A stretch of DNA of 61,917 nucleotides, counting the filler, from Choristocarpus tenellus KU-1152 (lineage: Eukaryota > Protista > Phaeophyceae): NCBI GenBank assembly GCA_964200185.2. It is 7 parts of 7 records of this genome, joined end to end, with 100 filler letters (N's around TTAATTAATTAA, not from the genome) between each part and the next. Parts side by side here need not be neighbours in the genome. Positions count along the whole stretch, not along the records: positions 53,213 to 58,253 come from CAXNAD020012073.1; 6 more parts are not named here. One strand, 5' to 3'. The notes below the pieces were generated by a model that saw only the letters and a list, made by a program, of their open reading frames with translations, did not search any database and was not told the origin of the DNA. Numbering within the stretch: position 1 is the first letter of the stretch; the number at the start of each line of letters is the position of its first letter. The position numbers and the translations under genes were made by a program. Below, piece by piece: positions 1 through 61,917 of this stretch.

Positions 1-1247
1 CACATAGCGTTGTTTTAAGGTCGTTGGATTTGAGTTGCATATCCTGTGGAGGTGAGTTCTGAGGGGCGCACTGTAACAGAAGTCCTTTGTCCCTGCACGG
101 AGCTGTTCCGGCGTCCGCTAGTACCCTTGCGTGAAACACCAGATACTTAATCTAGGAACTATCCCCACCCATGATCAGAAGGGCTACACAAATTACTATC
201 ATAGTTTGAGGTGTTTCTAGAAATTTCAATTTAGTTTTACATATATTCCGATCTAGTACTATATTTATTTCATGTAGTACATTTGTCTTCTAAGGTTCCT
301 TGATTATTTTTCATACTACATTCCTTACAAATTTCATTTTTCTCTAAACTTTACTACTCTACTACTTACTGTCTATGTTGATACTAGGACACCTACCCCT
401 GACCTGCTTGCTTCGTAATATAAGTTGCGAGTACTCTATTGCTCCTATGCTTTTGCCTCTCCTCTCAATAGTACCATGATAATAGTCCAATTATTCTTCG
501 TATATATATTTGTCCTTGTCGTGGTCATCCCCCCCCCTCCTTCGCCTCTCTTTCCAGCCCAATGATTTGCTTCTTCTTTTTCCCATCTTGTCCAATGGTG
601 GAAAGGTCGTTAAGAGAAGACTATAACACACTGCTTGAGAGGTACAAGGAGTATTTTGAAAGAACAGAGAAAAAATTGGAAATTGGCGAAGGGAGTCGCT
701 CAGTGTATGTGTTGTTTCGAAATTCCAAGACGATCAAGAGGTGTGTGACGGACTGCAACAAGCAAGAAAAATAACTTGACACACAACTCATCCATCCAAT
801 CCGAAAACAACAATCATCACGTGTCACACAAAGCAAACAAAAAGCGAAGGTGGGAAAAATGGGACTCGTGAATAATCCATCTAAACTAAGACATTGAATG
901 GGAAATAGCATCCAGCAGAGGGTGGAGGGGCCGTAGTTGTTTCCTGGCCACCTTACTTGGTGTTGCTGCTTTGACATGACGTGCATCAGCTATCTCAACG
1001 AACGGTGTACTCTGCCATGAAGCTTGTTTATGCTACCAACCACACCCTTGGACAACCTGTCTGTGTTGGTTGGTTGCCCTTGTGCTCCATCCCTCTGTCG
1101 TGATCCCAAACTCCTCAGGGTCATTTTCCAGGTACATCTATCGACAGTCCCCTTCTTCTGTCTGCTTCTGCCGTTCTCAGTCGGCATACTTCGCAAACAT
1201 CAACATTTTTGTCTAGAAGTCATTGTGTTATGTGATTGGTTCGTATG

Positions 1248-2273
1248 TCATGATATCTGTTGGGGATCATGTGCCTTTCGAGTTCTTTTCTTTCTAGGTG
1301 CACCGTTGTGGAATATACTCACACAAAGATTGCCCAGGTGAGTAGGTGACGCTGAAGTGAAAGGATGAAATATACAGAAGAGAAAAAAAGTATAATATGA
1401 ACTCCGATTTGTGTGATTGCAAGTTGCATGATCAATTAACTTTTCCGCCTCATTCCTAGCCTCAATCCTAAATCGAGCCAATGTTGAGAGGCACTTGCCT
1501 TTCCTTGCACCCAATGCCACACATGGGGTGAAAGAGTGTTCCTCAGGAAATATTTGACTTGGTTTGCACGTCGTACCTTTAGTAACTGGTGTTTGTTGAG
1601 CAGTCTGACACCGACTCCATGCAAGTCTTGAATGAAGTTGTATATTTCTTGGATGTCCTCTGGTGGACTTGATAGAGCCCGCAAATGTATATTGTCGCCT
1701 GTACACATATACAGTGCGTTTTGAAGGTGGAACAAACGTTGGAATACAAAATATTCACAGTGTGTTGTTGCATAATATCAGCATGACTTCCACTAAGTCC
1801 CACCAGAGGATATATCCGGGCCCATTTTGGGGCACCTTCATGTCTTGGTGTGGCTAGATACAATCATGAAGGCGTTTGCATATTGTCCTGGATAGCCTTT
1901 GGTGTAACTTGGTTGAGGTCAAATTGAAACTGTCTTGTGGGCATAGAAGAGGGGGGTGCAATGCATTGTGAAAGTGCAACAGACTTTGGACCACAAAATA
2001 TGTACTTTGACTCGTTGGCGTTAATAGTATTTTACCGTAGAACACTTCGAACATTAGTAGTACATTAGGAATAGAGCACTGACCAATAGGACCATTTTTG
2101 TGGAGGTTTAACCTTTCATTTTGTTCAGTATTGATGAACCTTATCAATTTGTCTATGGTACTGTTGTGGTGCTTGCTTTGTATGGGTGCACCATAAAAAT
2201 ACAATAACGCATATATGTACTCCAAATTATATTTCTTAACGTGAATAGTGCAGCTGACTGGCAGATGTAGCAA
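1248..2273 (-). mobile_element. Possible degenerate Helitron RepHel N-terminal remnant (frameshifted)
   Basis: Overlapping broken minus-strand ORFs. The segment MCTGDNIHLRALSSPPEDIQEIY...QVKYFLRNT resembles the Helitron motif CCxxGKIxLPxLxxPPxxLxxL...KxFLxNIR, and RSSYYTFFLFCIFHPFTS loosely resembles GPYTFRIxGQIYHxIGS. Motif similarity judged by eye only. Confidence 0.25.
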
Positions 2274-2485
2274 TGATACAATCTAGAAGCAGGTTGATTT
2301 CAAGGGTAGAACATGAAGTACAGATGATATATAGTGGGTGACAGTTTGTGCTTAAAATACTACATCTCAATGCTTTGCTTGTACTCGGAGTATATGCAGT
2401 TGTGTGACAACCTGCTTTGGTTGATTAGAACGACCTCCTTAACCTTACAACATCAGTACACTACTGTTCTACAAGCCACAACAGT

Positions 2486-2744
2486 GAGTCAAAGTATCTT
2501 AGAGGCTAGAGCCGCGTCCGTTTGACGTCCAGAATCCAATGTTGCGATTTTGATGTAATTTTGGCTATCGTGTTTGTTGGGAGATGTCAATATCCTTGTT
2601 CTAGACACACTTTTTCATAACATACACATTTTACCTACTCCGAAACATTTTGGAGTAGGTAGAATGTTATTTAAAACCCATGGGAAGCCAAGCCTCAAAT
2701 GGACAAACAGGGAAAAAATTGTACCCTCTAAGATAATTCCGCTC
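2486..2744 (+). mobile_element. MITE family A copy 1 (~258 bp, TIR GAGTCAAAGTATCTTAGAGGGTA...TACCCTCTAAGATACTTTCACTC)
   Basis: Terminal inverted repeats; similar copies at 4649, 5825, 7916, 24108, 29015, 58142; flanked by AGT/AGT. Confidence 0.9.
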
Positions 2745-4648
2745 AGTATCACACACAAGTGTTGGAGAATGAAATATTGAAAGCATATCCATGTTGATCC
2801 AATATCAGGGAAAGGGATACCTGACTAGCAGAAGATAGGTCTCCCCCAACAAGATGGATCATCACTTCAACTCTCAGTTTCTCCAAACACATTGATCATT
2901 ATAAGTGAGCGTCAAACATACTCAATACTTCACCACCCATGTGAGACAAACGTGGTGACTCAGAGTTAGATTTTATTCTTTCTATTTATTACAGGACAAA
3001 TAACCCTGATATCTTGTTTTAGAGTTTGAAGGTGTCGCTCCCTTGTGAGACTTCGCCCTCACTCTGCTACATCCACAACTTACTTTACAGAGTAGCAAGT
3101 CTCTACCTAGACCATGCACCACTATTCTGGACTATGGCACTGAATACAGTATATCCAAACAAGCCTCTCCACAGAGTACCCCACAAGACTCATCGCACTA
3201 AGTTCATGAGTGCTTCAGTGCACTGGGTCAACTCTTCGCAGTACAAGACTTCAAGGCTCTACACACAGACACAGGTCCCTTCACCAGAATCAACAATTCA
3301 AGATGTTAACACCCCGCAGCGCATGTCTTGATTGCCGGGCAACTCTATAATCAAGGGTCAGCTTCAAGCACCGCACACCAGTTTTGAGATGGATTTGCCA
3401 TCACCCTCGCCCGCCTTCTGTAAAGGAGTAGGAGGGCGAGAAAAGCTCTGCCTCGGTGGGAGGGGTGCCAGAGACACTTGAGGCAAGGTTTCGTCCCCAT
3501 TGCTGCCTTGTAGGGAGAAGAGGAGTGGAAGTACAACCAGGTCATCAAAAGAGTGTGTATAGTACGGTGTTGGGGAAATTTGATTCAGAGGTCCCATTTG
3601 CTAGGGGAGAGCGTGACAATCGCATACTTTCCGCTATCTGTAGTTGGTTCAAAGTATTTTGAACTTCCAAGAATATTATCTGTGTGGTTTCTTCCACAAT
3701 CACAAGTGTGGTGGGTTTTGTGGTGTGAAGAGAGCTCCAGGACAAAAGGGAGCACCATCCTACTCTCTTCCTATCTATATCAGATAGAAGAGGTTTTGAA
3801 CATTGGAGGACAGTCGTACATTTCAAAGCATCGTGCTGTCTAGAAGGTCAGGAAAACTTCTTGAGGTTTCCCAGTGGATTGACGGGGGATAAGAACAGAC
3901 TTCTATCCCAAGAAACAGTTCTTTTGGGGTGGTTTATGTTTGTGTATCCCCAGTGTGATATACTTGTAATTTGGTTTGTAGCACAGCTTGTACTCGCATT
4001 TCTTTGACTTGGGTCGAAGACTTCAACCTCATGCATCTGTTGTACATAAATAAGTTGTTCCTTTGCTTGTCTCCTGTCCCCCATGCAGCTAGCTGTTGTT
4101 CCAGGAGGAAGCAAGACACTTCCTGGCCAGAGGGCAGTGTGGTTTGTTCAGAGTTGATACGGTACATTCATGTGCTAGTATGCAGGAGAACATTGGTCAA
4201 ACGTGGTGTGTATCTTCTAGTGGTACTGAGCACTTCTTAGGACGCTTCTTGAGGGGTTCACTCCAAATACTAAATCATCACAATACATGTCATTGCTGGA
4301 CCGCTTGAAAGATGTGAGTTACTTCTTGGAGAATTTGAATAGCATCAATTATATGTCGTTTGTCCAATTCTTGCCAGTCTTGTTGTGCTTCCGCAAAATA
4401 TCAGCGGGGTGTACTTTTCATAAATGGTAATTTCTCCATCTGTCGATAGAGCCTTAAAACACATCAAGGGGCTTGTGACGACCCCGAGCGACAACATCAT
4501 TTGTATTTCTGCTCCCTACCCCAAACAGGTAATGGAGGGTGGATATGTGGCTTTCCTTGGGGAGAGATTGCCTTAACTCGACGTACAGTTACAGATCACT
4601 ACCTAGTTCTACGCTACCTTGGTAAAGATCAACTGTGGACAGGGTTAC

Positions 4649-4904
4649 GAGTAAAAGTATCCTAGAGGGTACGAATTTTTCCCTGTTTGTCCATTTGGGG
4701 CTTGGCTTCCCTCGGGGTTTTTCATGACATTTTTCTTGTCCAAAATATTTCGGAGAAGGTAAAATGTGTATGTTATGAAAAGGTGTGTCCTGAACAAGGA
4801 TATTGACACTTTGTAACAAACATGATAGCTCAAACATCAAAATCACAACATTGGATTTTGGTCCCCAAATGGACATGGCTCTACCCTCTGAGGTACTTTG
4901 GCTC
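4649..4904 (-). mobile_element. MITE family A copy 2
   Basis: Reverse-complement copy of 2486-2744 with both TIRs; flanks TTAC/TTAT. Confidence 0.9.
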
Positions 4905-4987
4905 TTATGTCACGTAGACCACGTTCCACTTCATCTTGAGCTCCATTTCCCCCTGTCGAGTCCCGTTCACCTCAAGGGTGGAATTCC

Positions 4988-6573
4988 CTACAGATCAGCT
5001 TCTGCGCTAGAATCTGTCATGTCTCCACATGATGAGACCTCCACATCAGATGATTCTGGAGATCCATTATTTTTTTGCAACCCATTTCTTCTACTGGGAT
5101 GTTGAAGATCCTTTGCGAAGGCAGGTGTACCTGTCCCTCTCTTCTCAGAAGCGTGCCTTGCAATTGACGAGGGAAGGTAGGCACTTTTTATTGCTGGGAT
5201 GGAAAGTTGTGGTAGACTACGACCTCCTGATTGGAGTACAAGGGCATCATCGTTCCCATGACTACATGTACTTATTTTCTTCCCCTCACGACCTGATGAT
5301 TTGGCAGGGGCAGATGCAATACGTCTATTGGTCATATTGCTACTTTCTAATGCTGTTTCTTCCTCAAACTCGACCCTCTTGGTGCCTGCACTAGAAGATC
5401 TGCGACGAGTTTCTCTGAGGATGGTCGTCTGCTTTTCCGCCTGCCTCCCCTCCTCTCCCATCCTGTCCTTGCCTCCATCGTACCTAACATTGTTGCTATT
5501 GCCACTCCAAGTTTTCCCATGTGCGGAAGAGCAGCAGTCTGGTTCTCTGCCACTACAAATAGGGATATCTGTATCGTCTAAGGGTAGCCTGGCTAGTTTC
5601 CCAGTCCTGAGGTAGGGGTGTCTGACAACAGTGATCTTGGTAGTACGGATCATCCCTGATTTATTTCGAGCAGCACCCGCCTTTGAAGTTTGGTGAGTTC
5701 TCTCCTCCTGGGTCTGAGAAGTTGTCCTTGTAGGAACAAACCCAGTACATGCAAACAATGGCAGTTCCACTCATGGTCATTCACTGTTGTAGGATGATGA
5801 ATTATATGCTCTTGGCAGGGATCAGAATCAAATTATCTTAGAGGGTAGAGCTGCGTCCATTTGGGAGTCAAAATCCAATGTTGCGATATTGATTTATTTT
5901 TTGCTATCATATTTGTTAGGAAGTGTCAATATCCTTGTTCCGGATACACCTTTTCATAATGTATACATTATACCTACTCCAAAACATTTCGGAGTAGGAA
6001 AATGTCTTAAAGAACCCGTGGGAAGCCAAGCCCCAAATGGACAAACTGGTCAAAAATCGTATCCTCTAAGATACTTTCACTCATCATCATGTCTTCCGAA
6101 CCCTAGTGTTCAAGGTTTAATCAAAAGGCATCGCTTGCTTCCTCCCTCAGTAGATGCAGCTTGAGGAGGTGGTGTTTGACTACTGTAAGCCTTGGAAACT
6201 GACTAGGTGTATAGTGTGGGACAACTGATGTCAGAGATTCTCTTTGATTGTAGGGACTACTCCAGAGTAAGAAAATGTATTTATAGGAGTTGATTTCAAG
6301 AGCTAGAGCTCTGTCATGTAGCAGTTAGAGGGTTTGCTGCCATGGGCTAGAGTGCGTTCTTGATGGGATGTATATAACACAATCCTTGAGTCGAGAATAA
6401 ACATACCCTAATGTCCATATAGCAATCATGACCATGACTCTGAATCAGTAGGTCATGATCTATTGACAAGGCAATCGTTAATCTGACCTCATTTGATTCA
6501 TTACCACAGCAGAACTAGTGACCCTAACCACTGCATCCTCCTTCAGCCTCTCCCTACGCCTCTCCAGGAGCTC
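4988..6573 (-). CDS. Probable downstream exons of the EF-hand/ankyrin/FN3 gene (coiled-coil exon ~6505-6573 ELLERRRERLKEDAV; long low-complexity exon within 4988-5770)
   Basis: A cag acceptor at 6574-6576 gives a phase-0 continuation of the charged helix ending QQKAQ at 8943. A 260-codon hydrophilic ORF lies at 4988-5770 on the same strand. The joins were not fully resolved. Confidence 0.4.
5825..6082 (+). mobile_element. MITE family A copy 3
   Basis: Both TIRs present; flanks ATCA/ATCA. Confidence 0.9.
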
Positions 6574-7915
6574 CTGTGTAGTGCAAACAAAGTGTTGAGT
6601 GGATCAGAGTGCAACATAAAGTTCAGACTGCACTGGGACTGCAAGCCTAAGAAAGCAAAGGAAGAGTCTATGGTATCCATGTATATGACCCTACAAAATA
6701 TAAAAAAATAATTGTTGCGAGGTGCATGTATGGGTCATGTTTTTTGTGATTGTGATTTACTGATGAGAAGTGAATAAGAATACAATGTCCCTCTCTTGAA
6801 ATTTGGGGTTGTTCCTCCAGGCTTACGGCACCAATAACCAAAACCTTGTGGTTTTCTGACAACTGATCTATTGTAAGGTCTTACCAAGTACCGCGTACAT
6901 GTGTACCTTAGGATGTAGGACCAAGTCTTAGGTGATTGTTTTAGTTTTGATCAAGCCAAGTCTAACTGAGAGACATAATCAGTTACATTAAAAGGATCAG
7001 TAGAACTGTACAAAGAAATATATGTATGTATATATATGCCGTTTAATACATTGCAAAAGGGATCTTTGTTCGACTGTGGCCAGCTGTTTTCTCAGTCTCT
7101 CTTCTGGAATGACGCTTTCATTTTAAGAAGCTTCTACTGCTGTGTGTACGTAAAACATGAGAATAGGGTGTATTCCACTGGGGTTAAAAAAATGGGTATA
7201 TGATGTAAACGACCAGAATGTACTCACCTCTCAGTTGGTGTGACTCATCAGTGACAGTAGGAGCTCTACGATTTGTGTTGGGAGCACAAACTATAACTTT
7301 TCCTACAACTTTGCTGGAAGTAGGAGGTGGTTGTGTACTACTTATATGTGCACTGAAAATAAAGAAGTACGAAAAATATAAGGCAGAGCTCAACAACATA
7401 GGCACATTTGATTGGTCGATTCTTCCTCATTGAGTGTGCACAGTGGTGTGATCGAACCTATGATTATGGGAAGTGGGAATTGCTGTGAGATCACTTTGAA
7501 AGAACTATGTTCTAAATGTTGTTGCAGTTTGTGTTTTAGAATATATACCTATTTCGCATTGAATCACGGAGATTTTGTTGTTGTTGTGAAATGCTTCCAT
7601 TCTAGATAGTATATTCGCATTCATCACGCTGACGGTGTAATTGTTCTTCTCTGCAGTAAGGGAGAGATAGACGTACATCAAACTGATTGTATCACTGTTT
7701 GGATGTTGTGTAAGATGTGCTTGGAGACTTATTGCACAGTGTCAGACATATAATCCCAGTGCTCATCAAGGTGCCCAACCTGGATCCATCTTTCTTTCAT
7801 ACATATACCAAAAAGCAAACAACAGAAGCATGGATCTATCTTGCCTGCAGTGCAACCAGGAACATGTTTGGGGGGATCTACCATAGATTAGGAGTCAGGC
7901 ACGGTACAATCCAGA

Positions 7916-8179
7916 GAGTCAAAGTATCTTAGAGAGTAGAGCTGTGTCCATTTGGGGTCCAAAATACAATGTTGCGATGTTGATGTAATTTTGGCTATCA
8001 TGTTTGTTAGGAAGTTTCAATATCCTTGTTCCGGACACACCTTTTCATAACGTACACATTTTACCTACTCTGAAACATTTTGGAGTTGGAAAATGTCATA
8101 AAAAGAGATCATGGGAAGTCAAGCCCCAAATGGACAAACAGGGAAAAACTCGTACCCTAACCCTAAGATGCTTTCACTT
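7916..8179 (+). mobile_element. MITE family A copy 4
   Basis: Full-length copy; right TIR reads TACCCTAACCCTAAGAT instead of TACCCTCTAAGAT. Confidence 0.88.
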
Positions 8180-8942
8180 GGACACTTGTTTTCCTTGGCA
8201 AATCAACGATCCTACTCTGCACAGTAGAGCCAATGCTCTTTTCCCACTTCAATCCTCCTATCATTTTTGTCACAACCACTCTTCCCCCATCTATAGGCTC
8301 GCTGATAAGTATGTCTGCATGTGCAGTGTATGCCAACATGTCTATCCTTACTACTCTGGAGTACATGTATAGGAAGGCGTGTTTGAGGGGAAAGAGAGAG
8401 AAAGGACATGAACAAAAATATATCAGCGTGCTAGGGAGAAAGGTGAGAGTCAATGTGGCAGCATGCCCTTTCCATGAGGCACATTGGTGGGGCTGTTCTG
8501 TACATAAATGTATGTAGGAGGGACCTACAGGAAGGTGCTGATAGAAAGAGACAAGGTCTATTACTATTGACACTATGACAGTGCAGTTCATGTATCAATA
8601 TCATAGTGGTGATTGAGGTCAAAAATAATACCACTGGGTAAACATTTTTTGTCGTTGTTGCAGTATATACACCACTGGAATAAGCATAAGCACTTGCTGC
8701 TAAGCTATATTGTGCTTGCACAAGTGTTGAAACATCTTGCCAAGAAGTCAGGAATAGAGGAAGTGAGTGGTTGAGTTGGGTGCGCCCAGCCTTGCTCGAA
8801 GCAGTACACTACACATTTTGATGTGACTATCAGTAGCAAGATCTGACTAATACCAGCACCTCCACTAAACACCAAGTGTCAACATAGTCGCGTCTTCTCT
8901 TTCAGACACAGTTTCTCTTGCTTTTGCAAAGTCTGCTACTAC

Positions 8943-11526
8943 CTGTGCCTTTTGTTGCTGCTCCTCCTGCACCCGCTGCTGCTCCTCAGCCAACCACTTT
9001 CTCTTATCTCTTGCTCTCTCCTGCCTTTCCCGACCCTTGTTGGAAAGAGCCGATCCTAAATTCGACCCCTTCAACCCCCTTCCTGCAGCGGGTTGCTGGC
9101 TGGGTGGACCATTGACCTCTCCTTGCAACTTTTCTACGATGGAAGGGGGAAACGGTCGAGGGTAGTGAGAGAGAGAGAGAAAGAGAGGGAGAGAGAGTGG
9201 GTGAGGGGCAGGTGGACAAAATATATTTGGGGTAGGGGTCGGCAAGAGGGGAAAAGTTAGAATGGAGGAGGGATCAACTGTGTCTCAAGGGATGCCCCTC
9301 AGTGGAGGGACTGTGATATGCTGGGGGGGCTTACAAGACGTCTAGACTCTCATATTCACAGCATCTTAATGTTACATATGGGTGTCAGCCATCCCCCCCA
9401 GGTGTGATATTCTATCAAGCGGTCTCATGACATGTACACATCTCACCACCTGACCCAGTTGTACTGGGATTGGAGAGAGTTTGTGCTTTTTCGGACAGCT
9501 CGCTGTATGGGCCATAACCAAGGGCATTTACCCCAGCCACCTATTGGTGTGCAGAAGCAGAATGACAACGACCAGAGCCATGTCTTATTCTCCTGTAATC
9601 TCTTTGGTTGTGTAGTTAGGAAGGTGACTGATATCGCAGCTAGAGTTAGAGCGAGCTAAGGATAGGGGGAGAGGGAGAGGGGTGAACTGAAACCAAAGCA
9701 GTTGTTAAATATTTAAAAGCGATGTTTTACAGTTGAACAAAACACTTCTTGCTTGGCCTGTGTGTTCATTTTCTAGTATTTCCACAAATGAGAACCCTCT
9801 GAATGACAAGTGCAGTGAAGTTGGCCAATAGAATTAGCCCAATGATCAACACCTCAATGCTGCAACTCAGACATAATCCCTTGTATTATCTTCAACAGAG
9901 ACAAGGCGGACATGTTTTTCATGGTAAGGTCAGCAGAGCTGACATGGTGTTGAATATATAAGCACATCGATAAAAATACTACTGCTGGAAGTACCAAGTC
10001 TTTATCATGGTGGATTTACCCCATACTGCCTGTGTGTCTGGAGGTATGACTTCATTGATGATGAAATAAGTTATAATCGTGTATACTCGTTGGCACAACC
10101 TACTGGGAATGCTCACATTTTATGAGAAACCCCAGATCTGGCTCTCCTGTTTGTTCTTATTGACTTCAATCACAACAGTGGCCAGCCTTTTGTATCAGAT
10201 CCATATCAATACAGTATGGAGATCGTTTTTATGAGGTATATATATATATTTTTTTTTTGTAGGTATGATATAAGCCCTCCAGGGTATCACTACTTCAAGT
10301 TAGGGCTATACCCCTATGATGCAATAGATGTCCAACTTGCAAATGAAACCGACTGTTTCTTGATTTTTTTTAACAGTGAAAAGAGCCTTTCACCACAACA
10401 TTTTCCCCTTTTTGTGTAGAAATTCATAGTTGCCTGATTCGGGACATGTACTGGAGAGGTCTAAGGGATTTTGATCATACCACCTTGCAAAGGAAGCAAT
10501 GTTTGCACCATACCCGTTGAGAGGGAGTTTTGAAGCATCGAAATTACCGCATATTTGGAAAAAAGTGTTTTTGGACTACCCTTCCAGCTAAGAAACTGCC
10601 AAGTCCTCATTTCGAGTCCTGGGGAACATCTCTGTTTCACCTGAACCCTGTACGATGTATTGGGTTTGAGCCCTGTAACCTTCACTGCTGTTTTCATTCC
10701 CACAGGAACCAGCAGGAGCTCCACCAATCCGCTGTCTACCTTCCTCCTGTCAGGTCCGTTCACTATGCCATCCTGGTCTTGTTTGTTATGTCCTCCCTGA
10801 TCATCACCAAGAATTACTTTTACCTTGTACTTCGCGATAGGGAGGCAGTCTTGAGCAGGTTCAATAGGGACGATTTTCACCTATTTCAGACCAAGTTGGT
10901 GAGCAGGAGAAGGAGGTAGTGAGCAACAAAGGGACTGTCTCATAGCAAGGTAGGCACAACTGTAATTTGATGGTATTCATGTGCTTTTTTGAACTGGAGA
11001 GATTTTGCTTGAGGTTTCATCCCTTGGTGATGGACTGAGCACTTTCTATCGAGACATCTCCCCACCCTTTCAGTATAGCTCCTGAACGTCTACGGGCATG
11101 GTCGCGAAGAATTAGACTTGACCATGATTACTTGGACCACATAGATAAAATCCATACATTAGGTCCCAATAAGACCATGTCAAATGATTGGTCATGCTCT
11201 CACAGTTTACTGGATGCCAAAAAAAAATTTGGAAATCGTTTGCTTGTGTCCATGGTGCACTTGACATGGATTCGAAATTCTACTGGGTGCTACAAGCAAG
11301 CAACGGCAAGGTGGTGGGCTTGCCTGGGTGATTTCTTGGTTCGGTGCGAAGCGGAAGTCTTTTTGTGCACAATGGCACACACATGTGATACACATGTCGT
11401 ATACCAACGGAACTATTTCTTCAGTTTAGAGTTCACATTGGAGGATTTGAAGCATTGCAATAGTGTGGCAAGTAGCATGCTGTGGGCAGTGGGCAGTTCA
11501 CACATGGGTTTTGCGCAGTCATGTGT

Positions 11527-11562
<36 letters not shown>

Positions 11563-14500
11563 TGTATGCGTGTGAACCTGCATCACTGACCCTTGCACAC
11601 CACAAGTGTTCTACCTGAAAGGAGGATGGCCACAGCTTCTACAGTGTTTAGTTCTGATTTGAAAGGTTCAAATTATCCGTGTGTGGGAGCGGGTCTACAC
11701 CAGGGTGTCCATTGGGCCCTGACCAGGAAAAGTGCACTCACATTATCCATCTGACCCATGCAACCACATCACTCAAAATATGCAACATGGAAAAATTGGC
11801 CCCAAATGGACAGCCGCTACCCCCCGCCCCTCAGATACTTTGAGAAAAAATAACTGATATTTTTTTTGTTGCTCAAACTTAGCTGTGATCTTGATGTGGG
11901 AGAGGAGGATATCTCAAGGAAGTGATTCACCTCAAGACAATTCCAAGTGCACAAAACATAGACCCCTTGGTGCAGGTGTTGACTGAAATATGAGAAAGGG
12001 AGAAAATGAGAAAGATCTGTAAAGGAAAGGAAGACTTCTCCAAAAATTTACCCTCTCCCTCTCTACACTATCTTTTGCACAACCCTCCCTATAACCAGAT
12101 CTCGCTTTTACCACAATAATATACCCACGTGCAGGGTAGTCTTCCCCAGCCTTGTCACTAAGGGTGGTGCTGGGGGAGCGGGTGGCCTGGACATTTCCCT
12201 CTTGGTCCTCATTTCATTCAGAATATCGGGATATAAGTCAGCTGCAATATCTGCTGCACACAATCCCTCCACCTCTTCACAAGTAGCTGGATTTCCACCC
12301 TGAGCAAGTCTCATTGGGGATATTGGGGAAGGAAATCAAGTCGATGTGCTGGAGAATGTGGGGGAGACAAAGTGAACAGGGGATGAGTGCATAGAGGGGA
12401 AGACAATATTGAGGGTATTGGGGCTGTGGGGAAGGGGACCGAATTAGTGTGTGAGGCTGATGTCAACAATTTCATTCACTCCAGTATGTGTGCCAGGTAC
12501 GGAATCTAACTGCCAAGAACGAGGAGAGATATTAACAAGCCGCTATGCTACTATTAACCTAGAATTGAGAATTATCTCTCAAGAATGTAGTGGTGATGCT
12601 TGGGAAGCTGACCTGTTGTCAGCCTCCAACATGCCCGCCCCACCTCAGCATCAACATCCGGAATTAAACCCAAGGGGATATATATTACCAGGGCTGGACT
12701 TTCAGATAGTTCTTTCTCATCCACATACATCACCTAACCATTACAGACTTGGAGGAGATTTTATTCGTCTTAGCTAGATTTACATATTGAGTCCGGTTGA
12801 TACTGAAATGATAGGGTCAATACCAACTGCCTGCTACATATTAAAAACATATATTTGGGTACACTGTGGTGTTTTTATTTATTTTTTTCTCGAATGGGTT
12901 GCAGGGTTTGTAATCTAATTTGTACACATGTTCACATTGATAAAATTGTTGTTAATCCTACCCAAGATATCAATGTTATAGATTGCTGCTGCTGTGCAAG
13001 GTATACTTATGACCTACACCTTACCCTACTGCTAAAGCTCATGCCTAGGAAGTAGGAGCAAACAGTACTTGGCAGAACTATACTAGAACTTGAGTCAGCT
13101 CTCAGGGTTTGGTAGAGAGCTATACTCAATGACTGTGGTGCTGGAGTGTTGGGCTGTTGTGTAGCAATGCGTTTGGAGTATTTCAAACAGCATCTGAGGC
13201 TCATTGTGGTGATAGTACCTATAATGATGGTAGCCACATGTTAGTACAATGTTTCAACATTACACAATGGTGCTACAGAGCTCTGGAGGAACTTGAGCAT
13301 TGCCACAGAGGAAGGAGCAAAGAAAGTATCATCAAGTGCCCCAAAGCAATAGAGTATACTACTGCCTACGACACTCTCCGATTGTGTATATCTGGTATAG
13401 GATGTACTACGGAGTGCTACAGAGCAGTACAGCTTGCCACAATTCAGCTACAGAATTCTGTAGGGTTACATGGGGTATACTACCTCGCTACAGAGCAATA
13501 CAGAATGATATGGTGATACTGAATATCTATTATCCATCAATCGCTCAAAGCAGACCTATTGGATTTTGATATCCATCTCATTAACAATGGATACATGAGA
13601 AGCAGTAGAAGGTGGTGGCAGCAGACCTCGTAGTCCTTTTCCTCTGAAGGATTCATCTGGAGTAGGTCTGGGTGCAATGCTTCAGTAAATTATATACAAA
13701 CATTAGAATCAGCCAGATAGGCAAACAATTAATAAGAGAAGATCCCCCAAACAGTTACTGCTTCTACTCTACTCTGTCCTACAAAATGCATACCAAGCAT
13801 GGTGCTGGGCTCACCAGATCCAACAGGTATCGAACCACCTCCACCTGACCCTGCTGAGCAGCCAGGAAGAGAGCAGTAACCCCATTGTTCCCAGTGGCTC
13901 GAATCTTGGCTCCTGACATGAGCAACTCCCGGCAAATATCAAGATGGCCCCGGTAGGAGGCATAGTGCAGGGGGCGATAAGCACAGCCAAACTCGGTATT
14001 GTCTGGGGCATTGCTGAGTTCTGCATTGAAGGCAAGGAATTCCTGGCGAGGTTCAAAGACAAGGTGCTTAGGGGGAGTGGCACGATACATAACTTTGGGG
14101 TTTCACCCTTGACATCAAGTTTGTGGGGTGTGCCTAGAAATACTGACGCAGTGAGGTTCGATATGGCTGCTGTGTGACACCATTCTAGTTAAAAATAAAT
14201 AATTAACTACAGAGTGTGCTTACTTTCCGTGGATGTGGATTTCTACCTACCCCTGCTTGAGCTGCTGTGAATCAACTCTAGTAGAAATCACTACATTGAA
14301 GCATACCCTCCCAGGAGGCCCCTTACTCCCTTCACCTACCCTACCTTCACAAGGCTCACGTCGCCTTCCCAGGCTGCAGTGTGGATGTCTGTGCCTGCGC
14401 GCCTCCTGACCATTGCGGCTTGAGTAGTCAACTTTTCCACCAGCTTCCTTTCACTCCTCTCACCGACTGAGTGTTGGACCCACCAGTGAACAAACTTTTC

Positions 14501-17500
14501 ATTTGAGTTGGCACCCATCGTCATTGCAAGGAAGGGGTGGTTCGAGGTAGGAATGCTCTTGTAAAAATGGATGTCACAAGGAGGTACAGAAGTACTGACA
14601 CCATTCAACCTGGGTCAAGACAAGTCCTGGGGAGAAGTGGAGCAATTGTTGTGTGTGCATCGCATCTAACTTGGTTCACACACACAGTACCGGTCTGCCT
14701 GTGGCAGCCAGTGTTGCAAAGAGGAAAAAACCCATAATATGTTCTGATATGTTTGGCGTAATTGCACACTCATGTGTATGCAGTTCTTGGCTCACTAAAA
14801 CACTGCTGTACTCAAGGAAATACCATGGTTGCAGACACTCATAGAATGTGCAGGAAGGGAAGATGACATGAAAGTGCCAGGAAGGTGTAGACTGAGGGGC
14901 GTCTTCCTACTGACTGGGAATGGCAGTTTCCATTTCTCAGGAGGTGGGAGATACTGAAGTTACTCTGGAGTACCACGTATCCAAGGAGAGGATGGACACC
15001 AAGAAACCAAGTACAATTGAAATACATTTTGTACCAATTTCCACCGGAAAAATGCCAAGAGAACACCCCCAGCTATCACATATCCACCAGACATAGGCCT
15101 TGTGACCTTCACCAAATCCAGAACTACTGACCCCAATGTTCTTACTCACACACTAGTAGTACCGATTTATATTTTTTCAGTGTGTATTTTGGGGCAGTAC
15201 ACACATTATTTCGTACTTGGAAGAATGAATAATAGTGCATTCATACCTCCTCCATGTCGAGAACTCCACTTCCGTTGGTGTTGAGAGATGACCATGCATC
15301 TCTGGTTTCCTTGTCACCTTGAAGGGGTAGGCCTAAATCTTGACATAGTGTTGCAAGGTCGCCTATGCCCAACAAACTGCCCTTAGCCTCCTGAGCCGAA
15401 GTGAAAACAGCACGCGCAACTATCTACTCTTCAGTCACAGATGCCATGGTGGGGTGGCCATGGCGGGCAAATCACACAGGTGGATTTGTTATGAGCAACA
15501 AAGGTCGAAATAAGGCAAGATGGGACGGGCTGAGTCATCCCCTGTGGTCTAACTTTGGAGGTGCACAAGCTTTGAAGCACAACTCTAGAACAGTATTGAA
15601 CCTAAAAATGTCATCTAACTGTTTGCGCATTATCTCCATACCCAATGTTAGGCCCGTTAAGCATTACTGTGGAGATACTCTACACTATGGAGCTGGGACC
15701 GTGTCTTCTATTTGTTTGTGTTGGATCTCCTACTTTACTATGGTACCTTGAGAAAGGCAAGGGTTGCCACATTCGAAAATCATCACTGATCTCAACTGAA
15801 GTAGTACATGTGTCCCTCTCACCTCCTGCTGCCTGCCAGGGTTAGGGTTTCCTTTGCAGCGGTTGATCCACCATCTCACCCAGTTGTTCTTATTGAGAAT
15901 CCCATCCTTGTTCTCGTCCAGCTTATTACATAGCAAGAGAGTCAAAGTAAGCGAGAGGTATCCCCAGAGTAGCATTTTAAGGATGCTAACGAATATGTGC
16001 AAAAAATGCTAACCCTAACCCTAACCCTAACCCTAACTTCTCTACAAATGCATGTATGGTCTCTTCTGAATTCTGTCAAAAGTCTTAAACAAATAATAGA
16101 GAAATTAATGCTTTCAAGTCAAACTTAGCAATCCATCCATAGAAATATGAGTGAATTGTGTCAGATCGAAAAACTGACTTAAAATGCAAAACGACCAAAA
16201 CCTGGTACCTCTCTCTTACTTAGACAAAAAAGTTATGGAAAGAGTTCAGTATTCACGGTTTGCCATAGGGATGGTACCTGCAGCACTTAACTTGTACTAT
16301 TCACACTTTGGCAATAAGCACCCCCCACTCTTTATGTCACATGTCAAATCAGTTTGAATATCATGACCTCACCCTGTTTTTACAAGGTGTACACAGTAGA
16401 ACCACATGGGTGTAATACAATTAGGTTGTTTTGATATACCCCCTGAGTAGTTGCTTTCTGTGTTCCCTAGTTGTATGGATACCATTTTGTTGACTCTATG
16501 TACTGTTGTGGTAGTTTGAAATACACACAACAAGCATTACTTGTGGCATATTTTATGGCTTATTGTGCTCTCTGTGTATGTTCATCCCTCTTTATCCTAA
16601 AGCATATGCAAGGACACTGAATACATGTCTCCATCAAACAGTTTAGAGCAAATGACCTTCTCATTTCTTTGTGCCAACAAAAAGTTTGGGCGTCTTTCTT
16701 CTAGAAAGAAACACTTCTTAGAGGTCCAAAGCATAGCAATATCATTTATGTAGAACATACATTGTCATATTAATAGTTGTTTCGAATAAAAAGTATCAGG
16801 AGTGCCAACAAGAGTAATGATACACAGCCCAACAGTACTGCAGAATATCCCATTCCCTAGTCCCTAGGCCATAGGCCTCCATCACCCAGTACCTGTGACA
16901 GTGTAATTGACCATCGAGACCTATTAACGCACCGTACATGTCTGTTGATAATCAGGAGTATTGGAAAAGGCACTGCCCTGAAGTAATCGCAACATATCAG
17001 ACAACTCTGTGAAACGCCTAGGATGTATCCCTTTCCCTGTTAGCATACAGAGTGTCTGTATCATGTCATTGGCGGGAACATCGACTGCCTCGCTGCGTAA
17101 TGATTGTCGTGAGAGTTTCAAGGGAATTCTGTGCATATCGTAGTTCCTTGCGAAAAATACCATCTCAAACTGCAAAGACAACAAATGATTTTTTTTGATA
17201 CAGGTCTGCTTCAAGCCTCACCATCTTAAGGGACGCCTCTATATCTTCATCGGCGATCGGGAGACCGAGTGCAGCTGCCAGTCCATAGAGCTCGTCAATG
17301 ATTAGATACCCGTTGCCATCCACATCTCTCTGTGTCACACGGGTTATGGGAAGTCGACGATGGTATGATATCATTTACTTGAAGTACGCGAAACAAGTTT
17401 CCAAGCAAGATATTCACAAGATCAGGTCCAAGTTGCATCTCGAGCGCCATACATACGGTCCCAGATCTTCGTTTTCATAACTGTCTTGACAAATAATTGT

Positions 17501-17752
17501 GTTCGAAGTGCGTTCAAGGTCTACCACCTAAAGCAACGATCACAAGTCGGGTTGCAGGGGACGAAAACTCTTCTTGGCATTGAACATTCCCTAGTTTTGG
17601 AAAACATGGGACTCCGCCCATGTCTACAGTGTTGATCTTACCTCGTCGAAGACGTTGGCAGCAACAGTTGCCTGTTGCTTGTCTTTAGCATCGTTGGTGT
17701 CGAAAAGATTTCTGTCGAACATAGTGATCTGCCTGACCTGTTGCTCGCCCAC
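8943..17752 (-). CDS. Multi-exon EF-hand (x4) + ankyrin repeat + fibronectin type III + coiled-coil protein (>=523 aa)
   Basis: Ten exons bounded by AG/GT join in frame: 17642-17752, 17222-17329, 15823-15921, 15247-15423, 14345-14494, 13815-14042, 12129-12299, 10641-10880, 9447-9540, 8943-9133. Motifs: VFDERDVDGNGYLIIDEL, LDENKDGILN, LNTNGSGVLDMEEFVHWW (EF-hands); IHTAAWEGD, PLHYASYRGHLDICRELL, TALFLAAQQGQVEVVRYLL (ankyrin); VTGLKPNTSYRVQVAGVNALGYGPYS (FN3). Start and stop exons are uncertain. Confidence 0.88.
11665..11845 (+). mobile_element. MITE family B copy (~178 bp, TIR GRYYCAAAGTATCTGGGGG...CCCCCAGATACTTTGRRYC)
   Basis: Homologous to 18172-18347, 22706-22887 and 56636-56814; intronic in the EF-hand/ankyrin gene. 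Confidence 0.8.
16009..16037. repeat. Interstitial telomere-like repeat (CCCTAA)n
   Basis: ctaaccctaaccctaaccctaaccctaac in an intron; similar short arrays near 32920, 33800, 34100, 48720, 52690, 52925, 59475. Confidence 0.85.
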
Positions 17753-18171
17753 CTATAATAATGATACATCGTTTATTTTGAGCTGTCGTCGTCGATTTGG
17801 AACAATGTATCCAACGACAGGATGTGTGTCTTCAAAAAGAGAAAGTAGAACGGGGGCAGGTTTCTACTCAATGGTTACGCGGACATGGCCCCATTCACTG
17901 GTCCTTCCTTGCTCAGAAAACGATTGTGTGCATGACATGATCCCTGCGTTTTTTTAGGTGGCAAGCGAAGGTAGGTACAGGCACAAAGGGTTCCAACCGT
18001 GTATTTTCAAGGAAGGTATCGCTTTAATACTCAAGCAGGAGTAGGTTATCTACCTGACCGATTCGGATAACAAGAAATAGCTCCAAGTAGGGTGACTATT
18101 TGGGTTCTTACTATAATAGAGAGATGGAAATCTCCCTGACCACTGAACACTGGTGGTTGCATAAAACTAAA

Positions 18172-18347
18172 GACTCGAAGTATCTGGGTAGGGGGGGTCT
18201 ACACCAGGGTTTCCATTCGGGCCCTGACCAGGAGAAGTGAACTTACATTATCCGTCCGACGCATGCAACCAAATCACCCAAAAATTGCGACATGAAAAAA
18301 TGGACCCCGAATGGACAGCCCCCACCACCCCCCACATACTTTGAGCC
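18172..18347 (+). mobile_element. MITE family B copy
   Basis: Both TIRs present; flanks AAA/AAA. Confidence 0.88.
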
Positions 18348-18619
18348 AAACCGTGTGAGAAGTGAGGGTATAATACCTCCTTGTAGAAGTGTATGTACCA
18401 GATACAACACGATACTGGTAACAGTTGTAGTAGTAGATGTATGTGTTACCGATTTACATCTCTACTTCTTACATGTTGGTGTAGATCACTATTCATGTGA
18501 TGGGCGTTTCACGCTTAGCTTTAGGGTTAGGGATGCAAACACGCGTAATGTTGTGAACTGAAATGCAACACAAGGCCTCACACAGGACCGTTGATATATC
18601 AATCGATTACGGGGGACTC

Positions 18620-19200
18620 TTATTTCGTACCCCCCTACGACTCACGTGAGAGAATCATCGGTAGTGTCCGTGCCGATACGCAGCTTTCTCCTAGAGATCT
18701 TTCAAGTGTTGAGCGTGTTTTCTTCTCGACTTCTCGTTGAGGTACTGTGTACGGTGCAGGGGTTAGTCGCGAAGAATGTCTGGGGCACGTACTCGCTGTG
18801 GAGGTATGTGGAGGCGAACGCCATTCTTTCTGGTGGGTCTACTCCTGGCTGGAAGATCGTGCATAACGTCGGGTTATAATGACAGGTAAAGTAGAGTCAA
18901 GTGGATAGTTAACCTATCCATGATGTGGAGGGTAGTTGATCTTCGGTGGTTGAAGCTTCGTTCGTACGTGAATTGTTGCGAATGGATGGCGTCAAATGCA
19001 TACAACCCTCCCGTTGCTCTGTGTAGGAGTAGCCGTGTTCCAGAATATGGCGGCGGTTGCCAAATGTCCTACTCCATCACATACTCTCATGCTCGATATA
19101 TGGCCTATGTTGCCTCCATCACTAGACTCTGGACACCCACATAGGTCGAAACTGAGCTCAAAACCGATTGGTCTCGTGTTTCCGCTCAGCATGGATTGTT
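18620..19200 (-). mobile_element. Possible degenerate LTR-retrotransposon integrase remnant
   Basis: Minus-strand GCPESSDGG...TATPTQSNGRVV resembles the rve core GxPxxIxSDxG...TPYxPQSNGxVE; a purine tract GTAGGGGGG lies downstream near 18630. Confidence 0.35.
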
Positions 19201-19940
19201 GATGTCAAAACGAATATGAATGGGTTGTGAGGGCGGGGGCGTTTGCTGCTTCTTTCTAACAACTGTGGTTGTAGGTATTGAGGACTGTTTTTTCGGCATT
19301 GCAGCGCACTAAATATTTCCTTGCTCAGCTGCAGCTATGTTTTAATATGCATTGTTTCCCTGAAATATTTCAAGGTTTTTACTAGGCTTGACGCACCTAC
19401 AGAGTGTGCATTGTTTTGCGGTATGGGGTTGCATTGAGGGAATGAACTGGATTCGACAGTGCAAAGAAAGGCTTGCAACTCCTCTTTTCAGCTCTCAATA
19501 TGGAAGGCCTACTGCAATCACTACAATGTTTGTTGGCTGGCCCATTGTTCCTGTTTGCCCGATTCGCTTGTCAATGCCTCCTGTCTGCCTCCGGGTTTCA
19601 ACTTCGGGATGGACAGGCCAACGCGAGAGGAAGAATACTTTGGCGCACGTATGCAGCAGCACGAGCAGGGGCATGGCCTGTACCAGGAGCCCCAAAGGTA
19701 TGTAAAATGTGGGTAATACTTCCTGAGTCTTGGTGGATTCTTGTTTTGAGGGTTGCCTATCATGCACAGTTCAATATATTGAAGCCCTTCCCCCCCTTCC
19801 ACTCTCAGAACACTTGATGGGTTAAGTTGACACTGTTTACAACTTATTGTTGTTTTCTTGGCAGTTTGAAGCGTTTTGAGACAGCGTATTGCTGATGCCC
19901 CCCTTCCCCCCCCCCTCCCCCCCCCCCCCCCCCCCCCCCC

Positions 19941-20040
19941 NNNNNNNNNNNNNNNNNNNNNNNNNNNNNNNNNNNNNNNNNNNNTTAATTAATTAANNNN
20001 NNNNNNNNNNNNNNNNNNNNNNNNNNNNNNNNNNNNNNNN
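19941..20040. other. Artificial contig linker (44N-TTAATTAATTAA-44N)
   Basis: Identical 100-nt spacer with stops in all six frames recurs at 35158-35257, 37975-38074, 46665-46764, 53113-53212 and 58254-58353. Confidence 0.97.
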
Positions 20041-21216
20041 CCCCCCCACCGTTCCCCCTCCCCCCCCCCCCCCTCTCCCTTCTTTTTTTTTGGGGGGTTC
20101 CCCCCCCCCCCCCCCCCCCTCCTGTGTTTGGCTGAATTATTTGTGTATACGATACGATACTATAGTATAGTACGGTTGGGTTGATTTGAAGTAAGTGCTG
20201 GCTTTTGTATTGTAATGCGTATGTCAAAATATTTATTTCTAGGCTGATTTTGATTCGCCTACTTGTTTTTATTCAGTTTTTGATGGAAGGGGGGGGGGGG
20301 GGGGATATTTTTTGATCTTCGTAATTTTCTTCAAATCTTGGATGTTTTTTTTATTTTCTCGTTCATTTGTCTTTTCTGTATTTTTCATTTGTCTCCGTCG
20401 TTGATGCGGGGCGGCTGGGTGATCGGGGATTATACTGATACTCTATATTTCATTCCAAATCTTGTTTGTTATTATCATTTCAAATCTTGGAGGAACTGCG
20501 ACAAAGTCACCTTGATGCAGTGAGTTGAGAGTTCTATGATGCATGACATAGCCTCAAAGACTCCGATGTTGGCGTGGGTTTGTCTTACGTTATTTTACCC
20601 ATTGGTATTTTCAGCGATTGTGATTTTGATTGATGCCGAGAAAGCATGGATTAGGCTCGTAGTTTTGGGTAGGTCTGGTGTTTGTAGTGGATACCATCAT
20701 GTCCTTGTAAATAGGAACAACATGCAGTGGAGTGTTATCTACGAATGTGTGTCTGCAATGCATTTTGAAGGCTTGTGGTGCTTCTTTTTGCCTTGCCTCT
20801 TTCCCTTTGTAGTGTTGTTGGTCACTGCTGGTTTTATCATGTAGAGGTCTATAAGCATTATCAATGTCTTTACATCTCTACTGCCTGTATTTAACAATAG
20901 GTCATTAATTGCCCCGTCCCCAGGAAGATTATAGCTATCCCCATGATCTACACCTACTCAACCAACTGTCTAAGTAGGTGTGAGTGCTGCAGTCCAGTGT
21001 GGAAGGAACATCATAGTCCCTAACACTACATTGCTGGTGTACCTGCAGCTACTTGTAGCCCAAGGTGTTCAAACCTCTAATTGATTCTTGATGATAAGTT
21101 CTGATTTGTTCAGGTATGGACTTCAATTGTTGTAACCACCACCCCGAAGATCTTCTGACATCCCTTCCTGCCCCCCCCCCCCCCACCTGGAACCGCAACT
21201 TTTTTTTTTCTTACAG

Positions 21217-23115
21217 ACTGTGGAGAACATTTTCGATTTCTCATTTTTTGTTAAGAGTGGAGAGGGGGCCATCACGACCAATCAGGTATCAAAGTTTTTT
21301 CATTCAGTGTACGCTACCTATGTTGCCTTTGACTTAGGGTTAGTGCTTTGTGTCCATTTCGTGAAGGGTGCAATATGGTATTGTCTCTTGGAGTTTGTAT
21401 ATATCGGCTGGCGGCGGGGGGAAGAGGGAAGAGTTCATTCAACCATGATGAGTTCATGGGCGACTGGATGTTTGTTAAGTGTATGAGTGAAAGTTAAGTG
21501 AATCCTCCACAACAGGAGGAGAGCAACTCCCAAGTAGTAGTACTCATTGTTTGTCCACGGAAGATACCCATACTGCATAATAGTATTAGTGTAGTAGTAC
21601 TTGTATAGTAGCAATAGTAATAATAGTAGTAGTTATTGTAGTAGTAGTAGTTTTGTTATGCACTATCACAAACCGGTAATGATAATGAAATCACGCTTCC
21701 ACTTGCACTGCTGAAGAAGAGTCACTATAACCCTAACCCTATTCCGTTTTTGGAAAACCTGGAAAATTTGCTGACATGTTTTGTTCTGCAGTGTACAGGC
21801 CTGGCAGAGGTGGAGTTTCTGAGTCCCCCAAGTGCAGATGTGCATGTTCCGCCTTCCAAGCAGTGGATTCTCACTCTCACAAAGGGTATGTAACTCTAAC
21901 CCGAAGTATTGATACTGTTTCATCCCTACGGAAGTAGATGATAATAAATGAACCAGCCGTAGTCGTAGTATATTTGAAAAAGGAAACCGCCTCCATCCAC
22001 ACTAGGAAACTTACGTACCGGTATTATAGCATATTATCTTTAAACGGCATTGAAATATATGACCACATGCACAAACGAAACTACTCCTGGACTGGCTCAA
22101 TTGAGGTCTAGAGACAAGGGGAGAGTGCCACGAGTCTGCTATGCCCTGCCTCACCTGTGGGTCCAGTTTCTCCTCCTTGAATTGCACAATACTCCTTGAA
22201 ATCATCAGTTGTACCATGAAGGACACAATCTGTGGCAGGCACTATGCCTTAAAAGTTCCCTACCTGCTGAAACCCCCAGCCCCCCTGATCCCCCCCACTA
22301 CATGAGTCACCAACTCATCCAAGAATTGCCCTGCCTACATGCTGACTGGCCTGAAACTATTTATTCTATCGCTAAGCAGAGGGGAGACCCTTTTGAATCG
22401 TAAAATGCCGTTTCAGTGTGGGATGGAGTACTGCTCGCGTTTTTTGGACACTTGTGTTTTTGGATCCCTCATTGTACCAGGGTATGTACCGGTCCCTGTA
22501 GTATACTTAGTATGTTTTTATAGGTCTGGTCCTGGGCAGTTCGACATGTGGTCAAACCAAGGGCCATCCCATGGCCCCACCTGGTCAAGTGTGAGTCTAG
22601 TGAAAAGCCCTGCCCCTACTTGAAGATAGATGTTGTATGACCCTACATCACACGATGGCAAGTGGGAATTGGATATTGAGGCTGTAAGGCTAAGGTATAA
22701 GTAGAGGTTCAAAGTATCTGGGGGGGTGGCGGCTGTCCATTTGGGGTCAATTTTTCCTTGTCGTGATTTTTGGGTGATTTGGTTGCATACGTCGGATGGA
22801 TAAAGTAAGTGTACTTTCTTGGTTTTGGTCCAAATGGACACCCTGGTGTAGACCACCCCCCACCCCGCCCCCCAGATACTTTGGGTCAATACTGACTGAA
22901 CACTACAAATATCCTCTGACTGCCTCGGCCCATCGTCCATATGTTGCTTGTCCTGTCCTTCTTGCTTGCCTGTTGTTGTTGATGTGTTTGAAACGACAGC
23001 TGACTTCAAAGAACTGGTGAGGCTGCACAACATTGAGAAGTCTCACATGCCCCACAGGACTGAGAGCGTGAAGACCGGATATTTTGATCCTTTAGCTCAA
23101 AGGAGTAACAGCTAG
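21217..23115 (+). CDS. NSE4: SMC5/6 complex kleisin subunit NSE4 (Nse4/EID family), 3' exons
   Basis: Exons 21217-21285 (TVENIFDFSFFVKSGEG), 21792-21885 (CTGLAEVEFL...KQWILTLTK) and 23000-23115 (ADFKELVRLHNIEKSHMPHR...stop) splice in frame at canonical sites. They match the Nse4 C-terminal pattern QTVENxFxxSFLxxxG...QxxxxL...ELxxxxxIxExxxPHR. Confidence 0.78.
22706..22887 (-). mobile_element. MITE family B copy
   Basis: Reverse-orientation full copy in the last NSE4 intron. Confidence 0.88.
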
Positions 23116-24107
23116 TAGGGATCCTAATTTATGTTTGCTGCATTGTGTGTAAGATGTGGAAAATAGAGCATTTTTTTTTTGACTTCACTGTGTAGTTAGT
23201 CTGTGTACAGATTACACTGTTGAGCCTGTCAAGTCCTACCAAGCCTGACCCTTTTCCCAAATGTTGTGTACTAGCATAGAAGGAGCAGAGCATCTATGTA
23301 TTCGTGCAGTATGTGAGAAGCTAGAGTACTACCTTACAAATAGCACTCCCACCACCCTCCTGCTCTTAACTTTCCCCCTCTCCATGCTTTTTTGGGGGTC
23401 CTGATATTGCTTGTGCTGATCGTGTACATGTTGTGTAGGTCAACAGTGAGCAGACTCGATGAGTTAAAGAGGGCAATAGTTCTCATAATGCAATAAGATA
23501 ATTTGAAGTACATTGGATTTTGAGAACAGGGAAGGTGACATGGAGCCCCTACTCTCGTCATGCAGTGTTACTTTTCATAATGATGAATTGTGTTCAAGGC
23601 ATTTTTACTCTTTCTCTAAAAAATGAATCGCTTTTTTGCTTACGAGCCTCACATTTTTGGAGGGTGACGCCAATGATAACGATACAGTTCTCAGCGATAA
23701 AATAAGACTGGCTTCATCGTCTGAGTGTCGTTTTGTTCTTGAGAATTCCGATAGTGAAGGCAGCATGCCCTATCGCAGGGGGTGAGAACCAGGCCTCAAA
23801 CTGTGAAATCGTAAAATAACGCGTTGTTGCCTTGATGTGAAGGAGCGTGATTTCAAGACACTGGAACTTCGAATTTTCGCAATGATCCACATCAACAGAC
23901 ACCAAACTTGTCAAGATCGGAAAGGCAAAGGGTTTCCCCCCATCACAAGCGGGCAGCTGTTGTTAAAGACTACTTTAGGCGATGCAAGTCTGTCCAGGTC
24001 CGACAAGGCACTCACACTCAAATCGTATCAAATATGAATGTCTCCAACCACATCGGACCAGCTTGTGAGGGTGGTATCATTGTGTGTAGATAATGGACTG
24101 GACATAC

Positions 24108-24366
24108 GAGTCGAAGTATCTTAGAGGGTAGAGTCGCGTCCGTTTGGGGACCAAAATCCAATGTTTTGATTTTGATGTAATTTGAGCTTATTGTGATTGC
24201 TAGGAAGTGCCAATATCCTTCTTCTGATACTTACTCCAAAACGTAAACATTTTTCCTACTCCGCAACGTTTTGGAATAGGAAAAATGTCATTAAAAAAAA
24301 CGTGGGAAGCCAAGCCCCAAACGGACAAACAGGGCAAAACTCGTACCCTCCAAGATACTATCGCTC
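24108..24366 (+). mobile_element. MITE family A copy 5
   Basis: Both TIRs present; flanks TAC/TAC. Confidence 0.88.
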
Positions 24367-25029
24367 TACACTATCAACCTTTTTTCTCTTTGTCACACCG
24401 TTCGACCACCCAAACCCTAACTCTACTATTACTCGAAAACCTCCCAACAACCCTTCACCCTCCCCAAACTTCAATCCAAACCCACCTTCATATTTTCATC
24501 TCTCATCGTTGATGACGTACTTCGAAATATCCAGCTTGTTTTTATTCCATGCGAGCACACACAGTTCAACACGGCGATACACAGTTTCTTCTAGTGTTCA
24601 AGGTGGCGATCTTCAATTTCTGAAGTATAAGATGGATCTGAACGACTCTTTCAACTAATTTTACATCATCAGGCTTGGGGAAGATTTTGGTCTCGATTTT
24701 TGCGTGGACTCATCAGTTTTGTATCGAGTACTAGAACAACAAGAGATCTGGAATCAACAACACTCCTCGTCTAAACTTCCGACTTAAATCGGATTTCCTT
24801 TAACATACAGATATATATATATAATATGTATGTCACAAATTGGACCCACCACAGAACTCATGCAATTGAGAGGTAGGCAGGTTTGGACCCTTTTTTCGAT
24901 TCTAAGTAATCTTTCTTAGTATCTTGCGCAATGCAATCTATTTTGTTCCACTCTCTACAAAACAATAGTGCACGCCAAGCCAAAGGAATCTTCACCCTTT
25001 CCACATAGTCCCTCAGCTCCATAATAAGT

Positions 25030-26345
25030 ATGTATCGTTGTGGTTTTTTGTGAATAGAATTTCAAATGTGAGATTCAGAAACTACAAATAATCTAATTAT
25101 TATCCCCTCTGACATTTCTAGATGTGTCAGGGGGAAAACAAATGAAAACAATTTACATGTCAGAAAAATCCCTCAAAAAAGTCACAGTTGTCGTAAAATG
25201 TGTGCAAGACATACATCTATTTACTATTTTGCCACTACCTTCCTGTGCCTCCAACCTAGCTTAGTCCTGTGCCCCAGGTTGAGGAGGTAGAGAAATATCC
25301 CAAGAATCTAACAAGTCCCTCCTTGCCCATCTTCCTGATGTCTCCAGCTTAAAACACATGACATGTCAAGATAGCGCTACTTGCGTTGTGACTGAGACTA
25401 TCTGACATAGACGGGATTTGACCGCCCCTTTCCTGGTGTAGCCTCCAGTCCCTCTCCCCCCTACCTCGAGCGTAGCTAGCTCATCCAGGAAACTTTCTGC
25501 TTGCTTACCAAGGCGCCCAAAACTTTCCACCGCGAAGGTGTGTTGAGGTTGTAACTACGAGGAGATCAAAAGAGCCCTCGTAGTGGGTGTGTTTTCAGGC
25601 CTCAGCTACAGCAGCAGCTACACCATTCGTGGTGGATGAGTGTGGCAGGTGAGAAAATATCATTCGATAGTCAACAAGTTCGGCTTGCGCATAGATATCT
25701 TCAAAATATTACGTCAAATCGAAATTGTTGAGAAACCGACCTCTGAACACAAAAGTTTTTTTTCGGAAATGGTAGATTTAGCTGTAACAACAAAACCGGC
25801 GAAAAATAGCTTGTTTTGATGGTTAATCGGCTATAACGTCTCAACGAGACATCTGATGAGGATGGGGTAAGTTGTGTTAGATTCCTTGAAGAGGCGTTTT
25901 TTGCATTAGATTAATTACTCGTCACTCTCATTTTCTCCTGAGGGCGTTCTCGACCACTTGATCCCCATTGTCAGAGACGCGTACAATGTGGCCACAACTT
26001 GGTGGATTGACGGAGAGAATGAGAGTGACGAGTAATTAATTTAACGCAAAAACGCCAGGGAATCCTACGTAACCAACCCCGTCTTCGTCGAAAGTCTTAT
26101 TGAGATGTAATGGCCAATTAACCATCATTTCCAGCCATTTTTGATCGGTTTTGCTGTTATTATTGCTCTATCTGATATTTCCAAAAAAAAACCGTTTGTC
26201 ATCATAGGTGGGTTTTTCAACCATTTCAAAATGACTCCATATTTTGAAGAGATCTATGTGCAAGTTGAAGTTATTGACTATGGAACGATATTACTTGTAG
26301 TTTCTGAATCTCACATTTGAAAAATGTATCACAAACAACCTTAAC
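25030..26345. mobile_element. Foldback-type element with long inverted repeats, interrupted by a retrotransposon fragment
   Basis: 25655-25938 is the inverted counterpart of 26012-26292, and 25030-25088 of 26293-26345; a further partial copy lies at ~27820-28010. Confidence 0.7.
25095..25655 (-). mobile_element. 5'-truncated non-LTR retrotransposon 3' end (restriction-like endonuclease type, CRE/R2-like) copy 1
   Basis: Minus strand encodes GVAAAVAEA*KHTHYEGSFD...FAVESFGRLGKQAESFLDELA...KGAVKSRLCQIVSVTTQVA, followed by a 3' UTR, a CCCTGACA..TGTCAGAGGG stem-loop and an ATAATAAT tail. Confidence 0.75.
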
Positions 26346-26359
26346 AGTACAGACTTAAG

Positions 26360-26840
26360 GTAGTTATAACCTCAACACCTTCACAGTGGAAAGTTTTGGG
26401 CGCCTCAGCAACCAAGTGGGATGCTTCCTGGATGAGCTGGCTACACACATGGTGGGGGGGAGAGGAACTGGAAGATATAGCAGGAAAGGAGCGGTTAAAT
26501 CCCGGCTACGCCAAATTGTCTCAGTAACTACACAAGTGGCACTGGCTATGTACATGTCATGCTTTTTAAGGTGGATTCACCAGGGAGATGGGCATGGAGG
26601 GGTTTGTTGGATTCTTGGGATGCCTCCCTAGCTCCTCACCCTGAGGCACAGGAATAGGTAGATTGGAGGCGAAGGAAGGCAGTGGTATAACATAGCAGTA
26701 AAATAGTAAATTGACAAATGTTTTCCACATTTGTGACATGTTTTATTTCCTTATTAGGGCTTGTACTAGCATGTGAATAGTAGTTCTCATTGGTTTCCAC
26801 CCTGACACATCAGCAAAATGTGTCAGAGGACATACTAATA
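26360..26840 (+). mobile_element. RLE non-LTR retrotransposon 3' end copy 2
   Basis: ORF 26386-26631 (VESFGRLSNQVGCFLDELATHMVGGRG...RLRQIVSVTTQVAL), then the same 3' UTR and stem-loop at ~26800-26830. Confidence 0.75.
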
Positions 26841-26991
26841 AAAATATAGACTTCATAATATAAATACTGACTTGTGGCACAGAAGGATTATATGCTGCTA
26901 TTGTGAGTATTAAATATATATGTTGATAGTTTATGTTATTTACTAGCATTTTAAAGACCAGAAAAAAATCAATATAGAACACAAATTCTAT

Positions 26992-27043
26992 ACTAAGTTT
27001 GTGTGCCTTACACGCGTGAGTTCGAATCTCACCGGTGTCGCCA
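26992..27043 (+). pseudogene. 3' half of a tRNA-Ser-like sequence with encoded CCA (tRNA retro-fragment, SINE head or extended PBS)
   Basis: Variable arm GTGT-GCCTT-ACAC, T-stem GTGAG/CTCAC with TTCGAAT loop, acceptor strand CGGTGTC, discriminator G, then CCA at 27041-27043; no D-arm or 5' acceptor strand upstream. Confidence 0.7.
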
Positions 27044-27388
27044 ATATGAATCGTGTGATTATGTGGCGGGGTGGTTCACTCAGAGAAGGGTGGTGAAGAG
27101 AACCACCAGGCAAGGCAGACCAGACGGATGGAAGACCAACCGTAACCGAGAGGACGAGGTAATGGTTGAACAAGTGTAAAAGACTGAAAGGACTTGCAGG
27201 GAAATGTAGGGAACTGAGGAAGTGGGGAGGATCACGGTTCGGATAGGTTTCAAAAAAGAAACCCTTCAGAGATAGGAGATCAGTCTTCTGAAAAACGTAC
27301 TCATAAAGAGACGTTACGGGAAGACACGGAAATCTGTCCCTCCGAATATCGTCCACACAGTTGAACCGAAGTTCTCAGAAAACCTCAA

Positions 27389-27755
27389 TTATTATTATTA
27401 TGCCCTCTGGCATTTTGCAGATGTGTCAGGGGGAAAACCAATGAATGAAAACTATTCACATGTCAATGTAAACCCTAAAGAAGTCAAATATATCACAAAT
27501 GTGAGAAAAACTAATCTATTTGTTATTTCACTACGACTATCTATGTTGTACCACTTCATTCCTGTGCCTCCAGTCTACCTATTCCTGTACCCCAGGGCGA
27601 GGAGCTAGGAAGGCATCCGAAGAATCCAACAAACCCCTCCGTGCCCATCTCCCTGGTGACTTCAACTTAAAACGCATGACACGTCTATACAGTGTCACTT
27701 GCGTTGTTAGAAACTATTTGGCGCAGGCGGGATTTGACCGCTCCTTTCCTACCAC
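27389..27755 (-). mobile_element. RLE non-LTR retrotransposon 3' end copy 3
   Basis: Homologous to 25095-25440; has the stem-loop and (TAA)n tail (attattattatgccctctggcattttgcagatgtgtcagggg on +). Confidence 0.75.
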
Positions 27756-28669
27756 CTCAATCGTTAATACGGTATATTTCATACGGCAATAACGGTATAA
27801 CTATAAACCGCCTTTCCACTCCTTTTCCGAAAAAAAACGTTTGTCTTCAAAGGTGGGTTTCTCAACCATTTCAAAATGACTCAATATTTTGAAGATATCG
27901 ATGTGCAAGTGGAAGTTAGTGAGTATCGAACGATATTATTTGTAGTTTCTGAACCTCATATTTGAAAATGTATTCACAAACAATTCACAATGCAAACTTA
28001 TGGCAGAGAGAGAGAGTATAGTAGTATTAGTTGATAGTTTTATATTATATTCTAGTATTTTTGACACCAGTAGAAATTCAGAATAGAACACAAATAAACC
28101 TTTGTATGTTTGGTGTTCGGAATAATGGGATAATTTGTGACATCGAGATGTATTTTGACACTCATTCGTCAGGGGTCAAATTTGTAAATAGTATGAATGT
28201 TAGGGACAGGTTCCATTGTTTGGATCTCTCACTCACACATGTTTGTGGATATCGCACGGAGTCACATGTATTTGCGCCTACCACATCGTTAACCTTTCCC
28301 GTATCGACCAGTCCACAAACCAGACATACCCACAAGATCCGGATTTGACCAAACAATCATAGGAACGATCAGAACGAAGATCCATGCTGATTCTGAAAGA
28401 TCCATTTTTCTGCCTTGGCATTGCTTGTCATTTTGTGAGATCTGTTGTGCATGGAGGTTTCTGTTCTGTTCTAAATTGCTTCAAGGGACGAGAGATGCTG
28501 CCCCAAGACCGGTGAAGCTCGGTCTCACCCAATTCTTTGAATGAGTTCAGACTGGCGATTGCCGTTGTCCCCCTCTCATTCGGATTTGTATAAATTAAAA
28601 CAATTCCACGCATATGTACAGACCCATGTTCTCGCTATGTGTTCTTTATCAGATTAGAACCAAGAAAGT

Positions 28670-28937
28670 CCCAAGATGATTTTCTAAATGCTTTCCTAGT
28701 TCCTCGCCCTGTGGCGTAGGGCTAAGCTATGCTGGAGGCATATCAGCAGTGTACACATCACATTGTAATTATGAGCGGGAGTGGTGTAGTATGGCTGGTA
28801 GTCAAATAGTAAATAGATTTTTGAGAGATATCTTTCACATTTACGACAACTGTTACTTCTACGATGGTCCTTATGATATTGAATTGACTTTTTCCCTGAC
28901 TGACATATATGCAAAATATCAGAGGGCATAGTAATAT
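28670..28937 (+). mobile_element. RLE non-LTR retrotransposon 3' UTR fragment copy 4
   Basis: Homologous to 26610-26840 and ends in ccctgactgaca...tatcagagggcatagtaat; shorter tail-only copies at ~30400-30475 (-) and ~43475-43520 (+). Confidence 0.6.
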
Positions 28938-29014
28938 ATTTGAAAGAGTACAATCTATCATTATGTAGTATAACTTAACCTTCAACTTGTACATGTGCAT
29001 ATTTTTCATGGTTG

Positions 29015-29272
29015 GAGTGAAAGTATCTTAGAGGGTACGAGTTTTGCCCTCTTTGTCCATTTGGGACTTGGCTTCTCATGGATTTAGTTATGGTATTTCC
29101 TACTCCAAAATATTTTGGAGTTGGTAAAATGTACAAGTTATGAAAATGTGTGTCCACAACAAGGATACTGACACTTCCTAACAAACACGATGCCCAAAAT
29201 TACATCAAAATCCCGACATTGGATTCTGGCCACCAAATGGACGCGGCCCTACCCTCTAAGATACTTTGGCTC
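29015..29272 (-). mobile_element. MITE family A copy 6
   Basis: Both TIRs present; flanks GTTG/GATG. Confidence 0.9.
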
Positions 29273-29278
29273 GATGGG

Positions 29279-29920
29279 CTAGTACAACACTTAGTCCACA
29301 TGGTCCGGGTATAGCAGAAAAAGGTTAGACCTACCAACGACCATTGTTCGGGAAAGCAAGAAAAAGTTAGACTGACTGGCGGGAGGACACGGACCGGTAC
29401 AATTTCCCAGTGGACGTGGTCCGGACATGTTAGGAAATGATGCTGGAGTCGGTCTGGAGAGTGGACATGAACCGGAACAAGATCTAATCGATGTGGTCCA
29501 GAGAATGTTTGACCCAGTCTGGCTGGCAGGCATGACCCGGTTCAACTCATAGTGGACATGGACTGGGACGCTAAGTAATTGTAAGACCAGTTCGGCCAGC
29601 TGTCGGGACCATTTTAACTTTGCTAACCCAATGAAAAGTCCTGAAAATAACCAGGGCTTTTCACTGGGTTAGGCAGTTAGCATGTCCACAATCGGCAATA
29701 TGGCTGCACCCTGGCTCGCAGCCTCGCCATGTTGAAACGGTCTATGGCCACTACTCTGTCATGTTCCAACTTGGTTTAAATGGCCAGGCGGTTGTTCCGG
29801 TCATTTTGAAACAGTTGATGGCCACGACTCAGTCATGTTCGAACTTGGTTGTAAATGACTAGCCACCAGCCTCGGTCATGTTGAGTGTGACGGCCATGGA
29901 CTTGGCCACGTTAAAACATA
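29279..29920. repeat. GC-richer dispersed repeat with GGACCGG/GACATG motifs and a ~74-bp tandem unit
   Basis: The start CTAGTACAACAxTTAGTCCAC...AAAAAGGTTAG recurs at 30291; unit gtcatgttgaaac..tggccac..gtcatgttcxaacttggtt occurs ~2.5 times at 29725-29910. Confidence 0.55.
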
Positions 29921-32700
29921 TTTTATATGGGTAGTCAGGACAATTTTTTTCACACTCCGCCCACCCACGTCATGGCCATGCCTATTTACTGCTCACATTC
30001 ACTCCACTTACACCTTGTATCCTATACTACCACTGTTACTCTAACTACTAATCTAATACAAATATACGTTGTTTCTATTTTATATTTCTAGAGAGTATTA
30101 AAAATCCGAAATTGAATATAACATCGTTGTGTGTTGTTTGGAAGACTGAGGTGATTTATGAGTTGAAGGTGTATTTTGACACTCGTTCGTCAAGACCCAA
30201 ATTGTATGTAGTAAATCCGTAAATTGAAAAAAACACGTACTACTACTGGAGTATTATTTAACCTTAATATACACATTATTGACTTTTGGACTAGTACAAC
30301 AGTTAGTCCACCACATGCATGCACATGGTCTGGACATGCCGCAAAAAGGTTAGGTTGGTCGACCATCGGGCGCAGACTGGTAAACCAGTTCCTAGTATTG
30401 TATGTATCATTGTGCCCTCTGACATTTCGCAGATGTGTCACAGAAAAAGCTAATTCAATATCCCATGTCAGAGAATATTTGGCCTTGGCAGTGACGGACA
30501 TGGACCGGTTCATCATCAAGTGGACATGGACCAGGATGTGTAAAATATTTGTGGGTCTGATCTGGCTGAAGGACACGACCATTCCAATTTGCCAACAATG
30601 TGAAAAGTCCGGATTATTATTCGTTGATGTGGAATTTAGTCAGGTTTGAAAATCTATCAGTATTTTGAAGATTCAATAACAGCCCGAACATGAATCGCAG
30701 ATTCTCGTACTCTTCAGGTCAACCACTTTTTTTTTTATAGTTACGGTTTTCCAACGTCTTGGCACCGTTCAACCACATCGAGATAACTAGAAGTGAATTC
30801 CATTCACACCCTCCACAAGTAGTTCTCACTTACCTCTGACCCAATTTTTCTTACTTTATTTATCTCATTAACCATCAGTAGTGGAAGTTTAGAAGGCGTT
30901 GACAATACAAGGTGGGTTTTTTCCTTAGGTTAACTAAAAAAGTGCTAAATTTTGCTTCGTTATGTAACGTAAACTTGAAAACGGACAATGAATAGCTTTC
31001 AAGAGAGTAGGCGGGTGGAGGAGTTGAGAAATCATTAGTTTTACGGTTTCGAATCAGGTAAGTACATCGACATCTACATGGATGAAGGACTGCATCTACC
31101 TATAGTATCTGCACCTAGAAAAATTGATAAGAATAATGCAGTCTAATTAATGTCTGGGATACTATTCCCAAGCTGTGGTTAGATAATGTGATCAGGTGAA
31201 GGTAAATCGCATTCCCAAGGTACTAAATCGATCGTTCCGTAGGTTTTGCTTCGATATTTGTGGCACCATTAAAAGAACTGCTCTTGGCATGATTCTTATA
31301 TTATTTCTGTTAACAGATGACAAAATAGGAAGTGTTACATGAAATACAATTACGTCCCCCTTACACCTGACATCTTCCAGATGATCCAATGAAGGCAGAG
31401 ACCAAGAGACAAAACATAAGAGAAAACCAGTAAGACATAGACAATAAAAAAAAAAACACTCAAATACTTTGACTTGCGGAAGCCGTACTTCTCTCTGTCT
31501 GAAGCCACTACCCTGCAATCGTAATTCAAACCGCAGACAAACACTACAACTAGGATTTCCACACTAATCACTTGAACGATGCATACGGAAGTCTAATACA
31601 TCAGACACGACCAATGGTCACCCCTTCTTCAACACGAAAAGATCATACTCCACAACCTCCCAGTAGTAGAGCAACCAACCATAACATATAAATTGCCACC
31701 CCCAACCCTGTACAAGGGGAAAATGGGAGACACTATAGGCTCGCATTAGCAGTGGCCACTAGCACAACAAACCCAATAACATCACCACAACAAAATGAAG
31801 GCACAAAAGCACAACAAGGCCACAAACACACTGTCATTGGCGAGATACTCCTTCATATTCTAATTATTGTTTCATGCGTGTGTGAGCGTGCGTCCCTGCT
31901 GTGTAGAGTGCTCTTCTCCTTGTCTTTTTCTCACCCCATGTACAGCATAAAGAGGGCCCCCTGGAGGTGACATCTCACCTCTCCTCCTTGCCCACGAAAC
32001 AGACTCCTTAAAGATGCAGATGTCCCCACACACAAAATGCGATAATGTATGGAAACAATAGCATAGCCTCGGCAGTGTAAGAAATCCAATAATGCTAACC
32101 CAAGAAAATACAGATCTAAGTAACAGAGAGCTAGGTATGGAGCAACCAAATGTAGGCAACAAAAGATGACCCACATGAACACAAGATTCTACCCCAGAAG
32201 ATCGGCCCCAGATGATCAGCCCCAACGCATTCAACAGGGCAACTGCCCTCAAGAGCCCGACCAAAGTACGTGAAACTCTCCCACATCCAGTTTACAGTGA
32301 TATACAACATAGGCTGGCCTGCTTAACCAAGTCATCAAGTAAATAAGACATAAAAACACACACAAAGATATGTAACTCAGAAAAGATGCAAATTCCAACC
32401 GCTGAGAGTAGATACTTAACTTTTATCTAGACTTAGACTTGGAACACCTCATAATACGCAAAACAACTGAATCAATCCCCCCCACCCGTAACCCACCCTC
32501 CACAACAGTACACCCCCCCGAGGGTCACTTCAACTAGACCCGAGCGGGGAGAAAGAGAAACAAGCTACTAGTACAGCTTGTCAAACTTCATCCTAACCCT
32601 AAAGCAAATTCCAGTTGATAAATATACACCTGGAAAATGCATCAAACTCCATTCCAAACAATAAGAAGACATAATTATCAGTAAGGAGGGACTTCCATGG

Positions 32701-34436
32701 TCATTGCAAGTAAAGCTTGTAGCCTTTTTCGTATCCAAGATAAGACAAGCTCGTTTCACAGTATGGCATGATGATGTCCTCATACCATGCCCCCAGCTCG
32801 TCTTTCCACGCATTCAGGGAGTGCACAAGAGGATTGTCCCAATTAACTTCTCCTTCCTGAAACGTTTTTTTTTTACAGGAGCAGTAATTAAGCGCACACA
32901 TTGAAAAGGTACAAAAAGGAGTTAGGGTTAGGGTTAGGGTTTAGTAGGAGGTAGCAAAAAAAAGCAACAACACAGTTCTGTTAGGGTTAGGATGGTAAGT
33001 TGAAGGATAAACTAGGAAGTTCCTCCTACGTGGAAATATCTAGCCTGGGACAAGCATCACAAATAATGTTATCAAAATTATATCAAGAGTCATTTTCACC
33101 ACAAATACTATATCAACATATATATACATCAAAAGCCACAGGCTAATCTGGACAGAGAGGGCAGACAGACGAAATATGCGAGAAATTGCGATCAGGTTCA
33201 GGCAGAAAGTTTACCAATAAGGCCATCAGTGAAATAAACCAATAAGGTGATAATTACCAATAAGGTGATCATTGAAATAAACCAATAAGGCCATGAGTGA
33301 AATTACCAAAGCAATTGCAGCCAGTGAGAAAGGTAGTAAAGCATTTTTCTATCACATTAACGAAGTTATTGCTTACCTAACACCAGCTTTTGCCAAAGCG
33401 AATAGAACCCCAGACAAAACTAATGGTGAAAATTATTACACTCTAGCTGGAATGTCAGAGGCGGATAAACTATGGCACCAGAGGGGAAAATACCTAGCTT
33501 CAGGGCAGGTCCACTGAACTGACCCTTTTTAGAACCAAAGATTGAATATGGTTAATGAAATGACTCGAAGAACTCTCCTCTTCTCTCGAAAAAAAAAAAA
33601 ATCTGTACTGAGTAAAAGTTAATGACCTCATCAAGTTAATAAATTACAAAACTATTTCCAGGCCTGTTCCTCCTCACCCCTTTCACCAACTCAAGGTATG
33701 AATGCAGGCAATCAGGTCCAAGAGAGCTAAAACAAAACCACAACCCGAACCCTAACTCTACCTGGAACCCCCCCCCCGACACCATGAGGAGAGTGGGTGT
33801 AACCCTAACCCTAACCCAATTCTCCTACAAACAAAGTTAACCCCATCAACACATTGCAAACAACAGCCACATTCCCAAAAACATAAAACACACCATAGCC
33901 AACCCTAACCCCCAACCAGAGATTCGAAGTCCCCTAGCTCGCGAACAATCTTCTCCTGTATCATTCTACAGTTACAAAAACATGTACACAAAAAACGATG
34001 CACTACTACATACAATAGAGAGTCAATACACTACAAAATCTACAAAGAAAAAATGTATATATATATATACATGTACACATTTACACTGCACCTGTTAGGT
34101 TAACCCTAACCCTAACGTATGCACCTGAATGTATATATACTTGGAATCACTGACTGCCGCTAAAAAAAAAATGTTGAAGGCAATAAAAGTACAAAAGGAC
34201 ACAGAGCCCTCTTGCTACCAATGCAAAACACGACAGCATCAGATCCGCTTCACCTGATTTCTTGTTCCTAACCCATCCACCCATGCCATCACGTTGGGGT
34301 GCACTGCCTCCAAGCCAATCCACTCATACAACCTCTTTGCCAATGCCGATAGGTCCACTACAGCGTCTTCAAACTTCACCAATGCAATGTCTTCGATGCC
34401 TCGGCTGGCCCCAGCCCTCACCAGACCCTCCATACC
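32701..34436 (-). CDS. Carbohydrate sulfotransferase (PAPS-dependent, CHST/Sulfotransfer family), C-terminal exons
   Basis: Exon ~34254-34436 (LVKFEDAVVDLSALAKRLYEWIGL = VRYEDLVxDP..LYxFLGL motif) joins in phase 0 to 32701-32856 (AWKDEL...IIMPYCETSLSYLGY..stop = W+xxL...IxxxCxxxMxxLGY). The 5' part lies beyond the contig end. Confidence 0.78.
33211..33312. repeat. Short tandem repeat with ACCAATAAGG core
   Basis: Core at 33213, 33238, 33256, 33281 plus a degenerate copy at 33305. Confidence 0.8.
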
Positions 34437-35299
34437 CTTTTGCATTTCCCCACCACCACCACCCACCCCACCACCCCCCCAATAAAACGCAACATAAAGC
34501 AGTACAAAGAGCCACGAAATGGACTAAGGTAAGCTGGAGAAGAAGGGGATTTTGTTGAGTGAAGGGTGACACATTCCCAGGATAAGATCAATTCTCACCA
34601 TGTTGTTGAAACTGATCACACAGTCCTTCAACAGAACTCTCACCAAGGGTTAAGGAAATGTTAAACGAATCAAGCATGTACTATTAGTTACTGCTGAAAC
34701 ATACGACCAAAAATCTAACCTGTACTTTGTCAAACATCATCACCTCACACAAGTGCACGAATCACTCCCTCAAGGCACCAAGTCAAATGTCAAACGCAAC
34801 TCTGGAGCGGTCCAATCAGATTTCTTTACCAGAAAAATCGAAAGATTGTAGGCCTGAGATTGGTTACAACTTCAAAATAAAAAAATATTAAGTATGTAGG
34901 GAAAAAAGGGAAAAAAGGGATGTGACATTATATGGTACAGCCCTCCCACACCTGGCGATATTTACAACATCAAAATAGGTAAGTCAAACTCAACACTTTT
35001 ATCCAACTGCCAGCAAGTCATCAAACACACTCATGAATGTACCCTAACCTTAAAATCAACAAAGCAATCAGCAACACTCCAATGCCCCCCCCCCCCCCCC
35101 CCCCCCCCCACCCCCCCCCCACCCCCCACCCCACCCCAAACACGCAACCACACACCCNNNNNNNNNNNNNNNNNNNNNNNNNNNNNNNNNNNNNNNNNNN
35201 NTTAATTAATTAANNNNNNNNNNNNNNNNNNNNNNNNNNNNNNNNNNNNNNNNNNNNGAGCAGGGAAGTGGGGGATCGGTGCTGGTGTTAAGGCAAGGG

Positions 35300-35481
35300 T
35301 GGGTGGGGGGGGGGGGGGGGGGGGGGGGTGGTGCGGCTGTCCATTTGGGGCCAATGTTTTCCATGTCGCGATTTTTGGGTGATTTGGTTGCATATGTCGG
35401 ATGGATAACGTAAATGCACTTTTCTTAATTTTTCCCCAAATGGACACCCTGGTTTAGCCCCCCCCCCAGGTACTTCGGATC
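35300..35481 (-). mobile_element. MITE family B copy (one TIR degraded/expanded to poly-G)
   Basis: Internal sequence matches 22706-22887. Confidence 0.8.
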
Positions 35482-35868
35482 GAAAAGAGAATATCTTTTG
35501 GCTTGTCATGTGCACACCACCAACTTCCTCCTCTTGCGTGCACGTAATTGCACGATCATCCAGCTTCAAAATGATAGTGGCAGAGGGGAGGCTAGTGTCT
35601 GGCTTAGGGTTAATAAATAGTGAGTGATCTTTTCATTATCCATCCGATCTATCCAAGAACCTTAACTGTCTGTAGATGCAATGGCTCCGCAGATTCATGG
35701 TAAGTACAATGATAACCTACAAGTTGAACTTGATCAAATTGAGAGCGCTCATAAAACGTTTATCACCAACAACGAAACGCATGGTTCATCTAAAAATATT
35801 ATATTTTAACATGTTTACCCCATCTTGAGAAATTGTTTTATTTTTAGACTTAACATCATTCATGTACA

Positions 35869-36048
35869 GGCTCAAAGTATCATGGGGGGCTGGCGGCTGT
35901 CCATTTGGGGTTCATTTTTCCATGTCGCGATTTTGTGTGATTTGGTTGCATGTGTCGGATGGATAATGTAAGTGCACTTTTCTTGATCAGGGCCCGACTG
36001 AACACCCTGGTATAGACCCCCCCCCACACACACACATACGATTTGCCC
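35869..36048 (-). mobile_element. MITE family B copy
   Basis: Starts GGCTCAAAGTATC; interior matches other B copies. Isolated B TIR ends also occur at contig starts 38075-38088 and 53220-53252. Confidence 0.8.
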
Positions 36049-39000
36049 GCAGTATCACTCACACTGTCAAAAATGAGATATGTAGAGCCCGAACAGCCTT
36101 TGCTTTTAGATCTACCAAATCACATACAAATTGACCTGCTAGTAATGTACAAGCATGCACTCAGTAGTAAAGACTATTTGTCCACAAGTGTGAGGAATGA
36201 CAACAAACGTTTCACAGTATTCCAAAGTGATCTGTATTCAACACTAGTTGATATGAAGTAAAATAGATTGAAGCTGAAGAGGAAGGGAATCCAGCAATCA
36301 GTTCCAGCATCCAGAGTACGCAAAGTGGCACATAGGTCATGGGATCGAGAAGGGGGAAAACAATGCAGGAAAATCACTCAGGTTTGGAGGGGGGTTCGGG
36401 GGAAATAGGAGGACGGTAAGGGGGAAAACATTGCACCTCAAGGGTGTTGAAGTGTTCTTGAGCATTAGTTCCTGCATTGTGAGGAATATAATCATGTGGG
36501 GAAAAAAGTAAAAGGAGGGTGGGTGGACTCAACTTAGTGAACTGTGTATCTAACTTGTTACCTTTATCACGTGTACCACCCAGTACTGGAGAGTTCATAC
36601 TCATTGGAACTTGTAGTCAGACAACTCGGTACAGGATGGATGAATTCTCATAGGTCGCATTTGACATAGTGGCACCCCTGTAGTTAAGGAGATGGGTAAG
36701 AAAGGGATTATCATTGATTAGCATGAGCAAAAGGTGTAAATACTAGAGAAAGGTTTACAAGGAGGGCACCAGATGCAAAGCTGTGTGTAGGGGCGTGTTT
36801 GACCCCTAACAGAGCTCATAGCCCTTACCTCGATCTTGACCATAGTCCGTGCTATCTCATCACTTCAACGAGACCCCAAGAGAGCATTCGAGATAGTTGA
36901 CATCAAATATAAAATTGTAAGGAGCGAGTTATCCTGTACTACCACTTCTGATTGATCAAGGATATTCATCCACAGAGCTGATTCGTCATCTGCCACCATG
37001 CCACCAGCAATTCACCAGTCCTCAAGGTCAGAAACGTGGTGATCATTAAATCTCTGAGTTGACATTGAGTTTGAAGTGATACCTTCGGGGTTCCCTACAG
37101 TATTTCACACCCTGGACAATAGACATTCAACACCATCTTACGCGATTAACACTAGACTTCAATGCACATATATCAGATGAAATGTCTTATAACCCTCGTG
37201 TCAAAAAAGGCACACAACAACGTGAGTTACATCCCAGAACGATCTTGTTCAAATTGCACATTTCCACAATAAATATCATGTCCCAAAATATTCAAGTTCA
37301 AAAGATACTGCGGACATGTGTTTGTCTGTAGCGCTCAACATGCAATCCCACAGAACTCCTATCAATGTGGTCGCATTATGCCTTGCTTTGACTTGTGATG
37401 ACATGTTGGCTCAAATGTATTGTATCCCATAATATTCAATTCAAAGGACAAAGGATACTACACTGGGGTGCATCTTCTCAAATCAAAACGTTTAATGAGT
37501 TGATTCTTTCCCTTATAGATAATCGTTTTCCGAGATGGAAAAGTCAAACCAATATCACAACAACCCCTTCAAAGTAACAGTTGTATGTTTGTACAGGTTT
37601 CGCAGAGGATGAGTCTTACCAACAAGTAATTGTACCTGTTTTTAACACAGGATTGGTGGTGCCGATACGCGAAATGCAAGAACTAAACAACGATATACAA
37701 AATAATTAACAGGAAAATATTTTTACAAATTGAAGTTATGGCACTCCAACATGACACACTAGAGACGTCATGTCACCTACTACCCTACTGGGACTTCCAT
37801 AACGTGTCAATTTAGAGAGGGATGTGATAACATATATACTGTGATAAGTCAGGGACAGGTCTCGTTTAGGGATGTGCTAATACTGATGAGGATAATGCAC
37901 ACAGTCATACACATTAGTGCGCGCCACCTTTTGCCATTGACGCCAACCTAGGTTATGTGGTGTGTGTAAGACGCNNNNNNNNNNNNNNNNNNNNNNNNNN
38001 NNNNNNNNNNNNNNNNNNTTAATTAATTAANNNNNNNNNNNNNNNNNNNNNNNNNNNNNNNNNNNNNNNNNNNNCAGATACTTTGGGTCTTTTGCAACAA
38101 GCGTACAGTGGCGAAAGGTCGCCGTCATTGCCCTCCTAACCCTAGGTAATTCCGTGTCCTTTTGCGAATGAAGACTCCCACGTAGGTGTTTATGGCAGCA
38201 ACAGTAGCCTCACTCACCACAAAACTTGCTGTTATTAGCTGCCCAAACACCTTGTAAGACAGACTGCTTCCTCATAGTGTACAACGTGCTGTGGGAGGGA
38301 CAGGTCATGTAGCGGTCTTCCGGCCCGGGAAGTACGTGCGTATCTCCCACCATCCCGATAACTTGGTGTTTGTCTTGAACGCAGCAATAAAAAACATATC
38401 CCAATACTAACATCTGTTGATACCCAGACTACATTTTTGCTACTAACTAACCTGGTACATGTTAACAAGCGGCATTTTCTTTAAAGACTCTGAGCAGATT
38501 TATTTGATTAGTTCACGTGATGTTGCTGTCCCCATTCGTCAGATTATCAAAGCAGATCGGCTGGTCATCGCCAACAGCACCAGCAACGCCATGCGGGCCA
38601 AAGCCGACAGCAAACCTCCTACATCTCAACTTGACTGTAGTGTATATTTCATATCCAAGTTCTTCTCAGGACTTCGAGGAAAAATTCTACTTCATTTGCA
38701 TCATTTAAAAAGAATATCAATCATGGACTTGCCGCATGTCTCCCCATAGCTCCTTCAAATTGAATGCACTGTGGCTGTTCCATAATCTGCTTATGCAGCC
38801 TATAGATTATGTCCATGTAAGGACCATCTCCAACCCCAGCACATTGAAAGGTACGTCCACAAAATAAAACTGATTTCAATAATGAGCACAAAAGGTCATG
38901 GTATAATTGTACAGCTGTAGCAATCTAAGAACCCAATGACCACACCTTGTGAATTACACGTTGCACATCTGAGAGTGTCGTTGGCATTAAATTGATGACC

Positions 39001-39704
39001 TTTCCTGGGGTAGCGGAGGTCTCACTAAAAAATTCGCTGTTAAGAGAAGGGATGCATTCACTGCTAACTCTACAAGAACACTGGTGTGTTGACCTGTTGA
39101 TGGGAAAATGTAAGGCAAAGACCCTTTCCTCTTGACCAGGATAAAACAACCAAAATCAAAAGCGCAGGTAGATGACATCACTCATCAGCCAAGCAACTGA
39201 ACAAAAACACACAGCTTGTTAGATCATAGCACCAGGGCCATCTCAAAGCTAGTCCAGATCTGCTCCAAAGCAAGGACTGGCAATAAATCTCCACATGCAA
39301 GTACATTGCAATTGATATACTATACCATAACTAACCCAGCAAACACGCCCTTCATCTACAATCATAAGAGAGCAAAAGAGAAATACCCTCAGTGCCTGGC
39401 CTTCAGGGCACATATAACAGAGGACAGGGTCCTGATCCATGGGCTGATGGTGTGAGGGGAGAATCCTCATGAAGTTTGTTGGCCTTGTTTGAAGCATTGG
39501 TCATACCATCATTAGCACCTGGGGCACAGAGCCTCAATTCTGATAACTGTCTGCAGCTTGTATTTTGAGAAGCATACAGTGCTTTACAATTGATAGAGTC
39601 AAGACAATCCTGAGCCGAGTCCAAAAGAACAGTCCTAATTCTTCTATGCAAATTGCTCCTCGACTTCAATCAACATCATCACCTACAGAAGATGGTCGAG
39701 TCCG

Positions 39705-42700
39705 TCACGGTGGAACCTGCTCACACCTATTGGTGTTGGGCACACGCTGGAGGAGTTGTGTCGTGCAACACACAACAAAAAGGGAGAGGAGGAACAGGAC
39801 AGAGCTAATCAGGCACACTACAAACGCAAAAATATGTACACGCCAGAGATGTGATTGTTTCACACTACACTACCGTGTTGAGATATTCCATTATAAAGTG
39901 CTGAATAGGGCACGATGTGAGCCACTCTTCACACGGGGAAGTCTACCTCCCTCATCACGACAGCTGGGGCGCAACAGACACACTTCCAAGGGATTGAACA
40001 TGTCTCAGCAATGAGCTTCACTGACCCATTGATGCCCGCCAACTTAAGGCTGGTTACTGCTGTGCACATCAACCATACACCTCCCCTCTACATAAACCAA
40101 AAAGAGTAGCACCTGTCCTTGATCTAGTTTTTGTATCAGGCACATTACCTTCATCCCAAACGTCTTGCATCCAAATACACCCATGTACTTGTCAGCTGCA
40201 TCATCCCCTTCAGCAGATAGCTGACTCGATGCATCCTCCTCCATTGTCGATATATCATAATTTGCCTAAGAGGTGGGTGGGCATTGTAAAAACGTTGAAC
40301 CATCCATCCACTCATGTCTTGTCAGGCTGTCAGGAATCTTGTTTGTAGTCCGGAGAGACAGAAAACAAACTAAACAACACTGATTATAAAACATGATGAA
40401 GACAAGAGCTTTGACCATACAGTGCTTCCATGGTAGGGAAACATAGACCAAGGGGAGACTAAGGCAAATGCAGATTATGTAGTAGAAGGTTGCTGCAGCA
40501 CCCCATTTCAACAGTGAGGTCTTAAATATCCCCTCCTTTTCACATTTAGTTGTAGAAAGGAAACAAAAGCCACTTTGCAAACACTAAACTGAAGCAGTCA
40601 AAATCAGATTGGATGAGGTGAGCAAGGAGTTGGGGGTTTTCGTGACATACCTTTGCCACCAAAGACAGGAACTCTTCCAGCGTCTCCTTCACCTGGTTGC
40701 ACAGTATAGTGGAAGTGTTAATATCTCTTCAACAAAATTATTTTCTCACTTGGGGTTGGATCACCTGCCACACAGTATCAAGATGTTCTACATCGAGTAA
40801 CATTTTCAAGTGAGCAGTGGTCAAAAGGGGGGTATATCCCCACATATTTGGGTCAAAGGGGACACAAGATTTGGGTTGATGTATTGGACAGCTTTCAGCA
40901 ATGCCCTTGACCACTCTTCCTCAGCAAACAGATATCATTATCATCTAGGAACTCTCAACAACCTTTGGACATCGCCTGTAAGGTTCTACCCATGAAAGAA
41001 TTGTTTCTGCTCTTACTGACTTGATCAAGCCCTGTAATCACTGGAAAGAAATGCCTCCACTCAGTGTCACGGTGAGAAACGTTTCTTAGAAAATTTGGGC
41101 ATAAAATATTCTAGGCTGAAAGAAGGCGAATGTCTAGGATCAAATAAATCTCACATGGACAACGACATCACTGCAGTGGCTCTTGATTTTATCAAGTGAA
41201 ATGACTTTCCGTTGATTCAATTCTCACCTTTAAAAAATGCCAAAACCAACACAAAAATATTATGTGCTGCCAAAACCTGTCTCCCAGTGGATATCTCAAG
41301 CAGTTTTGAAAGGTTGGTGAAAAGGGTGATAGGGCATAAACACACACCAGGTAGGTCGATAGTGGGTACATGTGAGAGGTCTTAGGCCACAAAGGGGGTA
41401 GGTACCACTGGTTTACCCAAGGGTGAAAGGGGTACATGTTTGGCAGTAGCAGATGGCATGGAGTATACCCTCTTGTTCCCGACCAAACGAGAAACGATTA
41501 CCAGTATATTTCGATATCACACCCATACAAATCGATAGCAAATAGTCCCCTCTTGACCCACTTAGCTCCCCCATCAGATCAAACAGTATTATTGTTCTTA
41601 TCTTGTTGACTGCTACCCAACTTGCAAACAATAATATCTTGTAGGATCGGTGGACAGTATCATCAGAGCATAGATTCCTTGCCTCTAGAAAAAAAAAGCA
41701 ACTCTAGAAATCTGGACTGCATGCTCAAGGCGTAAGGTGCACTAATTGGTCAGCAACCAATAACCACGCCACCAACGAGCCGCACCTCCTCGACCTCCTT
41801 CAATTGTTCCTTTGGATCCCCTGTCTTGCACGCCATCTTCAGCTCAATAATGTGTCCCTGATATTATAAGGCAGAGAAGATGAGGCGCGCCTAGATAACT
41901 TACGAGAGCATATCATTCAAACAAGTTGGCGCACGACCTTACCTCACAGCATCGTACTACTCTGACCATACCAGGAATTGGCACCATGATTTGTGGGAAA
42001 ATAAAGATAGGCAAGTGAACTTTAAAACAAAGGTGGCATAACCACTACTTTATTTATTGGCCAGGTTTTGAACATGAGGTTTCACAAAACCTTCCCAAAC
42101 CTTCATGAGAAGCGGGAGTGTGTCTGCTCTTTCTTTGCTACCCTTTGCAGACAATTGCAACAGGGGAACAGCCTCCAGCATTGTATCCCTCAACGGCTGC
42201 AGGTAGGCTTCTATGTACCGTAGGACCACGGCGGAGTCATCTGCGCCGCCTTTGAGTGCTCCACTCCTGAGATCTTGCTCCAGCTGCAACACGGAATATG
42301 TTGGATCCAACGCATTTACAGACATGATCATTGTCTCGTTGAGCGACAGCATGAAGGTCAAACCTGGCAAGGTTCCTATCTTACGTAGTCATGAACTTGC
42401 GCGTTAGTCATAATACATCCTTCCACTGCGAGGTGGAATCAATTCAAGGGGGTGCGCGAAAACATGAACACAGTCCCACCTTATTCACAGGCTGTAGGAA
42501 CTTGGCAGCCATCGTGACCTTCTCTTGTCCAACGCTTACTTCCTCCCCCCCAAAGAATGGCAAGGCTGCTTTAGAAGGCAAAACCGGCTGTAGAACAGCA
42601 ACAGAAACAGCTGTATTCAGAGTGCCGAGCACGATACGTCTTAGCAGCTCTCTACGAGAGACCAGCCCATCCAAGCCATCTGCACGATGGGATGGTCATC

Positions 42701-42962
42701 GTTAAAGTGGATTGGTTCTCTGTCAGGGAGATTTTATGAACTCTTCGAAAGGAAAAGTTCAACATCATAACCAACGAGGATCAACCCTTGCAATGTATAG
42801 CAACTCAGCACCTGGGCCGTGCAGGTCTGAGTCACTGGCAGCACAAACACTCGCGCCCAAACGTTGTTTGGCAACGGTGGCTGCTGAAATAAACCCCACA
42901 AATGCTTCCGTGACGCCGAAGAACAAATTCGGTGCAAGGGTCAGGAGCAGGAGTCCCTTCAT
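39705..42962 (-). CDS. Nuclear-encoded thylakoid lumen protein (signal peptide + transit peptide + twin-arginine signal), helical, possibly PsbQ-like; ~268 aa
   Basis: Seven exons join in frame from ATG to TGA: 42812-42962, 42480-42679, 42101-42283, 41786-41857, 40651-40692, 40149-40265, 39705-39746. N-terminus MKGLLLLTLAPNLFFGVTEA|F (AF plastid motif), then VSRRELLRR + hydrophobic stretch + SKA|A. The PsbQ-like assignment is a guess from the helical pattern. Confidence 0.8.
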
Positions 42963-45859
42963 TTCGATGAGGGAGGTAGAGGGACAAGATAACAACAAGG
43001 AATCTTCCTGCCACTATGGGTAGAGAGATGGGAAAACACCAAAAAAGACTGGATGTTAGAATTCTCATAGGGTTAGAGTTTCATTCACGATTATAATTTC
43101 TTTCAAGAGTCTTCATCTTTTCCTTACCTTATCGTTACTACAATTATTGAGTTAAAAATCGAATGAACTTGCTCGTTTGTGTATTAGTAGGTATGATGTT
43201 ATTGATGTCATTGAGGAAGTGCGTGGCATTGACCGAAGTAAGTCATGATGGTATAAGGTTCTGTTTATCTTTGTGAAACCTACTTAATACCAAAAGAGAT
43301 TCTCCCACACACCACCACCACCAATTGTTCCAATAATAGCTATGTCACATTTTCTTCTAGGTAGGGCAAATCTACAAGGAAGGGAACGAGCACTTCTTAC
43401 AGACTGAAGGATGACAGACACTCCTTTCACGGTGTACCAGAATTTCCGCGTGGACGTGGTGTTACACATTTTGGTCTTCTCTCCCTGACACACCTGGAAA
43501 ATGTCAGAGAGTCCAACAATGTATTTTATTTTGTTTCTTCTACTACAGTTATTCAGAGAGAAGTGGCCACTATTATTATCATGCATGAAGATTTGAACCC
43601 AATCATCGATACCAGCCATCTTTCAGTGGAGATATGGTTTCGATTTTCCGGATTCCACATGGCAAGCAATGTGGATTGTAAATGTACTATAATAATATTA
43701 ATGCTACTACGTAGTACTATAATATACTGAGTACTTGGAAGTATCATCCCACCTATCCGTCATCTGTTGTTACACCAAAAAAATGCCCCACCAAGAAAAA
43801 GGGGCAGGTAAGGCTTCAATTACATCATATTATAATTAGCTAGCACATAACCCATACACATTGCTTCCACGGCAAGGAAGGGCCATCCAACCTATTTGTT
43901 ACGGTCTGGCTCTGGTATAGTACCAGAGATTTGAAGCGTCTTGAAAGTTGAGGAGTTCTTGTTTGAATTCATTTTTGAGCCAAACTATATGAGAGGTGCC
44001 CAGTCTCGGGTCGTTTTACATTTTAAGTCACCCATTTCCTCTTTTGCAATTCACTTTTATTCTATGAATGAATGAAGTACAAAGATTGATCTGAGGACGT
44101 TGATTCTTTGTTATGATTTTTTGACAGAATTGAGACAAGCACCTATACGCATTTGTTGTACAAAAAGCCGAGTGATGATTCACACATACATGTATGTCAG
44201 CATCCTTGGAATGCTACTTAAGTACCTTTCGTCTACTTTGCCTCTTTGTTTCACCCTCTTATTGTTGAAATGCAGTCACTAGCATTGATTTGCAAGCTGA
44301 CCGTTTCTAGTCTTGTATTTTTATATATCCGTATGCGTAACAGTAAATGGTGATTCAATACCATGAGAATCATTGTGATGATTGTGTAAATTCGGATATA
44401 AAATACACTACCAACCGTGATATTTGCAAAAGCTAAAATAACATCCTCCCAAATGTCACCATTAGGTTCCTGGTGAAGAGTGGTTAAAGTAAACGAAAGA
44501 TATTCAGAATTGCATTTTAATGATGCTGGCAAATATATGCAAAGTTCAACAATTTTTTCGAGCATCACAGTCTGCCATACTTGCTGAAGTGTGTACCTAG
44601 AAAATTAGCGTCCGCCTGATATTGATACTGCTTATCAGTGCTCACTAGTTTTGTTTCCCGAACGGTATATAAATAATTACCAGTTGTGGAATTATTCAAG
44701 GATCATAACACCTGTCATCTCACACTTCGGTGCGGTAACGGTAATTTTTTAAGAACCACAGTAATGTACGGAAACGTCCATTGTGAAATAAATTGCATGG
44801 TGCAGTAAACGGATTTGGGGGGAAACGTACAGTACCATGTGGTATCATTGAACCATGAATATATTATAAGGAATCATATCAGCGATCTTGAAAAAGGTAC
44901 AGTTCGATACAGTGGTAAGGTGTGTAGTGATATGATGTGTACGGTAAAGTAAATGAAAATTAAAAAAAAGGCATGTTAAGCACAATAGTTCCACTGTTTC
45001 CCACTGGATATTCGGATGGCAAGTTATGGATTATACACTGCTTCCATAGTATCCTGCCAGTGAATCTGGTTGAGGTGAGTGATGAGTCCAGATGTGCCAT
45101 CCTTGGCTTGGAGTTGTGAGTAAGGAGATCCCTGCAGTCTTTTCGTTTACCATTTTTGACGACCAAGACGCCACACCTCATGGTGGCTCCTTTTAGGGAG
45201 GAAGAACCAATGGACAAACTTTCACAAGACCACTGGTGATCTCCTAACAGACTTTCTGGTCTTGTTGATCTCAATAGCTGTTACCATCGACCTGCTGCTC
45301 CTCTAACCAAGATGAGAAGTCAAAGTAGGCCTCTCTGGCACTGGTGCCGTACTGCCCACCTCAGAAGACTCTGCCCTCTCGATGTCTACCAGAGGGTCCA
45401 CAGTCAAGTCGTGGAGTCTTGCTCCAACCAAAAGGCAATCTCTTCTTCCTCTTCCTCGTTGATTCCCCTTTCCTCAGTCCTTGAAAAATCGCTTTCCACC
45501 TCCATCACTCAGTTCCAAACAGGAAAAAGAAAGACACCTGTCTATGATAATGTATCTATGTCGTCTGGTAACTGCCTAGAGCAAAACCCATGGAGAGGTA
45601 GGCAGGTTTGGAACCTTATGCACTCCAAGCCGTCCTCCTTACCCTGCAATTCACCCTATTTAATTGTTTTATGTACACATTGGTGTACGCAAAATTGATG
45701 TTCCCCCTTTCCACACAATGTGATACCACAATTCAGCAAAGGCTCTTTCTGCGATTGTACGAATCGGTGTCTTTTTGCCCTTTCTCGGGATCCTTAAAAT
45801 GCAACCTTGCCTACCTCTCAGTTGGTTTGAATCCTAACTGGACTGCACAGTTATTTTGT

Positions 45860-46480
45860 GACATTCCAATAATCTGACAGGCCTCTTACCCACCTGTCTG
45901 GTGTATCTACCTTGAAATGTATGACGCATCCCGAGGGAGTCACTTGTGCAGTGACAGACACCACCATATGTCTCCAACAGACCTTGACAAACCCTTTCCC
46001 TCAATATCCTCCCACCCCTCTCCCCCCTATTGTATTGGTGGCTACCTCATCCAATAAACGTTCTGCTTGCTTTCCAAGGCGCCTAAAACTTTTCACCACG
46101 AAGATAGTGAGATAAAAACTACGAGGGTCAAGGTATCCCTCGTCGTAGGTGTTATTTTACGCCTCAACTGCAGCAACAGCTACACCATTGTTGGTGGATG
46201 AGTGAAGTAGATGACAGACTGCTTGGACGTCTGCAAAGTAACATCCAGAAGGAGGCCTTTTTCCCGGTAGAGAGTTGAGACAGTGTCTGAAAGTGCCATA
46301 GCGTTGAAACACCACACCCATGCGAAAGTTCATATCCACTGTAAACGGACTGCCATCCTCCATAGTGCAAGGGATGTCAATTTTTTTGGAGAGTCGGCCT
46401 AGGCGATTCACCATAGGTTTGTGCTGATAAAATTATCCTCCCACCCTAGGCAGGCGCAGGTATGTCCGGTGTCGACATTA
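45860..46480 (-). mobile_element. RLE non-LTR retrotransposon endonuclease-domain fragment (longest copy, degenerate)
   Basis: QHKPMVNRLGRL...EDGSPFTVDMNFRMGVV...HSSTNNGVAVAAVEA*...KSFRRLGKQAERLLDEVA...VVSVTAQV; homologous to 25380-25650. Confidence 0.72.
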
Positions 46481-46830
46481 TATATGTCTCCTGCACCTGG
46501 CAACTGGACACCTGTGTATTAGTTTTGTTTTTTCCCTCGCACATATGATATCGTTCTTCTTCTTCAAAAATCCTATAGTACATTGGATAATGGTCCTGTT
46601 CGTAGATAGTGCTGCTGATACACTATAGACACCATCGGTAGAATAGATTAGGAAATGCAGACACNNNNNNNNNNNNNNNNNNNNNNNNNNNNNNNNNNNN
46701 NNNNNNNNTTAATTAATTAANNNNNNNNNNNNNNNNNNNNNNNNNNNNNNNNNNNNNNNNNNNNCTGATGGGGGTGGGTACCTCTGTGGGATGCCCGTGA
46801 TCATGCTGTTATATGGTGATACTTACAAAG

Positions 46831-47157
46831 GTGGACTATAAGTTCATGGTTCACCACTATGCAGGTGAGATTGTGTACGAGACCGAAGGATTCCTTGAGA
46901 AGAACAGGGACATGCTTCATCAGGAAGGAATAGACCTGCTCAAGAGCTCCACCTCTGGGTTCATCCGTGGTTTTGGAGAAAGGTAGGGTCTTTACGGTGG
47001 AGGCAGGAGAGTTTGTTTGTGTTTGTGCAACCCCCGCTTCGATACAAAGAAGAAAAAAAAGAAAAGTATATTAGTATCGTAGTGATTCGTTTTGGATTGG
47101 AATTAGGAGGTAGGGTTAGGGTTTCAAGGCATTCGCTCCTTACTTACTTTCTTGTTC

Positions 47158-47195
<38 letters not shown>

Positions 47196-50100
47196 TTTTG
47201 TTTGTTGTTGTTTTTTGGCGGGGGGTGGGGGTTACAGTTCGGTCCCTCTTGAAGTGTGTGATGATAATTCCAGAACAAAAACAAAATAAAACAAAATGTA
47301 GAATATAAAGAGTAGAAAATAAAGAGTTTGCCGGTGGTATTCCCCCCCCCCCACTGTAGTTTTTGTGTTTTGTAGTGGATTTTTATTTTGTAGTGTTCCA
47401 TCAGACTCCAATTCCTGGATCAATACGTATGTGAGTGTAAAGTTGTGTTTGGTATTGCCATGTCGTCTCCTCTGGGGAGAAGTGGAAGGCGTTTTTGAAC
47501 CGTTGCTACTACTTACTGTTTGGTACACTATAAACATAACGTTGCTGTTGATAGAGTACTTATTTTTGTTTATTTTTCATTGTTGTGATTTTTGTATTTA
47601 TTATTATTGTGGAAGTAGTAGTAATAGTAGCAGTGATAATTACTTTTTTTGTAAGGGTTGTTGTGGTGGGTCTCTAAGCAGTGAATTATTTTTTGATTAT
47701 CGTGTTTTGTTTTTTGAGTTGGTGGTAGGGTTAGGGATTCGATCCGTTTTTTGTTTTTGTGTGTGTGTATATTTTTAATTTATTTATGTAGTATAGTTTA
47801 TTTTCGTACAGGTTGAGGCTGAGGTTGAGGAGTTTTTTTTTCTCTGTGGTTGTTTTTTTTTATTTTGGAACATTATTTCTATGTATTTTATTGTTGTTGT
47901 TGTTGCTGAAAGGTTTTGTCTGGTACGCATGGGATGGGTGTATGGATGTAATAATAATAATAATAACAAATCATTACCATTTTCTGGTAGAGTACTGAAA
48001 GATCTTGGGCAGGGGATCTTAATCAATACATGATACAAGGTTGGGGCTCTCTATAGAGGGAGGTAAAATATACCTAGACAATTGCTCCCAGTGCTACCTA
48101 CATATGTTTCACCTAAGCGTCGTGAAGGCCCTGGAGTTGCTAAGAAGTCAAAGGCGTTTATTGTGCTGTTATATAGTAATATTGTAATATTTCTGCTGAA
48201 CTGTTGTATGTACACTGGTTTTCCACACCTTGGTGGATTGGCAGTGCACATGCGGAGGGAGCAACGAGCACGGCATCGTCAGCCAGGCGAGGACCTAAGG
48301 GTAGCCGCGCTAGCAGCATTGTGTCGCAGGTGTGTGTAACTGTATTTGTAACTGTATGTTTAGCGGGTTTAAGGTTAAGGCTGAGGCACTATTTACATTG
48401 TATCGTTCTGTTGTGTGTGTGTGTGTGTGTGTATTGGTGAGGGATAGGGTTAGGGCGTGTGTATATATATATATATATACATGAGTGTGTGTGTGTTTTT
48501 TTTTTGTCTTGATAATATTACAGTGTTCATGGGGTTAGCAATTTGTTTACGTTTATCTTACATGTGTTCACTGTGTGTTGGTGTGGATTGGTAAGGGTTA
48601 GGGGATGTAGGATTAGGACAGGCCTCTTGTGTTGGTGTTTTCAGTTTTTTGGGGGTTAGGGTTTGATAGGAGGTTTTTACGATGGTGTGCTTTGGTCTTT
48701 CGGCCTTTGCTGTAGCAGATTAGGGTTAGGGTTTAGTCCACAGGTGTCTTCTATTGTTGTTGATTTTTGATAAGTGGAATATGACATCAGTAATGAAAAA
48801 TTGGTTATGGTTGGTGAGTTTTGTGCACAGCGAAGGCGTCTGATTGGTCGGAAGTGTTCTCGTGGTATTTTTTTCTTTTTTGTCATTTTATGTACCCCTA
48901 CCTGTGCTGCACTATTTTTGATTATTACGGTGACTCATATATATTTTTTGGTGTTAGTGTGGTAGTATTTTTATGCAATTTTTATGCAATTTTTTTTCAA
49001 GAGTGTAGTGTAGAAGTTGTGGTGTTGTCACAAAGTTTATTATTATTTTCGGTAGTGTTAGTTTGGATAACAATAATATTCAATAACAAAGAAACCCTTG
49101 CTTCTTAAACAGGGCCTGCTCAGGTCCAAGGTTAGAGGTCTTGGATGTATATTTTATTACTGTTTACATATTTATGATGTAGGCCTGTTTTTACAGTGTT
49201 TACTTGTGTACATACATAGAGCTAGTAGTAATAGTAGCAGTAGTTAGTTATAGCATGAGTAGTTCAATATGTAGTTCCCCTGACCACTGGTTGGGATGTT
49301 TCACAGACTAGTGTGGGACAAGATATAAATATATTTTATCATTATAGTGATGTGATACAAAATATTAAGAACCTGTTATGAACCCTCTCCTTTGCCTCTC
49401 CCATATTATTGTTTGCATTCCTCAGAGTCATCCTTGTTGAGTATGGAATACATGTCCATAGATAAATAAAAATAGACATTGATGTAAATAAATTAAAATT
49501 AAAATAGATATTTGATGTAAATATATACCCTCAAATGTTGTCACGCAGTCTGTGGGGGCTCAGTTCAAGAACCAGCTGAATCACTTGCTGGGTGCTATCG
49601 GAGAGACCCATCCACACTATGTCAGGTGTCTGAAGCCGAATGATGTGAATGTCAGGTCCAACTTTGATTTGAGGAGAATTACCTCGCAGCTGGCTCATGG
49701 GGGTAAGAGGAAGGGGAAGGGGAAGGGGAAGAGCAATCAGATGGATGTATGATGGTGTGTTGTTTCTTTTTATTTTAGCCATCGAAGTGGTTTTTTTCAT
49801 TTATTTATTTTATTCTTTATGGGTGCATCCCGTCGGTAAAATTTTTTATTTTGTTCGTTGCTTACATTCTTTTAACAGGTGTTTTGTGTTTGTGTGTGTG
49901 TGTGTGTGTTTTTTGTGATGTATTTATTATTTTTAATAGTAATATTAATAATAATAAAATTGTGTGCGCTGCTCTACTGTTGCGGTCTGTTCCTTTTTTT
50001 TTTAGTTGGGAATACTAGAATAGAAGCAAACCAACCCGAACCGCTTTTCTTATATATGTATTTATTTTTTATTTTTCGATTTTTGAATGGTGTTTCGTTG

Positions 50101-51371
50101 ACACATCCACAAAGGGTTTGTAAACTGTTGCTGGCGGGGGGGGGGGGGGGGGGGGTGTTTTTTTAAAAAAAAATTTTTTTTTTTTTTTAANNNNNNNGTT
50201 TGGGGGGGGTGGTTTATGGTTAGGATATGTCTTTGAAAAGAAAGATTTTTTATTTTCATCAGATATATATATATACACACATATATTTCTGTATTTTTCT
50301 TAGTACTCATTACATTGTGTTTTTTCGTGATATTGGAAGGCGTGCTTGCTGCGGTGCATGTTGCACGGGCTGGATTCCCAGTTCGCATGCAACATGGGGA
50401 GTTTGTTAAGAGATACGGGCTTTTGGCTGTGAATATGCTGGGGGCAGCATGGAGAACTGCCAAGAAGGAGACGCCGGATAGCTTGAAGGAGCAAGAGAGG
50501 GCTGTGGCAAGGTGGCATGTTAATGATTATGATTATGATATTATGATTTATGAGAGTGGAATATTTATGTGGCATCCTTCTTTTTTTTTTATAAGTATTT
50601 ATTTTTCGCTGAGCTAAGAATGAAAAGATGTTTTTGTCTTTTTCTTGTGTAAATAGAGAGTATGTTACTTTTTTGGTGTTTCAGGACAGGGTATGGTACA
50701 AAATGAACATAAAAAATGGAGTATTATATTGGTGTTGAGTAGAAGAGATGATGCTGGGGGGGGGTATGCTGCAAATGTGTACAATGAGTATGTGGTGTAC
50801 TTTCAAAAAATAATAATAAAAAAAAAAAATTCTTGGATTAGGTATTTATTTGCTTTAAAGTTGAAAAGTTTTTTTTCTAGAGCTCAGACAGTTTGGTTGT
50901 ACTAGGTGGTATGTGCAATCTGTTGAGGGGTGGGGAGAGGTCTGTTGTATTGTTTAAAGAGTGTTGAAGTATTTAGCAAGGGCATGATCTGTAGATTGGT
51001 CGGCCTTAAGGCCAATGGGAGGATGTGTCGGTCTCAAACAACAGTTATATTGGTCAATCTTGGCCAATGGGATGATGTGTCCATCTCAAACAACAGTTAT
51101 ATTGGTCAATCTTGGCCAATGGGATGCAAGTGGCGCCATGGAACACCCTGTACCCTGTATTGACATGTTCCTCTCACCTCTTTCTGACAGGGAGCTGATA
51201 TTCGAGATAGTTCCACTGCTGAGTATGAATAACGTTACTAGGGAGGCGTTGGTGAATACAGCCAAGAACCATAAGAAAGGGGCAAGAGGCCTGTTCCAGT
51301 CAGCCAGCTTTAGGGATCTGTGTGGGGTGGGGGGGGTACAGATTGGAAAGACCAAGGTGTTCTTCCGACAG
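46831..51371 (+). CDS. Myosin heavy chain, C-terminal part of motor domain and converter (partial gene)
   Basis: Exons 46831-46982 (FMVHHYAGEIVYETEGFLEKNRD), 48245-48329 (loop 2), 49549-49702 (SVGAQFKNQLNHLL...PHYVRCLKPN), 50340-50511 (GVLAAVHVARAGFPVR...FVKRY) and 51191-51371 (QIGKTKVFFR), all phase-compatible with GT/AG. Confidence 0.95.
51010..51126. repeat. 52-bp tandem duplication in a myosin intron
   Basis: GGCCAATGGGA starts at 51010, 51062 and 51114 with near-identical units. Confidence 0.9.
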
Positions 51372-54300
51372 GTGTGTGAACTGTTTGTGATTGGTCAGTG
51401 GATTGCTGTTGATCTAGTTTTTATTTATGTCGGGGGTGAGAGTTGGGATTATTCTGTTTATTTTTACGGTGTACTTTTTTATTTTGGTTTTCAACAAAAA
51501 AACTATATGATAACTCTTGATTTTTTGTTGAAGTGATGGTTTTTTGAATTGACCTAACTTTTGGTTAGAGTGAAAGTACTTGCTTTTGTAAGTGTGGATA
51601 CAAGGACGTGCTGGGATTTTTTTTGTCTTGCACAATCTAAAATGTGTTAGGGTTGGGGAATGGAATATTTATGAGTGCTATTTATAGTATGGTATGGTAC
51701 ATTATTGTTTGAAATCGTCTATGTAACACATTTATGTGGACGATCAGTGGATGAGACTTTACTTTTTGTAGGAAGATATCTGTGAAATATTTGTATTTAT
51801 CTCCATTGGGATAATGGTTCAATGTGTAATATTGATTTCCTGGAGTTGTTATTATCAGAAGGCTGTTTCTTGTAATCATTGATTTTTTCATTTTTTTCAT
51901 TGTGGAGCCTCGAGATTTTTTTTTTTAATGATGGGATAGGATGGGATTTTGAAATGGTCCGTTACAAACTGCAGTTATCTTCGATGTTTTTTTTCCCCCA
52001 AAGCCTTCATTGAATCGGGCCAATTACGGTACTACTTTCTGGAAAGTCAGGTTCAGTGCCATCAACTGATTCCAAGTTGTGTTGTGTGAGTTTCCAGTAT
52101 TTTTAAGAGATTAAGTAAGAGATACGGACCAGGATAGTTCAGGTATATCTGTGATAGTCGTGGTCCTGTCAGAGAACCAACCCTGTTCCCAGTACTTGGA
52201 CAAGTCCAGTCCAGTCCAGTCCATGACTATCCAGTGGGATTCGATCCCAGATCCCCTGGTTTTTGTCAATTTTTTAATTTTTTTGCCGGGAACTGTTTCG
52301 CCGGAGTAGACTGTCAATTTGTAGGGTTAGGGTTGGGGTTGCCAGGCCTCTAATTTTGTGAAGTGTATTAGATACTCCTGGTCCACCTGAGTTAGACGGT
52401 AGAGATGTGTTTGGTAGATTGTAATCATTTACCCTAATGGAACAGTTGCATGTCAATGTTTGGTTTCTGCCTGCCATCTGGTCCATAGGCCGGCCTGGTT
52501 CCTGTTGTTTTGTCATGATAGGTTCGGTCCAGTACTGGGAACTACTTCTGTGGTCTGGTCTGGGGTCCAAACCAATTCCCAGTGTTTCTGCATTGTGGTT
52601 GGTAGACCAGGCTGTGGTTCTGGACCTTGTTAGGTTGTGGATGATATGCCACCCGACCCAATGGACTGTTTTTTTTTATTTATTCTGTGTATTAGGGTTA
52701 GGGTTAGGTTGTGGTAATGTGTAAGATATTGAGGTACCTACAGTGGTGATCCTCTTTTTTTTAATGTGTAAGATATTACACCAGTGTTGTCCCCTCCCTC
52801 CTCCCCCGTTTGTACCAATCACTTAGGGGCATACTCTTTTTTGTCAATCCCTTGATTGTCTTCCTGGTATTATTATTGTATCACGAACATTGTGTGTTTA
52901 TTGTTTGATTTAGAAATAATAATAAGGGTTAGGGTTAAGACAGTGTAATGATATGCTTATAACATCATCGGTATATGTATATATTATATATTATATTATA
53001 TATGTATATATACCGGTGTATCAGGAGAACCTTTACCGTTCATACTGACCCACTTTAGTTTACCCCCCCCACTCCCCCCCCCCCCCCCCCCCCCCTCGTC
53101 TTCTTTTCTTCTNNNNNNNNNNNNNNNNNNNNNNNNNNNNNNNNNNNNNNNNNNNNTTAATTAATTAANNNNNNNNNNNNNNNNNNNNNNNNNNNNNNNN
53201 NNNNNNNNNNNNTTGTGACCCCCCCCCCCCCCCCCCCCAGATACTTTGGGTCTGGAACTGTTTGCCACCAAGGACTGCTCATCATGATATCCCAACCAGG
53301 TGAGAAGGGTACCAGTTGCTTCAAAGTAGAAGTACTGGAAGGCGAAGGCAATCAACCGTATTCCATGAAGAAAAATGTAGATCAGCAACAACACATGCAA
53401 CAAGTCATCGACTCTGCAGCCTTGCTCATAGCAAATAGATCAAACAAACAGAAAATCCATGCATATTTGTCCTTGGGCCTTCCTCCTACATGTCAATGAC
53501 CAAGCAAGATCAACGAGCAAAGTATGACAAGCTCGTTTTGGGATATCGCTATTGAATATTAATAATTTGTAGCTGCATTGTCAGGTAGATGAACGGAGAG
53601 TGTGCATTGTTCTAGTATTTTCATTTGAGGTCTGTAACACAACAAAAGTGTATTCTACATTGTAATATAGCTCTCAGATAAAATGCATTTTGCCCTTCGA
53701 TATACTACGCTGCTCCACTCATGTATGCTGAGAGCTCCTCCTCTAGTACCTTGTGCCCCCCACCGCCTTTTATTTCGTTTTACTATAGTAGTTGCACACT
53801 GTGAGAATGCCATACATAGTAATTGAGGAAATTGTGGATCAGTCTCAAATTCAAACTTCTAAAAATTTACGTGCGTACTAATTGTATCATAATAAAAGAT
53901 GAAAACCATGGAGACATATTAGATAACATTCTCTCAAGTAGATATTTGAAGGTATAGAATGTGATGCAGTTGGTGCCACCTCAACAAGTATTCTCTTTTT
54001 ATAGCGTATCATATATCAACTATACAGCACACATGGGCTGTAGTGATTTCGTAGGGGCGATCAGGGGTGCTGTCTCCCAGCTTTTGGTGATATATCCCTG
54101 AACAGACTAGGATGTAATACATTCTTTCATTGAAAGCACTCTCCAGGACCATTCCACGAAATGTCCTCCTGTTTTGATGTTGGGAGTCAAAAATGAATTT
54201 TACGCTCTCTCGTCTCCATTCGTCGCAAGAGATGGTATGCCCTTCATGCAATGGATCAAGTGTAATGGAACATGTGTCTTATATTATTTCGCCATTTATA

Positions 54301-54996
54301 GAATACTCAGGTGAGGCCAACAGTCAGTTTGGTGTCTAGGGTGACACGAGCCAAGTAAACAACACACCATATACTGTTCGACCCACAGTCTATGTAGATA
54401 CAAGACCACCAGTCAGAGTTGACAAGAATATTACACAGGGCGCTGCTTTTGTCTCCATCATCACTATGTTTATCCAGTACCTACACCTTCCAAACTTGGG
54501 CACCAAAGTCACCCCCACAAGAGCGCAGCACAACAGTGTCATCAAATACATCCCCAGAAAGGTGGCCGTACTGGTTCACTAAAACTGAGGCCGTTCTAAC
54601 AATCAGTTTTTGTTGGCACGACATTTAGCAACTCTAATATGTTGCCGGAAAAGCTCCAGCAAGGAAAGATTTCAGCACAACACGAACTGAGCAAACCAAA
54701 TTGTCCCTCATTCAAATAGCATGTCCTATGGTGCAACACAACCTCACACACACACAAAAAGGCTCTATTTTCACTCCCCACTTCCCACCGAAGTTTGCTG
54801 AGCTTTTCCTGACAATCCCCGACTGATAATTTCATCCCGTTGAAGGGAGTTCATAACCCAGTGATACATACACCAGTCGCACAGGAATCTTGTCGACTCA
54901 GACTGAGCTCTCCTCATACCCATCATAATAAGACCAGACGTCTGAGGGCATTCACACCAAACTTCAACATGCTACATGAGGCTAACTACTTCCTAC

Positions 54997-57368
54997 CGAG
55001 CTCATTGCCTTCGAGGTGGAGGTTTTTAAGTCTGGTAAGCTCACCCAACTCCTTTGGGATCATGCCTGTTATGTGCATGTTCAGGGGATAGGGATTGCGT
55101 CAAGAAATTGTGGAAACATTGCCCCAAGTTATATGAGTTTGAACATGCAACAACTCGGTTTGTTCCCAATCCTACATGCCTAAGCGATGAAGGTTGATAA
55201 AAAGTTGAGATTGGAGCCAAGATTAAGTCAGTAGGGGATATTGCAGGACAAATTAATCTATTTGGTTTATAGGCATAAAGGATGATTCCATTGGTGCAGA
55301 AACGAAAGAAAAAAAATAATTGTGAGAAGCGAGTATGCCACCCTAAAATAAACTCAAGGTATGATGAGGGTATTGCACTTCTATAGATCCTGGGATGAAA
55401 AAATATAAGGTAGAAATACCTATGATAGCTCTCGTCTATACTAAAGGCACTCCTTTAATCCTCAGTATAGTTTCATATGTTGCATTTTTGTATCATATCC
55501 TCCATCCATACTCTAGATGTACCATTTTGTATCATTCTAATTTTTTTTCAGTATTAACATGACGTGTGCTTTAAACATAGAAGGAAATATTCTTGTAGGT
55601 CAACTCACCGCTCAGCTGGTTGTGTTCCAGGTGGAGTTCTTGGAGGACAGCAAGTTCACCGAGCTCCTTCGGAATCGTACCTGTGTAACAGTGAAGGATT
55701 CCCAACAATGTGGCAAAGAAAAAGATGTTTTCAACTTGTTACTATGTAGTACTGCTAACTCAGCAACGATGGGTTGAGAAGTAAGGTCTGCCTCCCAAAC
55801 TTGTGCTTCTTTCTCTACAACAGTAGTTCACAAACCTGATATTGTCTACTCTTTGTTTCCTCAAGTTGTTGTGGCACCAAAAACGGCACTCACCTCAACA
55901 AAAATTGCTGACCCTATCACAATGATCAATCAGGCAATACGCCTTCACAGATTATTGTAATACTGCTCCATGTATTTTCTGCTCTCAATAGATCCCAAAT
56001 TGCCAAATTAGAAAAGAGCACAAGAATGTGTAGATATTATGCTAACTACCGCTAAGCCGTAGCAACAGAATAAAGAAGACTGTTATGGATGTGAGAGTGA
56101 GATACGGCAAAGTCCATCGGTGAAAATGTCGATAATACTTCCAGAGCATCTTCTACCCCTCAAGCCTTGCGCCATATCGTATTGATGCCATTCAAAAGGT
56201 CTAAATAACTGACTCACCTCCCAGTTGATTGCATCCCAGATGAAGTTCCTTGAGGTTGCTCAGGTTCCCCAATTCTCTGGGAATAGGACCTGGACGGAAA
56301 AGAAAAAATCAAACTAAGATGATGGTAGGACCAGCAGTCACAACCATAAATGCTGGAGAGGGGCTTGTATCAATGCCATTGGAGGACTTCGTTGCACACT
56401 ACATAAAACATTAAATGACCAGCCTTCAGGTGTGTTCCACATGAGAAAACCTATTTGGTGTTCATGAAGAGCCAATAGGTGACAAGGAGCTACTTGTGAT
56501 TAGTTAGAAAGAGAAATTCATCATGTCATCCTAATCGCACTCTCAAGTCATGCGTTAAAAAAACATCATTGACTGAATAAGGTTTTTTGTTCATTGTATA
56601 CTTACAGGCAAAACTAGACCACTGAGATAACCTCAGACCTAAAGTATCTGAGGGGGTTGGGGGGTCTACACCAGGGTGTCCATTTGAGCTAAAACCAGGA
56701 AAAGTGCACTTACATTATCCACCCGACGTATGCAACCAAATCACCCAAAAATTGCGACATGGAAAAAATGGACCCCAAATGGACACCCGTCACCCCCCCC
56801 AGATACTTTGAACCTCACAGATTAAGTATGTTATGCTTAAAAGACAAAGCAGTGAGAGCTATACCAGGGTGTACAAGAACATCGGACAAGTACCCAGATA
56901 TTGGTGGTTTTCTGAAAACACAAGTATAACTGCACTGTAGGAGAGAAAAATAAACTTGAAAGCAGAAGTTCATAGGACTGCCAATGACAACACCTTTTAG
57001 CACCAACAAATAGGACTGGTGCACCTTAATGCAAGCAGCCACGTGACCCTAAATATGGCCTTTCTTTTCCACCATTGAAGGCACATCCAGTCTATAGACC
57101 AGTGGGCATACCATGTGCATTGTTCGCTACACAGTGTTCAAAGACTAAAAAACCATACAACCCCTTGATACCAACCCTCGAGAACTATCCAGTCCATTGC
57201 TTATTACCTGTCCTGCTGAACCTCCAAGTTGACATGGTGCCGAAAGGTGAAAAGAAATGATAAGCAAATAGTAACACTTGGCAAAAGCTGACTCACCACT
57301 CAGTTGGTTCTCCCCCAGATCGATGAACACCAGTTTACACAGATCACCCAGCTTGTTGGGAATAGGGC
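54997..57368 (-). CDS. Leucine-rich repeat protein with one 24-aa LRR per exon (partial gene)
   Basis: Phase-1 exons with intact AG/GT: 57297-57368 GPIPNKLGDLCKLVFIDLGENQLS; 56218-56289 GPIPRELGNLSNLKELHLGCNQLG; 55609-55680 GTIPKELGELAVLQELHLEHNQLS; 54997-55065 (69 nt) GMIPKELGELTRLKNLHLEGNEL. Confidence 0.9.
56636..56814 (+). mobile_element. MITE family B copy inside the LRR gene
   Basis: Both TIRs present; flanked by a TCA/TCA duplication. Confidence 0.92.
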
Positions 57369-57619
57369 CTATTCATGGTTCAACATAAATTGCCATACTT
57401 GGCTGGTTAATACACTAAATAAACAACAGAATGAGTGCTGCTAATGACACAGCTTGATGGCTTGTGGCACAAGATGTACCAGGGCCTCTCTCTCTCTTAT
57501 ATCACATTTCTCCTACACCAACAACAGTCGTAGGTACTAATGCCACCACTACATACATGTTTACAATCAGGGTTTAGTACCCCCACAATATCGCAGGAAA
57601 CTACATGCAACATACTTAC

Positions 57620-57691
57620 CAGCCAGAAGATTATTTCACAGGAGGAGTGTTTCAAGGTTGGTAAGTCCCCCAACCTCCTTGGTAATGACAT
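57620..57691 (-). pseudogene. Disabled 72-nt LRR exon
   Basis: DVITKEVGGLTNLETLLL*NNLLA; acceptor CGG instead of CAG, in-frame TGA, donor GTAAGT intact. Confidence 0.8.
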
Positions 57692-57886
57692 CCGTGTGGG
57701 AAACACAGGTGTCGATTCCAGATCATTTCAGATAAACGAATGCATCACCCGATCAGTGTTTAGATACGAACAAGTTCCTTCAAACAATCTAGGACCAACT
57801 CAACTCTACTTCACCCACTACTCTATCCTGAAGGAACATGAGGAAGCCATGAGACTACACCAAGGTTACTACAAAAAGTGGCTCAT

Positions 57887-57958
57887 CGGTCAACTGATTG
57901 CATTGCAAGTGGAGTTCCTCAAGAGCAGTGAGTTCACCCAACTTCTCAGGAACACTCC
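57887..57958 (-). pseudogene. Silent 72-nt LRR exon (open frame, both splice sites non-canonical)
   Basis: GSVPEKLGELTALEELHLQCNQLT; acceptor CGG, donor ATGAGC instead of GTGAGC. Confidence 0.82.
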
Positions 57959-58093
57959 CCGAGTAAAATTGTACACCAAAAATCAAAATGGTCAAAAAGA
58001 TTGAAACAACTACCAAACACCATGGTGCTGAGAATGGGATATTGAGCCAAGTCTGAGCAGGACAGGGATTAAACTTCACGTTTTGTATTGTGT

Positions 58094-58137
58094 TGTCTCA
58101 AGGTTGATTAGTCCACAAATTTCCTTGGGGATGACAC
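58094..58137 (-). pseudogene. Truncated LRR exon
   Basis: tag|GVIPKEICGLINLET, after which LRR similarity is lost; a MITE lies 2 nt upstream of the acceptor. Confidence 0.7.
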
Positions 58138-58141
58138 CTAT

Positions 58142-58253
58142 GAGTGAAAGTATCTTAGAGGGTACGAGTTTTGCCCTGTTTGTCCATTTGGGGCTTGGCT
58201 TTCCATGGAGTACTTATATGACATTTTACCTACTCCAAAACGTTTTGGAGTAG
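58142..58253 (-). mobile_element. MITE family A copy 7 (cut by contig end)
   Basis: GAGTGAAAGTATCTTAGAGGGTACGAGTTTTGCCCTGTTTGTCCATTTGGGG matches 29015 onward. Confidence 0.88.
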
Positions 58254-60110
58254 NNNNNNNNNNNNNNNNNNNNNNNNNNNNNNNNNNNNNNNNNNNNTTA
58301 ATTAATTAANNNNNNNNNNNNNNNNNNNNNNNNNNNNNNNNNNNNNNNNNNNNAAAATAAAAACAATCACACCTCCCTACCCCCACCACCCCCCCCCCCC
58401 CCCCCCCCCCCCCCCCAGAAAGTGAAAGGAAATATATATATATATATATATATTTATACATTTTGATAACTCCACCAGGAGGTCGTCTTTGTACCTTATA
58501 CAGTGCGGACACCAGAACACATGACATGAAAACACATGACATGAAACCACCTTCAAGCAACATATCAAAGGAGACGATGGCTCTAATGTTAGCAAGAAGA
58601 CGCCCGTCCGGTACAAAGTTCGTCACACACGAACCTCGACCCCTCTCAAAATGAGGCCAGATTCACCATAGGTCGGAATACAGGATGGCCAAACAGACTT
58701 CAGTCCCCAAGGTGATACTGCAATAAACTAAAAAGGCTCTCAGTATCGCATACTCCCAACACTAGATTAGCCATTGATCATCACAACTGGACACAAGCGG
58801 AAGGGTTCCTCCTACATCTCATGAGTGTGTGGATATATGTATAGGACAGGACCACGACATACTTCACAGCAAAAAACAAAAAAAACGATGCCAACATGCC
58901 CCACTTCGCTTGAAACAGCTCGACCGATGCCCTGCCAAGAAACAAATCTTTGATTGTGCAAGATTTGCAGGAGATGATCTCACAGAGTGGTATTTTGTAC
59001 CCACCCCCCTCCCCCTCGTACACCCTCCAATCAACAGGAATGATATTTAAAGTGATTTGGAATTCCAACGCGCATTTTAAATTTCGCCACCGAATCGGAG
59101 AGTCAGATACTACAAAAAAAAAGGAGAGCCATATGCATAGGCCCAGACTTAAAAATAGGAAAAAAAAAAATCAGATCATGAAAAAGTACTACTTGGATCA
59201 TTGCAACTACAACAGACTGTAAGGGTAAAAATGGATCGGAACTGATTCAGCCTTCTCATTGGTCGAATGCACTGTAACTTCCTCCAGCTGTAACAGAACT
59301 GTCCAAAAGTATTCTTGCCGTTTTTGTGAAAATCAATACATACAGTCAAGCAACACAAAAGCTGAAAAAATCAGAACCAAACTCAAACCCTTTCGATTTC
59401 TCACATAGATGTAATGACAAGATATAGAATGGTCGGATCTTTCTTTCCTATGAAGACTTGGATTAAGCACTAGACTAACCCTAACCCTAACAAAAACGCC
59501 TTGTCATCCTAAAAAAACCCATCCTAGTACCACCATATCAGAATAAAACAGAGCAGTTACCCCAGCGATACCACACAGAAGATTAGAATGAAAATAATAA
59601 GAATAATAAAAACACGCACAATGGTGGGAGGAAGGGGGGGGGGAGGGGAATACAAAGTACTTCAACCAACGCCAACATACAGACAGTCAAGAGTCACCCA
59701 AAGACTACTGCATGGGAGAAGCAACTTTCCCACACAACCACAACATTGGAAGAGCACAAATCAAGCACAAACATCTCTTGCAGCAGCTTCAAGAGAAGGT
59801 ACCCGGGGTGGTTCGAGCCATCAACCCAAAGATAAGAGAACAGATACTTCACAAGCGCACAATAAAACAACGGGGCAGCTTCTTCAACCAAGGAAGAAGT
59901 AGGAACAGTTTTGAACAAGAAAATACCCTGAACAATACAATCATACACACACACACACACATACACAAAACCCCCAATGACTACACAATGTCCTCCGGGT
60001 GAGTCAAGGGAACAGAAAAGAAAAGAAAAACATACAACTACGAGTACTGCCTCCATCGTTGCCCACCATAAAAAAAAACCACACATAAACAAAAATGTGA
60101 AAAAACACAC

Positions 60111-61475
60111 CTGAACAGTGTTTCTGCTGTAAAATACTATCACAAAGGTCACTCCGGACCGACTGATCACGGGAACGCCAAAGGTTGTCCTAATACCCAT
60201 CTCCATAGCCCCACCACACCGAAGGAAGAGACTTTGTCCCAGTTTTCCAACATCCTCCTGGCATTTCACAGATTAAAAAAAAATACAACGAGTGAACAAC
60301 AATACAAAAAAAAGGGGGGGTGGGGGGGGGGATGTTATATTTTATTATTTATTTATTTTCAGATCTGAAGNNNNNNNNNNTCCAAATATACAAAATTACC
60401 ATCTAAAATAAAAAAAAAAAAAAAAAAAAAAAAATGAAAAAAAAAAAAGAGAAGGGGGGGGGGGGGGGGGGGGGGGTATGTTATATTTTATTATTTATTT
60501 ATTTTCAGATCTGAAGTGTCTTGTTGTCAGGTCCACAAGAGCCGGCACCATGACAACCGGGGACCCGGGAAGGTACAATAACAAGCACTTGACTTAGCAA
60601 GCCTCAAGTGGAGAGCAACGCAGCCATGAAGTATGAACTCAACGTCCCATAATCCGGTTCGTACAAAACACTGAAGACTTGGAAGTTCAATTCTCACCGC
60701 CAGAAGACCTACTGATTCGGGTCATAATAGTAGCAGTGGACAAACGCTACTGATTTTTGAATGAGAGGAGGGGGGGGGGGGGGGGGGGGGGCAATAAAAA
60801 ACCAAAGAAAGAGGGGGGGGGGGGGGGGGGGGGGGGGAGGTGGGGGGGGGGGGGTGGCCGAATAAAAAAAANNNNNNNNNNATTTTATTGGATGAGAGGA
60901 ATGGCAAGATGCATGAAGTTTGTTGGGGGGGGGGGGGGGGGGGGGGGGGGGCGGGGTCCATAAGACACCAATGACCCCAAAAACAACAAAAATAAAATAC
61001 AGGATATACATGGCCAAAAAAATAACAACAGAAGATGGGGAAGATTTTTTTTCAACACCAGTCGATAGTACAAATATAAATATAAATATAAATATAAATA
61101 GTACAAATCGACTCATTTAGTCCCACTATCTATGGTCATTAGCCTCGCCACGGTACCCCCCAAGTGTTCCCATATTCCCTCAGTCAAGTGTATAGCAACT
61201 GCAATGCATGCCAACACACCACATTCCAAATCACATTCCTGGTCAGGGATTTCACAACACCCCACACACACACAATGAAGAAAAAAATATCAGAGGGAAC
61301 AAAAAAATATAACTAAATACACACACCGTCTGTAGAAGTTACCAAAGAGGAACAGCAACGAGAAAATAAGAAAAAATAAGAAAGACCCACGATCGCCCGG
61401 GAGCAGCTACGAACAACAAGGGACTGCCCGGGAGCAACTAGAAACAACAAGGGATAGGATCAGGATAAAGGGTGT

Positions 61476-61506
<31 letters not shown>

Positions 61507-61686
61507 TGCATGCGTATGCCAATGCTCAGAGTAGGAGATGCAGGAGGAGGGGGAATGGGTGTGGTGGTTCTCTGTTTGCACCTGCCATTCACTCTGGTTC
61601 CCCTCGTAGACCCTTCCTGGCAAGCCCTCTCCCTGTTGAAAGGAGAAGCTGGTCGAGTATTTGCCCCAGTCCTCTAAGTCTTTCAC
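60111..61686 (-). CDS. GAF-domain protein (NIN/NLP-type GAF region), internal exons
   Basis: Exons 61582-61686 (WGKYSTSFSFQQGEGLPGRVYEGNQSEWQ) and 60111-60257 (EDV...LFLRCGGAMEMGIRTTFGVPV...VIVFYSR) join in phase 0; GxGLPGRV...W...FLR...A...GI...GVP is the NLP-type GAF signature. Confidence 0.8.
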
Positions 61687-61917
61687 CTGCAGAAGTTGTG
61701 CGGGTGGGGGGTGCAAGAGAGAGAGAGAGAGGTGAGGTGTCTAACAAATTGCATGAAAGGCATGGTAGGTAGATAGGCCAACGCCAAGGCGAATTGGATT
61801 CCATTCAGGGGTGCAGTGGCAGGGGGGGGGGGGGGGGGAATCGCCACAAGGGAAGAGAGGGGAGGGGGGGGGGGGGGGGAAAGGGGGTAGATCGCGGGGG
61901 CGGCGGTAACATTAAAA

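Follow-up and report, generated by a model that had tools for sequence, protein, structure and literature searches.

The 61,917-nt window analysed here was joined from seven records of the Choristocarpus tenellus KU-1152 genome assembly (GCA_964200185.2), and the locus lies in the piece at positions 53,213–58,253 (CAXNAD020012073.1). A profile of the repeat units scanned over both strands recovered exactly seven plant-type leucine-rich repeat (LRR) units of 24 residues, all on the minus strand and none on the opposite strand; U1, which had been left out of the profile, was found with an E value of 7.5e-5. The motif LxxLxxLxLxxN occurred five times in the six reading frames, compared with a mean of 0.054 and a maximum of 2 in 500 shuffles. 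To follow the use of the units we took advantage of contigs from three runs, X1, X2 and X3. X1 and X2 are DNA-like, whereas we infer that X3 is RNA from its intron-skipping joints and very uneven depth. The features, in minus-strand order, are as follows.

57369–58253, minus strand: part of the intron upstream of U4, which holds U1, U2 and U3 and runs past the end of the piece
58095–58137 (inner edge approximate), minus strand: U1, truncated silent unit, AG acceptor kept, reading GVIPKEICGLINLET
57887–57958, minus strand: U2, silent 72-nt unit, open reading frame intact, acceptor GG instead of AG and donor AT instead of GT
57620–57691, minus strand: U3, silent 72-nt unit, acceptor GG instead of AG, in-frame TGA, GTAAGT donor kept
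57297–57368, minus strand: U4, LRR exon, 72 nt, AG...GTGAGT, its upstream partner exon lying outside the piece
56290–57296, minus strand: intron U4–U5, 1007 nt, GT..AG, holding a complete MITE-like element (56633–56815)
56218–56289, minus strand: U5, LRR exon, 72 nt, AG...GTGAGT, an X3 joint skipping 55681–56217
55681–56217, minus strand: intron U5–U6, 537 nt, GT..AG, removed in X3 contigs
55609–55680, minus strand: U6, LRR exon, 72 nt, AG...GTGAGT, X3 joints skipping 55681–56217 and 55066–55608
55066–55608, minus strand: intron U6–U7, 543 nt, GT..AG, removed in X3 contigs
54986–55065, minus strand: U7, terminal coding exon, with the last LRR followed by Gly-Arg-Lys and a TAG stop (54988–54986)
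54384–54985, minus strand: 3' UTR of about 600 nt, end approximate, from X3 contig 54384–55066

Each unit opens with the last two bases of a glycine codon and closes with the initial base of the following Gly codon, so that the intron phase is 1 throughout and the exons are symmetric. The seven minus-strand units of the initial annotation, and their common phase-1 start, are thus borne out by the profile scan and the splice anatomy. The lengths it gave hold for the five units of exactly 72 nt (U2–U6) and for the truncated U1, but not for U7, which it took for an internal exon of 69 nt (see below). Among the intact units G1, P4, L7, L13, L18, N21 and L23 are invariant, and at position 16 four of five aligned units have L, the exception being U4 with I. 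The units follow the plant-specific LRR consensus LxxLxLxxNxLxGxIPxxLG with its 24-residue period, and the PDB matches of the unit profile were plant-type LRR ectodomains (E 1e-47 to 1e-11). Compared with the Pfam LRR families, single exons gave only scores below threshold, as expected for one repeat. Scans of the piece for Rfam families and tRNAs gave nothing real (one sub-threshold snoRNA match), and those for bacterial promoters and terminators stayed at background level. A tandem-repeat search returned a poly-C run only.

The X3 contigs show that U5, U6 and U7 are spliced together. Those skipping 55066–55608 and 55681–56217 had a depth of about 1400, with GT..AG borders on the minus strand, and the contig covering 54384–55066 had a depth of about 1720, with zero depth at 53889–54226. 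Intron contigs of X3 ended 28–29 nt inside U4, U5, U6 and U7 and ran unbroken through U1–U3. Both edges of U4 displayed the k-mer branch signature seen at U5 and U6, and its depth bin was raised; the U4–U5 joint itself was not among the 15 joints listed, with 422 more lying beyond the listing, and U4 is probably spliced on both sides, as judged by contig break points and depth. The RNA-like contigs agree with the first description of the array as four intact and three disabled units, the former being used and the latter not. With regard to U7, 69 nt separate position 55065 from the GGTAGG at the supposed donor. Since X3 contig 54384–55066 reads through this 'donor', with no branch at 54997, U7 is the terminal coding exon. 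It carries the stop codon and the 3' UTR, and the protein ends in ...NELGRK, with the stop three codons after the U7 LRR.

This ending might also be read as that of a transcribed, truncated pseudogene whose upstream or downstream part is lost, whose U7 donor has decayed and whose RNA is non-functional. U7 is one codon short, and GRK-stop stands in the place of a donor (GGTAGG for GGTGAG). Three decayed exons and MITE-like insertions are present, one of the latter ending 3–4 nt upstream of the U1 AG acceptor, and X3 coverage from U5 upstream to 58164 amounted to about a quarter of exon depth (~25%), compared with about 3% in the other two introns, which could reflect a retained intron, another transcript or partial loss of function at the locus. 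However, open reading frame and consensus residues are kept in four consecutive units, three of which have perfect AG and GTGAGT borders, most molecules lack the two introns tested, X3 depth is high, and LRR-only genes with type I exons are known in kelp (PMC11378527). We therefore regard a pseudogene as unlikely, and consider the piece to be probably the 3' end of an expressed nuclear eukaryotic LRR gene, in which symmetric 72-nt exons are live and U1–U3 are decayed former exons.

The three silent units differ in their state. U1 matches positions 1–43 of the unit model only, after which the sequence diverges and a stop follows, and it is crossed without a branch by X3 contig 57835–58164. U3 is crossed in the same manner by contig 57340–57842, and no AG acceptor was found in the 25–40 nt checked upstream of it. 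U2 is surrounded by an open reading frame of 74 aa, with which a word search yielded no candidate; exact-protein look-ups of three open reading frames were likewise without a match. A second version of the U2 segment, with 13 substitutions and a 3-nt deletion over 57835–58037 (93.5% identical), occurs in X1, X2 and X3; when placed on the sequence, it restores AG and GTGAGT and encodes the peptide GSIPEKLGELTALEELHLECNQLTG. In one X3 contig the end of a U2-like exon is followed immediately by the beginning of the twin exon. The second version of U2, with both splice sites intact, is thus spliced in the same samples, and because this 93.5%-identical version still has the splice dinucleotides that U2 lacks, U2 lost both of them recently. 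Depth favours a paralogue over an allele, and the twin points to a multicopy family in which exons are born and die.

U2 and U3 could in principle be conditional cassette exons that are alternatively spliced: their symmetric phase would make inclusion frame-neutral, and brown-algal ROCO genes do splice LRR exons alternatively (PMC11378527). Yet U2 has GG and AT at its borders, U3 combines GG with a TGA and has no replacement acceptor in the stretch checked, and both are crossed by X3 contigs without a branch, so that such use appears hardly credible. On the favoured reading of U1, U2 and U3 as former exons in the intron upstream of U4, they would represent different stages of decay, U2 having been silenced recently, and U3, with its stop codon, and U1, with its truncation, presumably being older.

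The layout of the locus is one already described in brown algae. The 'type I LRR exon' loci of Ectocarpus and kelp comprise both ROCO genes and non-ROCO, LRR-only genes (Zambounis et al. 2012, PMC3341825; Teng et al. 2024, PMC11378527), and exon length, register and motif are identical here: 72-nt exons with one LRR each, the first 2 nt completing a Gly codon, nt 3–71 encoding 23 residues and the last nt opening the next codon, with the motif GxxPxxLxxxxxLxxLxLxxNxLx. Inactivated LRR copies inside LRR-region introns and a multicopy family with recent exon duplicates are likewise common to both. The modular array of one LRR per exon with silent copies in an intron, and its likeness to Ectocarpus exons, both proposed in the initial annotation, are therefore supported.

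The same annotation went further and saw in the locus a brown-algal immune receptor of the LRR-ROCO type, whose silent repeats may serve as donors for gene conversion or shuffling, reminiscent of VLR assembly. In addition to the identical exons, non-coding LRRs within introns are characteristic of the Ectocarpus loci, and the multicopy family with near-identical U2-like exons in tandem in mRNA would suit such a receptor. The ROCO type nevertheless fails at the 3' end. The domain order of brown-algal ROCOs is LRR-ROC-COR, whereas here the LRRs are C-terminal and the transcript passes into its 3' UTR three codons after U7; downstream of the LRRs neither ROC-COR nor a kinase domain was found, and no other open reading frame of the piece had a Pfam match. 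Unlike in type I LRR loci, there are no copies on the non-coding strand. Base composition bears on the brown-algal origin. Most brown algae lack DNMT1, and in contrast to Ectocarpus the sequence is CpG-depleted (CpG o/e 0.38) with 42% GC, which disfavours a typical DNMT1-less brown alga and is compatible with Discosporangium or sister taxa.

As for conversion donors, no identical run longer than 10 nt was found between any two units, silent or live, and the flanks are unrelated, so that conversion tracts are absent and the proposed donor role of the silent units is not supported. Nor are the exposed xxLxLxx positions on the concave face especially different, as had been claimed: mean pairwise identity was 0.23–0.26 at their x-positions and 0.23 at other x-positions, a weak test with five units. 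Most units have E at position 15 and H at position 17, and these positions are mostly conserved here, whereas both are reported to be positively selected in Ectocarpus-type loci. Among the joints listed at the locus for X1 and X2, none was rearranged outside the repeat element. The likeness to the VLR genes of lamprey and hagfish, as far as the account relayed in PMC3341825 goes, is confined to the idea of unexpressed LRR modules adjoining an expressed LRR gene. Compared with that account, the germline gene here is complete and conventionally spliced, its silent units are decayed exons that share no homology tracts with the live ones, and signs of somatic DNA joining are absent at this locus. 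According to the 2024 brown-alga study, somatic recombinants have not been reported (PMC11378527). Nothing at the locus shows programmed receptor assembly, the VLR comparison is not supported, and the receptor with donor repeats as a whole is very improbable.

A land-plant-type LRR receptor kinase or receptor-like gene with SERK-like 72-nt LRR exons is a further candidate, since plant LRR ectodomains head the PDB matches, 72-nt LRR exons occur in plants (a 72-bp LRR exon in BAK7, PMC12780178), and GC content, CpG depletion and an abundant MITE would suit a plant genome. Land-plant LRR-kinase exons indeed share with ours the plant-type LRR of 24 residues, the single-repeat exon of 72 nt and frame-neutral skipping. 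However, in rice LRR kinases the introns fall in phase 2, within the codon for the first Leu of xxLxLxx (PMC3050792), whereas those of the present gene are in phase 1 and split the Gly before xIP; its terminal LRR, moreover, is uncapped, and neither a transmembrane nor a kinase part follows downstream. The similarity of the repeats is of no help in this matter. An exhaustive profile search with the aligned single exons gave 40795 matches, with giant multi-repeat proteins on top. Eight matches among those with the highest score per repeat had bacterial-type partner domains (Calx-beta, Big_2, subtilase, fn3, hydrolase) and no ROC-COR, and the best single repeats of these eight proteins were 67–79% identical to our units. 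With equally close repeats in bacterial surface proteins, repeat similarity says nothing on lineage or family. Look-alikes in the Atlas belonged to LRR clusters of a generic kind, in green algae, diatoms, plants and bacteria, and metagenome scans with conserved parts of the repeat element gave no match. A land-plant-type gene is very unlikely.

Similar exon arrays are known elsewhere. Tetrahymena has clonally expanded arrays of equal-length, same-phase, single-repeat LRR exons that have been ascribed to unequal crossing over, but these exons are of 90 bp, in phase 2, of another LRR class and set in an AT-rich ciliate genome (PMC6564038). The LRR exons of the human NLR NLRP3, as described in PMC6642158, are strictly modular and permit in-frame skipping; this is a different gene family, and compared with that description no alternative skipping was seen at our locus.

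In the expressed LRR gene that we favour, the LRR domain would be built of phase-1 72-nt exons, each corresponding to one turn of a plant-type solenoid, and the gene would belong to a multicopy family in which exons may be gained and lost over evolution by unequal recombination and splice-site decay. With a symmetric phase every gain or loss is in frame, and family copies would thereby come to differ in LRR number. The silent units would be relics and not a donor library, and binding of a ligand or partner by the C-terminal LRR arc is a candidate function. Phase-symmetric single-repeat LRR exons let a binding domain change its length without a frameshift, and in brown algae they have been put forward as a means of diversifying receptors. 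The locus offers a transcript-supported snapshot in which exons in use stand beside one that was silenced recently, whose twin is still live, and beside older wrecks, and it illustrates that silent LRR copies need not be a donor library.

A more far-reaching interpretation, which we put forward as doubtful, is that a CpG-methylated genome, probably not that of a core brown alga, holds an expressed multicopy LRR family in the type I register, in which an exon that is live in one copy or allele has been turned off in the other by paired splice-site mutations. If so, exon birth and death of the Ectocarpus type would reach beyond the known lineages, and this gene architecture would have a wider known range should the organism prove not to be a typical brown alga. 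If the two U2 versions are alleles, they would constitute an on/off polymorphism of an exon, and individuals would carry receptors that differ in LRR number.

The piece 53213-58253 (GC 42%) covers the 3' end of an expressed LRR gene, one of a multicopy family built from modular exons in the type I register; its upstream intron retains three former exons that have decayed to differing degrees. Exactly seven LRR units, numbered U1 to U7 from upstream to downstream, lie on the minus strand, and no other coding content is recognisable in the piece:

58137 to about 58095, minus strand: U1; AG acceptor kept, unit-like for 43 nt only, then diverging into a stop
57958-57887, minus strand: U2; 72 nt, ORF intact, GG at the acceptor and AT at the donor
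57691-57620, minus strand: U3; 72 nt, GG at the acceptor, TGA in frame, GTAAGT donor kept
57368-57297, minus strand: U4; 72 nt, AG and GTGAGT
56289-56218, minus strand: U5; 72 nt, AG and GTGAGT
55680-55609, minus strand: U6; 72 nt, AG and GTGAGT
From 55065, minus strand: U7; AG acceptor, no donor used, frame ending at 54988-54986

That the seven units proposed in the initial annotation are real is indicated by the LxxLxxLxLxxN motif, with five occurrences where shuffled sequence would give 0.054, by a nucleotide profile scan, which found no additional units on either strand of the piece, and by a protein profile built from the five intact units, which matched plant-type LRR ectodomains in the PDB with E-values down to 1e-47. 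Pfam LRR scores of single exons were sub-threshold, as they must be for one repeat. The first two bases of every unit complete a split Gly codon and the last base begins the next one; the introns are therefore in phase 1, as had been noted for the start of the units, and the exons are symmetric. A 154-aa open frame on the plus strand (57540-58004), antisense to U2 and U3, matched nothing in Pfam, has no entry in protein collections, and is most likely a by-product rather than a gene.

The stretch is present in three public sequencing runs from one study (X1, X2 and X3), whose contigs were compared with the piece. X1 and X2 behave as DNA, with broadly even depth over the non-repeat parts (mostly about 20–35 and 6–9, respectively), while the depth of X3 outside repeats ranged from 0 to about 1900 and its contigs skip introns, from which we infer that X3 is RNA. 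The X3 contigs skip 55066-55608 and 55681-56217, each bounded by GT..AG on the minus strand, showing that U5, U6 and U7 are joined in transcripts. A branch between spliced and unspliced paths in a 31-mer graph gives contig ends 28–29 nt inside the exon, and the intron-side contigs of X3 end 28–29 nt within U5, U6 and U7. The same signature at both edges of U4, together with a raised depth bin, suggests splicing of U4 at its two ends: to U5 on one side and, on the other, to an exon lying outside the contig. No contig breaks were seen in X3 at U1, U2 or U3, through which contigs 57340-57842 and 57835-58164 run continuously. The proposed division into four used and three silent upstream units thus agrees with these data. 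X3 depth was about 320–450 across the U4–U5 intron and the stretch upstream of U4 (56261-58164), about a quarter of exon depth, and about 40–50 in the U5–U6 and U6–U7 introns; the former could reflect a second transcript, or introns that are retained or slowly spliced.

With regard to the gene end, X3 contig 54384-55066, at a depth (about 1720) at least that of the splice joints, runs continuously through GGTAGG in U7, where the initial annotation had placed a donor. The frame after the U7 LRR reads Gly-Arg-Lys, followed by a stop at 54988-54986 and a 3' UTR of about 600 nt, and X3 depth is zero at 53889-54226. The LRRs thus form the C-terminus of the product, with nothing after them. AATAAA and ATTAAA are absent from the 3' UTR; its sole candidate polyadenylation-type motif is TGTAA (54431-54435, minus strand), about 50 nt upstream of the end of the X3 contig, though contigs cannot show RNA ends.

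The exons agree in length, register and motif with the 'type I LRR exons' of Ectocarpus (72 nt, GxxPxxLxxxxxLxxLxLxxNxLx), where non-coding or inactivated LRRs also occur in introns, and which are found in ROCO genes and in 46 non-ROCO, non-kinase loci (Zambounis et al., PMC3341825). Teng et al. (PMC11378527) describe the same register, with 23 residues from nt 3–71, and kelp LRR-only genes with such exons. The modular one-LRR-per-exon design of the locus was correctly recognised. In contrast, the 72-nt exons of rice LRR kinases have phase-2 introns splitting the first Leu of xxLxLxx (PMC3050792), a different register, and those of Tetrahymena are 90 bp and phase-2 (PMC6564038). On present evidence, the assignment to a ROCO-type gene does not hold: the transcript stops after the LRRs, while the known ROCO order is LRR-ROC-COR (PMC11378527). 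In an exhaustive profile search with single exons as queries, giant multi-repeat proteins dominated the matches, a scanned subset of which had bacterial-type partner domains; the repeat is near the generic class consensus and so carries no lineage signal. The layout of the locus has already been described in the literature, and what interest remains attaches to the live/dead pair formed by U2 and its twin and to a possible origin outside the typical brown algae.

X1, X2 and X3 all contain this U2 twin, which is an alternative version of 57835-58037 differing by 13 substitutions and a 3-nt deletion. When the changes were applied to the sequence, two of them restored AG and GT (GTGAGT) exactly at the U2 boundaries; in the xIP motif, V is replaced by I. 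The twin shows the exon-edge break pattern in X3, and one X3 contig joins a U2-like exon end directly to the twin exon start, that is, a pair of nearly identical LRR exons spliced one after the other. The family is thus multicopy and expressed; it includes exons duplicated very recently, and the dead U2 has a live counterpart in it. Depth in X1 at the U2 segment (reference 23 plus alternative 26.6, versus 20 in the flank) favours a paralogue rather than an allele, short-contig depth being unreliable. X1 alone carries a variant at 58079-58085 (G inserted behind 58079, 58085 G>A), X2 and X3 having the window version, so the samples differ genetically.

The units of the locus itself are old duplicates. 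Pairwise identity was 36–68%, the longest identical run shared by any two units was 10 nt, and over 40 nt of intron flank identity was at random level except for the splice sites; U1 and U3 alone share a slightly longer stretch (56 nt at 75%). With such short runs and unrelated flanks, conversion tracts linking live to silent units are absent, which leaves the suggested role of silent units as donors for conversion or shuffling unsupported. The analogy to VLR-like cassettes likewise lacks support, and Teng et al. note that somatic recombinants have not been reported so far (PMC11378527). Evolutionary exon birth and death is the best-supported mechanism: an exon would be duplicated, then lose its splice sites, and the silenced exon would finally decay, each step being frame-neutral through the symmetric phase.

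Nor did special divergence at the exposed xxLxLxx positions emerge: their five x-positions were 23–26% identical between units, equal to the other x-positions (23%), and scaffold positions 93–95%. Position-wise identity hence does not argue for diversifying selection on the concave face, although with five units the test is weak. Positions 15 and 17, mostly E and H here, belong to the positions for which positive selection has been reported in brown algae (PMC11378527).

The piece also carries a MITE-like element:

56633-56815: complete copy
58141-58253 and 53213-53254: partial copies, one at either end of the piece

The element is about 185 nt long and folds into a hairpin (z = -3.8). Its terminal inverted repeats are imperfect, measure about 45 nt and begin around CAGACCYAAAGTATCTG, after which comes a run of G. 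Over the element, contig depth sums to 10^5–10^6, compared with about 21 in unique sequence, which indicates extreme abundance in genome and RNA. Both contig ends fall in it, and one copy stops 3–4 nt upstream of the U1 acceptor. Twenty consecutive C (53219-53238; G on the minus strand) in its terminal repeat at the contig end are a likely cause of the assembly break.

Finally, CpG is depleted over 53213-58253 (observed/expected 0.38; 0.29–0.52 in every sub-region), with an excess of TG (1.34) and CA (1.29), which suggests germline CpG methylation. Such depletion would be unexpected in a typical brown alga; DNMT1 is missing from most brown algae and retained in Discosporangium and two sister taxa.
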